A stretch of 64,000 nucleotides of DNA from Roseibacillus sp. Its GTDB lineage: Bacteria; Verrucomicrobiota; Verrucomicrobiia; Verrucomicrobiales; Akkermansiaceae. This document shows positions 1 through 64,000 of this stretch, in pieces. The stretch is from positions 640,001-704,000 of the forward strand of contig JBPOGI010000001.1 in assembly GCA_051251855.1 (NCBI GenBank), in the 5' to 3' direction. The notes below the pieces were generated by a model. That model was not told the DNA's origin. It made no database searches and was given only the letters and a program-made list of their open reading frames with translations. The translations under genes were made by a program, and so were the position numbers. Position 1 is the first letter of the stretch; the number at the start of each line of letters is the position of its first letter.

Positions 1-192
1 GTTGCCTTTGTTCCTCGGAGGGCGCTTTCGGCATTTCGACGGGCAGGCAAAGTGGAGCGACTCGATGTCGGTCCTGCGCCCGTTCGTGAGATTGGGGTGC
101 TCAGCCGCAAAGAACCTCGGCCGTCACGCGTGGTGAGAGAGTTTGTTGATGGGATTCTGTTCTCTTGAAGGCAAGTGTTCGCTGCCGCGCTA

Positions 193-2616
193 CTACTTGT
201 ATTCGAGGATTGCAGAGGCTTTGGTGTCCTCGTTCGAGACGAAGCGGATCCAGTAGGCTGAGAAAGCCTTGGGGAACGTGTGATCGATGTTTTCGCTGAT
301 TTGGAAGGTTTGGTAGTTCACCCAATTACCGTCGCCAGTGAGATCCACTTGGGCGGTGATGGTGCAAGGTATACTGGCGGAGAGGGTGAGATGTTTTTCG
401 TCGTAGGCGGTCATGAGGTAGGGGTCGGAAGGGGCTCCGGCTTTGACGGGGGTCTCTTTCCAAGGTCCGCCTTTTCCTCGTGGTTTTCCTAGCTTCCAGG
501 TATCGTCGATGGCTCCGGCCCAGAGCGCGGTTTTGCCGTCATCGGACCGGATGAGGTGTGGGTTGTTAGATTGGGTGTCTTCTTTAATGCCACTCAGGAT
601 GAGGAGGCCGCGATAGGAGCAGAAGTCGTGAATGGCAAGGTTGTGGGTCGCGACGGGACGCACTTTGGTGAAGCCGCCGGCGTTGCGCGCGGGAAGTTCG
701 TAGAAAGTGCCGCCAGCGTTGAAGAAGTCGCGTTCGGTGGCGACTTCGCGGGCGATGCGGTGATTGCCGAGAGGGTGTTCGTCGAGATTGCTTTTGGGCA
801 AGCGCCAACGGTTGCCGTCGTCGTCGGTGTAGATGAGGGAGGCTTCATCGACGGTGAGGGGACCTGAGGCGATGGCGGCATTTTTCTTTGTGAAACGATG
901 GGATGCGGCGTCGTCGATTCTTTTGAGAGCGAGTTTCTCATCGAGTTCGTAGTAACCGAGGTCTTCTCCATTGGAGTCTACTGCAGCGAAGGCGAGAGTT
1001 CGTTTGTCTTTGTCGCGAGCGCGCACGATTCCACCGGTGAGAGAGTCGTCTTTGGTTGCGAGGTCGGCGAAGATGGGGTCGTTTTCGCTGCTGCGGTCGT
1101 CTTTGTTTCGGCAGGTGAAGGCGGCGGTGACGTTCTTGAGATTGGTTTCGGCAACAAGACGAATCCAAGCGAGTTCGGGGTTGCTCATGGAGAAGAAATC
1201 GGTCTTCTTGAACTCAAGGGATTTGAGAATTCGCCACTGGCCGGTTCCTTTTTTGTCGAACTCAAGTCGCACTTTGGCCGTTTCTTCGTTGTCGGTTTTG
1301 AGTTGGAGGGTGTGGAGGTTGTAGCCTGAAGCGAGAAAGGGATCGGAGATGGTGCCAGCTGCTATGTCTTCGTTTTTCCAGACACAACCTCGTCCGATGG
1401 CGGGACCCAGGTTGTCGAGGGTTTCGGGCGCGATGAACCAGAGGTTGGATTGGGACTGAGGGCCCGCGATATGTCCTTTCGCTTTTCGTTTGTTGAGGAA
1501 TTCGCTCTTTGCGGTGTCGTCACAACCCATCACCAAGCGGTCTCCCCAACGGCAGAAGTCGCCGATGACTTTGAGATAGTTGGAACGGGGAGAAATGCCT
1601 CTGGAGTTGGTGGGGGAGAAATCTTTGGGGAACTTCCAAAAGGTGCCGTGCATGGTCATCAGGAGATCTCTTTCGCCAATATCGCGGATGCGTGGCCACT
1701 CGGTGTTCCATCCGTGGGCGCCGTCGTAGGAGTGGGACCCCTTGGGGAGGCGGTAGAAGGACCAGCCTTCTTCGGGAGTGCGCACGCCGAGGAGGAGAGA
1801 TTTATCATCCCAACCTATGGCCCAGATGGGATCGGTTGCGGGATTGGGATTGCCGTGGATTCCTCCTGGACCCGTGATATCGGTGAATTGATTACGGCGA
1901 ATGATGGTCCACTCGTCAGACTTGCCATCCCACTCTGCGAGGACGCCAGAAGGAATGGTGGGTTCTTTCTTGGCTGCTCGAGTTGGTTCGCCGTTGTTAG
2001 AGTAGGTGACCACTCCTTGTCCCGAATACAGTCCCTTACCGTGATAGCCGGGAAGGAGAGAAAGGCGTCTTTCTTCGCTGGAACGGCTCTTTGATTGGTC
2101 GGCGACTTGTTGCTGGTCGTCGGCGAAGAGTTCGGTAGGCTCGAGGGTCTCGACATCAACCTCGTAGAGTCCTTCTTCCATGGTCGCGAAGTAGATTTTC
2201 CCCTCGGGGTCGAAGAGGTGACGCGCGTTTCCGGTATGACGACCGGGCATTTTCTCGTAGGGAATCGCGCGGACACTGCCTTCGGCTGAGATGGCATACG
2301 GCCCCATGAAGAGCTGATTGGACTCTCGGTGAATCATACGATTGGCGGGGGTGCCGCCAAGGGATTCGGGGTGGATGGTTTGGGTCAGGTCCTTGGAAAT
2401 GGAATAAAGTTTGTCGTCGGAACCTTTGGGCCAGTGAGGAGCATAGGTCATCACCCAAAGCTTCTCACCAAAAGGAACAATAGCTCCGGTTCCGCACTCG
2501 GCGTGGGAATTGAACATCGCGAGATGGGGATAGATTCCGGAAAGCTGCACCGGTTCAGCGCAGAGCGGGGAGGTAAGGGTGAGGCTGAGAAGGACTTTTG
2601 AGAGAGAGCTATTCAT
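193..2616 (-). CDS. Secreted conserved hypothetical protein (807 aa), probably beta-propeller-rich with an internal duplication
   Basis: Long ORF with N-terminal signal peptide (MNSSLSKVLLSLTLTSPLCA); repeated motif pairs DFCRWG/DFCSYR and SDPFL/SDPYL. Confidence 0.8.
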   Translation of the reverse strand: MNSSLSKVLLSLTLTSPLCAEPVQLSGIYPHLAMFNSHAECGTGAIVPFGEKLWVMTYAPHWPKGSDDKLYSISKDLTQTIHPESLGGTPANRMIHRESNQLFMGPYAISAEGSVRAIPYEKMPGRHTGNARHLFDPEGKIYFATMEEGLYEVDVETLEPTELFADDQQQVADQSKSRSSEERRLSLLPGYHGKGLYSGQGVVTYSNNGEPTRAAKKEPTIPSGVLAEWDGKSDEWTIIRRNQFTDITGPGGIHGNPNPATDPIWAIGWDDKSLLLGVRTPEEGWSFYRLPKGSHSYDGAHGWNTEWPRIRDIGERDLLMTMHGTFWKFPKDFSPTNSRGISPRSNYLKVIGDFCRWGDRLVMGCDDTAKSEFLNKRKAKGHIAGPQSQSNLWFIAPETLDNLGPAIGRGCVWKNEDIAAGTISDPFLASGYNLHTLQLKTDNEETAKVRLEFDKKGTGQWRILKSLEFKKTDFFSMSNPELAWIRLVAETNLKNVTAAFTCRNKDDRSSENDPIFADLATKDDSLTGGIVRARDKDKRTLAFAAVDSNGEDLGYYELDEKLALKRIDDAASHRFTKKNAAIASGPLTVDEASLIYTDDDGNRWRLPKSNLDEHPLGNHRIAREVATERDFFNAGGTFYELPARNAGGFTKVRPVATHNLAIHDFCSYRGLLILSGIKEDTQSNNPHLIRSDDGKTALWAGAIDDTWKLGKPRGKGGPWKETPVKAGAPSDPYLMTAYDEKHLTLSASIPCTITAQVDLTGDGNWVNYQTFQISENIDHTFPKAFSAYWIRFVSNEDTKASAILEYK

Positions 2617-2687
2617 CCGTGTTTTGAAATTACTCTCAAGGGCGCTAATATCTTTCCCGATTGGCTAAGAAAAGTGGTGGGCTTCGA

Positions 2688-4382
2688 TCACTCTTCAGCT
2701 TTGTTTTGCAACATCTCGGTGCGAGCTTGCCGCAGGGGAGGAGAGGCGATGGTGGAGGCCACCTTCAAAGCTTGGGGGAGGTTGGTTGCGGAGAGTTGGT
2801 CGGCGAGCATGTCGAGAGCTCCGTCGCGGGTGGGACCGTCGGGAATGGATAAGACCCAGTTGGAAGTGTCGCCGGGGTCTCTGACATACCAGTTCTCAGT
2901 CACGGCGCGGGCCAGATCAATGCGGAGAAGGCTTTCGGGTTGAGTCATGACCCAGGTGCTGGTGTCTTGGGGAGAGATGCGGGACCAGCCTCGCACCACC
3001 GCGTCGACAGCTAACATTTGGATGTCTTCGTTTTGAAAAGACTGGGCCCAAGAGATGGCCGCTTGAGGGTCTTCTTGTGCGAGGGGGTAGGCGACGGAGT
3101 TAATGGCAGCGGGTTGTTCGGTTTCGGAAAGCTGTGGGACGAAGTTACTTGCCTTCTCAGGCTCGAGGAGGGCCCAGTAGGAGAAGGCGCTTTGCAGGGC
3201 TTCCTGCCGAATGGAGACCTCTTGTGGGAAACTGGCAACCCACTGGACCGCTTCGGCAGGTTGGCTGCGTGCCCACGAAGAGGAGAGCGAGAGCCAGGCC
3301 GCATCTCGGGCTTCAGTTGTGGGTAAGTTTTCGGCCCAAGTGAAGGCTGCTTGCGGGTCTTTGCGTCCGAGATTGTCTGCGAGTTGAGCTGCGGCCAAAT
3401 TGAGGCTTTCTCCTGAGGGGAGTCTGTTCACAAAGTCCATGGCCGCGGCAGGGTCGGTCTCACTCCAGACATCGAGAAGATTGTTCATTGCCAAATCGTG
3501 CAGTCGACCTTCTTCAAACCCTTGCAACCATTCGAGGACCGCATTGGGTTGTTCGACGGCGAGAGCCCGGACGACTTTCAGAACGGTGGCATCGCGGACT
3601 TCTCCTGCTGGGAGTTGACTGACGAACCCACTCGCTTCATGGGGATCGCGTGCGATGAGTTCGCGGATACTCTCTAACAGAATACGATCCATTGCCTTGC
3701 CGGTTAGGTTTTCCTGCGCAAGGAGAAAGGCACTTTCCGGTTCGGTCTTTGCTCGAATGGTCAGGGCGGCTTCAAGGGCGGCCTCATGAGTGTCTTCTCC
3801 TTGGAGGGTTTGGGCCCATTCCCAAGCGGCGGCGAAGTCGTCGCTTGCCCAGCGGGTGACTAGGGCTCGGGTGGCCCGCGTGAGAGCTTCGCCGGGGGGC
3901 ACGAGGGAGAGTAAGGGTTGCGCTTCTGCGATGTCGTCTTCCGCAAATTGTGAAAAGAGAGCACTGTAAAGAATGAGGTCTTCACTCTGGATCGCCATTT
4001 CCTGCGCGAGTCGCAGAGCGCGCTCGGGGTCGGTTTCTGCGATTCCTCCCAAGACGACGAGAAGGCCGGCGGTGTATTCGTTTCCGGGTGGCAGCCCCTT
4101 GAGATAGGCCAGAGCGCCTTCTGGATCTTCTTTAAACCAAGCTCGCAGATTGCGGCCAAATTGCGCCGAACGAACGCCGGGAGCTGGATCTTGGAGAGCT
4201 TCGTTCAGTCTTGTTTCCCAGCCAGCACCTGAGTTCCCTGTGCTCTTGGAGGACTGGGTAGTGGAGGTTGGGTCTTTGGAGGGGTGCTGAGGGGCTGTCT
4301 TCTTCCAAGCAAAGAAGATCACCCCGAGGAATAGCGCTCCGGAGGTGAGCGCTCCAATCCAAGAGCGAGAGACTTTTGGCAT
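2688..4382 (-). CDS. Membrane-anchored alpha-helical (HEAT-like, DPxxA/W) repeat protein
   Basis: N-terminal TM segment, then many 'W...DP.AA..W...LP.G..R..A' repeats; ATG abuts the stop of the upstream nuclease gene. Confidence 0.8.
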   Translation of the reverse strand: MPKVSRSWIGALTSGALFLGVIFFAWKKTAPQHPSKDPTSTTQSSKSTGNSGAGWETRLNEALQDPAPGVRSAQFGRNLRAWFKEDPEGALAYLKGLPPGNEYTAGLLVVLGGIAETDPERALRLAQEMAIQSEDLILYSALFSQFAEDDIAEAQPLLSLVPPGEALTRATRALVTRWASDDFAAAWEWAQTLQGEDTHEAALEAALTIRAKTEPESAFLLAQENLTGKAMDRILLESIRELIARDPHEASGFVSQLPAGEVRDATVLKVVRALAVEQPNAVLEWLQGFEEGRLHDLAMNNLLDVWSETDPAAAMDFVNRLPSGESLNLAAAQLADNLGRKDPQAAFTWAENLPTTEARDAAWLSLSSSWARSQPAEAVQWVASFPQEVSIRQEALQSAFSYWALLEPEKASNFVPQLSETEQPAAINSVAYPLAQEDPQAAISWAQSFQNEDIQMLAVDAVVRGWSRISPQDTSTWVMTQPESLLRIDLARAVTENWYVRDPGDTSNWVLSIPDGPTRDGALDMLADQLSATNLPQALKVASTIASPPLRQARTEMLQNKAEE

Positions 4383-6278
4383 CTACGAATTTCTGGGATT
4401 CGGCGAGGCGGTGGCAAAATCGGCGGCATTGTCGTCGGTGTCGGTTGCGCCGGATGCTCCGCGGTGGGCGGACTTGCTAGAATTGAGAGAGGGGGTGGCT
4501 CCGCTCCCTTCATAGGCGTTCGCGGAACCAAATCCGACAAAGTCGACAACATCCGAGTTGCTCGTTGGATTGCTCACCACAAGCTGAGTTTGCGAATCGG
4601 TGAGGGCGACCTTGCCGCTCGACCCCGACATGTTGCTGGTGCCGGTTACTTGCGGAGTAGGCAGTTCGGTGGTTCCGCCTGAGCCGCCACCGAGTTTGAT
4701 GAGGTAATAACTGCCTGGGGCAATTGAACCGACCAGGTTGGTCTTGGACCAAGAGCTTCCGCTGGAGCTGGCATATTGCACAGCATAGGAGCTGAGATTG
4801 ATTGTGCTGCTGCTGGCGTTGTAGAGTTCGACGAAATCGTTTTTATAAACTGAGCCGCTATTGCCACCTCCACCATAAACCTGACTGATGGCGAGTCCGC
4901 CGCTTGAGCCCCCCGTTGAAGAGTTTCTGGGGGTGGGAGTGAGGGCGGAAAAGTCAGCTGCATTATTATCGGTATCGGTGGCTCCTCCGGAATCGCGAAT
5001 GGCTGCTTTGGTTGAGGAAAGACTGGGTGTGGAACCGCTGCCTTCATAGGCACTGGCAGAACCAAATCCTACGAAGTCTACGATTGAGCTTCCGCCTATC
5101 GGGTTGCTTCCGCTGAGAGTGGAGGTGGTGTCGGTGAGAGCGACTTTGCCCTTGCTCGCCGACATATTGATGGAAGCGGTGAGGTCAGGAGTGGGCAAGG
5201 CAGGAGCTGAATTGCTGCCTCCCGAAAGTTGAATCAAGAAGTAGCCCCCAGAAGCAATGGACCCGCTGAGGTTCTTCTTGGACCAGGAGCTTCCTGATGA
5301 ACTGGCGTACTGGACGGCGTAGCCACTGAGGTTGATGCTCGTGGTCCCGCCGTTGTAGAGTTCGATGAAGTCCTTTTCAAAGGTCGCTCCGCTGTTGCCG
5401 CCACCCCCATAGACTTGGCTGATGGTCAAGGTGCCGCTGGAGCCTCCGCTTTGGCCGTCGACTTTGGTTCGAAGAACGCTGGCCACACTGTTAGGGAGAG
5501 CGGTGAAGAAGGTGAAGCCGGTATCGGCTTCGAGGACGCTGGCGGAGGTGATGTAGTCTTCCCAAGGATCGCTTCGGATTCCCGAGATGTTGGGAATTTT
5601 CAAGGCAATCACTCGAGTCGAGGTTGTGATACGGCTCAATGCAGTCCCCGAACCAGGGGGAACAACCACCACGATTTTCCAAGTGTAGCCCGGAATTGCC
5701 GCTTCTCCACTCGGTTGAATGTAGGAGCCGGTAAAGAGGCTGGGTCCGGAGATGATTAAGAGCTCGTCTCCGGCTTGAGCGAGACCTTGACAGTAGGCTT
5801 CGAAGTCTTGCCAAGGACCTTGATTGTTGTCTGCCTCTTGAGGGATGACGTTCGACATTTTGAAGGTCTCCTTGTTGTTGGTAAGGATGTCGGTTCGGTC
5901 CAAAGAAGGGCACATGTGACCTCGGTTGAAACCTGAATTGGTATAGTCACTGCTGGTGAGCCGATTGAAACTGCTGGGAAGAAGAGTATCGCGCGTAAAG
6001 GAATTCGAGCGGCCCGAGTTACCGATGTCTGGAGAGGTGAGATCCCAGCTGACCCAGTTCGAGAGACCGAGGTTATTGCTAAAGTCGATCGCGTTTACCG
6101 CCCGAGTATCTAGAAGGTAGTGATTGTTGTTGCTCGAGTTGGTGGTGGCGTTGGTGGGATTTCCCAGCTGCATTTGGAGCGCGTTATTAATCTCTCCAGA
6201 GAGACTCCCCGAGGCCACAAAGGCTGCGGCAGTGATGGTTCCGAAAATACGATGATTGTTTTGGCTGTTACTTTGCAT
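4383..6278 (-). CDS. Secreted DNA/RNA non-specific endonuclease (NucA-like, His-Me finger) with two C-terminal lamin-tail domains
   Basis: NRGHMCPS active-site motif, TFKMSNVIPQ..NNQGPW motif; two ISQVYGGGGNSG..DF[IV]ELYN domains; ATG at 6278 preferred over TTG at 6293. Confidence 0.9.
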   Translation of the reverse strand: MQSNSQNNHRIFGTITAAAFVASGSLSGEINNALQMQLGNPTNATTNSSNNNHYLLDTRAVNAIDFSNNLGLSNWVSWDLTSPDIGNSGRSNSFTRDTLLPSSFNRLTSSDYTNSGFNRGHMCPSLDRTDILTNNKETFKMSNVIPQEADNNQGPWQDFEAYCQGLAQAGDELLIISGPSLFTGSYIQPSGEAAIPGYTWKIVVVVPPGSGTALSRITTSTRVIALKIPNISGIRSDPWEDYITSASVLEADTGFTFFTALPNSVASVLRTKVDGQSGGSSGTLTISQVYGGGGNSGATFEKDFIELYNGGTTSINLSGYAVQYASSSGSSWSKKNLSGSIASGGYFLIQLSGGSNSAPALPTPDLTASINMSASKGKVALTDTTSTLSGSNPIGGSSIVDFVGFGSASAYEGSGSTPSLSSTKAAIRDSGGATDTDNNAADFSALTPTPRNSSTGGSSGGLAISQVYGGGGNSGSVYKNDFVELYNASSSTINLSSYAVQYASSSGSSWSKTNLVGSIAPGSYYLIKLGGGSGGTTELPTPQVTGTSNMSGSSGKVALTDSQTQLVVSNPTSNSDVVDFVGFGSANAYEGSGATPSLNSSKSAHRGASGATDTDDNAADFATASPNPRNS

Positions 6279-6511
6279 TTGTTCCCTTTCCAATTAATTC
6301 CATTTATGAATCAGAGAGGACTGGGGGAACGGCATGGTGGGGTTGCCAGAAATCGCTCAGAAATTCACCCTCAAGGGTAGCAGTTTGAGAGCCAATGTCG
6401 GTATTTCGTGTTGTCACGCAAGTTGCCAGCGATTTTCGGCCGCTAGGAACAGCAAGAGTTTGGAGCTCCTTCTTTCAATCTGAGACTTCAGAGAATCGGA
6501 GTTGAGTTGGT

Positions 6512-8734
6512 TTAGGAAAAGTCGTGGGCGTCGATGTCGGTGACGAGGATGACGTCTTCGGGGATGGGGAGTTTGGCGAGGACGGTGTGGATGTGTTTGG
6601 TGAGGGTACGCGGGTTGCGGTGCTTGATGAGGAGTTGGAAGCGGTGCAGGTCGTGGGCGCGGGTGATGGGGTTGGGATTGGGGAGGCCGATTTCCATGCC
6701 GGCGGGCTGGTTTTCGGAGAGGCGGCGGTGGATGGTTTGGAGGGTGAACTCGGCGCGCTTTTCGTGGCGACTACGGGTGGATAACAAGGCGATGTGATGA
6801 AAGGGCGGGAAGTGGTATTTCTCGCGGAATTCGAGCTCTTGTTCGACGAAGCCGAGAAAGTCGTGGTGGCGGGCGAATTGGATGGAGGGGCTGTGGGGGA
6901 CGAAGGTTTGGATGAAAACTTCGCCTTCCATTTCGCCGCGGCCTGCGCGTCCGGCGACTTGGGTGAGGAGAGAGAAGGTGCGTTCGCCGGCGCGGAAGTC
7001 GGGGGCGTTGAGGGAGAGGTCGGCATTGAGAACGCCGACGAGGGTGACGTTGGGGAAGTCGAGGCCTTTGGCAATCATTTGGGTGCCTAACAGGATGTCG
7101 ATTTTGCGGGCTTTGAAATCGGCGAGGGTGCGTTTGAGGACGTGTTTCTTGCGGACGGTATCGCCGTCGAGTCGGGCGAGGCGGGCTTTGGGGAAGACTT
7201 TGCGGAGGATTTCTTCTACTTTTTCGGTGCCGTAGCCTTGGAGGCGGATGGAGGGGTCTTGGCACTTGGGGCAGATGCGGGGGACGATCGCTTGGTAGCC
7301 GCAGAGGTGGCAGATGAGGCGTTCTTCGGCGCGGTGATAGGTGACGGGGATGGAGCAATGGGCGCACTCGCAGGTGTGGCCGCAGGTGGGACAGGTAAGG
7401 GAACGGGCAAAGCCACGGCGGTTGAGGAAGAGGATGATTTGGTCTCCGGCGGCGAGCTTTTGGTCCATGGCATGGCGCAGGCGTTGGGAGAGAATGGGTG
7501 GACCGCCTTTCTTGGGCTCGTTGCGCATGTCGACGATGCGAACAAGGGGGAGGGCTTGACCGTCGGCTCGTTGGGTGAGGGGGACGAGCTGGTATTTGTC
7601 TTTGGTGCTGGTGTTGAAGTAGCTTTCGACGGAAGGAGTGGCGGAGCCAAGGACGATAGTGGCGCCTTCGATATGGGCGCGAACGACGGCGAGGTCGCGG
7701 CCGTGGTATTTAGGTGGGTTCTCTTGTTTGTAAGTGGTCTCGTGCTCTTCGTCGACGAGGATGAGGCCGAGGTTGGGGAGGGGGGCGAAGATGGCGGAGC
7801 GGGCTCCGACGACGACTTTGGCAACCCCTTTGCGGATGCGGTGCCACTCGTCGAAGCGTTCGCCTTGGGTGAGGGTGGAGTGGAGGATGGCGACGAGTTC
7901 GGGGGTCTCGCTAAAGCGGGACTTGAAGCGTTGTACGGTCTGGGGAGTGAGAGAGATTTCGGGAAGGAGAACGATGACGGTTTTGCCGGCTTCGAGGGCC
8001 GCTTGGGTGGCTTGGAGGTAGACTTCGGTTTTGCCAGAGCCGGTGATGCCGTGGAGGAGAATGGGTTTTCCTTTGGTGTCGGTTGCTTGGGAGTCGAGGT
8101 TGGCCGTGATTTCTTTGAGAGCGACGGCTTGTTCGGGATTGAGTGTCTTTTCGGGATCGTGGAGGAAAGTCTCGTCGGCGTCGGGGTCGCGCTGAATGGC
8201 GATGTCCTTGAGGGTGAGGAGGTTTTTCTCGGAAAGGCCTTTGACAGGACCGCCAGCACCTTCGCCGAGTTGGGAGACGGGCATGCCTTCCTTTCCGGCG
8301 GCTTGGAGGAGGGAGAGGATGGCGTGTTGGCGGGGGGCGCGCTTGGCGAGTTTTTCGAGGACTTCGGGGTCGATGTTTTCGGCGGCGATGGCCTGTTTGA
8401 TGGTTTTTTCGGAGTGGTTTTCCTGGCGCACCGCTTCGGGGAGAAGAGAGCGCATGATGTGTTCGAGCGGGGTGCCGTAGTAGCCGGACATCCAGTCGGC
8501 GAGTTTGAGGAGGCCCGGGGTGATAAGTGGGTCGGGGTCGATGAGGGATTCGAGAGGGCGGAGGTCGAACTGCATTTCCTCGGGTTCGTGGACACGGAGG
8601 ACAGTGCCGGAGGCGGGGCGGTTGCGCAGGGGGACGCGGACGCGATGACCGGGCACGATTTCGAGCCCCTCGGGGATGGCGTAGTCGAAGACGAGTTCGG
8701 AAGGACCGTCGATGAGGACTTGGGCGGCGGGCAT
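6512..8734 (-). CDS. priA: Primosomal protein N' (replication restart helicase)
   Basis: GITGSGKTEVY Walker A, DEEH motif, tandem CxxC zinc motifs, GTQMIAKGLDF, QVAGRAGR. Confidence 0.98.
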   Translation of the reverse strand: MPAAQVLIDGPSELVFDYAIPEGLEIVPGHRVRVPLRNRPASGTVLRVHEPEEMQFDLRPLESLIDPDPLITPGLLKLADWMSGYYGTPLEHIMRSLLPEAVRQENHSEKTIKQAIAAENIDPEVLEKLAKRAPRQHAILSLLQAAGKEGMPVSQLGEGAGGPVKGLSEKNLLTLKDIAIQRDPDADETFLHDPEKTLNPEQAVALKEITANLDSQATDTKGKPILLHGITGSGKTEVYLQATQAALEAGKTVIVLLPEISLTPQTVQRFKSRFSETPELVAILHSTLTQGERFDEWHRIRKGVAKVVVGARSAIFAPLPNLGLILVDEEHETTYKQENPPKYHGRDLAVVRAHIEGATIVLGSATPSVESYFNTSTKDKYQLVPLTQRADGQALPLVRIVDMRNEPKKGGPPILSQRLRHAMDQKLAAGDQIILFLNRRGFARSLTCPTCGHTCECAHCSIPVTYHRAEERLICHLCGYQAIVPRICPKCQDPSIRLQGYGTEKVEEILRKVFPKARLARLDGDTVRKKHVLKRTLADFKARKIDILLGTQMIAKGLDFPNVTLVGVLNADLSLNAPDFRAGERTFSLLTQVAGRAGRGEMEGEVFIQTFVPHSPSIQFARHHDFLGFVEQELEFREKYHFPPFHHIALLSTRSRHEKRAEFTLQTIHRRLSENQPAGMEIGLPNPNPITRAHDLHRFQLLIKHRNPRTLTKHIHTVLAKLPIPEDVILVTDIDAHDFS

Positions 8735-8952
8735 CTAGGTGAGTTAGGCTGGAACGTCTGGGAGGAATGAAAAGAGTTTTTTAACCACCGCCGAGCGGGG
8801 CGCGCAGAAGAACGCAAAGGATCGCAAAGTCGGGGTTAGATTTGGGGGGAGGGAGACAGAGGGAATAGTTTTTCTCAAGGCTTTGCGGATTGGTTGGAGG
8901 CGGGAGAGTGTTTGATTGTGTCTTCGTTTCTGGGCGCTATAGCTCTCCTGAT

Positions 8953-9855
8953 ATGGAGACCAAGAAGAAGAGTTTTATTGCACGGCGGTGGTGGGTCTTT
9001 TTGTTGGTTGGGGCGTTGGTGGGGCCGATGTTAGGGGTTTTGGGCGCGGTCCTCGTGAGCTATCTGATGCCGAGGCAGTACGAGAGCACCGCAGTGGTGC
9101 AAGTTACGCCATCGGGGGCGGGAGCTTCTCACGGTATATTGGAGTCGCGACAGTATTTTGCGACCCAGTTTGAGGTGATCACGGCCGTGAAGACTCTCGC
9201 TCCGGTTGTTGAGGAGTTAGACTTAGTCAATCACTGGAGTAAGACCGAACAAGAGTCGGTGACGCTTCTCAAGGGAGCAATCACGGTAAACCAACGAACT
9301 GGAACCGACTTGATTGAGATCACAATGCGGTATGTCGATCCCATCTTGGCTCAGAAAATTGCGGGGTCAGTAGCGTTGAGCTATCAGAATCGGCGTAATC
9401 ATGAGGAGCGTCGGCGTGCCGATATGATGCTTGAGGCCTTGGATGCTGAGATTGAGGAACAGAAGGGTCACGTAGATAAGAAGCGGAAAGCTTTGGATGC
9501 CATTGTGAGAACTACGGGAAGGCCTTATTTTGAAGGGAAAAGCAGCGAAGCTACTCCGGATGATGAAATGGGCGATGGTTCAGCCGATTACCGGAAGATC
9601 AGGAGAGATTATGAGTCGGCACTGGCGCTTTTGCAGGAGCTCAAGATCAAGCATTCCACTGAGCGGGTTGGACTACGTGCTCCAAGGGTGACGGTTACGA
9701 TTCATGAAGAGCCGAGAGAGAATTTGCGGCCGGTGAGCCCGAATGTTCCCTTCAATCTGATGTTGGGGGTTGTCGGTGGAGGCTTGGGAGGGGTTTTGAT
9801 TGCGATTTTGATGATGCTCTTTTTTGCCGTCTTTTCGATTGGGGGAAAGGATTGA
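8953..9855 (+). CDS. Wzz/GumC-like polysaccharide chain-length determinant family protein
   Basis: N-terminal TM followed by MPRQYESTA, coiled-coil periplasmic region, PVSPN motif and C-terminal Gly-rich TM; ATG at 8953. Confidence 0.75.
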   Translation: METKKKSFIARRWWVFLLVGALVGPMLGVLGAVLVSYLMPRQYESTAVVQVTPSGAGASHGILESRQYFATQFEVITAVKTLAPVVEELDLVNHWSKTEQESVTLLKGAITVNQRTGTDLIEITMRYVDPILAQKIAGSVALSYQNRRNHEERRRADMMLEALDAEIEEQKGHVDKKRKALDAIVRTTGRPYFEGKSSEATPDDEMGDGSADYRKIRRDYESALALLQELKIKHSTERVGLRAPRVTVTIHEEPRENLRPVSPNVPFNLMLGVVGGGLGGVLIAILMMLFFAVFSIGGKD

Positions 9856-9903
9856 TAAGCTGTGTACTTGTGACTTGATGGCTGTTACGCTAGTCAAAAA
9901 GGG

Positions 9904-11709
9904 GTGGCGATTGACTTTCAGATCCAAGAAATGATTCATCAGGATGCTGATGGGGTGATTTTTCAGGCGTTGGACAAGCAGACTGGCCATTTGGTGGCGC
10001 TACGGAGGTTCTTTTTGCCAGATGAGGTGATCACGAGGCTGAAGGAGAAGGAAGAAAACGGAAAAACGATTTTCGAGAATGGGGTGGAGTGGTTGAAGTC
10101 GTTGGATGTTCCTCACCTTCAAAAGGTCGTGACGGGTGGATTCGATGATTTGGACGATACTCCCTACTTTGTAACGGAGTGGGTTGATGGCCGAAAGTTG
10201 ACGGAGGCGCATGAAGAGGGAATTTTTTCGGCTGGAGAAGGAGAGGTTTTTGATGGTCAGGCACGGGCGGTGTTAATGGCTTTGCCGATGGAGGTGCGGC
10301 CCGCTGTTTGCTTGGAGGAAGAGAGGATCTTGGTGTCCCGTGATGATAAGGGCGCTTTGTTAACGACGCTTTTATTGTCGCCACGTATCTTCTTTGGTGC
10401 GAAGGGCGGCATGGAGTTCAATAGCGTGGACCGGCAGGAGGTTCTTGAGGCTTTGAAGGAGCGGTTTCCGGCTGGTGAGGTCGCGCAGGCAGCGCCGGTG
10501 TCAGGGATAGTGAAAGGGCAGGTGACACCGGTGGCTGGTCAGGTGACGGGGACAATTTCTTCGAATACGCAACCCGTCCTGAAGAGTGCGCAAACGTCGG
10601 GAGGAAATGGATTACTCTGGGGGCTGATGGTGGCCCTAGTGGCGGTTCTCGGGGTGGGAGGTTGGTTAGTCTTTAGGGGGGGGAGCGATGAGATCGCAGA
10701 GGTTGCGGAAAAGGCGGAAGTGATGAAGCAGGAGTCTGAGGCGGAGGATGACTCTGCTGAGAAGGAAGCGACTGAAGAGGTGGTTGTCGAGGGTGAGAGT
10801 GACACTGAGTCTGCCGAGATGGCAGCGGTTGTGGAACCGGAAGTTGCAGAGCCAGTGGAAGAGTTTGTAGCGGAACCGGAGGTGACTTTAAGCGACGAGA
10901 GTCAAGAGATTGCTGCGGCGGAAGTGCCAATCGAAGATATGGAGCCGCCTCCTGTGATGACTCCTCCGACTCCTGATTCTTCCCAAGTGGAAGAGCCGAG
11001 TGCGACAGGAGAGGGAGTGCCCTCTGGGGGTGCGGAAAAGGTGGTTGCTGGGGCGAAGGACTATTATACTCCTAAGGATTTGGCGACATTGAAGAAAATG
11101 GGAGGCAAGGAGGTTAAGTTCCGCGGGAAGGTTATGGAGAGTAACGAGAGCGGAGGACAAAAGACGCTTTGGTATCTCGATTTTGGCAATTATAGAAGAC
11201 AACCATTTGTAATTTTTAGGCATAGGGATAACCCAACTCCGGCTAAGCGAGAGGACTGGGATGCTTTTGTGGGAAAAGTCGTCTATGTGAAAGGCACGGT
11301 TGAGACCAATAACGGTAAAGGAGGTAGAGGTAGCGGGGTTTGGATTAAGATCTCTAAAATGGATGACGTTCAACTGGAGCCGGAGAAGCCGAAAGAGGTG
11401 ATCTATCAGTTTGCTGATTTGGATGACTTGCGGGTGGTTTCGCCAGGAGAGAAGGTGATTTTTGAAGGAGATTTTAGGGGACATCGCACACGTGAAAAAT
11501 TCGTGTATTTGCTTTTCAAGGATGGGAACGCGATCGTCGGCCGGTTCGATGTCGGGGGGCCTCTGTCGACTCAAGCAATCTTGGAAAAACTTGAAAAACT
11601 CAAGGGTAAGAAGGTGAGGCTCGTTGGTGTGGGAGCATCTGATGAGAACCCTAATTTTCAAGTGGTGATTCAGCTCAATGAGCAAGATGGGTTTCAAGAG
11701 GCCAAGTAG
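9904..11709 (+). CDS. Membrane protein with degenerate Ser/Thr kinase-like N-domain, acidic linker and two OB-fold-like domains
   Basis: GVIFQALD..VALRR and PYFVTEWVDG resemble kinase subdomains I-V; central TM; C-terminal 'GKEVKFRGKV' and 'GKKVRLVG' repeats. Confidence 0.65.
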   Translation: MAIDFQIQEMIHQDADGVIFQALDKQTGHLVALRRFFLPDEVITRLKEKEENGKTIFENGVEWLKSLDVPHLQKVVTGGFDDLDDTPYFVTEWVDGRKLTEAHEEGIFSAGEGEVFDGQARAVLMALPMEVRPAVCLEEERILVSRDDKGALLTTLLLSPRIFFGAKGGMEFNSVDRQEVLEALKERFPAGEVAQAAPVSGIVKGQVTPVAGQVTGTISSNTQPVLKSAQTSGGNGLLWGLMVALVAVLGVGGWLVFRGGSDEIAEVAEKAEVMKQESEAEDDSAEKEATEEVVVEGESDTESAEMAAVVEPEVAEPVEEFVAEPEVTLSDESQEIAAAEVPIEDMEPPPVMTPPTPDSSQVEEPSATGEGVPSGGAEKVVAGAKDYYTPKDLATLKKMGGKEVKFRGKVMESNESGGQKTLWYLDFGNYRRQPFVIFRHRDNPTPAKREDWDAFVGKVVYVKGTVETNNGKGGRGSGVWIKISKMDDVQLEPEKPKEVIYQFADLDDLRVVSPGEKVIFEGDFRGHRTREKFVYLLFKDGNAIVGRFDVGGPLSTQAILEKLEKLKGKKVRLVGVGASDENPNFQVVIQLNEQDGFQEAK

Positions 11710-11826
11710 AGAAGGAGAGAAGTCGTTCTCGTCGGTTATCGTCAAATTAAGAGAGGTTTTCCCTCTTGTTGACTAAAAGTCTTTTGGTTCGAAGTGAAAT
11801 TGATGAGGCTTCTGCTTAGAAACTCT

Positions 11827-12762
11827 ATGAAAAAGCTTTTTACCCTCATTGCCTTTGTGCCTTGTCTTCTTTGCGGGGAGGACTGGACTCCACTTCTTGA
11901 TTCCGAACTCTCCAAGTGGGAGATTTTTATGGGGGTGCCTCATGAGAGTGTCTCTGTGGAAGATTATGTCCCGAAAGAGGGGACGGACCATATGTCGGGG
12001 GTGGCAATTGGCTTGGGGAAGGATCCGCTGGAGGTATTTCGAATGATTGAAGTGGAGGGGAAGCCGGTACTCCATATCAGTGGGCAGATCTACGCTGGTT
12101 TAAGCACGAAGAAGGAGTTTGAGAATTATCACCTCAGGCTGGACTTCAAGTGGGGCGAGAAGAAGTGGGAACCACGCTTGAATGCGCCTAGAGACAGTGG
12201 GTTGTTATTTCATTGTGTGGGTGAGCATGGAGCCTTTTGGAATGTGTGGTTACAGTCTCAGGAGTTTCAAATTCAGGAGAAGGATTGCGGTGACTTTATT
12301 CCGTTGGCGGGGACTTCGGCGCACATTCCTGTGGGGCCCTACGGATATAAGAATGAGAAGCAGGCGGTTTATATGCCGGGTGGTGATTTACGCTCGAGGA
12401 CGGGCTATACGCAGCACGGTGGGAGTGAGGAGAAGCCCAATGGCGAGTGGAATACTCTGGAGCTTTACACGGTGGGGGATAGTGCGGTTTTTGTGGTGAA
12501 CGGGACACCGAATATGGCTCTCTTTGATATGCAGCAAAGGAATCTTGAGGGAAAAGGCCGAGTGAAGTCTGTGAAAGGAAGGATTCAGTTGCAGTCAGAA
12601 GCTGCGGAGATTTTTTATCGAAATATCGAGATTCGTTCGATTGAAGAGTATCCCGCTGAGTTGAGTGAGTTTACTAAACGGCCCGAGGGCGATGTGGAGA
12701 AGTGGGATGGTGACAAGGCGGAAGAGGTCGTCGCGGAATTGAGGGCGAAGGAAAAGGGGTAG
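11827..12762 (+). CDS. DUF1080 (3-keto-disaccharide hydrolase family) secreted protein
   Basis: FENYHLRLDFKWG, DSGLLFH, EFQIQE, GEWNTLEL, GRIQLQSEAAEIFYRNI motifs; signal peptide from ATG 11827. Confidence 0.9.
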   Translation: MKKLFTLIAFVPCLLCGEDWTPLLDSELSKWEIFMGVPHESVSVEDYVPKEGTDHMSGVAIGLGKDPLEVFRMIEVEGKPVLHISGQIYAGLSTKKEFENYHLRLDFKWGEKKWEPRLNAPRDSGLLFHCVGEHGAFWNVWLQSQEFQIQEKDCGDFIPLAGTSAHIPVGPYGYKNEKQAVYMPGGDLRSRTGYTQHGGSEEKPNGEWNTLELYTVGDSAVFVVNGTPNMALFDMQQRNLEGKGRVKSVKGRIQLQSEAAEIFYRNIEIRSIEEYPAELSEFTKRPEGDVEKWDGDKAEEVVAELRAKEKG

Positions 12763-12837
12763 CCAAGTTGGTGACAACTTGGGCGGGGTAGATCACGAAG
12801 TCTGCCTCCCAGCCTGAATTGTTACAAATTCAGCTAC
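12759..12837. repeat. Inverted pair of GTAG-type REP hairpins (REPIN-like) between convergent genes
   Basis: GTAG-CCAAGTTG-GTGA-CAACTTGG at 12759-12782 and, on the minus strand, GTAG-CTGAATTT-GTAA-CAATTCAG ending at 12837. Confidence 0.7.
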
Positions 12838-12861
12838 GTAGGAAAGGGACAGGGTGCAAAT

Positions 12862-13620
12862 TTACAATCCTTCGGCGAAAGGCCTTAGGAGGTAGCCAAT
12901 GGTGTAGGCGAGGCCGGAGGCGAAGGCGCCGATGGCGAGGGTTTCAAGGATGCCCATGAAGGTGTTCTGGCCGACGACACGAGCCTTGAGGGCTCCGACG
13001 ATGGCGAAGGAGAAGGCGGTGAGGATGCAGGCGGGGAGAAAAGGGTTCCCAATGAGGCCGGGGCGAGCGAGGTCGAGGAAGTAGGCGAGGAGGGGGATGA
13101 CGCCGATGGCAAGGAAGGCTAGGAAAGTAGCGAGAGCGGCTTTCCAGGCTGTGGGGCGCTCGGAGGTGATGCCGTGTTCTTCTAATAGCATGGTTTCGAG
13201 CCAGCGGTCTTGGTCGGATGTGATGACCTCGACGACTTTTTCGAGGGCTTCGCCTTGGAAGCCCTTGGCTGCGAAAATTTGACGGATTTCTTCGCGTTCG
13301 CCCTCGGGGTGAAGGGCGATTTCGGCTTCCTCTTCGCGGCGAGCACGATTGGCGGCTTGGTTTTCGGCACGGGTGCCGAGGAAGTTTCCGGAAGCCATGG
13401 AAAAGCCGTCGGCTAACAGGTTGGCTGCGCCTAAAACGATAACGATGCCGGAGGGGAGGCCGGCTCCGGCGACTGAGGAGACGACGGCGAAGGTGGTGAC
13501 AGCTCCATCAATGGCTCCGTAAATCGAGTCTTTGAGGAAGTCTTGGGAAGACCCCGCAGAGATACGCTCCTGAATGGCTTCGGGAGTGTGCTCGGCTTCG
13601 TGATCGTGGTGGTGGGACAA
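12862..13620 (-). CDS. VIT1/CCC1 family Fe/Mn transporter
   Basis: IYGAIDGAVTTFAVV, ANLLADGFSMA and E-rich EREEIRQIF motifs. Confidence 0.93.
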   Translation of the reverse strand: MSHHHDHEAEHTPEAIQERISAGSSQDFLKDSIYGAIDGAVTTFAVVSSVAGAGLPSGIVIVLGAANLLADGFSMASGNFLGTRAENQAANRARREEEAEIALHPEGEREEIRQIFAAKGFQGEALEKVVEVITSDQDRWLETMLLEEHGITSERPTAWKAALATFLAFLAIGVIPLLAYFLDLARPGLIGNPFLPACILTAFSFAIVGALKARVVGQNTFMGILETLAIGAFASGLAYTIGYLLRPFAEGL

Positions 13621-13625
13621 AGTGT

Positions 13626-15044
13626 TTAGAGGATGTCGCCGGGGGTGTAGGTGGCGGCGTCGGGGTGTTTGGCGACGATTTCTCCGACGGTGCTGGTGAA
13701 GCTTTGGATTTGGGCGGGAGCGTTGCCGGTGTTGGTCTTGTTGGCTTCGAGAAGGGCTTCGAGGGCGGGGAGGTCGAGGGGGAGGCGATCGTCGTTGGCG
13801 AGGCGCTGAAGAAGGTCGTTCTCCTTGAGGGTTCCGCCTCGGAGGTCGGCGACGGTGGCGAGGGCGTGCTCTTTGATGACGTGGTGCGCGGTTTCGCGGC
13901 CGACTCCGGCTTTGACGGCGGCCATCATAATGGTTGTGGTGAGGAGGAAGGGGAGATAGTGGGCTGTTTCTTTGGCAATGACGGCGGGGTAGGTCTCCAT
14001 TTGGTCAAGGACGGTGAGGAGGGTTTCGAACAATCCGTCGCAGGCAAAGAAGGCGTCGGGGAGCATCACGCGGCGGACCACGGAGCAGGAGACGTCGCCT
14101 TCGTTCCATTGGTCGCCGGCAAGGGAGGAGGCCATGGCGAGGTGGCCTTTGAGGATGGCGTGGAAGCCGTTGATGCGCTCGCAGGAGCGAGAGTTCATCT
14201 TGTGCGGCATGGCAGAGGAACCGGTTTGGCCAGGGGCGAAGCCTTCGGAGGCGGTTTCATGACCAGCCATGAGGCGCAGGGTCTTGGCGAAGGAGGAAGG
14301 GCCGCTGCCGAGTTCGACGAGAGAAGCGACGACGGAGAAGTCGAGGGAGCGGGGGTAAACTTGACCGACGTTCTCCCAGACGTCGGGGATGCCGAGGTGG
14401 GTGGCGAGGCTTTTTTCGAGTTGGGCCACTTTGGCTGAATCGCCATCAAAGAGGGAAAGTTGATCGAGTTGAGTTCCGACCGCTCCTTTGAGTCCGCGCA
14501 CGCAGTAGCTGGCGATGAGGTGCTCGAAACGCATGAGGGCGTCGATAAGCTCTTCCCCGAACATGGCGAGGCGTTTGCCGTAGGTGGTGGTCTGGGCGGC
14601 GACGTTGTGGGTGCGAGCGGTGATGACGAGCTCGGCGTTCTCGGTGGAAAGCTTGGCCAGACGTGCGAGGGCGGCGACGGTTTTGTCGCGCATGAGGAGA
14701 AGGGATCGGTAGACTTGCAGCTGCTCGACGTTCTCGGTGAGGTCCCGCGAGGTCATTCCTTTGTGGAGCTGCTCGTGGCCAGCAAGATCGTTGAATTCTT
14801 CGATGCGCGCTTTGACGTCGTGGCGAGTGATACGTTCGCGTGCGTCAATTGCGGGGAGGTTAATTTGGGTTTTGACGGATTCGTAGGCGTCGAGGGCTTC
14901 GTCGGGGATGTCGAGGCCGAGGTCCTTTTGTGCGCGGGCGACGGCAAGCCAGAGTTCGCGTTCGAGGAGGATTCGGCCTTCTGGGGACCAGATGTCTTTG
15001 AGGGCAGGAGAGGCGTATCGTTCAGCGAGGACGTTTGGAATCAT
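13626..15044 (-). CDS. purB: Adenylosuccinate lyase
   Basis: TRHDV, HKGMTSRD, ARTH and GSSAMPHKMN signature. Confidence 0.97.
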   Translation of the reverse strand: MIPNVLAERYASPALKDIWSPEGRILLERELWLAVARAQKDLGLDIPDEALDAYESVKTQINLPAIDARERITRHDVKARIEEFNDLAGHEQLHKGMTSRDLTENVEQLQVYRSLLLMRDKTVAALARLAKLSTENAELVITARTHNVAAQTTTYGKRLAMFGEELIDALMRFEHLIASYCVRGLKGAVGTQLDQLSLFDGDSAKVAQLEKSLATHLGIPDVWENVGQVYPRSLDFSVVASLVELGSGPSSFAKTLRLMAGHETASEGFAPGQTGSSAMPHKMNSRSCERINGFHAILKGHLAMASSLAGDQWNEGDVSCSVVRRVMLPDAFFACDGLFETLLTVLDQMETYPAVIAKETAHYLPFLLTTTIMMAAVKAGVGRETAHHVIKEHALATVADLRGGTLKENDLLQRLANDDRLPLDLPALEALLEANKTNTGNAPAQIQSFTSTVGEIVAKHPDAATYTPGDIL

Positions 15045-15175
15045 GTGCGGAGGGAGTTTGGACAGGAATTCTGGGATGAAACAGAATTTTGAGGGGCTTG
15101 ATTGTTATTTTTCAACGGTTTGTATGGGAAAAGAACCCTGATTTATCGAAAAACAGTACAAAACAGTGAATTGCG

Positions 15176-16429
15176 TTGGGGCGTGGTGACGTTATACTTC
15201 TTGAAGTGGCGAAAGAATATCAGTGGGAGAGTGGTGGCTATGATGTCCGTTCCGGAGGGGGCGGGGGCATGGGCTATGGCTTTTCGGTGCTGCTTTCGGT
15301 GATTGTAGGGGTGGCGCTTTTTACGGGGGCGTTGTTTGGAATGTCCCATTTGAAGATTTGGTTGGGAATCATCGAGCCGCTGGAGATCAAGAGTAAGGCT
15401 TTCAATCTGGAGCAGGTGGAGATTTCGTCGGAGCCGTTACCCGAGGTTGAGGAAGAGATTGTGGTTTCGGAGACGACAGATGCCACAGAGTTGCTGGCGG
15501 AAGTGGAGGAGTTGATTCCGGAGTTGGATAATATGGAATTAGATATTTCACCGGAGATTATGCAGCCGGAAGTGGCGCTAGAGGCGAGTATTCCACTGGA
15601 TGCAGGAGAGGAATTTGGGGAATTGCTAGAGCCGGTGGCGGCGCCGGAGGTGGATCATGTGCTCGACCAGATTGGGCGCACGGAGAATCTCTTTCAAGAG
15701 GCGGCGACGGGCCAGATTATGGTGGAGGAGGGCTCGGTGAAGGCGGATATCGTGGATCCGGACGAATTTCTTAAGGATATGGCAAGCAAGGGTAGTGGGG
15801 GGCTTTCGGAAGATGGGCTGCCTTCTGGTTATGCGAGTATCGATGGTTTGTTGCGGATGGCGACGGGCGAATTGAGCCGCAGTCGGGCGGCTTTGCCGAG
15901 TGATTTGTTGTTCGAGTATGATAGTGCGCAGCTTCGTGAGACTGCGCGGCTCGGGCTGATGAAGCTGGCGATGTTGATCGACCGCAATCCGCAAATGTTC
16001 TGTATCTTGGAGGGGCATTCCGATTTGTTCGGTGATAGCGGCTACAATTTGAATCTTTCGCGACAGCGGGCTCAAGCGGTGAAGAGTTGGTTGGTAGACT
16101 CGATGCGGCTTAATGGAGAGCGGATTGTGGTGCGGGCGTATGGAAGTACGCAGCCGAAGGTAATGGCGGGCTCGATTGAAGAGCAAGCGATCAACCGTCG
16201 GGTAGATATTTTGATGAGGAAGGAATTGCCGGCTGAAATTTCGCCACAGATTCAGGAGAGATTACCGAGTCGGCCGGTGCCTGCAGCAGAGAGGCAACCG
16301 TTGAAAGCTCTTAGGGTGGATGATGAGGCTCCCAGTGAGCCCAAGCCTTTGCGTGCGTTACCGAGTGAACCTGAGGAGCCAAGCAAGCCTGTTGAGCGTA
16401 AGCCGTTGCGGGCATTGCCGGTGGAATAA
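15176..16429 (+). CDS. Membrane-anchored OmpA/MotB-like peptidoglycan-binding protein
   Basis: N-terminal TM; LLFEYDSAQL, EGHSD..G..YNLNLS..RA and NRRVDI motifs; true start may be GTG at about 15206. Confidence 0.88.
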   Translation: MGRGDVILLEVAKEYQWESGGYDVRSGGGGGMGYGFSVLLSVIVGVALFTGALFGMSHLKIWLGIIEPLEIKSKAFNLEQVEISSEPLPEVEEEIVVSETTDATELLAEVEELIPELDNMELDISPEIMQPEVALEASIPLDAGEEFGELLEPVAAPEVDHVLDQIGRTENLFQEAATGQIMVEEGSVKADIVDPDEFLKDMASKGSGGLSEDGLPSGYASIDGLLRMATGELSRSRAALPSDLLFEYDSAQLRETARLGLMKLAMLIDRNPQMFCILEGHSDLFGDSGYNLNLSRQRAQAVKSWLVDSMRLNGERIVVRAYGSTQPKVMAGSIEEQAINRRVDILMRKELPAEISPQIQERLPSRPVPAAERQPLKALRVDDEAPSEPKPLRALPSEPEEPSKPVERKPLRALPVE

Positions 16430-16490
16430 GGGAGCGATTCCGCGGGGCGCCTAAGAGTCTGGGTGAACGGAGTGGGGTATTCGCGGTCCG

Positions 16491-17339
16491 TTGTTGGCGT
16501 TTCTTGACTGGAGGGAGGTGTTGGGGAAGGGTCTTGCCGTGCGAGCTTTGTCTTTGGTTGAAAATCCTAGTGGGATTCTAGCGTTCGATTTTGATGGCAC
16601 GATGCATTGCCCGGAGCATCAACCTCCGGTGGATGAGAGGTTGTTAGAATGGATCGAACGGTTACGGGAGCAAGAGCAGATGATTTGGGGAGTTTGCACG
16701 GGGCGCTCGATGATGCATCTGATGGAGGGGATGGCGCGGAGTTTGCGTTTTTTACCCGACTTTGCGATCACGCGAGAGAGGGAGATTTTTTTTCCCAACC
16801 GGTTCGGGCGTTTCATTCCTGACGAGGATTGGAACAAGCGTTGTGATAAAGACCACAAGCGGTTGTTCAAGAAAGTGAAGAAGGAGTTGAAGGCGATTCG
16901 GAAGTACGTTGAGGAGACCGCGAAGGGAGAATGGGTTGCGGTGGAGGGAGATTTGGCGGGGGTGGTGTTGCCGCACGAAGAGGAGATGGAGGGGTTGTTG
17001 GTTGAGATTGATAGGCTTTGCGCAGGCTGCGAGAATTTGGGGCACGAGCGCAATGGGATCTATCTACGCTTTAGCCATACTGATTATGGGAAAGGACCTG
17101 CGCTGAAGGAGGTTGCGCGTCGGGTGGGAGCTGCGCCGGAAAAGGTGGTGGCAGGGGGAGATAATTTCAACGATCTCACGATGCTTTCAGCGGAGGTTAC
17201 GGCTCGTCCGGTATGTCCAGGGAATGCGGTTGCGGAAGTGAAAGCGCGGGTGAAGGAAATAGGTGGAGCGGTTGGGGAGTCGGTTGCGAGCGTGGGTATA
17301 GTGGAGGCGCTGGAGGAGATTTTTGGGGAAGCAGATTGA
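16491..17339 (+). CDS. HAD-superfamily subfamily IIB hydrolase (Cof/sucrose-phosphatase-like)
   Basis: FDFDGT motif I, CTGRS motif II, KG and GDNFND motifs; start uncertain. Confidence 0.88.
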   Translation: MLAFLDWREVLGKGLAVRALSLVENPSGILAFDFDGTMHCPEHQPPVDERLLEWIERLREQEQMIWGVCTGRSMMHLMEGMARSLRFLPDFAITREREIFFPNRFGRFIPDEDWNKRCDKDHKRLFKKVKKELKAIRKYVEETAKGEWVAVEGDLAGVVLPHEEEMEGLLVEIDRLCAGCENLGHERNGIYLRFSHTDYGKGPALKEVARRVGAAPEKVVAGGDNFNDLTMLSAEVTARPVCPGNAVAEVKARVKEIGGAVGESVASVGIVEALEEIFGEAD

Positions 17340-17384
17340 GCCTGCAAGAGGGGCATTTTATGTTTGCCCGTATAGCCCGACTAA

Positions 17385-17652
17385 TACCATTCTCACAGTT
17401 AAATCGATGCAATGGTTTTATTTTTGGTCCTAAGAAAAGCGCTGCGCGAGCACTCAGAAAGTCGGCCCAAGTTTCCCAATACCCGCGTTGCTTGCTGCTC
17501 CCCCCCGGTCGCACCCTTCGGGTTGCCTTGGCAGGCAAGCTATCTCGCTCCGCTCGTTTCTTGTTCAGAGTGCTAGCACTCCTCCCTCGGCGCGCCTTGG
17601 TTTTGGAAAGCCTGATTCCGACCATTACACCAATTTAACTGCTCAAATGGTA
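17385..17652. mobile_element. MITE-like non-autonomous element (268 bp) with imperfect terminal inverted repeats and TAA target duplication
   Basis: Left TACCATTCTCACAGTTAAATCGATGCAATGGT vs right ACCATTACACCAATTTAACTGCTCAAATGGTA (7 mismatches over 32 bp); TAA at 17382-17384 and 17653-17655. Confidence 0.75.
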
Positions 17653-17743
17653 TAAAGTCTCAGAGGGAAGGAAGTCACCGTAGAGATTACGCTAGGTCAG
17701 GGCGTGGGGGAATAATGATCCGCTCGGGATGAGCGGATTGACC

Positions 17744-17769
17744 GTCGCGGGACAGAGTCCTCGCGCCAC
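17744..17769 (-). repeat. GTGG-type REP-like hairpin
   Basis: Minus strand GTGG-CGCGAGGAC-TCT-GTCC-CGCG-AC, downstream of the 17785 gene. Confidence 0.5.
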
Positions 17770-17784
17770 GTAAACTTTGAGGCT

Positions 17785-18285
17785 CTAGGCCAGTTTGAGA
17801 CGATCGTCCTCTTCGAGGATTTTGGTCAGGTTGTCCCAGCCAGTGGCGGTTTGAAGATTGAAGACTTGAAAGTAGAGTGCGACGACTTTGGAATCGAACA
17901 TTTCTAACAGTCTGTCGATTGTGGCGGCAAGTTTGTCGTCCTCGAGGGTTTCGGGAAGCTCGCCGATGACTTGGCCATTGCCGTCGTGTTCGATTTCCAT
18001 ACGGTCACAGAAGGTACGGAGAAGGTCCTGATGCCCTTTCATGAACCAGACTTGAAGAAGGTGCTCGCCGACGAGATCCTGAGTTTTCAGCTTCAGGATT
18101 TTGTGCATGAAAGCGATTTGGTCATCGATAGATTTCTTCTGAAGAAAGACGAGTCGAAGTTTACGAGCCTGACCAAGAGAGGAGAGGGTGGTCTTGTAGA
18201 GATTGCGTTCCTCGGTGCGCATCCAACGGAACATGTCTACGATGACGGCGGGATCGATGATTTGGTAAATAAGGTGAGCTTTCAC
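17785..18285 (-). CDS. Conserved hypothetical protein
   Basis: Protein-like composition from GTG 18285 (KAHLIYQ...); the upstream Pro-rich extension to 18390 looks spurious. Confidence 0.7.
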   Translation of the reverse strand: MKAHLIYQIIDPAVIVDMFRWMRTEERNLYKTTLSSLGQARKLRLVFLQKKSIDDQIAFMHKILKLKTQDLVGEHLLQVWFMKGHQDLLRTFCDRMEIEHDGNGQVIGELPETLEDDKLAATIDRLLEMFDSKVVALYFQVFNLQTATGWDNLTKILEEDDRLKLA

Positions 18286-18424
18286 AGAGATTGGTATGGA
18301 GGGAGAATTGCTTGGCGAAGGGAGGGGATGCAAGCGCGAAAGAGGGACAGGGGGAGCCAATGCTGTCTTGCGCAACACACGTTTTTTCAACGCTTTCTTG
18401 AGTTTGTTCCGCTAGACTCACGAC

Positions 18425-19123
18425 ATGAGCGATTCAGAAACAGTTGAGGAGGGTAATTCGGGCCGAGAGCGGAGCCCTTTTTCCTTCTTTTTAGGGCTGG
18501 CGCTGCTGGTGGCAGTAGCGGGCGCGGTTTGGTGGTTTGTGATGGTAAAGCCGGCGCAATCGATGGCGGAGTCGACCATTGAGAAGGTAGAGAAGTTCTT
18601 TGGAGGGATTTTGGGGAGTCGGGGCACGGTGACGCGATTGGATTCGTCGTCTATCTTGAAGGTATCGGATGTGGGGGAATTGGCGTTGATGGAGTTCGAT
18701 ATGAAGGTGAACAAGGAGATTGAGAGTGAGGCGGTGGTGATTGGACCACTGACGAGCACCAAGCGGTTACGTATGGAGGGACGGTTTAAGGTGAAAATTG
18801 GCTATGATATCACGAATGGTCTCGCGGTGGGTTATGATGAGGAGGGTAAGGCTGTGATTCAGGGATTAGGGGAGCCGATGGTGCTTTCCGCTGAGATGGA
18901 GTCTGTGAAGACGGTGGAGGATAAGAGTGGAATTTGGAATAAAGTGGACGGCAAGGATCGGGATGAGTTGATCGGGCAGCTTCGATTGCAGGCGATTCGG
19001 GATGTAAAGGAAAGTGGGATGCTGCAGCAGATGGATGCGCTGATGCAGCAGAATATGAAGGCGCTTTTAGGAGTGGATGATATTCAGATGGATGCTGAAT
19101 ATATGCCGGCTGTTGTGCCGTAG
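18425..19123 (+). CDS. DUF4230-like membrane-anchored protein
   Basis: N-terminal TM; ELAL, VKIGYDI and A..SGML motifs typical of DUF4230. Confidence 0.65.
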   Translation: MSDSETVEEGNSGRERSPFSFFLGLALLVAVAGAVWWFVMVKPAQSMAESTIEKVEKFFGGILGSRGTVTRLDSSSILKVSDVGELALMEFDMKVNKEIESEAVVIGPLTSTKRLRMEGRFKVKIGYDITNGLAVGYDEEGKAVIQGLGEPMVLSAEMESVKTVEDKSGIWNKVDGKDRDELIGQLRLQAIRDVKESGMLQQMDALMQQNMKALLGVDDIQMDAEYMPAVVP

Positions 19124-19138
19124 TTTGACGAGACGAAG

Positions 19139-19468
19139 GTGATGTCCGAGTTCGTTGCTCAAGTTATGTTTCTTCTCGGAATGGTGTGTTTTCCGGCTTC
19201 TTTGGCATTCTTTCTATCGGGATGGTTCGCCAAGTCTCTTCGTCAAGGGATGCTGCTGTTGGTCTTCTCTTCGTTCGCTGGCTGCCACTTTCTTTGGTAT
19301 TTTCGAACCCTAGGAACGGCTTTGGGTGATAAGCTTGGCACTGCGACTTATCCGATTTGGTGGCACTATATGCTCGTTGCTATTTTACCTGCGATGCTCT
19401 TGGTTCTCGTGCGACATGCGCTGGCGAATCTAAAGAAGGTATCGCCAAATAGCAGTTCAGCGAAATGA
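19139..19468 (+). CDS. Small hypothetical membrane protein (about 3 TM)
   Basis: Hydrophobic ORF co-oriented between two genes with short gaps. Confidence 0.6.
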   Translation: MMSEFVAQVMFLLGMVCFPASLAFFLSGWFAKSLRQGMLLLVFSSFAGCHFLWYFRTLGTALGDKLGTATYPIWWHYMLVAILPAMLLVLVRHALANLKKVSPNSSSAK

Positions 19469-19487
19469 ACGAAACATCTGAAACGAA

Positions 19488-20126
19488 ATGGCACCGATTG
19501 AAATTATTGAGCTGATGGCGGTGGTGACCGCGAGTATCTACGGGATCTTGTTGGCCGCACGCAGTGGGCTGGATTTGACGGGAATATTTGCGGTGGCGTT
19601 TGTGGCTGCTTTTGGGGGCGGGACGTTGCGGGACTTGTGTTTGGGCAGAGAGCCGCTGTTTTGGATGGATGCTGCGCACTACCCCGTGATCGTTTTCTTT
19701 TTGAGCCTTGTTGCGGTGGTGGCGCCGAAGTTGGTTGTGCGAATGGAAAAGTTTCTACTCTATCCTGATGCTCTGGGGATGGGCTTGTTTGCGGTGGCGG
19801 GCTCGGCGATTGCACTCGATTCCGGAACCACCTTGTTTTTGGCTGCCTTGTTTGGGGTCATGACGGGGACCTTTGGAGGGGTGGTTGCGGAGATTATTTG
19901 CAATCGGATTCCGGCAACGTTTCAGCCGGGAACGCCGTTGAATATCACTTGTTGTTTTGTGGGGGCTTGGTGCTTTTTGTTAGCATTGCACTTTGGGATG
20001 GAAAGGCCTTGGGCGATGGCTCTGGGTGTGGCTGTAGTGACGGTGATGCGGATTATTGCGGTGAGAAAGCATTGGACGCTGGGGAGGTTGAACCGGTTTT
20101 CAGGGGTGGCCGAGGAAGATGACTAG
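19488..20126 (+). CDS. TRIC / UPF0126 (YadS-like) membrane protein
   Basis: Duplicated AFGGGTLRD / TFGGVVAE motifs; DALGMGLF. Confidence 0.92.
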   Translation: MAPIEIIELMAVVTASIYGILLAARSGLDLTGIFAVAFVAAFGGGTLRDLCLGREPLFWMDAAHYPVIVFFLSLVAVVAPKLVVRMEKFLLYPDALGMGLFAVAGSAIALDSGTTLFLAALFGVMTGTFGGVVAEIICNRIPATFQPGTPLNITCCFVGAWCFLLALHFGMERPWAMALGVAVVTVMRIIAVRKHWTLGRLNRFSGVAEEDD

Positions 20127-20319
20127 GTGGTCGGAGAAGAACGGTTACGATATATACGTTATGAGTTTTCCTAGTTTTGAAATTTTAACTTTTCCTCAGT
20201 TAACAGATTAGCAGTAAAACATAAGTCTTTGATGAAAATATATCTCGACTCTTTTAAGTGGGCTCTTATCCTCTTAGGCTTCGACTTGGACTCTCCATCT
20301 CGAAATACTTCCTACGAAG

Positions 20320-23300
20320 ATGATAAAAACGACCGCCCCGATGGCATTTGCAATGGGGGTCTTCAGTCTCCTCAATAGTTACGCCGAGACCATCCGAATC
20401 GATACTGGGTCAGACCTCGTGAGTCAGTCTCCTGGAAGCCAAATTTCCTTGGATGGAGTTCCGGGGTATGACTTTGGAGGTCAATTAGTAAGCGTTGATC
20501 GGCTGAGCGATCAGACTTTGAGGTTGGTGATTTCGGGGGATCTCGTTTTGGCTGCCGGAGCTCGGTTGGAAGGGGTGGGCCCCTTTCCGGTGATTCTGGA
20601 AGTGGGGAATGACGTCTTGATTGAGGATGGGGCGGTGATCGATTTTTCCGCCATTGATAGGGTTCCTGGGGCGGGTGGAGCAACTGGAAGATGGGGCGGA
20701 GACGGTGGTATCTACGGGCGTGGAGGCCGTGGCGGAGAGGGCGGAAGAGGAGGATTTCGTGGGCTTGGAGGGCTGGTGGGAGATGTGCCCGGAGTTCCTC
20801 CGATTGTGCCATTGAACTTAACGACACCGGGGACTCCGGCTTTCTCGGGGAAGTCTGGGGGAGCTGGAAAACGGGGTGAATTGGGGGGGGATGGCCGGAC
20901 GGGACGCCAAGGTCGGGCGGGTGCTGGTTGGACTGGGAGCGGAGGTTCTTGGGGCCTACCTCAGTTCTCCTTGGATCAGTCGTTTCATGACTCTCCGGAG
21001 GCTTCGGGGAAAGGGCGTGCGACAAGCTATAATCCTTTGTTCGCGAGACCTCCTATCTACATCGAGAATGACTGGGAGCGGGGACTGATCTATGGGGATG
21101 GGGATGGCCGAGGCTTGGGGATACCGGGGACAAATTTGTATTTAGGAGACGAAGGAGTTGATGCTTCGAATGAGGAGATCTTCCGCAGCCACTACTATGA
21201 TGGTGGCCATGGCAGTGATGGGCTCTCATTCTCGACGCCCGGGCCAACCGACGTTCAGATTCCTGCTTCGAAACATCAGGGAGATGGCGGACAGCACGGA
21301 GCTCCGGATTGGGTTCTAGGCGGAGGGGCATCAGGAGGCTCTGGAGGAGGAGCTCCAGGAGGCCGTGGGGGCACCGGTGGTGCGGGCGGAGGGGGAGGGG
21401 CCGGAGGTCAGGGCCAATTTCCCGATCCCTTGCCGATTCAGCTTTCAGACTTCGCGGCGGGGGTCGGAGCGAATTATTTAGGTGAATTTTTCGAGGCAAA
21501 AGCGAATGCACTGGCTAAAGAGACAGGAAAAAGTGCGAGTAACTTGTATAAAATCTTTAGCTACGGCGTGGGTGCGGGTGGTGGCTCGGGAGGGCGCGGT
21601 GGCGATGGCTCTGCGGGAGAGATCGGAGGGCTAGGCGGAGGAGGTGGAACTGGCGGCGCTGGAGCTGGAGCGCTGCGGATCCTTGCCCAAGGAGAGATTC
21701 GGCTGGAAGGGAAAGGGCGATTCCTCGGCGGAGAGGGTGGCGCTGGTCAGGCGGGGCTGGCTCCATTTGGTTTGGGGTCCGGGCAGAGTCCGGAGGGGGG
21801 AAGCGCTGCTAAGATTCGGATTCCGCCTGTGTCGGTCGATGAGATGTTGGAGACGCTTTTCACCTTAGGTGAAGGCGGGGTCCTCGATCCGAAGTCTGGC
21901 TTTGGCGGTAGAGGAGGAGATGGGGCTGAGGGGCAGGCTGGCTACTGGGGCGGAACGGGTGCGGCGGGGGGAGGTGGTTCGGGGGGAACTCTGATTCTAG
22001 AGGGGAGTCGAGTGCGCGTGTCGCAAGCAGTGAAGCTAGCTGGCGGTAGCGTCGGAGAAGGTGATCGAGAGGGAGGAGCAGGGCGTCTCTATGTGGCTAC
22101 GAACGAACTCGTAGCGGGCACGAATTTGTCGGCGGCGGGGGTCTCGGTCGCTGGGACGTATCGGGAGTCTCAAACGCGAGTCGGCACCCGAGCTACGAAT
22201 CCGTTCATTCGAGGAGGTCTTCAGACTCCGACCTTGGTCGAGATTTTCGATGGAGCTGAAGGGTTTGGCTATTTATCGGATCGTCAGGTGAGTAACGATC
22301 CTGCAGAGGCGGATCAACTCTTGGTCAATGGGATGAGTTTGGCGGCTCATGCCAATGCTTTGGCTTTGCCAGATGCGGCGGTGGTTGCGGCGGTTCGACT
22401 CGATGATGGGCCGGATGGTTTTGGGCTCGATGCCTTGTATCCAGGTTATGATATGGTGCTGGTTTTCAATCCTCGGTTGTCAGAATTATGCGAGGTTCGC
22501 TTTGGAGTTGCTGAGCAAGCGCTTCCGATAACGACAGGAAATGCGGCGGCCTATCATGCTGCGATTTTGCGCGAGGGGGGCGCGGAGAACGACCGCCACT
22601 TCGGGGGAGGTGGCGATTTGCTGACGGGGTTGTTCGCGGTTGGGAATCAGGATGTTTACGCGTTTTTGGTGCCAGAGGATACAGGAGCAAGCGGTTATAA
22701 TTTCGCGATCAGTGCAACCGCAAAAGGGGCCCTCGGGGCGGAGGCTGTTTTCGTGGGATCGGATGAGCACTTTGTGAATGGGGAGTTCCTCGTGGTGAGT
22801 GCTTCCGCAGATATCCCGGTCTATGAGGCTGACTGGTTGGCCGGAGGCTCGAGTCTGAAGTGGGCTCTCGAGACAAATTGGATAGTGCTCGACCCTCAGG
22901 GGAGCCCGGTTCCGGTTCCGCCGAACAATACTCTCTTGGAGGCCTACAATGTGCGGATCGAGGCTGGAGGTGAAGAGGTGGAAATCGGGGGCGCGACTAC
23001 GGCGGAAGATTACTCGGTGACTATTGACCGGATGATTGTGGGGCCGGGTGACTCGGTGAAGGTCTTCGACGGGAACGACTTTTGTATTGAGAAGTTTTTC
23101 GTCCGCAAGGAAGCGGGCGTGATTGAGAATGAGGGAATCCTGCGGGTGGAAGGAGATGCACGGCCCACTCAGCTCGGTTTCTTAGGGAGTGCCTTGGTAT
23201 TGACTGGCAGTGGAGAGCTGGTGACTTCGGTTTCAGGGCAGAATTCGATTTATGGTAAGAGTGGCAATGATGGTCTCATCCAAGAAGCGACCCATACGGT

Positions 23301-26300
23301 GCGGGCGAGTGGTAATCTAGGGAGTGACTCACTGGTCTTTCGTAACAGGGGACTGGTGACTTCACTGACCGGTGCTGTGCCTCTGACGGTAGACCCTGCA
23401 CAAGGGAGTGATTCGCCAGCGCCCGGGGTGGTGAGCGAAGGAGGGACTTGGAGTGTGGGGCTAGGGCCTTCGACGCTAAGTTTGAGGGACGGTTTTTTCG
23501 ATTTTGATGAAAATTCGACTCTCGGATTCGAGGTGGATGGCGCGCAGGGAGCTCAACTGTTAGAGATTGCGGACGCGCGCTTCCGATGGACGGCGGAGCC
23601 GTTTTCCGACGGAACTGCTGATGAGGTGCTGGGGGATGACGATGCTTTGGTGGCGGATCTGCCGGGGCGCACGATTCGGATTACGGGGGATTCGACTTTG
23701 GAACAGACGAACCTTCGTGCTCGCAACGGGGGTGAAGTTCTGATCGAGGATGCGGACCTCAAATTGCGAGAGGTGGCGATTCAGCTTCCAGCCTCTGAGC
23801 AGAGTTTGCGGGTGCCGACGGTCAAGATGAACGATAGTCGGCTTGAGGGTGGGTTCTTGACCTTTGTTGACTCTGTGGACTTGTTAGGTTGCGTGCCGAT
23901 TCAATATTTAGCGGGAGCTGATGAGGGTGAACAGGAGGATTTTGCAGAATCACTGGATGATTTGTTTGATTCTATTACGAAAGGTCGCGGGGTTTTCTTG
24001 CTAGGGGGGACCTCAAATACGGTAGGAAATCTCGTCATTGATGGAACTTATTGCTGGGACCAGTATATGCATCAGGCGCGATTGGTCACTATTAATTTTG
24101 GGACTGGGAACTTCTATGAACCCGGGAAGATGGCCTCATTGCGCTCTGATAATGGGGTCGATTTGGAAATTTTTGGGACGATTGAGAACAATGGATTGGT
24201 GAGTCTGACTAACTTTGACGGAGTGAGTGAGAGCGAGCTATCGGTCCTTGGCGATGTGGAATTGGCTGGCAACGGAGGTTGGCGCTTGTCTCGGAAGACG
24301 GTGCGCGGAGCGCAGAGTGGGGTGAGGTCGTTTCTGCAAGTCGGCGCAGGACAGGTGATACATGAGCCGGTCTTCGAGAGCGCGGACTTGGAAGTGGAAA
24401 ATCTCGGGGCAATCTATCAGGTCGGGATGCTCTATGATGATTCTACTCTCGCGGATCCAGCGGTGCCTGATTACGAGGAGCGGGTGGCGGAGGTGGTGGC
24501 GCAGAGATTGATGCACAATGAGGGGGTGATTCAGCCGCAGGGTGCTTTCGGTGGTGGAACGATTGATAATACGGAGGGAGTGGTGGTGCTGGGCCGTGGG
24601 GTGGACTCATTCGCCCTTCTGGGTGTGAAGGACGCTGCGCTCTTTGAAAATGTGAGAATCGAGGGCGGGGAGATTTTGGTGAACGAGTTTCTCAAGTTGG
24701 CGGATCGGGTGACGATTGAGGAAGAATATGGCTTTGATAGCACGCTTAGCGAGGCCGAGGGAGAGAACCTCCAGTTCGCAAATTTAAGCATAGCGAGTCC
24801 CTTTTTCGAGCCTCTTCCCTACGCTACCTATGGGTATGAACTCTCGGAGGTAGCGTCTTCGGCCTTCCAGTTGGGCTTCCTACAAATTGGTGGAGATATC
24901 TTGTTGGAAGGGGTTCATCTCAAGACTCATTGTGCCTTGCCGCAGACTGAGGTGCGGGGAGAGTTGAAGGTGGACGCGGGTGTTGTGGTGGAAATTACGA
25001 AGCTCAACTTAAAAGATGGCGATGCGTATTTTTCATGGGATGAATCAGGAAGTGTGCCGCCAAGCTTGGTGCTCGGTCGGCTCTCGAATCCGTCGGTGGC
25101 AGTGGCCTTGACGGGGGAGGTAGGGAATACGCTGGTGGTTCCTGAGTCGGTGGTCTGCCGCTCGAATAGTTCGCTGGGAGATGATTTAGTGAGGGTGGAA
25201 AACTATGGTGAGATTCGCGCAATTGGTCTGGAAGCGGGGAGGTTGATAGTGGATCCCCCAGGGAAAGGCTTCACGCCGGCGGGGGAGGATGAGGAAATCG
25301 GCTTCGTGAACAATGGCCTGCTGAGTGGACTTCCTGGCTTTGCAGAATTTAACGATGGTGTAGTCAATGGAGATTCAACCTTACCAAGCACCTTGGAGCT
25401 GCGGGGTGGATACTACGAGAATAGTGGAGTCGGAGGAGAGCTGGGAGTGATTGAGTTCGTTCACCCAGTTGAGTTTTGGAGTGGGTTGCCTACTGGAGGA
25501 GAGAACCGAATCGCTGATGCCATCATTGATGGCGGGGTGATTCGAGGAACAGCCCCAGGAACTGTGGTGACGTTGTCTGGGGAGGTAGAGTTTCGGAATG
25601 TGGAGTTTGTGAATATCATTCTCGAGGGCTCCTACACGATTCGTGACGGCAACTTCTGCAACGACGATGAAATCTCGGATGGGGCGATCGGTGGGACAAT
25701 GGTTCTCACTGGCGATACCAGCTTCAAGCGGGCCCCGGGATTCGTGCCTTCTGATCCCGATTTCTATGACTTCATCCTAGATGATACTAACAGTTTTCTC
25801 GCCTTTGGGTCTCCTAATGACGTCTTGCGCGTGACGCCGCAAACCCGGATGTATCTCGGAGAATCTGGCTTCTCTCCTGGGGCTATTGCCGGGTTATTCA
25901 ATGAGGGGGAGATTTTCTTTGTGGGGGAGAGCACTTTCTCTTCTTATCGCAGCGACTCTGGCATTGTGCTGGATGAGGACTTGATCGTTTATAACCCCTT
26001 CACGCAAACGATGACCACTGCTGGGGCTTTAGGGTTGTTAGAGTCCGGCCAGACAGTGGCGCTTGAGTCGGCGGCGTCTTTGCAAAACCTTGGGACGATC
26101 CGAGTTGAGGAAGATAGCTTTTTCCAAGAGACCCTTTTTAATAATTCGAATGGAGTCTTCAAATCGGGTGGGGCCTTTGTCGTTGAGCGCGCTGTTTTTG
26201 ATAATTTAGAGGGGTCGGTCGAGTCACTCGACCCTGGTTACTTCTTTGAAGCGACGGTGCGTGGGGGGACCTATGATGGCGATCTGGAAGTATGGGCAAG

Positions 26301-29235
26301 ACCTCGGGAAGCCCTTCTCAGTGAAGGGCGCGACAAAACGAGTATCGTTGGCGATTTGCAGATGGCGGGTAATGTTTACCTTGCGGAGGGGTCGTTGCTC
26401 ATGCTGGGTGACTGTTCCTTGGATGGTCCTCTCGAAGTGGATTTGGATGGCACCTTGATTGCGGCGGGAGTCTTGTCGGCTGGCCCAAGCTTCCAGATGG
26501 AGAGCTTCGGACGGGTGGACTTTGTCGAAGGAACTCTGCCTGGGTTCATTGCTTTTGAGGACTCGGTGATTTCGGGGTCGGGCCGGATTGAGGGACTTTT
26601 GGAGCTGGCTGTTCCTGGTGTGATTTTCGAAGTGCGCCTAGATGGTCAAAGCTTTGAGCCCCTCTCTGTTGCGTCGCTTTTGGGGTCGGGATTGGTTTTA
26701 GATTTAGAGTTTTTAGACGGTTACGTCCCCTGTGGTTTGGATGAGTTTGTGCTCTTAGATTCAGACCTCCCTCTCCCTACGGATCTCTTCGCGGTGAGTA
26801 GCGGTGGACGATTGACCTTGGCTGATGGAGGGTCTTTTCAGTTGAATTATGGACCTGGCAGTTCGCAGCCGAATTCCTTTTCGCTCTCGGACTTCGAGCC
26901 GGGCTACGAGATATATCATGTTGATCAACTCGCGAGTAGTGGGGGTGATGGACTGAGCTGGGGAACGGCCTTTGTCGCTCTTCAGTCGGCCTTGGCGGTC
27001 GCGGTCGATGGCGACGAGGTCTTGGTGGCGGCAGGAGTTTACACTCCGGGTGGGAGTCGGGCAGATTCGTTTATCCTACCCTCGGGGGTTGGGGTCTATG
27101 CCGGCTACGAGACTGTGGACGGAGTTTGCAAGCCGGGGCGCAACTTGGATCCTGAGACGAATGGCTGTGTGCTGTCGGGTGATATTGGGGTGCTCGGGGT
27201 GGCTGCTGACAATTGCTACCATGTGATCCAGAGTGACAACGGATCTGAGGAGACGGTGTTAGATGGTTTTCGGGTTACGGGAGGATACGCAGATGGGGGA
27301 TTATACAGTGGGATGGGAGGAGGTCTTCTTTTGCGCAATGGTGCTGACATTGAGTTGGTGAATTTACAAGTGTGCGAGAATGAGGCGCGGGGCGCAGGTG
27401 TGCCGCTGGTCGCTTCGGATGGGAATGCCTTTGGAGGTGGGATGGCTGCTTTGGACTCCTCGCCTTTGGTGTCCTTCAGTGTCTTTACTGAAAATCGAGT
27501 GAAGGGTTCGAACGGAGTTGGGGTTTTGCCGGGTGGGGATGCGACAGGGGCCGGGGTCTATTTGCTCAACAGTGCAGCTCAGTTTTCGAACTGTATTTTC
27601 TTACGCAATGTATGCGTGGGGGGAGATGGTGTGGCGGGAGCCAATGGTATGGATGGCGGGACCCCGAGTGGTTCCGGTCAAGCGGGGGGAATGGGTGTGA
27701 CTGGTGAACCAGGAACTGCGGGTGGCGGTGGTCTGGGTGGTGGGCTCTATGCTTCGGGATGGAGCGGCTTGCTGAGTGATTGCATGGTGCAGGAGAATGA
27801 GGTGGGCGGTGGAGCGGGTGGTCTCGGCGGCGAAGGTGGTCGCGCTGGTGCCGGGCAGGACGGGACCGGCACCTCGGGACTTGATGGAGACTCAGGGGGA
27901 GACGGTGGAGTGGGTGGTTCCGGAGGCACGGGCGGCGATGCGGGAAGAGTGTGTGGTGGTGGCGCGGGGTTGGCCGATAGTGATGGTGAATTGATTCGCT
28001 GCCAGTTCTTGGGCAATGTGGCGATCGCAAATCGAAATGGAAAAGGAGGGGCCGGTGGTGCAGGTGGCGCAGGAGGAGATGGCGAAGACGGTGTGGGCCT
28101 CTTTAGCAGCGCTGGTGATGGTGGCGATGGCGGTGACGGTGGCGATGGCGGTGACGGTGGTGATGCAGGACTGATGGGAGAGGCTGTAGGTGGAGGCCTC
28201 TGGACGGGGTCCAGTATACCTGATGTGATCGGGTCGCTTTTTGTCGGAAATCTGGTGACCGAAGTGCCCGGAATTCTTACTGCCAATCTTGGTGGAAATC
28301 GAGGAAGTGGAGGGAACAGAGGAATCCGAGGATTGGGCGGTGACGCGAGCATTGGTTCGGATGGTGCAAACGGTTCATCTGGCTCGCCTGGGAGCAACGG
28401 CGTTGATGGGCAAGCTTCTGCAGCCGATGAGCAGTTGGGCGGAGCGGTCGCGGTTGAGGGAAGCCAACAACCGAGCTTTGTGAATTTGACGCTGGTGGAG
28501 AATGTCGCCTTGGACGGTTCCGGGGCGGTGTGGTTCGCGGATGGCGAGCCTCAAGTTGGAAATTGCCTGAGCTTTGGAAATGGAATGAATGCTTGGTCCG
28601 GATTATCTGCAGTGGCCGAGACGGGTCCTAACTTGTTAGAGGAAGACGATGCGCTCTGTCTGATCCAACCCAATGCCGGCGATGGTGACTGGGGAACCCC
28701 CCTTGATAATGATTACGGAGACCTACGGCTCAGGCTAGGATCGGCGGCTTTGGAAGGGGGAAGCAACGCTCTCAATACGGAGCTCATTGCGCTTGAGGGG
28801 GAGGACCGAGTGTCTGGTGCGAAGATTGACCTCGGAGCTTACGAGGGTGGATGGTCGCGCTTTGAACTCTCCTATCCAAGTTTGGACCCTCATGCAGATG
28901 ATAACGGAAACGGCCTCAGCAACTTTTCGGACTATGCAGCGGGTTACGATCCTGAGCTTTTGAATAGCCTCGTCCAACTCGTAGCGTTGGAGCCATCGGG
29001 CCAGTCGTTCATGGTTGGCTATCCGGTGCGCAGCCGAGCGGTTGATGTGCGGGTCTTGCTAGAGAAGTCGAGCGACCTTCTCAGCTTCGTGGATGCGGTC
29101 GATGGAGTCGATTTTGAAGTTCGAACGACTCTCTCAGCCACCAGTGAGCGTGACGAGATCGTGGTGGAGTTGTTACCGGCTTCTCTCTCCGAGGGGCGGT
29201 TGTTCCTTCGTCAGCGCTTTGAGCAAGTTCCGTAA
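20320..29235 (+). CDS. Giant secreted/surface protein (2971 aa) with Gly-rich segments, beta-helix regions and a choice-of-anchor-Q-like region
   Basis: Uninterrupted 8.9-kb ORF; signal peptide; DGLSWGTAF..LQSAL..GDEVLVAAGVYTP; LRLGSAALEGG..IDLGAYE; DDNGNGLSN and C-terminal LFLRQRF. Confidence 0.9.
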   Translation: MIKTTAPMAFAMGVFSLLNSYAETIRIDTGSDLVSQSPGSQISLDGVPGYDFGGQLVSVDRLSDQTLRLVISGDLVLAAGARLEGVGPFPVILEVGNDVLIEDGAVIDFSAIDRVPGAGGATGRWGGDGGIYGRGGRGGEGGRGGFRGLGGLVGDVPGVPPIVPLNLTTPGTPAFSGKSGGAGKRGELGGDGRTGRQGRAGAGWTGSGGSWGLPQFSLDQSFHDSPEASGKGRATSYNPLFARPPIYIENDWERGLIYGDGDGRGLGIPGTNLYLGDEGVDASNEEIFRSHYYDGGHGSDGLSFSTPGPTDVQIPASKHQGDGGQHGAPDWVLGGGASGGSGGGAPGGRGGTGGAGGGGGAGGQGQFPDPLPIQLSDFAAGVGANYLGEFFEAKANALAKETGKSASNLYKIFSYGVGAGGGSGGRGGDGSAGEIGGLGGGGGTGGAGAGALRILAQGEIRLEGKGRFLGGEGGAGQAGLAPFGLGSGQSPEGGSAAKIRIPPVSVDEMLETLFTLGEGGVLDPKSGFGGRGGDGAEGQAGYWGGTGAAGGGGSGGTLILEGSRVRVSQAVKLAGGSVGEGDREGGAGRLYVATNELVAGTNLSAAGVSVAGTYRESQTRVGTRATNPFIRGGLQTPTLVEIFDGAEGFGYLSDRQVSNDPAEADQLLVNGMSLAAHANALALPDAAVVAAVRLDDGPDGFGLDALYPGYDMVLVFNPRLSELCEVRFGVAEQALPITTGNAAAYHAAILREGGAENDRHFGGGGDLLTGLFAVGNQDVYAFLVPEDTGASGYNFAISATAKGALGAEAVFVGSDEHFVNGEFLVVSASADIPVYEADWLAGGSSLKWALETNWIVLDPQGSPVPVPPNNTLLEAYNVRIEAGGEEVEIGGATTAEDYSVTIDRMIVGPGDSVKVFDGNDFCIEKFFVRKEAGVIENEGILRVEGDARPTQLGFLGSALVLTGSGELVTSVSGQNSIYGKSGNDGLIQEATHTVRASGNLGSDSLVFRNRGLVTSLTGAVPLTVDPAQGSDSPAPGVVSEGGTWSVGLGPSTLSLRDGFFDFDENSTLGFEVDGAQGAQLLEIADARFRWTAEPFSDGTADEVLGDDDALVADLPGRTIRITGDSTLEQTNLRARNGGEVLIEDADLKLREVAIQLPASEQSLRVPTVKMNDSRLEGGFLTFVDSVDLLGCVPIQYLAGADEGEQEDFAESLDDLFDSITKGRGVFLLGGTSNTVGNLVIDGTYCWDQYMHQARLVTINFGTGNFYEPGKMASLRSDNGVDLEIFGTIENNGLVSLTNFDGVSESELSVLGDVELAGNGGWRLSRKTVRGAQSGVRSFLQVGAGQVIHEPVFESADLEVENLGAIYQVGMLYDDSTLADPAVPDYEERVAEVVAQRLMHNEGVIQPQGAFGGGTIDNTEGVVVLGRGVDSFALLGVKDAALFENVRIEGGEILVNEFLKLADRVTIEEEYGFDSTLSEAEGENLQFANLSIASPFFEPLPYATYGYELSEVASSAFQLGFLQIGGDILLEGVHLKTHCALPQTEVRGELKVDAGVVVEITKLNLKDGDAYFSWDESGSVPPSLVLGRLSNPSVAVALTGEVGNTLVVPESVVCRSNSSLGDDLVRVENYGEIRAIGLEAGRLIVDPPGKGFTPAGEDEEIGFVNNGLLSGLPGFAEFNDGVVNGDSTLPSTLELRGGYYENSGVGGELGVIEFVHPVEFWSGLPTGGENRIADAIIDGGVIRGTAPGTVVTLSGEVEFRNVEFVNIILEGSYTIRDGNFCNDDEISDGAIGGTMVLTGDTSFKRAPGFVPSDPDFYDFILDDTNSFLAFGSPNDVLRVTPQTRMYLGESGFSPGAIAGLFNEGEIFFVGESTFSSYRSDSGIVLDEDLIVYNPFTQTMTTAGALGLLESGQTVALESAASLQNLGTIRVEEDSFFQETLFNNSNGVFKSGGAFVVERAVFDNLEGSVESLDPGYFFEATVRGGTYDGDLEVWARPREALLSEGRDKTSIVGDLQMAGNVYLAEGSLLMLGDCSLDGPLEVDLDGTLIAAGVLSAGPSFQMESFGRVDFVEGTLPGFIAFEDSVISGSGRIEGLLELAVPGVIFEVRLDGQSFEPLSVASLLGSGLVLDLEFLDGYVPCGLDEFVLLDSDLPLPTDLFAVSSGGRLTLADGGSFQLNYGPGSSQPNSFSLSDFEPGYEIYHVDQLASSGGDGLSWGTAFVALQSALAVAVDGDEVLVAAGVYTPGGSRADSFILPSGVGVYAGYETVDGVCKPGRNLDPETNGCVLSGDIGVLGVAADNCYHVIQSDNGSEETVLDGFRVTGGYADGGLYSGMGGGLLLRNGADIELVNLQVCENEARGAGVPLVASDGNAFGGGMAALDSSPLVSFSVFTENRVKGSNGVGVLPGGDATGAGVYLLNSAAQFSNCIFLRNVCVGGDGVAGANGMDGGTPSGSGQAGGMGVTGEPGTAGGGGLGGGLYASGWSGLLSDCMVQENEVGGGAGGLGGEGGRAGAGQDGTGTSGLDGDSGGDGGVGGSGGTGGDAGRVCGGGAGLADSDGELIRCQFLGNVAIANRNGKGGAGGAGGAGGDGEDGVGLFSSAGDGGDGGDGGDGGDGGDAGLMGEAVGGGLWTGSSIPDVIGSLFVGNLVTEVPGILTANLGGNRGSGGNRGIRGLGGDASIGSDGANGSSGSPGSNGVDGQASAADEQLGGAVAVEGSQQPSFVNLTLVENVALDGSGAVWFADGEPQVGNCLSFGNGMNAWSGLSAVAETGPNLLEEDDALCLIQPNAGDGDWGTPLDNDYGDLRLRLGSAALEGGSNALNTELIALEGEDRVSGAKIDLGAYEGGWSRFELSYPSLDPHADDNGNGLSNFSDYAAGYDPELLNSLVQLVALEPSGQSFMVGYPVRSRAVDVRVLLEKSSDLLSFVDAVDGVDFEVRTTLSATSERDEIVVELLPASLSEGRLFLRQRFEQVP
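28114..28164 (+). repeat. Intragenic 9-bp tandem repeat encoding (GDG)n
   Basis: ggtgatggt ggcgatggc ggtgacggt ggcgatggc ggtgacggt ggtgat. Confidence 0.8.
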
Positions 29236-29360
29236 GAACGTAGGGGAAGTAGGAGGGAAGGCTGTTCCTTTTTCGACGCGGAGCCGCAGAGGGCATGGAG
29301 TGAAACGCAGAGATGACGGTTCGGTGGGGCCGATTGCAAACCGGCGGTCCTAGTGAGGAG

Positions 29361-32117
29361 CTATTTACGGCGCTTGGCGCGGTCGAAGCGGGAGGTGCGT
29401 TGGGTGGGGGCTCCGGTGGTGGGTGGGCCGCTTCCTGAAGGAGGGAGGTTTGATTCGGGAGGAGGAGATTGGGCTGAAGAAGGGGTGTCGTTGGCTGGAG
29501 TTTGGGTGGGGACGAGCGTTTTGACCGCATTCTTTTTATTAGAGGCTTTGCCTTGTGGAAAAGCGGGAAGGACGAAGCTGGGGAGGGTCCAGCCCATACG
29601 GGAAACGAGGGCGTCTAACAGGATGAGAAGAAGGGCGGTGATGACGAGGGGGAGGCGGAGGTCGCTGGAGTAGTTGGCGGGAGGGCGGAGCCAGGCTTTG
29701 GAGAGGTCGATAAGTTCGCGGCCTCCCGTTGCTGCTGAGGCGGCGCGGAGTTCGGCGAGGCGCTCGGGTTCGAAGGTCCACTCGGTGGAGGAGCCGACGG
29801 CAATGGGGCCGAATGGGAGCGCGTTGCGGCCAGCTTGGATGGAGCCGCGGATGACGGAGCCTTCTTCGAGTTCGCGAGTGAGGGTGAAGTGGCCGGGGGC
29901 GAGGCGCTTCCAGGTGACTTCGTAGGGTTCGCCGCCGGCGGTGCCGTCGAGCATCTTGATGGTGGGCGGGTTTTGGGAGAAGGGTGCGGTCCATTCTTCC
30001 AAGTCGTAGAGGAGGTCGAGAGTGAGAGTGGTCCCTTCGAGGCGATGGCGCATGCCGAGTCCGGGAGGGATGGCGTCGCCAGCGATCCAGTTACCGACGG
30101 ATTGGAGGAAGTTGCCGTAGCCCTCCCAGTTGCGAGTGCGCTGGGAGAATTCGCCGCCGAGAGGGAAGGAGATGGCAAGAGTGCGGCCAAGTCCGCGACG
30201 AGCGTGTGCCACGAGGGGAGCGAGGTATTCGTCTTGGGCGACGAGTGAGGTGGTGGCATCGGGGCGCGCGTAGGAGAGATTGTAGCCGTCTACGGCGGGG
30301 AGCCAGTCGAGTTGGCGCTGGAAGATTTCAGCACCGCGTCCGGTGGGTTGGGTTTTGATGGGGTCGGTGAGAAAAGCGGAGCGAGCGATGGTGACGGTTT
30401 CTTGAGCGAAGAGCTTGGGGATGGAGAGAGGGCGGTCGGTGAAGAACATGCGTCCGTTGCCAAGTTTGGCGATGTCTTCTAACAGGGCTGCGTCGGAGTC
30501 GGTTTTGGTGCCAAGGCCAATGACGGAGACGGTGGCGTCGGCGGCTTCCATTTCCTTGAGGAGTTTTTTGTAGGCTCCGGGTTCTTCGGTGTCGGCAGCG
30601 TCGGAAAAGAGGATGACGTGTTTGGTGCCGACCTTTGATTTTTTGAGTTGGTCCCAAGCAGCCTTGAGCCCGCGGTAGACGAAGATGCCGCCACCTTGCG
30701 ATTGCATGCGCATGGCTTTGTTAGTGAGCTCCTTTTTCTTGTTCCCTATTTTGGTGAGTTTGACGATGTCGTGAGGCTCGGAGTCGACGGCGAGGATGGC
30801 GACTTCGTCCATGGCGCCGAGCAGTTTGATGGCTTCGGCAGTGCCGTTGTTGGCGAGCTGCATCTTGGTTACGGGCTTGCCGCCGTTGTTGACGGTCATG
30901 CCCATGGAGCCAGAACGGTCGATGACGATGGCAAGGGCAACAGAGAGTTTGCGGTGCTCGTTTTTGAGCTCCATGGAAATGGGGAGGAGTTCGTCAACGG
31001 CTGATTGATAGTAGCCACCGGAACCGAAAGACTGTTTGCCGCCAGCCATAAGGAAGCCGCCGCCTTGCTCCTTGACGTAAAAGGGAAGAGCGTCGAGGAA
31101 GTCGCCGGGGATTTCAAAGGCGGGGACGTTGTTGAAGATAACGGCTTTGGCTCCAGCGAGTTGTCCGACACGCAGTTTGGTGGAGTCGCGAACGACTTCG
31201 AGAGTGTAGCTCTGGTTGGCGAGGACTTTCTCGAGAGGGTCGGGATTGTATTTGGTTACGAGGAGGACCCGTGGGCCGCCGGTTATTTGAATCCAGCGTT
31301 CGGTGACGTTATTGCCGGGATGGGCGTCTTCGATAGAGGGCTCAGCGGCGGAGGGGACGATTTCAGCGCGGTATTGGTAGGAGCCAGTCTTGGCGAGGCG
31401 GTCGGTGAACTCGGTTTTGGCAACGCCATTGATGAGAGTGACGTTGGTTTCGCTCAGGAGAGAGTCGTTGCGGTAGATTTTGAGAGGAACGGCTTTGTCT
31501 TCTGCGCCACGGACGGTGATGCCGATGACAAAAGGTTCGCCGGTTTGCGCACGGGGTGGGGTGGTGAAGCGGGTGATGGAGTAGTCGTCGGCGGTCTCGT
31601 CGCGGACGAGGCGGAAGTCGAGGGGGATGCCTTGGGCCTTGAGTTTTGCGGTGGCGGAGGAGAGGGATTCGGTAGCGAAGCCGTCGGAGAAGACCAGGAC
31701 GCGAGAGGGGCGGTCTTTTTCGGAGAGGGCGAGGGCGTTTTGGATAGCGAGTCCAGTGCGAGTGAGTTTGCGGGAGCCGGTGTAAAGGGCGCGGTCGTTC
31801 TGCTCTTGCTCGATGACTTCGGAGGCGTAGTCGAGATAGCGGAGGCGGTCTTTGCGAGTGGGTTTGGAGTTTTCGAGGAGTTCTTTCCATTCGGGCAAGC
31901 CTTTGTCGACGAGATCTTCGGTGGAGTCTGAGCGATCGAGGAGGACCCAAAGGTCGAGGGCTTTTTGCTGTTTGGAGATGCGGGGATCGGCGAGGAGGAT
32001 GGTGAGAACCGCGAGAATGAGAAGGCGGAGCGGTTGGAAAAGGTGGAGACGCTTCCAGACGAATCCGAGCACAAGGAGTGCAGGGAAAAGGATGAGAAAT
32101 TCTGGGCGTTCGAACAT
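29361..32117 (-). CDS. Membrane VWA-domain protein with a glutamine-amidotransferase-like (DUF1355-type) domain
   Basis: Two MIDAS-like motifs (LLDRSDS..FSDG; VIDRSGSM..FSD); GGGFLMAGG..SFG.GGY..LLP motif; N- and C-terminal TM. Confidence 0.85.
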   Translation of the reverse strand: MFERPEFLILFPALLVLGFVWKRLHLFQPLRLLILAVLTILLADPRISKQQKALDLWVLLDRSDSTEDLVDKGLPEWKELLENSKPTRKDRLRYLDYASEVIEQEQNDRALYTGSRKLTRTGLAIQNALALSEKDRPSRVLVFSDGFATESLSSATAKLKAQGIPLDFRLVRDETADDYSITRFTTPPRAQTGEPFVIGITVRGAEDKAVPLKIYRNDSLLSETNVTLINGVAKTEFTDRLAKTGSYQYRAEIVPSAAEPSIEDAHPGNNVTERWIQITGGPRVLLVTKYNPDPLEKVLANQSYTLEVVRDSTKLRVGQLAGAKAVIFNNVPAFEIPGDFLDALPFYVKEQGGGFLMAGGKQSFGSGGYYQSAVDELLPISMELKNEHRKLSVALAIVIDRSGSMGMTVNNGGKPVTKMQLANNGTAEAIKLLGAMDEVAILAVDSEPHDIVKLTKIGNKKKELTNKAMRMQSQGGGIFVYRGLKAAWDQLKKSKVGTKHVILFSDAADTEEPGAYKKLLKEMEAADATVSVIGLGTKTDSDAALLEDIAKLGNGRMFFTDRPLSIPKLFAQETVTIARSAFLTDPIKTQPTGRGAEIFQRQLDWLPAVDGYNLSYARPDATTSLVAQDEYLAPLVAHARRGLGRTLAISFPLGGEFSQRTRNWEGYGNFLQSVGNWIAGDAIPPGLGMRHRLEGTTLTLDLLYDLEEWTAPFSQNPPTIKMLDGTAGGEPYEVTWKRLAPGHFTLTRELEEGSVIRGSIQAGRNALPFGPIAVGSSTEWTFEPERLAELRAASAATGGRELIDLSKAWLRPPANYSSDLRLPLVITALLLILLDALVSRMGWTLPSFVLPAFPQGKASNKKNAVKTLVPTQTPANDTPSSAQSPPPESNLPPSGSGPPTTGAPTQRTSRFDRAKRRK

Positions 32118-32157
32118 CTGATGGGGTTATTCGTTATCAGTTATTTGTGATTGGGGG

Positions 32158-32604
32158 TTATAGAATGGTGGTGATTTCGGTTTTGACGGAGTTGGCGAGG
32201 AAGCACTCTTCGTGAGCCTTGTGGTGGAGTTCGGCGAGCTTTTCGGGAGAAACTTCGATGCCGTCGGCGAAGGTGGTTTTTGGGTGGAGTTCGATGCGAG
32301 CAAGGATGGGTTTGCCGCTTTCGCCTTTTTCTAGGAATCCGACCGCTTCGTCGGTGTAGGAGTCGAGGGTGAGCTTTTGGAGGGAGCAGAATGCGAGGAA
32401 AGTGAGCATGTGGCAGCTAGAGAGAGAGGCGACGTAGGCTTGCTCGGGGTCGGGTAGGTCGGGGTTGCCGAGGTATTCGGCGGCAGCGGTGCAGGGGATA
32501 GTCTGGCCGTTGCCGAAGTCGAGTTGATGGTCGCGGGGGTAGTCTTTGTAGGCGAAGGAAGCGTCGTTGCGGGACCAAGTGAGGTGGGTGGTGTGTTGTG
32601 ACAT
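32158..32604 (-). CDS. OsmC/Ohr family protein
   Basis: DPEQ..ASLSSCHMLTF and AHEECFLANSV with two conserved Cys. Confidence 0.92.
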   Translation of the reverse strand: MSQHTTHLTWSRNDASFAYKDYPRDHQLDFGNGQTIPCTAAAEYLGNPDLPDPEQAYVASLSSCHMLTFLAFCSLQKLTLDSYTDEAVGFLEKGESGKPILARIELHPKTTFADGIEVSPEKLAELHHKAHEECFLANSVKTEITTIL

Positions 32605-32712
32605 GGGGGGAGTGTGACGAGTAGAGAAAGCGAAAAAAGCAAATTCGACAGCTCGGGCGCCTGGAGGTTTGAGCTTTCTTCAGCGCACTAGGATGTCTAC
32701 TTTCGATAGACT

Positions 32713-33681
32713 ATGAAGGAAGGTGGAGAGGCTTATAGTCCCTTGGGAGGGCGCATTTTTTTCATTCTCGTTGCCGCGATATTTGCCGGGGTTTGCTATT
32801 CGCTCGTTATCGCGCTTCTATTGCCTGCGGAATATGTCAGCTCCGGTGAATTTCAGTTCATTGAGGCGGGTAATTCGAAATCAACTGTGGAAGTGCCGTT
32901 AGAAGGGACAAAACTTTCGGTTCTTACATCCAAGGAGAATTTGCATGAAGTTGGGAGGGAGTTAGACTTGCCAGTGAAATGGGGGCGGACTCGGGAATCG
33001 GTGTTGGCGGCATTGTATGCCATGGTCGAGGTCGAGGCGGTTGAAGGAACCGATCTCGGAAAGGTCTCGGTGACTCATATTGATCGAGAGACTGCTCAAA
33101 TGGTCGCGATTGCCGTTCCTACGGCCTATGTGGAACGAAAAAGGAGACTTCGGGAGGGGAAATTGAATGATGAGATTTCATACTTGGTAGCTCACGCTCG
33201 GAACCGCGAAGCTGAAGTGCATGAAAGTCTCGGCCAGTTGCGCTCTGAGGCTAAGGCGCTTGGGTTCTCATCGAAGAAAATCGAAGAGATGATGGAGACT
33301 GGTATGTTTGTCCCCTCCGCTTTGATTGGCGAAGGTGAGGAGTTGGGAGCCGACGGGGAGGTCGCTCGATTTCAAGAATTGAAGACGGAGTATGAAGCGT
33401 GTTCGGAGCGACTCGCCGTGAATCGCGCTCTCATCGAGGAGAAAGAGCGCGAGTTGGCTGAAATCCCAATACAACTGGTTTTTCATTTAGTTCCTCATCT
33501 GCCTGCTGGTCCCCAAGGCCGGTTTGAGCTTAAGCCAATCTTGATTGGGGGAGCTTGGGGTCTTGGCTGGGGTGTGTTGGGGTCGGTAATTTTCTTCGTA
33601 ATCTCTCGTGATGTGAGAGTGGGGCCGGACAGACAGCGAGATGGGGCTGTCGACCTTCAGCTGAATTCTGATGTTTGGTAG
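32713..33681 (+). CDS. Second Wzz/GumC-like protein (divergent paralog of 8953..9855)
   Basis: TM-LPAEYVS, 'ELDLPVKW', 'GTDL', coiled coil, C-terminal Gly-rich TM. Confidence 0.65.
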   Translation: MKEGGEAYSPLGGRIFFILVAAIFAGVCYSLVIALLLPAEYVSSGEFQFIEAGNSKSTVEVPLEGTKLSVLTSKENLHEVGRELDLPVKWGRTRESVLAALYAMVEVEAVEGTDLGKVSVTHIDRETAQMVAIAVPTAYVERKRRLREGKLNDEISYLVAHARNREAEVHESLGQLRSEAKALGFSSKKIEEMMETGMFVPSALIGEGEELGADGEVARFQELKTEYEACSERLAVNRALIEEKERELAEIPIQLVFHLVPHLPAGPQGRFELKPILIGGAWGLGWGVLGSVIFFVISRDVRVGPDRQRDGAVDLQLNSDVW

Positions 33682-33703
33682 GGAAAAAATGACGTCCCTT
33701 CGG

Positions 33704-33731
33704 TTGACAGTCGGGCCGAGCTTTCTATCTT
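33704..33731 (+). promoter_or_regulatory. Candidate sigma70-type promoter of htpG
   Basis: TTGACA-N16-TATCTT, 27 bp upstream of the ATG. Confidence 0.5.
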
Positions 33732-33758
33732 TCGCCCTTTTACGAAAGACCACTGATT

Positions 33759-35597
33759 ATGAGCGACGTTCAACAACATGAGTTTCAGGCCGAGGTGCGG
33801 CAGCTATTGGATATTGTCATCCATTCCCTTTACACCGACCGGGAGATTTTTGTGCGAGAGCTGATTTCCAATGCTTCCGATGCGCTGGAGAAGATGCGGT
33901 TGCAGCAGCTGAAAGGGGATTCCATCTTTGAGGGTGAGCTTCCTTTGGAGATTACCATCTCGACGGATGAGGAGGCGAAGACGCTGACGATTTCGGACTA
34001 CGGAATTGGGATGACTCGTGAGGAGTTGGTCGAGAATATCGGCACTATCGCGAGCTCGGGGACGAAGAAGTTCTTAGACGCGCTGAAGGAGAATGGGGAC
34101 AAGGCGGATGTCATTGGTCAGTTCGGGGTTGGTTTTTATAGCGCCTTCATGGTGGCTGATAAGGTGGAGGTCTTTACCCATTCTTGGCTGGAAGATGGCG
34201 AGCATTTGCGGTGGGAAAGTGACGGTGCGACGGGATACTCGATTGAAGAGAGCCCGGACCAGAAGCGGGGAGCGAAGGTGGTGATTCACCTCAAGGAGGA
34301 GTTTGAGGAGTTTGCGAAGCCGGATACGGTGAAGGGAATTATCGAGCGTTATTCGAACTTCGTGGGTTTCCCTGTGAAGCTGAATGATGAGGTGGTGAAT
34401 ACGGTGGATGCCATTTGGTTGAAGTCGAAGAGCGAGGTGAGCGAAGAGGACTACAAGGAGTTCTACAAATTCGTTGCCAAGGACTATCAGGACCCTCGCT
34501 ACACCTTCCACTTTTCGGCGGATGCACCGTTGATGATCAATTCGATTCTCTTTGTCCCAGACGATAATATGGAGCGGATGGGAATGGGGCAGACGCCTCC
34601 GGGAGTGAGTCTTTATTGCAAGAAGGTGCTCATCGATGCCGCGCCTGAGAACTTGTTGCCTGAGTGGCTGCGGTTCTTGAAAGGGGTGATTGATTCAGAG
34701 GATTTGCCGCTGAATATTTCGCGGGAGTCGATGCAGGACAGCGCCTTGGTGCGCAAGTTGGGTGAGGTGATGACGAAGCGTTTTCTCAAGTTTCTTGAGA
34801 AGGAAGCGAAGTCGGATCCGGAGAAGTATCAGGAGTTTTACACGCGCTATGCTCGTTTCTTGAAAGAGGGAGTGGTGCAGAGTTACGAGCACCAGCAGAC
34901 GATTGCTGGCTTGTTGCGGTTTGAGAGTTCGATGACGGAGACTGGGAAGCAGACTTGTTTTCAGGAGTATGTCGATCGCATGAAGGAGGGGCAGGAGGAG
35001 ATTTACTTCTTGGTTGCTCCGAATCGGGAGGCGATTGAGACGGGGCCTTATTTGGAGGCGTTCAAGAAGCGTGGGTTGGAAGTCTGCTTCTTAACGGAGT
35101 CGGTTGATGAATATGTCTTGGAGACGCTGGGCAAGTGGGGTGAGAAGAAGATTGTTTCGGCGGACCGCGCTGAAATTGATTTGGAGGATGTCGCTGATGA
35201 CGAAGGAGAGTCCCTTGATGAGGAGGCGACCAAAGGACTCGTTGATTGGATGACCGCGACTCTCGGCGATAAGGTTGAGAAGGTGGCCGCTGGTAAGCGT
35301 TTGGTGAGTCACGCCATGGTTGCTCTGACACCAAAGGATGCGCCTAATGCGCAAATGCGGGCGATGCTGAAATCGATGGGCAGCGATGCGCCGGAGATGA
35401 AGGCGAGTATCGAAGTGAATGCGAAGCACAGTTTGATTAAGAAGCTGGCTTCCTTCCGTGAGGCTAAGCCTGAGTTGGCTGAAAAAGTCGCGAAGCAGTT
35501 GGCTGATAATGCTCTTTTGGCGGCTGGATTGGTCGATAACCCAGGCAAAGTAGTGAGCGGGATGGGTGAGGTGATGGAAGAGCTGATGGAAGGGTAG
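33759..35597 (+). CDS. htpG: Hsp90 chaperone HtpG
   Basis: FQAEV, RELISNASDA, GQFGVGFYSAF, DSEDLPLNISRE. Confidence 0.98.
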   Translation: MSDVQQHEFQAEVRQLLDIVIHSLYTDREIFVRELISNASDALEKMRLQQLKGDSIFEGELPLEITISTDEEAKTLTISDYGIGMTREELVENIGTIASSGTKKFLDALKENGDKADVIGQFGVGFYSAFMVADKVEVFTHSWLEDGEHLRWESDGATGYSIEESPDQKRGAKVVIHLKEEFEEFAKPDTVKGIIERYSNFVGFPVKLNDEVVNTVDAIWLKSKSEVSEEDYKEFYKFVAKDYQDPRYTFHFSADAPLMINSILFVPDDNMERMGMGQTPPGVSLYCKKVLIDAAPENLLPEWLRFLKGVIDSEDLPLNISRESMQDSALVRKLGEVMTKRFLKFLEKEAKSDPEKYQEFYTRYARFLKEGVVQSYEHQQTIAGLLRFESSMTETGKQTCFQEYVDRMKEGQEEIYFLVAPNREAIETGPYLEAFKKRGLEVCFLTESVDEYVLETLGKWGEKKIVSADRAEIDLEDVADDEGESLDEEATKGLVDWMTATLGDKVEKVAAGKRLVSHAMVALTPKDAPNAQMRAMLKSMGSDAPEMKASIEVNAKHSLIKKLASFREAKPELAEKVAKQLADNALLAAGLVDNPGKVVSGMGEVMEELMEG

Positions 35598-35641
35598 TTC
35601 CTGTGCAGCGCAGCTCGGTGGGCTGAGTGAGTTGAGAGGGG

Positions 35642-35678
35642 GTGGAGCGAGTGAGGGCACTCGCGGTCCACGCGCTAC
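35642..35678 (-). repeat. REP-like hairpin between convergent genes (possible terminator role)
   Basis: GTGGA-GCGAGTG-AGGG-CACTCGC-GG-TCCAC; a minus-strand GTAG overlaps the TAG stop at 35675. Confidence 0.55.
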
Positions 35679-36286
35679 TTTGGAAGAACCTGCGATGGAA
35701 TCGAGGTGGCGTCGAAGTGTTGGCGTTTGTTTTTCTTGAACCACTTGATGGCGACGGGGACCATGAAGGCGATGATAATCAGTTTGGCGATGGCAACCGG
35801 TGGAGCGCTGAATGCGAAAAAGACGAGAAGGGCGAGTAGTCCTCCAAAGACGATGAGCAACATGAAGAGGTAGCTCCACCAGAGTGTATTCGAGCAACCG
35901 GTAACCTGCTGGCAGGAAGGAGCATGATAGCCTACTTCGCGAACCAGATGGTGGATGAAAGTTCGGTATTTTTCTGATTGGTCACGGAAATCGGCGAGGC
36001 CTTGATAGAACTCGTTGCCGATCTTAATGGTTCGACCTGTTTTGGTCTTGAGCAAGCATTCGTAGCGATGGGGCTGCATGCGGGTGGGTTGAAAGCGGAG
36101 GCGGAGTTCAACAAAGTCGAAAAGGGGGAAGGTCTGCTTTTGTCTGCCTTCCTCTTCGATGATGGAAAATTGGCCGGCCCGGATACGGTAAGTGCGTTCT
36201 TTCTCTAAGGCGCTCAGGCGGGCATGGTAAATGAGCCCCTTGGGAAGATCAGGTGGTCCAGCTTCAATCGGCATCTCCCATTCCAT
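35675..36286 (-). CDS. Hypothetical membrane protein (two C-terminal TM)
   Basis: 203-aa ORF with a soluble N-domain and a TM hairpin. Confidence 0.7.
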   Translation of the reverse strand: MEWEMPIEAGPPDLPKGLIYHARLSALEKERTYRIRAGQFSIIEEEGRQKQTFPLFDFVELRLRFQPTRMQPHRYECLLKTKTGRTIKIGNEFYQGLADFRDQSEKYRTFIHHLVREVGYHAPSCQQVTGCSNTLWWSYLFMLLIVFGGLLALLVFFAFSAPPVAIAKLIIIAFMVPVAIKWFKKNKRQHFDATSIPSQVLPK

Positions 36287-36347
36287 AGCGCTAGTTTGGC
36301 GAAAGGGAGCAGAAAGGGGAAGGAAATTGGTGCTCGTCGTTGGCTCG

Positions 36348-37151
36348 TCAGTCCTTCTCCTTGAAGAGTGGGAAGGTGGCTTTTGGATTGAGCTTGGTAG
36401 GAGGTGAGAGCTTGATGCGCGCGTCTTCGGCGAGGGTGAAGGGCTTGTCTAAGAGCGGGATAGTGGTGAGGCGACTGACGGGCTCGTCGGCGGTGCCGCC
36501 ACGTGCGATGTGGATAATGATGAGACCGTTACGAGCGCGATCGATTTCGAAAGTGTTGTCGGCGGTGATTTCGGTGTTGGCTGGGATCTTGGTTCCTGCG
36601 GCAGTGGGGAGAATGATTTCAAGTTCGACGGGAAAGGGGAGTAGTTCGGGGTTCGTGGAGTTCTCTTGTTCGGTCGGAATGGCAAGAGCTTGTGCGAGAA
36701 CTGCGAAGCCTTGAGTAACAAAGTCGTTGTCGTTGAGTTCACGAACGGAAAGAATACGCCATGTACCTCGAACATAGTTCAAGTTCATGGGCTTCTTGAA
36801 GTTGGTGATGTAGTTGCGCTTGAGTTGGAGGTTGAGAGTTTGGAGGGTGGTTGGGTCGAGGAGCTTGGGCAGGGCTCCGCTGCTGGTTTGACGCTGATAA
36901 ATCATTCCGTAAAGTTGCTCGGGGAGGAGAGTGGTCGCCTTGGGTAGGTTGCTTCCTTCCAGAAAGGTGATCTCAGGAATTCGCCCGAGTTTTTGAAGGA
37001 GCGAGTAGTTCCAAGGCTTTTCAGGGAAATTGAAGATGAAGTAGCATCCAACCCAAGAAAGAACGGCGAACGCGAGCGCGAGGGCATTGATCAGTGTCCA
37101 CCAAAAGAAATTGGGGCGTCGTTTGACGGGGCTATCAGATTGATGGGACAC
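36348..37151 (-). CDS. Hypothetical membrane-anchored protein
   Basis: N-terminal TM (FFWWTLINALAL...); co-oriented downstream of photolyase. Confidence 0.7.
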   Translation of the reverse strand: MSHQSDSPVKRRPNFFWWTLINALALAFAVLSWVGCYFIFNFPEKPWNYSLLQKLGRIPEITFLEGSNLPKATTLLPEQLYGMIYQRQTSSGALPKLLDPTTLQTLNLQLKRNYITNFKKPMNLNYVRGTWRILSVRELNDNDFVTQGFAVLAQALAIPTEQENSTNPELLPFPVELEIILPTAAGTKIPANTEITADNTFEIDRARNGLIIIHIARGGTADEPVSRLTTIPLLDKPFTLAEDARIKLSPPTKLNPKATFPLFKEKD

Positions 37152-37219
37152 GACGGAAAGCTAGCGAGTGCGACGCGCTGGGGAAATGAGGGAGTCTGTC
37201 GGTTTTTTACTGAGGTGCT

Positions 37220-38653
37220 TCAGGCTTTGCCGCGGACTTGGTCGAGATGCTTCTTGAAAATGGCGAGGGTCCGGTTGCGCTCGGTGGAGTGATCAAGAAT
37301 GGGCTGGGGATAGCTTTTTCCGTGGCCACTGGTGAGGTCGGGAGCTTCGTGAAGGGCCTTGGGCGCGACGTTTTCGAGCTCGGGAATCCATTTTTTGATG
37401 TAGTCACCTTGGGCATCGAAGCGCTTGGACTGAGTCCAAGGGTTCTGGATGCGAAAGTAGGGTGCGGCGTCTGCGCCTGTGCCAGCAGACCACTGCCAGC
37501 CACCGTTGTTGGAGGCGATTTCACCATCAAGGAGGTGTTGCGCGAAGTGTTGCTCGCCGAGCCGCCAGTCAAGATGCAGGTCTTTGGTGAGAAACATGGC
37601 AACGATCATGCGGACGCGATTGTGCATGAATCCAGTGGTCTTGAGCTCGCGCATGCCGGCGTCGACGATAGGGAAGCCAGTCTGGCCTTCTTTCCAAGCT
37701 TGTAGTTTTTCGTCGGGCTCGTCCCAAGGGAGGCCTCGGTAGTCGGCTTTGAACTCGTGCTCTAACACCTCGGGGCAGGCCTGGAAGAGGTGGAGGTAGA
37801 AGTCGCGCCAGGCGAGTTCTTTGATGAAGGTGTGGTAGCTCTCGCGAACGCTGGGGTCGCGGGTATTTTCAAGAGCCTTGTTGGCTTCGGCGAAGGCTGT
37901 TCTGATAGAGAGGGTTCCCCAGCGGAGGTCTTGGGAGAGGCGGGAAGTGGCTGGGACGGAGGGGTGGTCGCGGTTTTGAGCGTAGGTCGGGAGCCGGTTT
38001 TTGATAGCTTCCTTGAGACGCTTGCGGGCGGCGGCTTCACTCCCTGGCAGGAGGTCGAGAGTTGAGGGGAGATTGAGCTGCCAGGTGTCGAGAGAGGGTA
38101 AGGGGGCAGAGTCGAACTCGGAGGGGGTGCTGAGTGACTTGGGTTTGAGTTTAGGGGCGCGTTTTTCGAGTTTAAGCCACCGTTTGCTATAGGGGGTGTA
38201 TACCCGATAGGCCGTTCCATCGTCCTTGGTGGTTTGATCAAAGGTATGCAGGGCCACATCATCGTGACCGATGCATTCCACACCCTCTCGCGAGCAGAGT
38301 TCCGTGAGACGTTGTTCGTCCTTCTTGCCGAAAGGATCGGGGTCTCGATTGTAGTGCACGGCAGAAATTTTGCCGTGAGCAAGCATCTTGGCGATTACTC
38401 GAACGGGGTCACCCTGTTGGATGATGAGTTTGCCGCCCAGTTCTTGAATGTTTTTCGAGAGAGACTCCAAGCACTCGCAGAGAAACTGTTGGCGACCGGG
38501 GCCCGTCCAGTGGTGCTCTTTTTTCCAGTCACTCAGGACATACAAAGGGACTACCTTGAGGCCTGAACGTGAGGCAGCTGACAACGAAGTGTTATCGGAG
38601 ACACGGAGATCACGACGAAACCAATGAATCACCGAGGGATTTGGAGTGGGCAT
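37220..38653 (-). CDS. phrB: Deoxyribodipyrimidine photolyase (cryptochrome/photolyase family)
   Basis: WFRRDLRVSDN, TSRLS, ELAWRDFY, GQTGFPIVDAGMREL..TGFMHNRVRM, NNGGWQW. Confidence 0.93.
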   Translation of the reverse strand: MPTPNPSVIHWFRRDLRVSDNTSLSAASRSGLKVVPLYVLSDWKKEHHWTGPGRQQFLCECLESLSKNIQELGGKLIIQQGDPVRVIAKMLAHGKISAVHYNRDPDPFGKKDEQRLTELCSREGVECIGHDDVALHTFDQTTKDDGTAYRVYTPYSKRWLKLEKRAPKLKPKSLSTPSEFDSAPLPSLDTWQLNLPSTLDLLPGSEAAARKRLKEAIKNRLPTYAQNRDHPSVPATSRLSQDLRWGTLSIRTAFAEANKALENTRDPSVRESYHTFIKELAWRDFYLHLFQACPEVLEHEFKADYRGLPWDEPDEKLQAWKEGQTGFPIVDAGMRELKTTGFMHNRVRMIVAMFLTKDLHLDWRLGEQHFAQHLLDGEIASNNGGWQWSAGTGADAAPYFRIQNPWTQSKRFDAQGDYIKKWIPELENVAPKALHEAPDLTSGHGKSYPQPILDHSTERNRTLAIFKKHLDQVRGKA

Positions 38654-38660
38654 TGCCCAA

Positions 38661-38921
38661 TCAACTCTCTTTCAGCAATTTTTCAGCCTTTTTAATGGTT
38701 GTTTGGCTCAATTTCCCATTCACCTTGCGCGATTTGTCGAGGAGCTCTTTGAGGGCTTCCAAACTCGCTTCGGCTCCTTTGAGAGACTTGCGGGGTCCTC
38801 CGTAACGCTTGTCGGAGTAATACTTTGTGAAGGTTTTTCCTCCTCGGCTAATACAGAGACGCCAGCCTTCAAAGGCGGCGGTCTCGTAGGTAAATCTAGT
38901 TAGGTTAGGCTTGGATTTCAT
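38661..38921 (-). CDS. Small basic AP2-like DNA-binding protein
   Basis: GWRLCISRGGKTFTKYYSDKRYGG..SL..A pattern resembles AP2 domains; 7-bp gap to the photolyase start. Confidence 0.6.
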   Translation of the reverse strand: MKSKPNLTRFTYETAAFEGWRLCISRGGKTFTKYYSDKRYGGPRKSLKGAEASLEALKELLDKSRKVNGKLSQTTIKKAEKLLKES

Positions 38922-38994
38922 GACAAAAGAGGGAGGTGTTCAGTAAGAGAGCCAGAAGGCTAGAGGAAGATTTACGAAGTGAAAAGCAGGAAGG

Positions 38995-39008
38995 TGACAA
39001 AGTTGTCA
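38995..39008. promoter_or_regulatory. Inverted repeat, candidate operator between divergent transcription units
   Basis: TGACAA-AG-TTGTCA. Confidence 0.4.
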
Positions 39009-39139
39009 AAAATTTGTTGCAAATCTCTTCGAGGTGCTGTTGCTTCCCGGCCGCGAGTTATTGAATCGCCGTTGGTCCTTCGTCGTCTGCTGGTGCAGGC
39101 GCTACTCGCTGAAGGGAAACCCGGCAAACCTAAAACTAT

Positions 39140-40261
39140 ATGTCTGAAGAAGTCGTAGAGGACGTCCAAGAAGAAAAGGATGGTCCCATTAAGTTGGACC
39201 GGTTCGAAGTTCCGAACCGGTTGATCAAAGACGAAGATACCGCAACTGATATTTATGGTCAGTTCGTGGCAGAACCCTTCGAGCGTGGCTTTGGTCACAC
39301 TGTCGGTAACTCCCTTCGTCGTGTGTTGCTTTCCTCCTTGGAAGGTGCCGCCATCACCTCCGTCCGTATTTCGGGCGTGCAGCATGAATTTTCAACCCTC
39401 GCTGGAGTTGTTGAGGATGTCACTGACATCATTCTCAATCTCAAGAAGGTTCGCTTCAAGCATCACGGAAAAGAGTCCCGTGTCCTTTCCATTAACGTAA
39501 ATAAGGAAGGTGCCGTAACTGCTGGTGACATCGAGGACGACAATATGTTTTCTGTGATCAACAAGAAGCATGTCATTTGTCACTTGGACCGCAAAGTAAA
39601 GTTCGAGTGTGAATTCGAAGTTTCTGTTGGTCGTGGATTCCGTATCGCGGATGACAATAAGCGTCCCGACGCGCCTATCGGCGTGATTGCAATTGATTCT
39701 ATTTTTAGCCCAGTGACTCGCGTGAAGTATTCCGTGGAGAACACTCGGGTCGGTCAGATTACTGACTTTGATAAGCTTATCCTCGACATCCATACTGATG
39801 GTCGGGTTGAGCCACATGATGCCCTTTTGCAGGCTTCTGGTATTCTTCGCCATCACCTCGATGTCTTCGTTAACTATGACGACGACGCGATTGAGTTCGA
39901 AGAAGCGCCAGCAGAGCAGAGTGAAGAGAATGCCGCTCTGAAGAAGCTCCTCAACATGAGCGTCAATGAGATCGAGCTTTCGGTCCGTGCCGCAAACTGC
40001 TTGAACAACGCTAACATCACTTCCGTGGGTCAACTCGCGATGAAGAGTGAGGCGGAGATGCTTAAGTATCGTAACTTCGGTAAGAAGTCCTTGAATGAAA
40101 TTAAGGACAAGCTTGTTGAACTCGGATTGGGACTTGGAATGAGCATTGATCCTTCTTTGCTTTCCGGACCAGTAACACAACTCCAAGCCCCACGTCTGGG
40201 TACGGATGAAGAAGCACCTGTTGGCCTTGCTGACTTGATTGCCCAGAACATTGACGATTGA
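39140..40261 (+). CDS. rpoA: RNA polymerase subunit alpha
   Basis: EPFERGFGHTVGNSLRRVLLSS, FSPV, ELSVRAANCL, NFGKKSLNEI. Confidence 0.99.
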   Translation: MSEEVVEDVQEEKDGPIKLDRFEVPNRLIKDEDTATDIYGQFVAEPFERGFGHTVGNSLRRVLLSSLEGAAITSVRISGVQHEFSTLAGVVEDVTDIILNLKKVRFKHHGKESRVLSINVNKEGAVTAGDIEDDNMFSVINKKHVICHLDRKVKFECEFEVSVGRGFRIADDNKRPDAPIGVIAIDSIFSPVTRVKYSVENTRVGQITDFDKLILDIHTDGRVEPHDALLQASGILRHHLDVFVNYDDDAIEFEEAPAEQSEENAALKKLLNMSVNEIELSVRAANCLNNANITSVGQLAMKSEAEMLKYRNFGKKSLNEIKDKLVELGLGLGMSIDPSLLSGPVTQLQAPRLGTDEEAPVGLADLIAQNIDD

Positions 40262-40275
40262 TTTAAAACGAGTTC

Positions 40276-40668
40276 ATGAAACACCGTAGAAAAACTCCCA
40301 AACTGAAGCGCAACGCGGCCCAACGTAAGGCCCTGTTGTCCAATCAAGCCGCAGCCCTGATTACTCACGGACGCATTCGCACGACCCTTGCCAAAGCCAA
40401 AGCTCTTCGCCCCGTTGCGGAGAAGATGGTGACTCTTGGCAAGCGTGGCGACCTGCATGCCCGTCGTCAGGCGATTTCCTATCTTCGTCAAAAAGACGTG
40501 GTTTCTAAGCTCTTCGGCGAAATCGCTGAGGCTTGTGCCGAGCGTCCAGGTGGCTACTGCCGCATCACGAAGCTCGGTATGCGTGCTAGCGATGCAGCGC
40601 CCATGGCGTTCATCGAGTTCGTTGACCTCGAAATCACCGTTGGTGATGACGATGATGACGATGAGTAG
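40276..40668 (+). CDS. rplQ: 50S ribosomal protein L17
   Basis: IRTTLAKAK, RPGGYCRITK, DAAPMAFIE. Confidence 0.98.
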   Translation: MKHRRKTPKLKRNAAQRKALLSNQAAALITHGRIRTTLAKAKALRPVAEKMVTLGKRGDLHARRQAISYLRQKDVVSKLFGEIAEACAERPGGYCRITKLGMRASDAAPMAFIEFVDLEITVGDDDDDDE

Positions 40669-40694
40669 AGCTTGAAGCAGCTAGATTAATTTTA

Positions 40695-40726
40695 GGCCGA
40701 ACCATGAAAGTGGTTCGGCTTTTTTT
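40695..40726 (+). terminator. Intrinsic terminator of rpoA-rplQ
   Basis: GCCGAACCA-loop-TGGTTCGGC followed by T7. Confidence 0.9.
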
Positions 40727-40880
40727 GTCCTTTGGAAAGATGGACTGTTTCAATCACGCATATGAAATCGAAGGGGTTGGCTTCTCTAAACTCTGGGTTT
40801 ATCAACGCGTAGGATGTATGGTCTTCGATTTATTTGAGGGATGAGATGATACTCTTTACTCTAAATTTCACTATCTTTGG

Positions 40881-40915
40881 AAATGAAACAGGCAGCCTTT
40901 GATTAAGGCTGCCTG
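40881..40915 (-). terminator. Intrinsic terminator of the small HTH gene
   Basis: CAGGCAGCCTT/AAGGCTGCCTG 11-bp stem followed by TTTCATTT on the minus strand. Confidence 0.75.
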
Positions 40916-40947
40916 CTCGCTAAAGTGTGTTGTTGTGAGTGAAGAGG

Positions 40948-41283
40948 TTAGACCTTCTTCTTGAGCTTAGCATACTCTTTGTTAAGGGCGTCAATCTCGG
41001 CTTCTTTGGTAGCCACGTGGTCGAGAATCTCGGCCAGGCGGTGAAGCACGCGTGATTGAGCTGTCGCGCCGCGCTTGGCGCCTTTAGCTGCGGATGCAGG
41101 GGCTGTGCCTCCAGCACGTTTTTTCCAAGCAGTGATGGTAAGGGGAGTGATGCCGAACTTGCGTGCAGCAGCAGCAACGCCTCCGCGTCCATTATCGCCA
41201 TCTACGGAAATAACGTAGTCGATCACTTCTTGCTTTTCTTCAGCGGTGTACCGCTTTCCTTTCGTTGTCTTTTTCTTTGCCAT
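40948..41283 (-). CDS. Small Lys/Ala-rich helix-turn-helix protein
   Basis: KRYTAEEK..GGVAAAARKFGITPLTITAW HTH plus C-terminal coiled coil; ATG at 41283. Confidence 0.75.
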   Translation of the reverse strand: MAKKKTTKGKRYTAEEKQEVIDYVISVDGDNGRGGVAAAARKFGITPLTITAWKKRAGGTAPASAAKGAKRGATAQSRVLHRLAEILDHVATKEAEIDALNKEYAKLKKKV

Positions 41284-41353
41284 GTGCGTCCGGAACAAAC
41301 GGCTGTTTTGTTCCATACGCAAGAAGATTTTTTATAGGAAGGGTGTTTGTCCA

Positions 41354-42007
41354 CTATTGTGGAAGATAGTTTTTAATGGTGTCAGGAAGTTGCTGAAAGT
41401 CGGAGATGAAGACAGGAGCTTGGGTTTTTACTGCTTCACGACTCACCACTCCTCCGTAGCCGATAAATAAATCAACAACGTTATTTGTTTCCAAGTCAGA
41501 GATGCCATCTCCCATCATTACGGTGAGAGATGATAATTTATCTTTTACGAAGGACTGAATAATTTCAGGTTTTCCGCCATTCCGGGCGGTAGGAGACTCT
41601 TTGTCAAAGGATTGATAGCTTCCATCATTCTTAAACAAGAGGTCGACTGCAAAGATTTTATCAATGTTCAAATAGTCTGCAACTGGTTGGATAACTTGGG
41701 TGAAACCGCCGGAAATGATAATGGGCTCCCAACCACATTTTCTCAATTTTGCAAGAGCCTCGATTACGTTTGGAGAGAGTCTTTCAATATACATTTTTCC
41801 AACCTCTTCACACATTGTCAGGGTAGGCTGAATCAAGTCGAGGCGTCGTCCAAAGACTTCGTCGATGGGGACTGTTCCGTCCATCGCTTGATTGGTGAGT
41901 TCGATGACTTTTTGCTCAACTTCGGAGCCTCTCAGGGCGGCTAGTTCGTCGACGCCCTCAATGGCGCAAAGGGTTGAGTCACAGTCGAGAAAGAGGAATT
42001 TATTCAT
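41354..42007 (-). CDS. serB: HAD-IB phosphoserine phosphatase
   Basis: FLDCDSTL..EGVDELA, ISGGF, GKP, GDGISD. Confidence 0.82.
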   Translation of the reverse strand: MNKFLFLDCDSTLCAIEGVDELAALRGSEVEQKVIELTNQAMDGTVPIDEVFGRRLDLIQPTLTMCEEVGKMYIERLSPNVIEALAKLRKCGWEPIIISGGFTQVIQPVADYLNIDKIFAVDLLFKNDGSYQSFDKESPTARNGGKPEIIQSFVKDKLSSLTVMMGDGISDLETNNVVDLFIGYGGVVSREAVKTQAPVFISDFQQLPDTIKNYLPQ

Positions 42008-42468
42008 GAGAAAGAAGTGTTGAAAATATGGACGGGAGTGCCGACGGGGACTTGATGAAAGAGGGCGGTGATATCGCTGTTTTTGAGACGAATACAGCCG
42101 TGGGAAGCAGGAGCCCCGATGAGTGCTTCCTGATTGGTCCCGTGGAAGTAAATATATCGGAGGTAGGTATTTTCTATACCTGATTCTTTGCTTTCGAGTC
42201 GAAAGATTCGACTCAGGACGAGGTCGTCTGGAGTCTCTTGCTCAGGAGTCCAGACTCCGTGGGGTTTGCGACCTTTGAAAACAGTGCCCTCGGGGGCTTT
42301 GGCTCCGTATTTTTCGCAAATGCGGAACTTGCCGAGTGGGGTACGATTGGAGCCTTCTTCGCTGCCGAGCCCGAACTTGGAAGTGGAGGCAGGTAGCGAC
42401 AATAGGAGGTCGCCATCGTCATAGAGCCTGACTTCTTGGTCTGGGACGGAGACGTGAAGTGATTTCAT
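42004..42468 (-). CDS. L,D-transpeptidase (YkuD family)
   Basis: TPLGKF and IYFHGT..SHGCIRL catalytic motif. Confidence 0.92.
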   Translation of the reverse strand: MKSLHVSVPDQEVRLYDDGDLLLSLPASTSKFGLGSEEGSNRTPLGKFRICEKYGAKAPEGTVFKGRKPHGVWTPEQETPDDLVLSRIFRLESKESGIENTYLRYIYFHGTNQEALIGAPASHGCIRLKNSDITALFHQVPVGTPVHIFNTSFS

Positions 42469-42489
42469 CTCAGGGAGGACAGGGGCCGT

Positions 42490-43494
42490 TTACTCGCTGG
42501 AGGCGAGCGCGGGCTGGAGAGGTTGGTCCTCTTGAGGGGCGGGCGGTGTCTGCTCGCGGTTGGGCGATTGGGTGGAAAGACCGAGCTTGGAGATGAGATT
42601 GAGGTCTTTCTCGACGGCCGGGTTCGCGGCGGTGAGGAGTTTGTCGCCGTAGAAGATAGAGTTGGCGCCAGCAAAGAAGCACATGGCTTGTGCTTCTTCA
42701 GAGAGAGCGGTGCGACCGGCGGAAAGGCGGACTTTTCCTTTGGGAACGGCGATGCGCGTGACGGCAATCATGCGCACGAGGTCAAAGACGTCGACGCCTT
42801 GGTTCTCGGCCATGGGGGTGCCGGGCATGGGCATGAGCTTGTTGATGGGGATAGACTCGGGGGGCGGATTGAAGGAGGAAATGACCTCAATCATCTTGAG
42901 GCGGTCTTCGGTGGTTTCGCCAAGGCCGAGGATGCCGCCGCAGCAGACGGACATACCGGCGTCCTGTACGTTACGGATGGTTTCGAGTCTGTCGTCGTAG
43001 GTGTGAGTGGTAACAATCTCGGGGTAAAATTCGCGAGAGGTATCGATATTGTGGTTGTAGGCGGTGACTCCCGCTTCTTTAAGGGCTTCTGCTTCTTCTG
43101 GGCCGAGTTGGCCGAGGGTGACGCAGACTTCCATCCCGAGGTCAGAGACGTTGCGCACGATGTCGAGGACTTGGTCGAAGCGCTTGGTTCCGCTGCGGAC
43201 ACCACGCCAAGCTGCTCCCATACAGAAACGGGTGGAGCCGTTTTCTTTGGCAGCGCGGGCGCGCTCCATGACATCGTTGCATTCCATGAGGCGATCAGCA
43301 TCGACTCCGGACTTATAGCGAGCGGATTGCGCGCAGTAGGAGCAGTCTTCGGAGCAGCCGCCGGTTTTGATGGAAAGAAGGGTGCAAAGCTGAACTTCGT
43401 TCTCGGGCCAGTTGGCTTCGTGAACTTCGCGGGATTTTTTCAGCAGTTCGAAAAGGGGGAGTTGGTAGAAAGCGTTGAGCTCGTCGTAAGTCAT
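42490..43494 (-). CDS. bioB: Biotin synthase
   Basis: CSEDCSYC radical-SAM motif, RFCMGAAWR, YNHNIDT, VRLSAGR. Confidence 0.98.
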   Translation of the reverse strand: MTYDELNAFYQLPLFELLKKSREVHEANWPENEVQLCTLLSIKTGGCSEDCSYCAQSARYKSGVDADRLMECNDVMERARAAKENGSTRFCMGAAWRGVRSGTKRFDQVLDIVRNVSDLGMEVCVTLGQLGPEEAEALKEAGVTAYNHNIDTSREFYPEIVTTHTYDDRLETIRNVQDAGMSVCCGGILGLGETTEDRLKMIEVISSFNPPPESIPINKLMPMPGTPMAENQGVDVFDLVRMIAVTRIAVPKGKVRLSAGRTALSEEAQAMCFFAGANSIFYGDKLLTAANPAVEKDLNLISKLGLSTQSPNREQTPPAPQEDQPLQPALASSE

Positions 43495-43548
43495 CTTTTG
43501 TAGGGAGATTAGTGGAAATTCTAGCGGGTGTAGAGCGATAATATCGCC

Positions 43549-44662
43549 CTATCCTTGATGGCGCAGCATGGCTTCGATGAAGCCGTTGATATCGCCGTCC
43601 ATGGTGGCTTGGATATTGCCTGTTTCGTAGCCGGAACGGAGATCTTTAATCATTTGGTAGGGCTGGAAAACGTAGGAGCGGATTTGGCTGCCCCAGCCGA
43701 TTTCGCCTTTTTCGGAGTAGGTGCGGTCGGCTTCGGCCATCTGCTTTTCTTCTTCGATTTGGTAAAGTTTGGCTCTCAGGATTTGCCAAGCGAGCTCGCG
43801 GTTGCGGAGCTGGGAGCGTTCTTGGGTTGAGCGAATGACGATTCCGGTAGGGAGGTGCTTCAGGATAACTGCGGTCTCGACTTTGTTGACGTTTTGACCG
43901 CCTTTACCGCCGGAGCGGGTGGTTTGGACTTCGACGTCAGAGTCGGGGATCTCGATTTCGATCTCAGTATCGACTTCAGGGGTGACGTCGACGGCGGCGA
44001 AAGTGGTGTGGCGTTTGCCCGCGGAGTCGAAGGGGGAGATACGCACGAGACGGTGGACGCCGCGTTCTTGCTTGAGGTAGCCGTATGCGTATTCGCCTTC
44101 GATTTGGAGGTTTACCCCCGTGATTCCGACGCCTTCGCCTTCTTGGTAGTCGAGGGTGGTGACTTTGAAGCCTTTGGCCTCTGCCCAGCGGGTATACATG
44201 CGGAGGAGCATGGCGGCCCAGTCGCAGGCTTCGGTCCCGCCGGCACCTGCTTGGATATTGAGGTAGGCGTTGTTGGGGTCGGCGGGTTGGTCGAGGAGAG
44301 TGATGAGCTCGAAGGAGTCGAGGCCTTGGCTGATGGCGTCCGCTTCTTCGGCTGCTTCTTTGGCGGAGTCGAGGTCGTCAAATTCTTTGGCGAGCTCCAT
44401 GCTGGCGGCGAGGTCGGCGAGTCGGTCTTTGAGTTTGAGAAAGGGTTCGACCTTGCTGGCGGTGAGATTTTTCTCGGCGATGACTTTTTGCGCCGTGGCC
44501 TGGTCGTTCCAGAATTCAGGGGCGGTCATTTGCTCCTCCAAGTCCGCTAACTTGGTTTGGAGAACGGGGATGTCAAAGATACCTCCTGAGTTCCGACAGT
44601 CGTGTCGCGAGGGACTCGGTGTCGATCGCCAGAAGGTCAGCGACGGATTGGTTTTCAGACAT
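43549..44662 (-). CDS. prfB: Peptide chain release factor 2, translated via programmed +1 frameshift
   Basis: ATG 44662, 29 codons, then AGG AGG TAT CTT TGA C; the downstream frame has SPF and GGQ motifs. Confidence 0.97.
44572..44587 (-). promoter_or_regulatory. prfB frameshift site (internal SD plus CTT TGA C)
   Basis: Minus strand AGGAGG-TAT-CTT-TGA-C. Confidence 0.96.
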
Positions 44663-44763
44663 GGTGCGCGGTGGTGGTAGGTGAGGGGGGGCGTTGATTC
44701 AAGATTAGAGTGAGTCCAGAATCGAGAGTTGTGGGTTTGGGGTGGATTGGGGTTGGATGGGGA

Positions 44764-45468
44764 ATGGCGAAGATTGTGGTGCTGACGGGGGCGGGGATTT
44801 CCGCGGAGTCCGGAGTGAAGACCTTTCGGGATGACGGTGGGCTCTGGGAAGGCCATCGCGTGGAGGAGGTGGCGACGCCGGAGGCTTTTGGGCGGAACCC
44901 AGTGATGGTGCATGATTTTTACAATCAGCGGAGGCGCGACCTGAAGACGGTGGAGCCGAATGCGGCGCATGTGGCATTGGCGCGGTTGGCGAAGGTGTCG
45001 GGTCATGAGGTGACCTTGATTACTCAAAATGTGGATGACCTGCATGAGCGCGGTGGGTGCTCCGATATTTGGCACATGCATGGACAGCTTTTGAAGAAGA
45101 GGTGCGCGTGGTGTGAAGTGACTTCGCGTTGTGAGGAGGATTTGTCGCGGGAAGATGTTTGCGCGGACTGTGGAAGAGAGGGTGGGATGCGGCCGGATAT
45201 CGTGTGGTTTGGGGAGATGCCTTACTTTTTGGATGAGATTGAGCGGGTTCTCTTTGAGGCGAATTTGTTTGTTTCGATAGGGACCTCTGGGGCGGTTTAT
45301 CCGGCGGGGAACTTTGTCAATATGGCGAAGTTGGCGGGAGCACGGACCATCGAGTTTAATTTGGAGAAGACAGGAGTGTCAGAATCCTTTGACGAGGTGA
45401 GGTTGGGTAAGGCGGGGGAGACGGTGCCAGAGTGGGTGGCAGATATGGGCGCTGAATCGGGTCGTTAG
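44764..45468 (+). CDS. cobB: NAD-dependent protein deacylase (sirtuin class III)
   Basis: [30 protein letters not shown], two Cxx[10 protein letters not shown]. Confidence 0.93.
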
Positions 45469-45489
45469 CAGACACCGGATCGAAGGTAT

Positions 45490-47736
45490 CTAACGATCCA
45501 AGTCCGCGTCTTCTTCTCCCTCCACGGTGCTTCCGAAATTTTTTAAGCCTCCAACGGATTCACGGCTTGGAATTTCAGTGCGATACGGATCCTTTTGGAG
45601 ACCAACTTTAGGGAAGACCTGATTGAGCAACGGAAATTTACTCAGAATCGTTTTGTTGTCCGTTCGCAGGTCCATCTGGGGATAGTTATAGAATCCAACG
45701 GTGTTCACGGGGCCTGCTTCTACGTTCCCCTCGACCTTTACTTTTCCGTGTCTTGGTTGCGCCCAGTTCGCACTCTCGACGGTGACATTGTTTACGAAAC
45801 GGGAGCCGTTCGGGTGTTCGGGTAACCACTCAGGATCGAGAACGTCGGACCAAAGTTGGGTGCTGAGTTGGTGTTCTTTTTTGAGTCTTAAGCCATACGA
45901 CAGCCAAGGCTCTTCGAAAGGTTTAAAGCCCCGCAAATCCTTTTCGTATTTCGTGCCGAGCCGGTAGTTTCGTGAAATGCCTCGGTCGTCGATGCGTTGC
46001 TGAGTGTTTTGGATGAGGAGGTTATTCTCGGCAATGTTGTCGTGACCTCCTCCGAATTTGAGAGCGTCGATGCATTGGTGAATGATGTTGTAATAATGGA
46101 AGTCTCCACTGTCGCCATCGTCGCAGTAGAAACCATTCGCGCGCCTGTTATGGTGAATGAAGTTGTATCGAAAGATGTTTCCGTAGGTGCTCCATCTCCC
46201 ATATCCGTAGGTCGCTCCGGTGTCGGAGGTCTTGAGCGCGCAGTTGTGAATCTCGTTGTATTCAAAAATTATGTCGTTGTCGTTGCGATGCTCGTAAGCG
46301 CGCGATGGGGTGTGGTGGATGAGATTGTGAGAAATCGTAATTCCTATGACGTTGTTTGTCCGCATTCCGCTGCTATCGAGATGAAGTCTGCCTGTTTTGG
46401 TAATATGGTTGTTCGTGATGAGGGAGCGACCAGGAAGAAGAGTCTTGCGATTTCCCACGTTGTTGATGGTCAATCCAGAGTGCCCGATTTCTCGGAGGTC
46501 ATTGCTTTGAATGACATGGTGGGTCCCGCCATCGATGACGATGCCATCTTTTCCGATGCCATCGATGAGGCATCCACGGATGGTCAGATGATGGCAGTTC
46601 TTAAAGACGAGCCCTGAACCCAATCCTCCTCGGAAGGTGAGTTGGTCAAATTGAATGAAGTCGGCGTCCTGAGCTTCGATTAAGGGAGTTGCTAAATCTG
46701 CGATGGTGACTTCAAGGGTCTTGAGATCTGCAGGAGGATAATAGTAGACGCGCCGGTCTTTAAAATCGATGGCATACTCCCCGGGTTGGTCGATTTCTTC
46801 GAGCATATTTAAGGCGTAGTAGCGCTCTTCGCCCGAGCCAGTGCGATATTCTTTGCCATCGTGGGCGGTGAAAGTCTGGGTATATTTAGAGCCCATTCCG
46901 CCGGGAGGAACGCTTGCCAATTGAATCCATTTTTCCTCGGTGTTGATGGCGGTGACGAGAGAGAGGCGAGGGGCCCAGGGGGTCCTCCAATGGCCTCGGA
47001 GCCAGAGTTCGTGCCCCGAGTTCAACCTTGCTTGCCATCGTGCTGAACGCTGGGTGCCATCCGAATCGAGTTCGTTGAGTTCGTCTTCATTGGAGGGTTG
47101 GCCACCAGACCCGAAGTGGAAGCTCAAATTATCCCGCGTTCCATTCGGAGTGGTCCAGCCGGGGTCATTCGACTCGGTGATTTTTTCGTCTAAGTTTGGC
47201 CACTGGGAGAGACCCTGACGCTTTCCGTTGGCAAAAAGTATAAAGGACTCGGGAGCGCCGGCGCTGTCCTTGGCTTTTGCTAGTTGTTCGCCATTTTGAA
47301 TCTTGAAGGCGTCGTAGTCTAGTTCATAAAGCGAATTGGAGTTTATGTGTGGGTGAACTCGTTTGTTGGCCTGGGGTGAAAGAGGCTTCCATGCTTCGAA
47401 GGGGATTCTTTTGTCAGAAGAGAGGGTGGCCGATTGTCCTGCTAGCGAGCGGTAGGAGATGGGAGTTCCCTCGACTCCGCTATCCTCGGTGCTCAATAGA
47501 AATGGCTGGGTGCGCTCATGAACGCCTCCATGAATCCAGACGACGAAGCCTGACGTGGACTCTTTCGAGAGAGATTTTAACTTTCGGAGCTCATCACGAG
47601 CCCTTTCGAGAGAGGCAAAGGGAGCCTCTTTTGAACCCTGTGCGGTATCATCACCCGTGGGAGAAACATGAAGTGAGTGGGGCGCTGCAAGAAGGCTAGA
47701 AGCTGAAAAGAGGAGGATGGAAAGGAGCTTTTTCAT
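45490..47736 (-). CDS. Secreted right-handed parallel beta-helix protein (GH141-like)
   Basis: Signal peptide; HVSPTGDD..GS...PFASL..ARD; LEEIDQPGEY; repeated I..N.IH turns; DTGATY; GFYCDD. Confidence 0.85.
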   Translation of the reverse strand: MKKLLSILLFSASSLLAAPHSLHVSPTGDDTAQGSKEAPFASLERARDELRKLKSLSKESTSGFVVWIHGGVHERTQPFLLSTEDSGVEGTPISYRSLAGQSATLSSDKRIPFEAWKPLSPQANKRVHPHINSNSLYELDYDAFKIQNGEQLAKAKDSAGAPESFILFANGKRQGLSQWPNLDEKITESNDPGWTTPNGTRDNLSFHFGSGGQPSNEDELNELDSDGTQRSARWQARLNSGHELWLRGHWRTPWAPRLSLVTAINTEEKWIQLASVPPGGMGSKYTQTFTAHDGKEYRTGSGEERYYALNMLEEIDQPGEYAIDFKDRRVYYYPPADLKTLEVTIADLATPLIEAQDADFIQFDQLTFRGGLGSGLVFKNCHHLTIRGCLIDGIGKDGIVIDGGTHHVIQSNDLREIGHSGLTINNVGNRKTLLPGRSLITNNHITKTGRLHLDSSGMRTNNVIGITISHNLIHHTPSRAYEHRNDNDIIFEYNEIHNCALKTSDTGATYGYGRWSTYGNIFRYNFIHHNRRANGFYCDDGDSGDFHYYNIIHQCIDALKFGGGHDNIAENNLLIQNTQQRIDDRGISRNYRLGTKYEKDLRGFKPFEEPWLSYGLRLKKEHQLSTQLWSDVLDPEWLPEHPNGSRFVNNVTVESANWAQPRHGKVKVEGNVEAGPVNTVGFYNYPQMDLRTDNKTILSKFPLLNQVFPKVGLQKDPYRTEIPSRESVGGLKNFGSTVEGEEDADLDR

Positions 47737-47931
47737 AGGAAATTAGCGAACGGCGATATGAAGAGGTCCCTGCACGAGTTCTTGGGATAGGTTACTTTCG
47801 ATTCGGCGCTTTTTATCATCAGTCTGCAATCTCAGGATTTAATGAGCTGAATGGAGGAGATGACACATGGGATGGTCTGGGGGGAAGAGCTGAAGCTCGC
47901 GGTCTGGTGGGGATAAGGTAGATTTGGTGGA

Positions 47932-48480
47932 GTGGAGAGTGCGACTGGCATTATTATTCGAACGCGCAAGCTGACTGAGACCAGTCTGATTGTGACGTGG
48001 TGCACGGAGGAGTGGGGCTTGATCAAGACGGTGGCAAAGGGGGCGCGCAGTCGGAAGAGTGCCTTTGCGGGGAAGCTGGATTTGTTTGTCGAGGCGGAGT
48101 TTGGATGGGTGCGGAGCCGGAGCCAGACGAGTGAGCTGCATTCGCTCAGGGAGATGCGGGTGGTAGACTTGCGGCAGAGTTTACGCGGTGATTATGGGAG
48201 GACGGTGCTGGGGGCATATTTTGGCGAATTAGTGGAGAAAGCGGTGGAGAGTGAATGCGAGGTTCCAGAGATTTTTGATTTGTTGCGGCGGGGGTTGGAT
48301 TTTTTGACGGAAGGCGGAGAGTGCCGGCGGGCGATGCCGTTTTTTGAGAAGGAGTTGGCTGGGTTTTTGGGAGTGGGGCGTTCTGCGGGTTATGCGGCTC
48401 GCTTGCAGGAAATCTTGGCGGGTGGATTTCCTAGGAGTCGACGGGAGGCTTCTCGGATGTCAGGATTAGAGAAGGAATGA
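47932..48480 (+). CDS. recO: DNA repair protein RecO
   Basis: LTETSLIVTWCT...GLIKTVAKGAR..KS.FAGKLDLF. Confidence 0.88.
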   Translation: MESATGIIIRTRKLTETSLIVTWCTEEWGLIKTVAKGARSRKSAFAGKLDLFVEAEFGWVRSRSQTSELHSLREMRVVDLRQSLRGDYGRTVLGAYFGELVEKAVESECEVPEIFDLLRRGLDFLTEGGECRRAMPFFEKELAGFLGVGRSAGYAARLQEILAGGFPRSRREASRMSGLEKE

Positions 48481-48962
48481 AGGCTCAGCAAACATACTTG
48501 GGACGGGAAACGGATTCGCCAGTGGGACCCTTGACGCTGTTGGCTTCTGAAAATGGGTTGGCTGGAGTTTACTTTGAAGGGCGCTATGAGGGGGGGTGGG
48601 AAGGAGGAGAGAGCAAGTTTCTAGACCAAGCGGAGGCCGAATTGGCAGAGTATTTCTCGGGAGATCGGATAGGGTTTGAAGTCGCTCTGGACGCTGAGGG
48701 CACGGATTTTCAGTGCGCGGTTTGGAAGGCGTTGAAGACGATTCCGTTCGGGGAAGTGGTGAGCTATCTACAAATTGCCGAACGAATCGATAACCCCAAG
48801 GCCGTGAGAGCTGTGGGACTAGCGAACGGTGCGAATCCGATTTCGATCATTGTCCCGTGTCATCGGGTTATTGGCGCCGATGGGAAGTTGACGGGTTATG
48901 GGGGAGGGTTGGAGCGCAAGCGGACTTTGCTCGTCCATGAGAAGGCGGGTATTCTTTGTTAG
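48477..48962 (+). CDS. ogt: Methylated-DNA-protein-cysteine methyltransferase
   Basis: GTDFQ..VW, RAVG.ANG.NP, IVPCHRVI active site; ATGA overlap with recO. Confidence 0.95.
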   Translation: MKAQQTYLGRETDSPVGPLTLLASENGLAGVYFEGRYEGGWEGGESKFLDQAEAELAEYFSGDRIGFEVALDAEGTDFQCAVWKALKTIPFGEVVSYLQIAERIDNPKAVRAVGLANGANPISIIVPCHRVIGADGKLTGYGGGLERKRTLLVHEKAGILC

Positions 48963-49004
48963 AACTACTCTCGGCGGCTTGGGATGAACTGGGGGACGAG
49001 GCGG

Positions 49005-49823
49005 CTAAGAGTCGAGACAGTCGGAGCAAATTTCTTCGTCGTCTGAAGCCACGCGGAATTCGCGGTTGGGGTGGGAGTTTTCGGTAGCACCACAGATTTT
49101 ACAGCGATGAAAGCTGGTGACTTGGCCGGCCTTGGTTTTTGACTGAAAAGCGACACGACGTTTTGCGACGGCGCTGCGATTTTTTCCGCTTTTAAGCGCC
49201 ATGGGAACAGCCCACCAGAGATAAGGAAGGAAGGTGAAGAGGACAAAGATGGAGAAGCTCAGGGAGCTGAGGGAGGAGAGGAGAAGGAAAACACCCGAGA
49301 TGACGGCAAGAATCCAGACTTGGACAGGGATAATGAGCATCAAAAGGAAGGTGTGCTTGGGGAATAGGGTGGCGAAGGCGAAGAAGGCGGCAAGGTAGAT
49401 ATACATGCCGCCCTCGGGCTGGGGTCTGAGGCCGGAAAGGGCGAGGATGATGTTGGCGACGACTTGGCCGATGATGACGAGGTAGAAATAGGCAGAGGTT
49501 CGCCAGACACCCCAAGAAGTCTCCAAAGAATCGTTGAATAAGAAAGCGATCATTAAGGCGAAGAATGCGAAGAGAAGGGAGAATACGCTGAAGTTGGTTG
49601 GCGCATCAACAGGAGGGGCCGGAACGGCGAGGAAGAGGAAGGAGACGATCCGCCAGACTTCGCCAGCCAAGATTTTTGACCAATCAAAGACCATGGCGGA
49701 CCCAATATCGGGACGAGCCATGAGCAGGAGAATCATCACAAAGTGGATGATGGCCAAGCCCCTCAGGAGGCTTGGAAAGGCGAGCCAGCGGAGGCGGTTT
49801 TCCAAAGAGTTGACGATTCCCAT
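49005..49823 (-). CDS. Rhomboid-like membrane protein with C-terminal CxxC...CxxC zinc site
   Basis: GEVWRIVSFLF, multiple TM, HRCKICG...EICSDC. Confidence 0.75.
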   Translation of the reverse strand: MGIVNSLENRLRWLAFPSLLRGLAIIHFVMILLLMARPDIGSAMVFDWSKILAGEVWRIVSFLFLAVPAPPVDAPTNFSVFSLLFAFFALMIAFLFNDSLETSWGVWRTSAYFYLVIIGQVVANIILALSGLRPQPEGGMYIYLAAFFAFATLFPKHTFLLMLIIPVQVWILAVISGVFLLLSSLSSLSFSIFVLFTFLPYLWWAVPMALKSGKNRSAVAKRRVAFQSKTKAGQVTSFHRCKICGATENSHPNREFRVASDDEEICSDCLDS

Positions 49824-49952
49824 GTCGAGAAACAATCAATACTCGGATAGTCGGTATTGCCAAGGTTTTGTGGGAATGATTGCCAAGGTGCTTGTCACGA
49901 AGGCAATATGGGGAGCGTTGACAGTTTTGACGAGGAGGGGCAGCTTCCCGCC

Positions 49953-51029
49953 ATGAGTGAATTGAAATTGAGCCCTCTTGATGAGATTCATCGGGAGGCA
50001 GGAGGGCGAATGGTGCCCTTTGCGGGATGGGAGATGCCTGTGATGTATCAGTCGATTTTTGATGAGCATCTGGCGGTGAGAGAGGCGGTAGGTCAGTTTG
50101 ATATTTCGCACATGGGGAAACTTTTTGTGGAGGGGGAAGGTGCTATGGAGTGGTTGAACGGTCTTCTCTCGAACGATGTGGCTAGCTTGGAGGATGGTGA
50201 GGGGCAGTATACTTTTTTGCTAAATGAAGGTGGTGGAGTGATTGATAATTTAATTCTCTATCGTGTCGAGGAGGAGGCTTTTTTCTTGGTAGTGAATGCG
50301 GCCTATCTGGCTGAGGACTTGGCTTGGCTTGGTAAGTATGCGGTAGAGGGAGTGGCGTTGAGAAATGAGAGTGAAAATTTAGCTGGAATAGCGGTGCAAG
50401 GGCCGAGTGCAATCGATGTTTTTTCGCGGGTGTTTGGAGGTCGGACACTTCCTTCGCACAATGGAATTGATGGTCTATCCTTGGATGGACAGAAGGTGTG
50501 GGTTTGTCGGACGGGCTACACGGGGGAGGATGGTTTCGAGTTCTTTTGCTCGGTGGGATCGGCGGAACGCTGGTGGGAGGAGTTTGCTGAGGCGGGTGCC
50601 AAGCCTTGTGGGTTGGGTGCTCGTGATTCTCTTCGGCTTGAGAAGTGTTATCCTTTAAATGGTTTCGATTTGAGTCCAGAGAGGACGCCTTTGGAAGCAG
50701 GCTTGGGCTTCTTTGTGAAGTTGGATAAGCGCGACTTTGTGGGTTCTGGGGCATTAAATGAACAGAAAGAGAAGCAACCTGCAGAGCGGCTGGTGGCAAT
50801 CTTGTGTGATGAGAAAGGAGCTCCACCTCTTCCAAGTAGCGCTGTTCTTGACGAAGATGGTCAAGAAGTGGGGGTTCTGACGAGTGGTGTTTTGTCGCCG
50901 ACGTTGGGAGTAGGAATCGGAATGGCTTATCTCCCGATCGCGAAGGCCACGGTGGGTTGCAAGGTTTTCATTGAAGTGGGTGGAGAAAAGATGTGTGCAA
51001 AAGTCGTGAAAAAACCTTTCGTTGCCTAA
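49953..51029 (+). CDS. gcvT: Glycine cleavage system aminomethyltransferase T
   Basis: FAGWEMPV, FDISHMG, RTGYTGEDGFE, GLGARDSLRLE. Confidence 0.97.
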   Translation: MSELKLSPLDEIHREAGGRMVPFAGWEMPVMYQSIFDEHLAVREAVGQFDISHMGKLFVEGEGAMEWLNGLLSNDVASLEDGEGQYTFLLNEGGGVIDNLILYRVEEEAFFLVVNAAYLAEDLAWLGKYAVEGVALRNESENLAGIAVQGPSAIDVFSRVFGGRTLPSHNGIDGLSLDGQKVWVCRTGYTGEDGFEFFCSVGSAERWWEEFAEAGAKPCGLGARDSLRLEKCYPLNGFDLSPERTPLEAGLGFFVKLDKRDFVGSGALNEQKEKQPAERLVAILCDEKGAPPLPSSAVLDEDGQEVGVLTSGVLSPTLGVGIGMAYLPIAKATVGCKVFIEVGGEKMCAKVVKKPFVA

Positions 51030-51052
51030 GAACTCCATCATAGAAATCTAGT

Positions 51053-51430
51053 ATGGCAATTCCACAGAACTTGAAATACACCGAGGAGCACGACTGGGTG
51101 CGCATGGAAGAAGACATCGCTATTGTGGGTGTGACTGATCATGCACAAGAGGAGCTTTCTGATGTTGTCTTCGTCGAACTTCCAGAAATTGGCCGCGTGA
51201 TTGAAGAGAAGGAAGTCTGTGCTGTTGTTGAATCGGTGAAGGCTGCTAGTGATATTTATGCTCCCGTGAGTGGAGAAGTTATTGAGGTCAACACAACCCT
51301 CGAAGAGGAACCGGGCAACATCAACGAAGACCCTTACGGAGTAGGTTGGCTTTTTAAGGTGAAAGTCACCGACATGGAGATTGTGGAGGGCTTGCTTACT
51401 CCTGACGATTACGAAGAGCATCTAGGCTGA
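51053..51430 (+). CDS. gcvH: Glycine cleavage system H protein
   Basis: YTEEHDW, lipoyl motif VESVKAASD, DPYG.GW. Confidence 0.97.
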   Translation: MAIPQNLKYTEEHDWVRMEEDIAIVGVTDHAQEELSDVVFVELPEIGRVIEEKEVCAVVESVKAASDIYAPVSGEVIEVNTTLEEEPGNINEDPYGVGWLFKVKVTDMEIVEGLLTPDDYEEHLG

Positions 51431-51863
51431 TTTTTTGATGGAACCTCGAGAGTGTTGGGGGGCGAATACGAAGTTGTGATTTAAATGCTCGGGGTTGTTA
51501 TTAGCCCGGTGATTTCGCTGAATCCTCGGCGATTCCTCGCTGATAGCATGTGGGGTGGTTGCTTTATTTCGACTTTAGTTCATGGGATGAATCTTTTCTA
51601 AGTCGTGACCTGTCCTTCCCACCTAGGCGTTTTTGAAGGGGAGATTTGGAAAATTACGATCATTAGCGGCTTGAAGGGGGAGTCGCTGGGAGATGGTCCG
51701 ATTGAGGAAGAGTTTCGATTGAGATGATTCCTCGGATGTATTTTGGGATGATGGACGAGCAGGGCAATGCTTCATGGTGAATGCCGCTTGGTTCGTAACC
51801 GCGAAGGGATGGATGCCTGTGCGGAGGATTGATTTCTCAGGCGTTAGCGAGTGAGATGGTGCC

Positions 51864-52364
51864 ATGAACGACGAGAAGTGCCCAGTGGACTGGGAAACGT
51901 GGGAGCCGGGGATGCGAGCGACACTGATGTTTATTCGCGTGGGCGATGAAGTGTTGCTGATTGAGAAACAACGTGGAATTGGAGCTGGAAAGGTCAACGG
52001 GCCGGGGGGCAAGATTGACCCAGGTGAGACTCCGCTGGAGTGCGCCATTCGTGAGACGCAAGAGGAACTCTGTGTGACGGCGACAGGAGTGAAAAAGATG
52101 GGGGAGCTGTTTTTTGCGATGTCGGATATGCCCGATATTCATTGCCACGTTTTTGTGGCTGATGGCTATGAAGGGACCCCTACTTCGACACCAGAAGCGA
52201 TTCCACTGTGGACGCGTGTGGATGAGATTCCTTACGAGCGGATGTGGGATGATGACCGCTATTGGTTGGGCGAAATGTTAGAGGGACAAACGTTTCGAGG
52301 ACGGTTCGTGTTCGACGAAGAGACCATTCTCTGGCGCGAGGTTATTTTCGACGTGGAGTGGTAG
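51864..52364 (+). CDS. NUDIX hydrolase, 8-oxo-dGTP diphosphatase (NUDT1-like)
   Basis: KQRGIGAGKVNGPGGK..GET..ECAIRE..EEL; IPYERMW.DD..W. Confidence 0.9.
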   Translation: MNDEKCPVDWETWEPGMRATLMFIRVGDEVLLIEKQRGIGAGKVNGPGGKIDPGETPLECAIRETQEELCVTATGVKKMGELFFAMSDMPDIHCHVFVADGYEGTPTSTPEAIPLWTRVDEIPYERMWDDDRYWLGEMLEGQTFRGRFVFDEETILWREVIFDVEW

Positions 52365-52390
52365 TTCTCTCTTTGAAAAAAGAAAAACCC

Positions 52391-52598
52391 GCCCTGCGAC
52401 AAGCGCAAAAGCGAGTTAATCAAGCCCTCCATGGCCACTAGGCCGCGATAAGCTGCGTTCCGAAGACTCAACAGGTTGGGGACTCCGGGGACCGCGTCAG
52501 CCCTCCTAAAAAGGCGCGACATTCACATCCCGCGGGGCTGCCCCCATTATTTTAAATATCGGTCCGAGCTCGCTGCCTTAGTAGCGACCACAGGAGAC
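52391..52598 (-). ncRNA. ssrS: Probable 6S RNA
   Basis: About 208-nt non-coding segment; 5' CCTGTGG..GCGAG pairs with 3' CTCGC..TCGCAGG; central A-rich bubble GATATTTAAAATAATGGGG..CCCCAACC; U-tract end and upstream promoter. Confidence 0.7.
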
Positions 52599-52604
52599 GT
52601 TGAA

Positions 52605-52632
52605 AGAGTAGTCGAGTATACGTTTGGCGCAA
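52605..52632 (-). promoter_or_regulatory. Candidate sigma70 promoter for the ncRNA
   Basis: TTGCGC-N16-TACTCT, 6 nt before the predicted 5' end. Confidence 0.55.
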
Positions 52633-52860
52633 TGGGATTTTGGAGAAAAGGAAGTATGAGTGGGTGGGATCGCGGTTATAATATTGAGGTGGTTTTTGGA
52701 GGCTAGAACGGAAGGTGTTTTCAGTCGGGGAGGGTCACTTGAAGACCATGCTTGGGCGACGGGTAAGACGCGATTTGCCGTTGCTTAATTCTGAACTGTT
52801 TGAATTACCTTTATATTTCAGGTGACTTTATTTTAAATTTAGATAAAGTGATATTGTTCC

Positions 52861-53412
52861 ATGACTCGTGATTCTGAAGAAAGTAGTGAGAAGGCTCGGA
52901 AAAAATGGGTGCCGATGATGACGGTGGTCATCATTGGGCTTCATGGGGTGGTGTTCTTTCTTCTCGCTCAGTGTGGAGTGAGTGGGCCGAGTTATCGAAA
53001 TGAGGTCTCCTATATTCGTCTTCCGAAAGCGAGTGAGCAGAAGGTTTCTTTTGAATTCAAGGAGCCGCCCGAGCGCATGTTCTACCAATTTGCGAGTATG
53101 CCCGTCTGGGATGACGATAAGGAGCCAGTGCCGATGATGGGGGCTCGTTGGCGCGGATACGAGACTTTGGTTGCCTTGAAGGCGGAAGGCTACTCTCCGA
53201 TAGAGAATTACCGGTTGACGATGGAGTTCAAAAGGGAGTTAAGAAAGTTGCCGCTGGCCTTGCCTCGGGCTCGTTTCGTTGATTACCGGCCGTTTCAAAC
53301 AGTGGTGATTGGCGGGGTGCCACTGCAGCCCGTTTCTCCGGTTCCTGAGCCGAGTGCGTTCTTGTTGTTTGGGGTCGCGGTGCTGAGTTTCTCTTTGCGC
53401 AGGGGTCGCTAA
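52861..53412 (+). CDS. PEP-CTERM sorting-domain protein
   Basis: C-terminal VPEPS + hydrophobic stretch + RRGR. Confidence 0.85.
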   Translation: MTRDSEESSEKARKKWVPMMTVVIIGLHGVVFFLLAQCGVSGPSYRNEVSYIRLPKASEQKVSFEFKEPPERMFYQFASMPVWDDDKEPVPMMGARWRGYETLVALKAEGYSPIENYRLTMEFKRELRKLPLALPRARFVDYRPFQTVVIGGVPLQPVSPVPEPSAFLLFGVAVLSFSLRRGR

Positions 53413-54164
53413 GGGGTGGCAACCGGTTGGATGAGTTTGTCGACGAAGCGGATGCTGACATTGTAGCCTGTGTGCTCTTGTCCGGGTCCGAGCAGAATGG
53501 AGCCCTTCGTATTTCGCCAGAGGTGGGAGGCGAGCATCAGGCCGTTCTCAAGGTCGTCCTGCTTGGGGTAAGAGTTTCCTGAGAGAGGTTTTCCGTAGAG
53601 TTTCTCCAAGGTTGCGACGGTTTCGCTCCAAGTGGAGCGAAGTTTACCGTTGTACTGCGAGCTGTCGACGCCCTTGGTGCGTATTGTGATCTCGTGAAGG
53701 TTGCCGGACTCGTTCCAATCGAAATAGAGGAAGCAAGGAAGGCCCCCCAAGGGGATTGCTGTTTCAAAGATGCCGTTGAGTCCGGTTCTGCCAAAAAGGG
53801 TCTCGTCAACTTTAGTGGTGACTAGGGTGGAGTTTACGAGCTTCTCTTCGACCTCTTCTCGGCTATCACCAAAGTTTAGAGGGCCGAAGGCATCGCCGGC
53901 TGGTTCTGGCTCTCGCTTGGCTCCGCCTAGGGGGTGATTCTGGTTGAGGTGGTTCTTGCTGGCGGTGTGGAGCTCATCGATTTTTACGGTGACCGCGCTG
54001 CCGTTTGTTTTTCTGATGACGACGCTTGTCTCATCCCGTGAGACGAACTCGGCAAGGATAGATCTTTCGCCGTCTTTTGCTTTCCATTCGTAAGGTTCGG
54101 CTCTCAGAGGCGAAAGCGATAGGCAAAGGGTGAGGGCGCTGAGAGTGCTAAGATATATTTTCAC
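53409..54164 (-). CDS. Secreted SHD1 (SLA1 homology domain 1)-like protein
   Basis: Signal peptide then W..KDG.RSI.AEFV......V.IRK.NG......IDEL. Confidence 0.75.
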   Translation of the reverse strand: MKIYLSTLSALTLCLSLSPLRAEPYEWKAKDGERSILAEFVSRDETSVVIRKTNGSAVTVKIDELHTASKNHLNQNHPLGGAKREPEPAGDAFGPLNFGDSREEVEEKLVNSTLVTTKVDETLFGRTGLNGIFETAIPLGGLPCFLYFDWNESGNLHEITIRTKGVDSSQYNGKLRSTWSETVATLEKLYGKPLSGNSYPKQDDLENGLMLASHLWRNTKGSILLGPGQEHTGYNVSIRFVDKLIQPVATP

Positions 54165-54218
54165 TTAGTTAAAACGTTGTGAGGCGCAAAAATGTTCGCG
54201 AAATTTACGCGAAAATAG

Positions 54219-54253
54219 AAAAAACCCGGAGGTGCGAGACCATCCGGGTTTTT
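54219..54253 (-). terminator. Intrinsic terminator (bidirectional-looking)
   Basis: AAAAAACCCGGA...TCCGGGTTTTT. Confidence 0.85.
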
Positions 54254-54274
54254 GAAAGAGGGGTGTAAGAGGGA

Positions 54275-54703
54275 CTACCAAGTCTGGGTCCGGGTGTGGC
54301 CAAAGTAGCCTTCGAAGCCGAGCTCAGGTGGAAACTCAGAGAGTCCTTCGCTTGGGTTCATTTCGATGCGCCAATCGGAACCGCACTTAGAATAAGGAGG
54401 TTTGAAGGTGCCTTTGTAGGTAGGGCAGTGAAAAGTGAAGAGTTCGTAGAAGCCGTAACCCATGCGCTTAAACATGCGCTGGGTTCCGTTAACGAGTCCA
54501 TAAGACCAGCCAGCCTTGTGTCCGCCGACATCAGTTTGGCGAGAGATTTGCTCCGGGATTTCCATTACGCCATAGAGGATGTTGGAAATGGCCCGACCAA
54601 GCTTACGGGAAGAGTTATACTGGGCTCCCGGAGGGGCTTGAATGTCGCCATAAGCTACGCCGCCAAGGCATAGGAACGCTGCTGCTAGAATCAATTTTTT
54701 CAT
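54275..54703 (-). CDS. Exosortase-system-associated protein, TIGR04073-like
   Basis: Signal peptide from MKKLIL; RKLGRAISNILYG..EIP and G.YELFTF motifs. Confidence 0.8.
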   Translation of the reverse strand: MKKLILAAAFLCLGGVAYGDIQAPPGAQYNSSRKLGRAISNILYGVMEIPEQISRQTDVGGHKAGWSYGLVNGTQRMFKRMGYGFYELFTFHCPTYKGTFKPPYSKCGSDWRIEMNPSEGLSEFPPELGFEGYFGHTRTQTW

Positions 54704-54769
54704 CGCTGGGGTGATTGTGAAGGAGTGTGAAGGAGGTGACAATGAAAAATTGCCCCGTTTGTTTCATAA

Positions 54770-56371
54770 TTATAAACTAACACCGGTGGCGAGCGTCACT
54801 CCTGGAATCGAGCGGACTTGGTCCATGGTGTCGGTTGAGAGAGGATCGTCCACTTCGATGACGGTAAGGGCGTTGCCATCGGTCTTGTTGCGGGCAAGGG
54901 AAAGGTTGGCGATATTAGCCTGAGCGTTGCCAAGCAGGGTGCCTACGGCGCCGACGATACCGGGTCTGTCATCATTGCGCACGATCAAGAAATGACCTTG
55001 GATATTGGTGTCGACGTAGAGTTTGTCAATTTCGACAATACGGGGAGAGCAACCGATGAGGCTGCCAGCGAGTCGGAAACGCTCATCGCCTTTGCGAAGC
55101 TCGATGATGAGGAGTTCGCTGTATTCAGTTTTGGCGTTGATGGTGGATTCGACAAGCTCGAGACCCATTTGGGCGGCGATACCGGGGGCGTTGACGATGT
55201 TCACTTGGCCGTCGCAGCGGGAGGCTTCGAGGAAGGCCATGAGGGCGGTCCGAGAAACGAGCGAAGTGTCCTTTTTGGCCAATGGTCCGTGATAGGAGAC
55301 TCGAAGGGAGTCTGGGTTCGAAGGTCCCAGTTTTGCGATTAGCTTGCCAAGTGAGGTGGAAAGATCGAGATAGGGCCCGATGGCTTCGCGGGCGGCAGCG
55401 TCAAGCGAAGGCATATTAATGGCGTTACGAATCTCACCCGTGGCGAGAAAGTCGCGGACTTGCTCGGCGACCTGGATGCCCACATTTTCCTGAGCTTCGG
55501 CAGTGGAGGCTCCGAGGTGAGGGGTGAAAGCGACGAACTTGTTGAGAGAAAGAAGAGGGTGGTCGGCGGCAGGAGGCTCGCTTTCAAAAACGTCGAGCGC
55601 GCAACCGGCGATGTGTCCGGAGTCGATGGCGGCTTTGAGAGCGGTCTCGTCGATGAGGCCTCCGCGGGCGCAGTTCACTACAAGGGCGCCCTTGTTCATG
55701 AGAGCGAGACGCTCGGCGTTGATGATTCCCTTGGTGCCGTCGTTCAAAGGAACGTGAAGGGTGACCACGTCGGCACCAGTGAGGGCGGCATCGGGAGTGT
55801 CGGCGAGCTCGACTTTGAGCTCGTCAGCGCGGCTCTGAGTCAGGAAGGGGTCAAAGGCGGTTACTTTCATGTTAAAGGCCTGCGCGCGCTTGACGAATTC
55901 GGTGCCGATTCGGCCCATCCCGATGACGGCGAGGCGCTTACCATCCATCTCGATACCTTGGTTCGCTTTTCGGCCTGCTGCGAATTCACCGGCAAGAACG
56001 GAAGCGTGCCCGGGGGCGATGTTGCGGGCAGCAGAGAGCATGAGCGTGAAAGCGTGCTCTGCGGTTGAGATTGTATTGCCGGTGGGCGTGTTCATGACGA
56101 TCACCCCGCTTTGGTTGGCGGCATCCTTGTCAATGTTGTCGACGCCAACTCCAGCTCGGCCGATGACCTTGAGGCTTTTTGCCGCTGCGAGGACTTCAGG
56201 AGTGACCTTCGTCTGGGAGCGAACAACAAGACCCTCGTAGTCGCCAATGATGGCGATCAGTTCTTCGGGAGAGAGTCCGATATTGAAGTCTGCTTCGATA
56301 TCGGGGTGAGCATTGAGCAATTCAACGCCTTTTTCTGAGATAGGGTCGGATACAAGAACTCGGTGAGCCAT
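54770..56371 (-). CDS. serA: D-3-phosphoglycerate dehydrogenase
   Basis: GRAGVGVDNID, GMGRIG, NCARGG, TPHLGAST, C-terminal ACT domain (NDDRPGIVG). Confidence 0.97.
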   Translation of the reverse strand: MAHRVLVSDPISEKGVELLNAHPDIEADFNIGLSPEELIAIIGDYEGLVVRSQTKVTPEVLAAAKSLKVIGRAGVGVDNIDKDAANQSGVIVMNTPTGNTISTAEHAFTLMLSAARNIAPGHASVLAGEFAAGRKANQGIEMDGKRLAVIGMGRIGTEFVKRAQAFNMKVTAFDPFLTQSRADELKVELADTPDAALTGADVVTLHVPLNDGTKGIINAERLALMNKGALVVNCARGGLIDETALKAAIDSGHIAGCALDVFESEPPAADHPLLSLNKFVAFTPHLGASTAEAQENVGIQVAEQVRDFLATGEIRNAINMPSLDAAAREAIGPYLDLSTSLGKLIAKLGPSNPDSLRVSYHGPLAKKDTSLVSRTALMAFLEASRCDGQVNIVNAPGIAAQMGLELVESTINAKTEYSELLIIELRKGDERFRLAGSLIGCSPRIVEIDKLYVDTNIQGHFLIVRNDDRPGIVGAVGTLLGNAQANIANLSLARNKTDGNALTVIEVDDPLSTDTMDQVRSIPGVTLATGVSL

Positions 56372-56512
56372 GCCGAGGCCTTAATCCACTCACGCTTTAA
56401 GCGCAAGAGCGAGATTTGGCTGTCGCGGCCTCTTTTTCCTGAAAAATCATGCCAAGACCATTCTCGCTTTGACGGTCATTGATCTTGACGAAAGTGCACT
56501 CGCCAAGTCCTG

Positions 56513-58873
56513 ATGGCGGGGATGACAGTGGGACTTAATCAAAGCCGAAGCAAACGAGCATGGGGCATGGGGTGGATATGTATGCTTGCAGTGCTTGCGA
56601 TGACCTTTACTCCGAAGGCGTTGGCGCAAGATTTTCTAGAGGAGGCGAACGTTAAGGTTCAGCAAGTTGTCTTCCGATACAACGGACCCAAGTCCGTGGC
56701 CGAGTCTCGCTTGCGGAGCTTCACTACTACGAAGGTAGGCCAAAATTTTGATGCTGGAGTGGTCGATGAGGATGTGAAGCGTCTCTATGAAAGCGGACTG
56801 GTGCAGGACGTTCAGGTTTTGGGCGAAGAAGTGGGTGGTGGCGTGAAAGTAATTTTTGAAGTCACGACACGGGGTGCTTTTGATACCGTGGGGTTCGAGG
56901 GAAACACTGTATTTTCTGATCGTAAACTTGCGAAAGAGGTGAAGCTGACCGCTGGGGAAATTTTGAGTGATACTAAGATCCTCTCGGCTCGCCGGAACAT
57001 TCAGGAATACTACCGCGGATATGGCTATCCCGATGTTACCGTGACTCATCGCCTGCAAGATGAAGGTGATGGAGTCACAGCTCTGATTTTCCTTGTGAAT
57101 GAGGGTGTGAAGAGCGAGGTGCGGAAGATTCTTTTCGAGGGCAATACCGCTTTTGCTGATGTTGAGTTGCGTCGTGAGATGGAGACAAAACAGAAAGGAA
57201 TTTTCTCATTCATCACGAAGTCAGGTCGTATCGACAATCAGCAACTCCAGCGTGATTTAGAGGGCGTTCGTGAATTCTACCAGAATAACGGCTATCTACG
57301 GGCTGAGGTGACGAGCGCTGACCGTGTGCCGGTGCGCGATGGGCGAGTAGACCTCGTGATTAACGTCAATGAGGGAGGTAAGTATAACGTTAATCAGATT
57401 CAATTTGGGCCTATGACTGTCTTCAAACCCGAGGAACTGACGCCGGCGCTGAGTTTGATTTCTGGCGCTCCTTACTCGGCTAAGAAGGTGAACGATGACC
57501 GTCGTGCAATTCGCAGCTACTATGGTTCTCGTGGTTATGCGGATGCAAATGTTTCGGCCGAGGTGAAGGATTCGGGTGCGGGATTGGTCAATGTGGCTTA
57601 TCGCGTCAAGGAAGGGAAACGCTTTAAAGTCGGTCGGGTCAATATCTCAGGTAACGATAAGACGAAGGATCGGGTAATCCGACAGGAAGTCCCGATGAAG
57701 CCAGGAGAATTTTTTAACTCAGTTGAAGTCGAGACAACGCAGAAGCGATTGCAGAACTTGCGTTACTTTCAAGGAGTTCAGGTTACCGGTGATAGTAGTT
57801 CTCGTGCCGGTTATCGTGATCTCAATATTGCGGTGCAAGAGGGGAAGACTGGCGAAGTTAACTTTGGAGCAGGATTCAGTTCGATTGACAGCATTGTGGG
57901 TTATATCAATTTGGAGCAGCGCAACTTTGATATCCGCAACCCATGGCGATTCACGGGTGGTGGACAGCGCTTTTCAGCTCAATTGAAGTTGGGTAGCGAG
58001 CGCCAAGATTTTAAAGTCTCATTAACTGAGCCATGGTTTCTTGGGAGAAGGCTTTCACTGGGGGGAGAGCTTTACTACCAGAACCGCTTTTTCTTAAGTC
58101 CGGAGTATGATCAGCAAAATATCGGGGGAGCAATCTTCCTTCGAAAGGCTGTTGGGCGCCGTTCTTATATTCGCGGTGAGTATCGTTTGGAACAGATTAG
58201 TATCGAGGCTGAAGGCGATACTTCACAGGCCTTCAAAGATGAAGAGGGTGACTATGTGCGCAGCGCGTTGGGACTCTCCTATGTTTACGATAGTCGAGAT
58301 AGCATCGTCATGCCCCGCAAAGGGCACAAGGCGACCCTTGGTTTGACTCTTGGACTGGGTGGGGATGTCGATACCTATACTTTTGAGGCGTCTGGTTCCA
58401 AGCATTGGAGCTTGCCTCTCGACCTGATTTTTAATCTCAGTGGTTCGATTGCGACTGTCGATTCCTACGGTGATGGAGACGTCCCCATCTTCGACCGGCT
58501 CTTCCTTGGTGGGCAGCGTGACTTGCGTGGCTTCGACTATCGTGATTTGGGTCAACGTGATTCCGTCGGTGGCGATGCGACTCAGGAAGCATTGGGAGGA
58601 AAAACTTCTGCTTATGTTTCGACTGAGGTGACTTTCCCCATATTTGAGCGTGTTCGCGGAGCGGCCTTTTTCGATGCTGGTTTTGTCAGTGAAGAATCAT
58701 GGGACTTTGCCCCAGAAGATCTCTACGCTGATGCTGGACTTGGTCTTCGACTTGATATCCCTGGTGTCGGTCCACTGGCACTCGATTACGCTATTCCTGT
58801 TATGGTACCTGATACTGACGACGAGGCGGACCAAGGCGGTCAGTTCAATTTCTACATCAACTACCAATACTAG
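56513..58873 (+). CDS. bamA: Outer-membrane protein assembly factor BamA
   Basis: Five POTRA-like repeats, GAGFSSID, LGG..DLRGF, C-terminal FNFYINYQY. Confidence 0.96.
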   Translation: MAGMTVGLNQSRSKRAWGMGWICMLAVLAMTFTPKALAQDFLEEANVKVQQVVFRYNGPKSVAESRLRSFTTTKVGQNFDAGVVDEDVKRLYESGLVQDVQVLGEEVGGGVKVIFEVTTRGAFDTVGFEGNTVFSDRKLAKEVKLTAGEILSDTKILSARRNIQEYYRGYGYPDVTVTHRLQDEGDGVTALIFLVNEGVKSEVRKILFEGNTAFADVELRREMETKQKGIFSFITKSGRIDNQQLQRDLEGVREFYQNNGYLRAEVTSADRVPVRDGRVDLVINVNEGGKYNVNQIQFGPMTVFKPEELTPALSLISGAPYSAKKVNDDRRAIRSYYGSRGYADANVSAEVKDSGAGLVNVAYRVKEGKRFKVGRVNISGNDKTKDRVIRQEVPMKPGEFFNSVEVETTQKRLQNLRYFQGVQVTGDSSSRAGYRDLNIAVQEGKTGEVNFGAGFSSIDSIVGYINLEQRNFDIRNPWRFTGGGQRFSAQLKLGSERQDFKVSLTEPWFLGRRLSLGGELYYQNRFFLSPEYDQQNIGGAIFLRKAVGRRSYIRGEYRLEQISIEAEGDTSQAFKDEEGDYVRSALGLSYVYDSRDSIVMPRKGHKATLGLTLGLGGDVDTYTFEASGSKHWSLPLDLIFNLSGSIATVDSYGDGDVPIFDRLFLGGQRDLRGFDYRDLGQRDSVGGDATQEALGGKTSAYVSTEVTFPIFERVRGAAFFDAGFVSEESWDFAPEDLYADAGLGLRLDIPGVGPLALDYAIPVMVPDTDDEADQGGQFNFYINYQY

Positions 58874-58998
58874 GTTTCTCGAATCAGTTCGGCTGAACTC
58901 CTTTGTATGAAGGGGGCTCTTTCGTTCATTAACTCTCCACACCCTTTCTCGACAAAAGAACGAAGTTGGAACTTCGCTCATGTCACTCAAACTTTGGT

Positions 58999-59451
58999 AT
59001 GAAATTGGCTCAGCTTCTCACCGAGCAGCGGATTTTCTTAGATCTGAATGCTAAGAACTGCAGGGAATTAATGGAAGAGTTGGTCAGTCATTTTACGGAG
59101 CAAGGTTTGCTTCAAAATGGGATGCGCGAACAAGCTGTGGCTGCTTTGAAATGTCGCGAAGACGAGATTAGTACCGGTGTGGGTTGTGGAGTTGCGATTC
59201 CACATGCGTATCTCGAAGATTTGACGGAGGCGGTGGCCATCTTTGGGCGGTCTGAGGCGGGAATTGAATTTGATTCCTGTGACCATGCGCCGGTTCATTT
59301 CGTGGTGATGATGCTCATTCCAGAGTCCAAGCGAGGGCAGCACCTTTTGACCTTGGCCGATATTGGTAAGCGTTTTCTCAGCTGTGAGGTGCGACAGTCA
59401 CTTGCTGCCGCGCCAGACAAGGAGACAGTGCTGGAGATTCTTACACGGTAG
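58999..59451 (+). CDS. PTS EIIA (fructose/mannitol/Ntr-type) domain protein
   Basis: RE..ISTGVG.GVAIPHA phospho-His motif. Confidence 0.9.
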   Translation: MKLAQLLTEQRIFLDLNAKNCRELMEELVSHFTEQGLLQNGMREQAVAALKCREDEISTGVGCGVAIPHAYLEDLTEAVAIFGRSEAGIEFDSCDHAPVHFVVMMLIPESKRGQHLLTLADIGKRFLSCEVRQSLAAAPDKETVLEILTR

Positions 59452-59462
59452 TTTTCTCTCAG

Positions 59463-59660
59463 TCAGCGTTTTGCTATTTTTTCCAGCAGCTCGAGAATTT
59501 TTCCCATCCAGCCGACGATGATGGTACATCCTGTAAGTTGGAGGCTTCTCGTAAGCTCCTCATCAAACAAGGCGTAGATTGCCCAAGCCCCGAGAAGGAG
59601 GGCTAAAGTATACAAGGCTGAGACGAAATAGCTGACATTTCGGTTGTTGCTTACTGACAC
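59463..59660 (-). CDS. Small hypothetical 2-TM protein
   Basis: 65-aa hydrophobic ORF filling the gap. Confidence 0.5.
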   Translation of the reverse strand: MSVSNNRNVSYFVSALYTLALLLGAWAIYALFDEELTRSLQLTGCTIIVGWMGKILELLEKIAKR

Positions 59661-59734
59661 CCTTGAAGATTAGGAGAAGTGGAGAAGAATACAATTTTAC
59701 TTGTCGCTTTACTGAATTCGGATGGGAATAGGCC

Positions 59735-60412
59735 ATGGCGACTGCTGGAGATCTTGACTATAATCGTGCCTTGGATGCCTTGGAGGCAGGGGACTTAAAC
59801 GGAGCTCTTGTAGCAGTGGAATCGGCTTTGATGTTTGACTCCAAGGATGGCGGTTATTGGCAACTTTACTCGGTTCTCTTGGCACAGGCGGGGAGAAGTG
59901 ACGATGCGGCAAAGGCAAAAGTGAAGGCGGAAGAATTTGGTTTGGATGAGGTGGATTCTCTTTTGATGAAGGCAGCCGAAGCAGCGGCTTCTCAGAGTTG
60001 GAATAAGGCGGTGACTGCATGCGAAAAGGCGCTCGAGATGGCACCTGAACGAGGTGAAGTTTGGGCAAGCTACGCAGCCAACCTCATGGAGGGAGGCTAT
60101 CAGAAGGATGCTTTGGAGGCCTCGGAGAAGGCTGCTACACTGGTCGCTGATGAGCCTCAGGTCTGGTATTTACGAGGCCGTGTTCTTCGTCTTAATGAAA
60201 AGCTAGAGGAAGCTGTTCCCGCCTACCTGAAAGCGGTGGAATTGGATTCGGGCTTTGCGTTGGCGTGGTATGAAAAGGGGATGGTGCATCACCAAATGGA
60301 GGATTTTGAGGCGGCAAAGGAATGTTTTTTGAAAGCCAAGGAGCTGAAGCTTGATGACCCTGGGGTTGAGGAGGCATTGCGTATTGTTTCCGAATCTAAA
60401 AAGGAAAAGTGA
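59735..60412 (+). CDS. Tetratricopeptide repeat protein
   Basis: About six TPR-like units (W...G..........A...Y.KA.EL). Confidence 0.88.
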   Translation: MATAGDLDYNRALDALEAGDLNGALVAVESALMFDSKDGGYWQLYSVLLAQAGRSDDAAKAKVKAEEFGLDEVDSLLMKAAEAAASQSWNKAVTACEKALEMAPERGEVWASYAANLMEGGYQKDALEASEKAATLVADEPQVWYLRGRVLRLNEKLEEAVPAYLKAVELDSGFALAWYEKGMVHHQMEDFEAAKECFLKAKELKLDDPGVEEALRIVSESKKEK

Positions 60413-60477
60413 CCTAAAAGGGGAGGGATTTGGAACGAGCTTTCGAGGTAGAGTTTCTGTGGTTTTGCTGTTTTACC

Positions 60478-61002
60478 TTATCCGATTTTGGATAGGGCCT
60501 TTCGAAAGCTCTCTGAGGAAATATCGTCAGGATACCTTCGAATGCACTCGTGCAGGAAGTCCATCAGAGCCTCAATTTCTTCATCCGAGAAGCTTGAAAC
60601 CTTAGCATGTGCTCCCCGTCTCGAGAGCCCAGAAGCAATGTAATCAGCGATGATGTCGGCCTCTTGAGGATTGCTCAGTTCAGCAATCATGAACGTCGGT
60701 AGCCAATAGCGATAGGCCTTTAGCGTGAAGAACGAAAGTGCATCCGCATAGCAGCGAAGTTCCGCTGCAGTGTGCGCGAAGCGTTCCCTACCAGTGAAGT
60801 GTTCGAATATTCCTTCGTCTTGTTCGCTTGCGGAAATATCTTCAAAGGTGCTCCCAGGAAATGGAGTGTGGGCAAATGCATCTTTGATTTTTTTGGTGAG
60901 ATTCTCTTCGATACTCCGAGAGGCCTCGGCTTCCTCGACCACGGAAGGATCATACCCGCGCTCGCGCATCTGATAAGCGTGGTCTTCCCGAGGTTGATTC
61001 AT
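60478..61002 (-). CDS. Hypothetical protein, DUF6714-like (putative cassette 4)
   Basis: I..AF...PFPG and ALSFFT.KAYRYWLP.FM motifs. Confidence 0.65.
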   Translation of the reverse strand: MNQPREDHAYQMRERGYDPSVVEEAEASRSIEENLTKKIKDAFAHTPFPGSTFEDISASEQDEGIFEHFTGRERFAHTAAELRCYADALSFFTLKAYRYWLPTFMIAELSNPQEADIIADYIASGLSRRGAHAKVSSFSDEEIEALMDFLHECIRRYPDDISSESFRKALSKIG

Positions 61003-61007
61003 ATTTT

Positions 61008-61126
61008 GGCAGCTGGTTTCAGCGTTCCCGCCTAGAGAGTTTTCGGGCCTTCTACTGCTTCTACCACGCTCTCTACTCCAGTCAACGTCTGACCCGCTAG
61101 TGAGGTCTTACTGTGATACGTTCCAA
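61008..61126 (-). mobile_element. Highly degenerate attC relic
   Basis: CTACTCCAGTCAA-CGTCTGACCCGCTAGTGAGGTC aligns with CTGCTCCAGTCAAGCATCCGACTCGTCAGCGCGGTC of the 62285 site; R boxes lost. Confidence 0.5.
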
Positions 61127-61741
61127 TTATTCGTTCTCCTCGAAGAAGTAGGCGGCTTCCCAACTGGTAGTATCTTCATCTCGCTCAATATCTAATTCTG
61201 GATGAAGCTTTTTTGCCTCGTCTAAGCTGACGATAAACATTCTAAAATTTAGGACGAGATCCTCACTCATGGTCTTGGATTTCTTGGTGTAGACGACCTC
61301 TCCAGTGGCCTCGGTGGTTGAGCTTTTCCACGATGATCTTACAAATGCATAATCGTCGATATCATAGTTGTAGCCTCCAGCCCACAACCTCCAACTCCGA
61401 CGGAAAAGGTTCTCAGAGGTTTGGTTCTCAGGCTCCGGAAAATCAACGTAGAAGCTTCGATCCGCAATGAGCACATCCTTGTGAACCTCGTCTCCATTCG
61501 CCCACATAATCTGGTCGTAGGTTCGATTCCGAAAAGGTTTGATAGTCGAGCTGTTTTCAGTGCGGAAAATCGCAACCTGATTTTGATTCGGACGAGCCGT
61601 AAACCTCTGCTTCTGGATGTTAAGGTCCTCAGGTGCTAAAGTTTTATGCTTAGCGACAGAGACGACCTCGTTGCTAGGCTCTGGAGATTGCTTCTCACAG
61701 GAGGAGACGATGAAGCAAAGAAGTAGAAGTTCGATTCGCAT
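61127..61741 (-). CDS. Hypothetical lipoprotein (cassette 3)
   Basis: MRIELLLLCFIVSS-C lipobox-like signal; ATG 9 nt after the attC R' box. Confidence 0.7.
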   Translation of the reverse strand: MRIELLLLCFIVSSCEKQSPEPSNEVVSVAKHKTLAPEDLNIQKQRFTARPNQNQVAIFRTENSSTIKPFRNRTYDQIMWANGDEVHKDVLIADRSFYVDFPEPENQTSENLFRRSWRLWAGGYNYDIDDYAFVRSSWKSSTTEATGEVVYTKKSKTMSEDLVLNFRMFIVSLDEAKKLHPELDIERDEDTTSWEAAYFFEENE

Positions 61742-61750
61742 GTCTTTATT

Positions 61751-61877
61751 ACCGAATGTTTCAGCACAGCCAATCAGACCATCTCACGCACTTTCAGTAT
61801 TTTTATCACGCGCCTTCCTGTCGTCAATCTCGAACCCGTCAGCGCGGTTGGAATTATGGTTCTGCGTCTGGTTAGAT
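61751..61877 (-). mobile_element. attC site (127 bp), partly degenerate
   Basis: Minus strand ATCTAAC-CAGAC-GCAGAACC ... GCTGTGC-TGAAAC-ATTCGGT (R' GTT changed to ATT); homologous to the 62285 site. Confidence 0.75.
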
Positions 61878-62279
61878 CTAGTTTGATTCTGGATAGTCGA
61901 TTAAATGAATTTTCAGCGGCTTCATCGAGATGTAATTGTCTAAAAAATACCATCCGCCATCTGGCCCCTCTCGGTAAATTTGCTGAGCAATACGAAATTG
62001 TCCGGGAGTATGACGCTCCTCAGGAAAATAGACAAACCCTCGATCTTTTGATGGACTTGCGACGAATGGGCCAATTAGAGGATCTTCTTTCGAAGATGAT
62101 TTGATGAAAATTTCCCCGTTTATCCACACCGCCTTGACATCAGAATTCTGTGCATCCGTTTTTTTGGAAGTGATTGGGTTCGAGTCCGAAGTCTCATTCG
62201 GTAATTGTTGCTGTTCGCAACCAAGAGGAAGCAACAAAATGGAGCCGAGTAAAGATAGCGCGCATCGAATAATCCTCAT
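61878..62279 (-). CDS. Hypothetical lipoprotein (cassette 2)
   Basis: MRIIRCALSLLGSILLLPLG-C lipobox-like signal; start 5 nt after R', stop abuts the next attC. Confidence 0.7.
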   Translation of the reverse strand: MRIIRCALSLLGSILLLPLGCEQQQLPNETSDSNPITSKKTDAQNSDVKAVWINGEIFIKSSSKEDPLIGPFVASPSKDRGFVYFPEERHTPGQFRIAQQIYREGPDGGWYFLDNYISMKPLKIHLIDYPESN

Positions 62280-62284
62280 CTTCA

Positions 62285-62413
62285 GCCGAACGTTTAAGCA
62301 CACCCGATCCGACCGATTCAGCACGCTTTCCTAAGTTCTTTAGATTTTCCTGCTCCAGTCAAGCATCCGACTCGTCAGCGCGGTCGGATTTATGGTGTTG
62401 CGTTTTGTTAGGA
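62285..62413 (-). mobile_element. attC site (129 bp), apparently intact
   Basis: Minus strand R'' TCCTAAC, 5-bp spacer, L'' GCAACACC, ATCCGACCG...CGGTCGGAT stem, L' GGTGTGC (one extrahelical base), TTAAAC, R' GTTCGGC. Confidence 0.85.
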
Positions 62414-62414
62414 A

Positions 62415-62906
62415 CTAGTTTTCCCACTCGTTCTTCATGAACCCCTCGTTCTCGACCTCTCCAGCAGGAAGATTGTTACAGAGAAAGAGTAACTTCATCA
62501 TCGGACGGTCCGTAGTTCCTGTAACTCTAAACTCAATTTTACGATTTTGGTTAAGATGCTTCCCGTTGCTAATCCATTTCCTTATCTCAGGAAGCTCATC
62601 CAACTCGGCTGCGATCTTTTTAACGACGGATCGGTCGACACTGTCATACCAATATATTGTGTCAGCCGTCAGAACCTCAAACTCCGAACCTAGGGTGCTA
62701 TACCCTCCAGAAGCGCTAGATTCTCGGTCTGGCCCATCGGGAAAAGCAATGGTTAGTTTCTCATTCGCCAATGCTAAGGCCAGTTGTTGCATCGTGGCGG
62801 CGCTTTCTTCTGCAATTCGACGCTCTAAACGCTTTGAGCTTTTCAATGATGCCCACCCGAGAACTAGACAGATGAGAGGAAGCAGAATTAAAGCCGTGAT
62901 TTTCAT
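62415..62906 (-). CDS. Hypothetical exported/membrane-anchored protein (cassette 1)
   Basis: N-terminal hydrophobic segment; stop 1 nt before the attC R'' box. Confidence 0.7.
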   Translation of the reverse strand: MKITALILLPLICLVLGWASLKSSKRLERRIAEESAATMQQLALALANEKLTIAFPDGPDRESSASGGYSTLGSEFEVLTADTIYWYDSVDRSVVKKIAAELDELPEIRKWISNGKHLNQNRKIEFRVTGTTDRPMMKLLFLCNNLPAGEVENEGFMKNEWEN

Positions 62907-62942
62907 ATCCTCATATCTAAAGCGAACTTGGCATCAGTGAGT

Positions 62943-63030
62943 TTTCAGTCGAACAAGTTATTAAACAGATTCCTCCTCCTATTAAGGGATTCATCACGAA
63001 AAAATTGGGTGAGTTAGGGGGAGAAGTCAA
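62943..63030 (-). promoter_or_regulatory. Candidate attI/attG-like junction and Pc-like promoter
   Basis: G|TTCGACTGAA at 62954 matches G|TTCGGCTGAA, which starts cassette 2; upstream TTGACT-N17-CAATTT. Confidence 0.4.
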
Positions 63031-63276
63031 GATGCGCTCTGGGTTTGGTGGACTGTAGAGGCAGTTTTGGCTGATTTTCTCGATAATGTTGCGAGTGGAA
63101 GTCGTCTTTTTGAGGCTGTGCAAGCCCTGAGCGTGAGATGAGTCGACTCCTTGGCTCCTCGATGCATGCAAGATAAAGCATCAATTCTTAGGCGGATCTA
63201 GGCGAGTAAATGGTCCTTATTCAGGGGTGGGCTTTTTATTTTGCAAATGTTAATCAATTCCGGCATTGTTCTGGAG

Positions 63277-63654
63277 ATGGCTGCTCGAAGAAAGACTACC
63301 CGCCGCAAACCTACTGGTGCGGCTGCTCGAAAGCGTAAGCCGAGCCGTCAGGTCATGGAGGCGCGGACTCAGAGTATTGCGATTTTGAATCGAGGGGCCT
63401 TCGGACTTTTGATGATTTTGATTTGTGTCGCGGTCGGGGTCACCGTTTTTCCCCAGTGGGAAGAATTGAAACGGCTGGAAGTAGAGCTCGATGAGACTAT
63501 TCAGGAAGAGGAATCCGCTCTTGCGATGGCTGACCAGAGGAGTCGCGAGTTGAGTGCGCTGCGCAACGATAGCGAGTATCAAGGCCTACGTGGTCGCGAC
63601 CTCTTGGATCTGTATGTTCCAGGAGAGACCATTATTCGTATTCGTCGCGATTGA
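63277..63654 (+). CDS. FtsB/DivIC-like septum formation initiator
   Basis: Basic N-terminus, single TM, coiled coil, L..D..Y....R..L....PGE motif. Confidence 0.75.
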   Translation: MAARRKTTRRKPTGAAARKRKPSRQVMEARTQSIAILNRGAFGLLMILICVAVGVTVFPQWEELKRLEVELDETIQEEESALAMADQRSRELSALRNDSEYQGLRGRDLLDLYVPGETIIRIRRD

Positions 63655-64000
63655 TTAGCGTTTGCTTGCTCTCCGCAGGAGATGAGTGCCTATGGTGAGG
63701 CAGAGGATGTTAGGGAGCCACATCATGGTGGAGCAAAGGAGCGGCTGGTCCTCGAAGTTCTCGGCAGTCAGAAGGAGGACAAAGTAGATGAGGGCTACGA
63801 TGAGGGCCGTGACAAGACCGGAAACGGTTTCGCGACGCCGAGAAGTGATTCCCAAAGGTATACCGATGAAGGCAAAGGAAAAGCAGGCGAGACAAAGAGC
63901 ATGTCGCTTCTGAAGTTCGGTGAGAATGCCATTTCTCTTGGATTGGGATAATGGTTGGCCCAGTTGCTTGAAGAGTTTGAAGTTGGTTCGGTAACTGGGC
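63655..64000 (-). CDS. LptF/LptG family permease, C-terminal part (truncated by window edge)
   Basis: Frame open to the edge: ELQKRHALCLACFSFAFIGIPLGITSRRRE...MWLPNIL. Confidence 0.88.
   Translation of the reverse strand, partial: PSYRTNFKLFKQLGQPLSQSKRNGILTELQKRHALCLACFSFAFIGIPLGITSRRRETVSGLVTALIVALIYFVLLLTAENFEDQPLLCSTMMWLPNILCLTIGTHLLRRASKR

Follow-up and report, generated by a model that had tools for sequence, protein, structure and literature searches.

How does a row of gene cassettes come to lie between a TPR gene and an ftsB-like gene with no integrase beside it, and is it still in use? The row occupies 60478–62906 of the 64 000-nt window analyzed here (contig C1:640001–704000 of a Roseibacillus sp. 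genome, G000). CALINs, defined as at least two attC sites with no nearby intI, are common; half of them have an intI elsewhere in the genome, and their origin and gene expression are open questions in the sections of the survey cited here (Cury et al. 2016, PMC4889954). Judged from its sequence, the window array is a small, apparently ageing CALIN that has no integrase alongside and has retained its head. We regard it as the probable course of events, though by no means a settled one, that an integron settled at the TPR–ftsB interval, was loaded with cassettes A to D, and then lost its intI.

Genes and attC sites of the array

ORF calls bore out the four co-oriented minus-strand genes of a preliminary description (Table 1) and both of its flanks, the TPR gene by PF00515 and the DivIC/FtsB-like gene by a PF04977 match of 21.7 bits, below the 28.9 cut-off. 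The AT-richness it reported is modest for B, C, and D (GC 0.47, 0.44, and 0.47) and does not extend to A (0.50); flanking genes have 0.50–0.52, serA 0.57, and the genome 0.537. Gene ends do lie close to attC sites, as claimed: D and C have stop codons that touch or overlap R'', and C and B start within ∼25 nt of the preceding crossover, the reading frame of C opening at a GTG (62324) within E3.

Table 1. Features of the array and its flanks (window coordinates)
Feature	Position	Strand	Description
TPR gene	59735..60412	+	PF00515; chromosomal flank, outside array
Gene A	60478..61002	-	174 aa, DUF6714; presumed oldest in array
Decayed attC E1	~61012..61135	-	AAC changed to AAT, GTT absent, arms eroded
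Cassette B gene	61127..61741	-	204 aa, predicted lipoprotein
attC E2	61750..61877	-	crossover GTT changed to ATT; 78% identity to consensus
Cassette C gene	61878..62264	-	128 aa; ATG start
attC E3	62284..62413	-	AAC and GTT intact; 80% identity to family consensus
Cassette D gene	62415..62906	-	163 aa; presumed newest cassette
attI-type docking site, IntI2 clade	62952..62969	-	crossover G/TT at 62954/62953
Predicted Pc promoter	63002..63030	-	-35 TTGACT 63030-63025, 17 nt, -10-like CAATTT 63007-63002
ftsB/divIC-like gene	63277..63654	+	flank outside array, at the place expected for intI

Related elements had been described between the ORFs, two of them as recognizable attC sites. Those two, E3 and E2, are clear, and a third, decayed site (E1) can be added. 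A fourth attC was sought after A and rejected (65-nt gap against the attC consensus, z 0.9, p 0.19). E3 has the core, L-box, and extrahelical-base architecture of an attC, as first described, with R'' TCCTAAC at 62413–62407 and R' GTT at 62292–62290; it scores 109.9 bits against the family profile (E 2e-31), and the bottom strand is predicted to fold into the canonical hairpin, at a stability not significantly different from shuffles (z −1.33, 26/200 equally good). E2 (95.3 bits, E 7e-27) and E1 each fall short of a core triplet and are predicted to fold no more stably than shuffles (z +1.56 for E2, +0.26 for E1). E1 matches the profile over its loop only (32.2 bits, E 2e-7) and also the family-specific covariance model R1 (27.7 bits, E 8e-5), which was trained on a set that includes E3 and E2 and excludes E1. 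The 5' end of each cassette matches its own R'' at 4/7 positions in D, 4/7 in C, and 6/7 in B; this value for D and the fold of E3 indicate that even D is no recent arrival.

A genome-wide search with the family profile found 69 copies of this 130-bp element. The canonical attC structure pairs 95.8% of cells, compared with 25–37% when slid, and unpaired central spacers, extrahelical bases, L boxes, and AAC–GTT cores are all present at family level. The R'' of integron-linked cassettes complements the cassette's own 5' end at 7/7 positions in 30 of 35 cases (mean 6.77 vs 5.42 shuffled; 0/10 000 shuffles as high), so that the chimeric R' is evident there, while it has decayed in the window cassettes. 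The family occurs in 20 of 41 genomes across the genus and family; "lineage-specific", as the system had been called, thus suits the insertion and not the attC family. In relatives, attCs of this family occur joined to IS110-like ends.

The insertion itself is visible by comparison: in G001 and G005, the two relatives keeping the gene order, the TPR gene directly adjoins the ftsB-like gene and no attC lies between them. Neither an attC of this family nor an intI was found within ±1.5 kb of the ftsB loci of 29 relatives, and the relatives examined have no integron at the TPR–ftsB locus. Ordinary intergenic repeats between resident genes would be in keeping with the poor folding of E2 and E1, but this reading, to which we give practically no weight, is refuted by the empty locus, by the R''/R' complementarity, and by the arrays of the same attC family beside two intI genes.

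Site quality falls from head to tail (110/95/32/none), a decay overlooked at first and also seen across nine dispersed multi-site arrays (p 0.002), which indicates that most of the window array is probably frozen; with the crossover triplets gone from E2 and E1, cassettes A, B, and C are probably fixed in place. The gradient also bears on a transfer in one block, in which rearrangement or an insertion sequence would have brought in a finished piece of a large array that did not grow further at this site. This is a listed CALIN origin (PMC4889954), and the IS110-like fusions in relatives would agree with it, but a piece of the uniform main arrays would not give such a gradient, the four proteins have no paralogue in the genome, and G000 has no PF02371 (IS110) match; we consider it very improbable.

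The cargo had been called ORFan genes, a label that fits C only. A matches DUF6714 (PF20461, 27.5 bits vs a cut-off of 27), with 292 representatives at E ≤ 0.001, A itself counted. B has 11 non-self homologues; the two closest genomic ones (71% and 65%), in G117 and G007, are themselves cassettes flanked by attCs at other loci, which indicates that the array cargo is mobile. B is a predicted lipoprotein with an invariant Cys15 and a predicted beta-rich fold (model pLDDT 76.8), for which a search against the PDB gave no match at E ≤ 0.001. C carries a lipoprotein-like signal (PLG-C) read from its sequence and has no Pfam family and no non-self homologue among five candidates, where the self match stood alone. 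D has two non-self homologues (82% and 56%), no Pfam family, no usable atlas match, and no match with E below 0.01 in NCBIfam or PADLOC; its hydrophobic N-terminus makes it likely exported or anchored. Defense or other functions for the cargo were considered and rejected (best E 0.014 in PADLOC and 0.11 in NCBIfam), atlas matches were <0.9 or none, and metagenome scans with the ftsB-like protein and with D returned no loci.

The probable attI head of the array and the integrases of the genome

The absence of a tyrosine recombinase from the window, noted at the outset, held: 0 of 7 PF00589 and 0 of 8 TIGR02249 genome matches fall within it, and four IntI queries found no remnant in 62951–63300 (best tblastn E 0.2). 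Integrases that could serve the array in trans, as had been supposed, are nevertheless present in the genome, in two complete integrons on contigs C6 (IntI2) and C7 (IntI1). They are the only matches above the TIGR02249 cut-off (386 and 317 bits vs 265), look intact, and fall into two IntI clades, each with a long N-terminal extension (frames of 471 and 479 aa); that of C6 aligns to IntI4 (PDB 2a3v, E 1e-60), with the IntI fold and catalytic motifs. A LexA-like box was not found upstream of either gene.

The extent first given to the array takes in its ORFs and attCs and misses its head at 62952–63030, just outside. We define a platform as a core AAT(A/G)A(A/C)TT·GTT that is preceded at 72–76 nt by TTGAC and lies immediately ahead of the first cassette. 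The window head has all of these, with one mismatch in a core pattern built only from two sites beside an IntI2 gene. The distance from TTGACY to the crossover is 72–76 nt in the window, on C6, at the start of C1, on G007 C63, and on G004 C2, the last of which fits the attI/Pc pattern out of sample. In four of the five, C/G-A-n-n-n-T follows TTGACY after 17 nt; at the C1 start the motif ends in C. The crossover on C6 is defined by 186 nt at 100% identity to a C5 cassette, beginning at G. Among 32 core matches in the genome (≤ 2 mismatches), three have TTGAC 70–82 nt upstream, namely C6, C1:711, and the window, and a profile made from relatives only ranks C6, C1:709, and the window on top (E 1e-6, 1e-5, and 1e-4; next 0.09). 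Compared with other platforms, the 90 nt upstream of the −35 box gave no significant match (best p 0.09). On this sequence evidence we take the window head to be an attI/Pc platform of one IntI clade, IntI2. Since the ftsB-like gene adjoins it where a complete integron has intI beside attI, the array, with its three family attCs, remains what the preliminary description called it, a CALIN.

Small arrays and single sites among housekeeping genes are also known from work on attG insertion and SALINs (Loot et al., 10.1101/2022.09.11.507474), and the first cassette could have entered at a chance attI2-like chromosomal site, with later ones added there or at its attC. That work reports efficient insertion in Escherichia coli and proposes it for small CALINs, and 13 dispersed attC clusters, most without an IntI2-type head, are found in this genome. 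For the window array we nonetheless think it unlikely: attG is a short GWT site unlike attI or attC, whereas this head is attI-like over ∼80 nt, shares homology with a genuine attI and the −35 box upstream of it, and comprises two separate elements at a fixed spacing shared with IntI2-linked sites, a combination that occurs just three times in 4.96 Mb, each time heading an array.

The same platform recurs in relatives. A pattern search of 301 genomes found matches at 23 places, spread over 18 genomes, compared with 6 in the reversed control among the matches listed, and 10 of the 23 were followed (3 in G000 and 7 in relatives); a candidate on G079 C17, with neither attC nor cassette, was treated as chance. 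Stubs of the intI2 5' end, interrupted by stops, persist at G007 C18 (aa 7–59), G008 C95 (aa 14–90), and G004 C15 (aa 10–124), and none is left at G007 C6 or G060 C9; attC-bounded cassettes follow the head at G007 C18, G004 C15, and G060 C9. Loss of intI with the head retained thus recurs among relatives, and the window array, its docking site kept with no adjoining integrase, is likely a left-over gene-capture site.

These stubs can be read in another way, which we hold possible though clearly the lesser candidate: the copied piece was the head alone (Pc, attI, and no more of intI than some of its 5' end), and the four cassettes were loaded in trans by the single IntI2 elsewhere, so that one integrase serves several docking sites. 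Heads do outnumber intact intI2 genes in three of the four genus genomes with a platform (3:1 in G000 and G007, 2:1 in G004), G008 having a stub only. The copy on G007 C18 follows the intact one at 95% identity for 282 nt and ends abruptly there, and the intI-less head at the start of C1 seems, from the assembly graph and contig overlaps, to lead into tails (C10 or C11) with near-consensus attCs. Stubs of varied length with stops are, however, also predicted by stepwise deletion; by eye, the three stub junctions share no GWT crossover signature, as excision inside intI would leave; and cassette entry is undated relative to the loss of intI.

Under the favored account of an integron that lost its integrase in place, an IntI2-type integron would have settled between the TPR and ftsB-like genes and successively acquired A, B, C, and D before intI was deleted. 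As no intI remnant was found in the window and the sequence upstream of the −35 box is not significantly like other platforms, it is the relatives that point to such a deletion. IntI2 from C6 or IntI1 from C7 could still insert cassettes at attI or E3 in trans.

A promoter-like box in the attC loop

In integron-linked copies, the attC loop carries a box, TTGAC-16-TAGAA, that faces the next cassette, with TTGAC in 36/36 and TAGAA in 35/36. We derived the promoter grammar of the host from 2564 upstream regions (own gene calls), where TTGACN with TA at −12/−11 gave 21 and 14 matches at spacers 16 and 17 and 1–6 at others. The loop box, with its spacer of 16, agrees with the host sigma70 pattern in spacing and TA and departs from it at −7, where host promoters favor T (21 TAnnnT vs 1 TAGA at spacer 16) and the box has G in 27, C in 8, and A in 1 of 36.

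In the window, the box of E1 matches the consensus exactly (TTGACT 61085–61080, TGG, TAGAAG 61063–61058), E2 has TTGACG-16-TAAAAA, and E3 retains the −35 box with TG and −10 box altered (CTA AAGAAC). A generic promoter scan returned 5 sites vs 2.9 expected, the box of E2 being the sole loop box found. Across 26 dispersed sites, the box is kept and the core lost in 9, the reverse holds in 5, both are kept in 3, and neither in 9, with no clear excess. We describe the loop box as promoter-like, a candidate promoter aimed at the next cassette. Pc is predicted to transcribe D, and the box in each attC may help transcribe the cassette that follows, which would account for the survival of the box in E1 despite the erosion of the arms.

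Known systems and what the array means

The array resembles the CALINs of PMC4889954 in having no nearby intI or pseudogene, few cassettes, uncharacterized genes, and an intI elsewhere; it differs in its cognate attI/Pc head tied to one integrase clade, attI not being searchable in that survey as far as its cited sections describe. Single cases of orphan attI heads and of promoter-like attC loops are already in print. Shewanella prophage M16-3 carries a CALIN with its own attI (PMC9892861), as described there in one prophage, whereas the heads here are chromosomal, on separate contigs, in several species, and with graded intI stubs. A promoter at an attC facing the next cassette in DAT722 (PMC2945992) and start sites within an attC for Vibrionaceae cassette F2 (10.1101/2023.11.21.568050) are, in the passages cited, single measured cases; the box here is predicted family-wide from sequence. 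In the largely open-access literature searched, we found no family-wide case of a promoter in attC. Homogeneous ∼130-bp attCs with a long terminal loop recall the sedentary chromosomal integron of Vibrio cholerae (IntI4, PDB 2a3v; VCR ∼128 bp); this host differs from it in its many satellite arrays and in having two IntI clades, both with a long extension at the N-terminus.

The high interest at first attached to the array was overstated: it is small and mostly frozen, and its genes have no assigned function, so its own importance is modest. The wider pattern lies in the genus, which presents a graded series at one head type, from full intI2 through a 5' stub to nothing. Tentatively, and with some doubt, we suggest that the genus may run a distributed integron, with one integrase, several copied attI/Pc heads, and a weak promoter in each attC. 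If so, cassettes would be expressed wherever they landed, and a decayed hairpin with a surviving promoter, as E1 before A, would turn a cassette into an ordinary gene. Together, the graded heads and the candidate built-in promoter make CALIN origin and expression testable with short DNA fragments.

The cassette array between the TPR and ftsB-like genes

The window spans positions 640001-704000 of contig C1 in the source genome. In it, four minus-strand ORFs (A, B, C and D, from tail to head) lie between the TPR gene and the ftsB-like gene, as the preliminary description had it, and the related elements it saw between them are recovered in three gaps (E1, E2 and E3), while the gap 3′ of A gave a non-significant match to the attC family. 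These elements are attC sites and the array is real; the CALIN call (an attC cluster without intI) likewise holds under the definition in the available part of PMC4889954. GC content is 47% in the insert versus 52% in the left flank and 53.7% genome-wide.

attC elements between the four cassette ORFs (window coordinates)
Element	Position	Core triplets	Predicted canonical fold
E3	62284-62413	both intact	yes, not significant alone
E2	61750-61877	GTT changed to ATT	no
E1	about 61012-61135	both gone	no

An iterated profile search found 69 copies of this attC family in the source genome, of which 43 adjoin intI in arrays or lie where contig ends are tangled; the other 26 are spread over 13 dispersed clusters, nine of them with two or more sites. 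Across 23 copies, 95.8% of cells pair in the canonical hairpin versus 25–37% when it is slid, which is no probability because the copies are kin; four pairs changed on both sides. A consensus-like copy folds with z −2.79 on the bottom strand and −0.91 on the top, and a second copy with −1.75 and −1.00, respectively. Of 35 integron-linked cassettes, 30 have an R″ that complements their own 5′ end at 7/7 positions, the signature of crossover at G|TT. Two proteins, each divergent from an array, exceed the integron-integrase cut-off: IntI1 on contig C7 and an IntI2 member on C6, with 37% identity and in separate clades. Both (C7:5874-7313 and C6:12910-14325) have N-terminal extensions of about 160–170 aa before the IntI4-like part, and across the family frames generally exceed the 315-position model in length.

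Among nine TPR orthologue loci fetched from relatives, two (G001 and G005) show TPR followed immediately by ftsB, about 290 and 55 nt away, with no attC; the others show different neighbours or a contig break. At 29 relatives' ftsB loci, neither intI nor an attC of the window family was found within 1.5 kb, the profile used being blind to other attC families. Of 200 family genomes, five carry ORF B, at six loci in all. The two copies most similar to it are cassettes with flanking attC sites and lie at other loci, and no flanking attC was seen at the remaining four. Judged from sequence comparison, the four-gene array is an insertion at TPR–ftsB. Nearby, a hydrophobic 65-codon ORF (59463-59660, minus strand) separates the PTS IIA and TPR genes; in five genus relatives with both genes the gap is much shorter and the ORF was not found.

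All four genes had been taken for ORFans, which stands for C only: A is a DUF6714 gene, B has 11 homologues (one labelled Verrucomicrobiota) and D has two. No function was found for A–D. By their N-termini, B and C appear to be exported, as D probably is, and the cargo is therefore likely to consist of cell-surface proteins.

The attI head upstream of D

Matches to the sequence upstream of D lie at the attI position in the C6 integron and where C1 begins. The C6 crossover is set by a 186-nt identity with a C5 cassette, beginning at the G of GTT. This integron's first cassette (C6:12612-12797) thereby has a second copy in an array on C5 (C5:65-250), with at least 186 nt identical. An attI pattern drawn only from two sites adjoining IntI2 genes (C6 and C63 of relative G007) had 32 matches in the source genome at ≤2 mismatches, and TTGAC lies 70–82 nt upstream in three of them: C6, C1:711 and window 62954. 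A third IntI2 integron (G004 C2), out of sample, has the same layout. C6, C1:711 and the window site also rank first with a profile of six relatives' platforms (next match E 0.09), which is not fully independent, as 4/6 members were found via a pattern partly from the source genome. The head is, on sequence grounds, an orphan attI.

The site at C1:1-970 (L024) is a second IntI2-type head without intI. Its likeness to C6 extends through the 90 nt that precede the −35 box (z 7.0), to roughly the position of the probable intI2 start codon, and contig overlaps suggest that it continues into an array tail whose attCs are close to consensus. Four dispersed arrays (C11:196.9 kb, C7:175.1 kb, C1:1819.9 kb and C1:24.4 kb) carry (C/T)ACT|GT just 5′ of their first gene (background, 21/3657 called genes), resembling sites adjoining a third IntI clade in relatives (L115, L116, L118 and L120), which the source genome does not encode.

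A promoter-like box in the attC loop

The attC loop holds TTGACW-13-TGN-TAGAAS, oriented toward the next cassette. The loop's two best-conserved 5-mers are TTGAC and TAGAA, exact in 36 and 35 of 36 integron-linked copies, and again in relatives (41 and 35 of 51 copies). In base-matched permutation, the 26 dispersed copies gave p 0.001 and the 22 copies left from relatives after de-duplication gave p 0.0007; in this second set TAGAA is exact in only nine and falls outside the top six 5-mers. The spacer is 16 nt in nearly all rows and variable in sequence; host promoters prefer 16–17 and favour a T at −7 that is missing from the box. E1 has a perfect box and lost recombination cores, and E3 the reverse; among dispersed sites, box kept with core lost outnumbers the reverse 9 to 5. 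The box is absent from more distant attC families of the order. We give even chances to this candidate being a working promoter. The available text of PMC8876359 and PMC8946536 describes cassettes as mostly promoterless, and neither there nor elsewhere in the literature searched, in the portions available, is a family-wide attC promoter mentioned; a single promoter at one attC is published for Vibrio (PMC2945992, in part).

The window-family loop is purine-rich on the top strand, and A/C-rich in the more distant families. At six loci in relatives (L078 in G019, L170 in G005, L146, L141, L154 and L103 in G022), the R″ end of attC sites is replaced by a common sequence ending CATGG or CATAG; L154, read by eye, has an IS110-like transposase fragment upstream, which suggests an attC-targeting insertion sequence. 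L078 has a group II intron maturase-like fragment as well. G022 (97% complete) has eleven attC matches, several scattered mid-contig, and no TIGR02249 match at E ≤ 1e-40.

Origin and present state of the array

From head to tail, attC scores in the window run 110, 95, 32 and none, and 7/9 dispersed multi-site arrays show the same fall (p 0.002). The gradient is consistent with serial insertion at the head and ageing in place, and leaves loading undated relative to intI loss. We lean towards an IntI2-type integron that would have settled at the TPR–ftsB site, loaded A, B, C and D one after another, and then lost intI2, so that Pc and attI remained with a decaying array.

Relatives carry extra heads: three against one intact intI2 in G007, two against one intact IntI2-type frame in G004 (which has a second integrase of another clade on C19), one with an intI2 stub in G008, and one without a stub in G060. 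The stubs retain 53 to 115 codons of the gene's 5′ part, interrupted by stops; none is left at the window head. The main rival, a copy of the head only with cassettes loaded in trans, is a lesser possibility. Seeding by attG fits more poorly and is improbable, and block transfer, also a poorer fit, is very improbable. Comparable published cases, from the portions available, are a Shewanella prophage CALIN with its own attI (PMC9892861) and fixed-locus Xanthomonas CALINs interpreted as remnants of past integron activity (10.1101/2025.06.18.660453); PMC9668308 states that CALINs can be used in trans. At TPR–ftsB, A to C are probably fixed in place, and attI and E3 look usable today and could take cassettes from either integrase.
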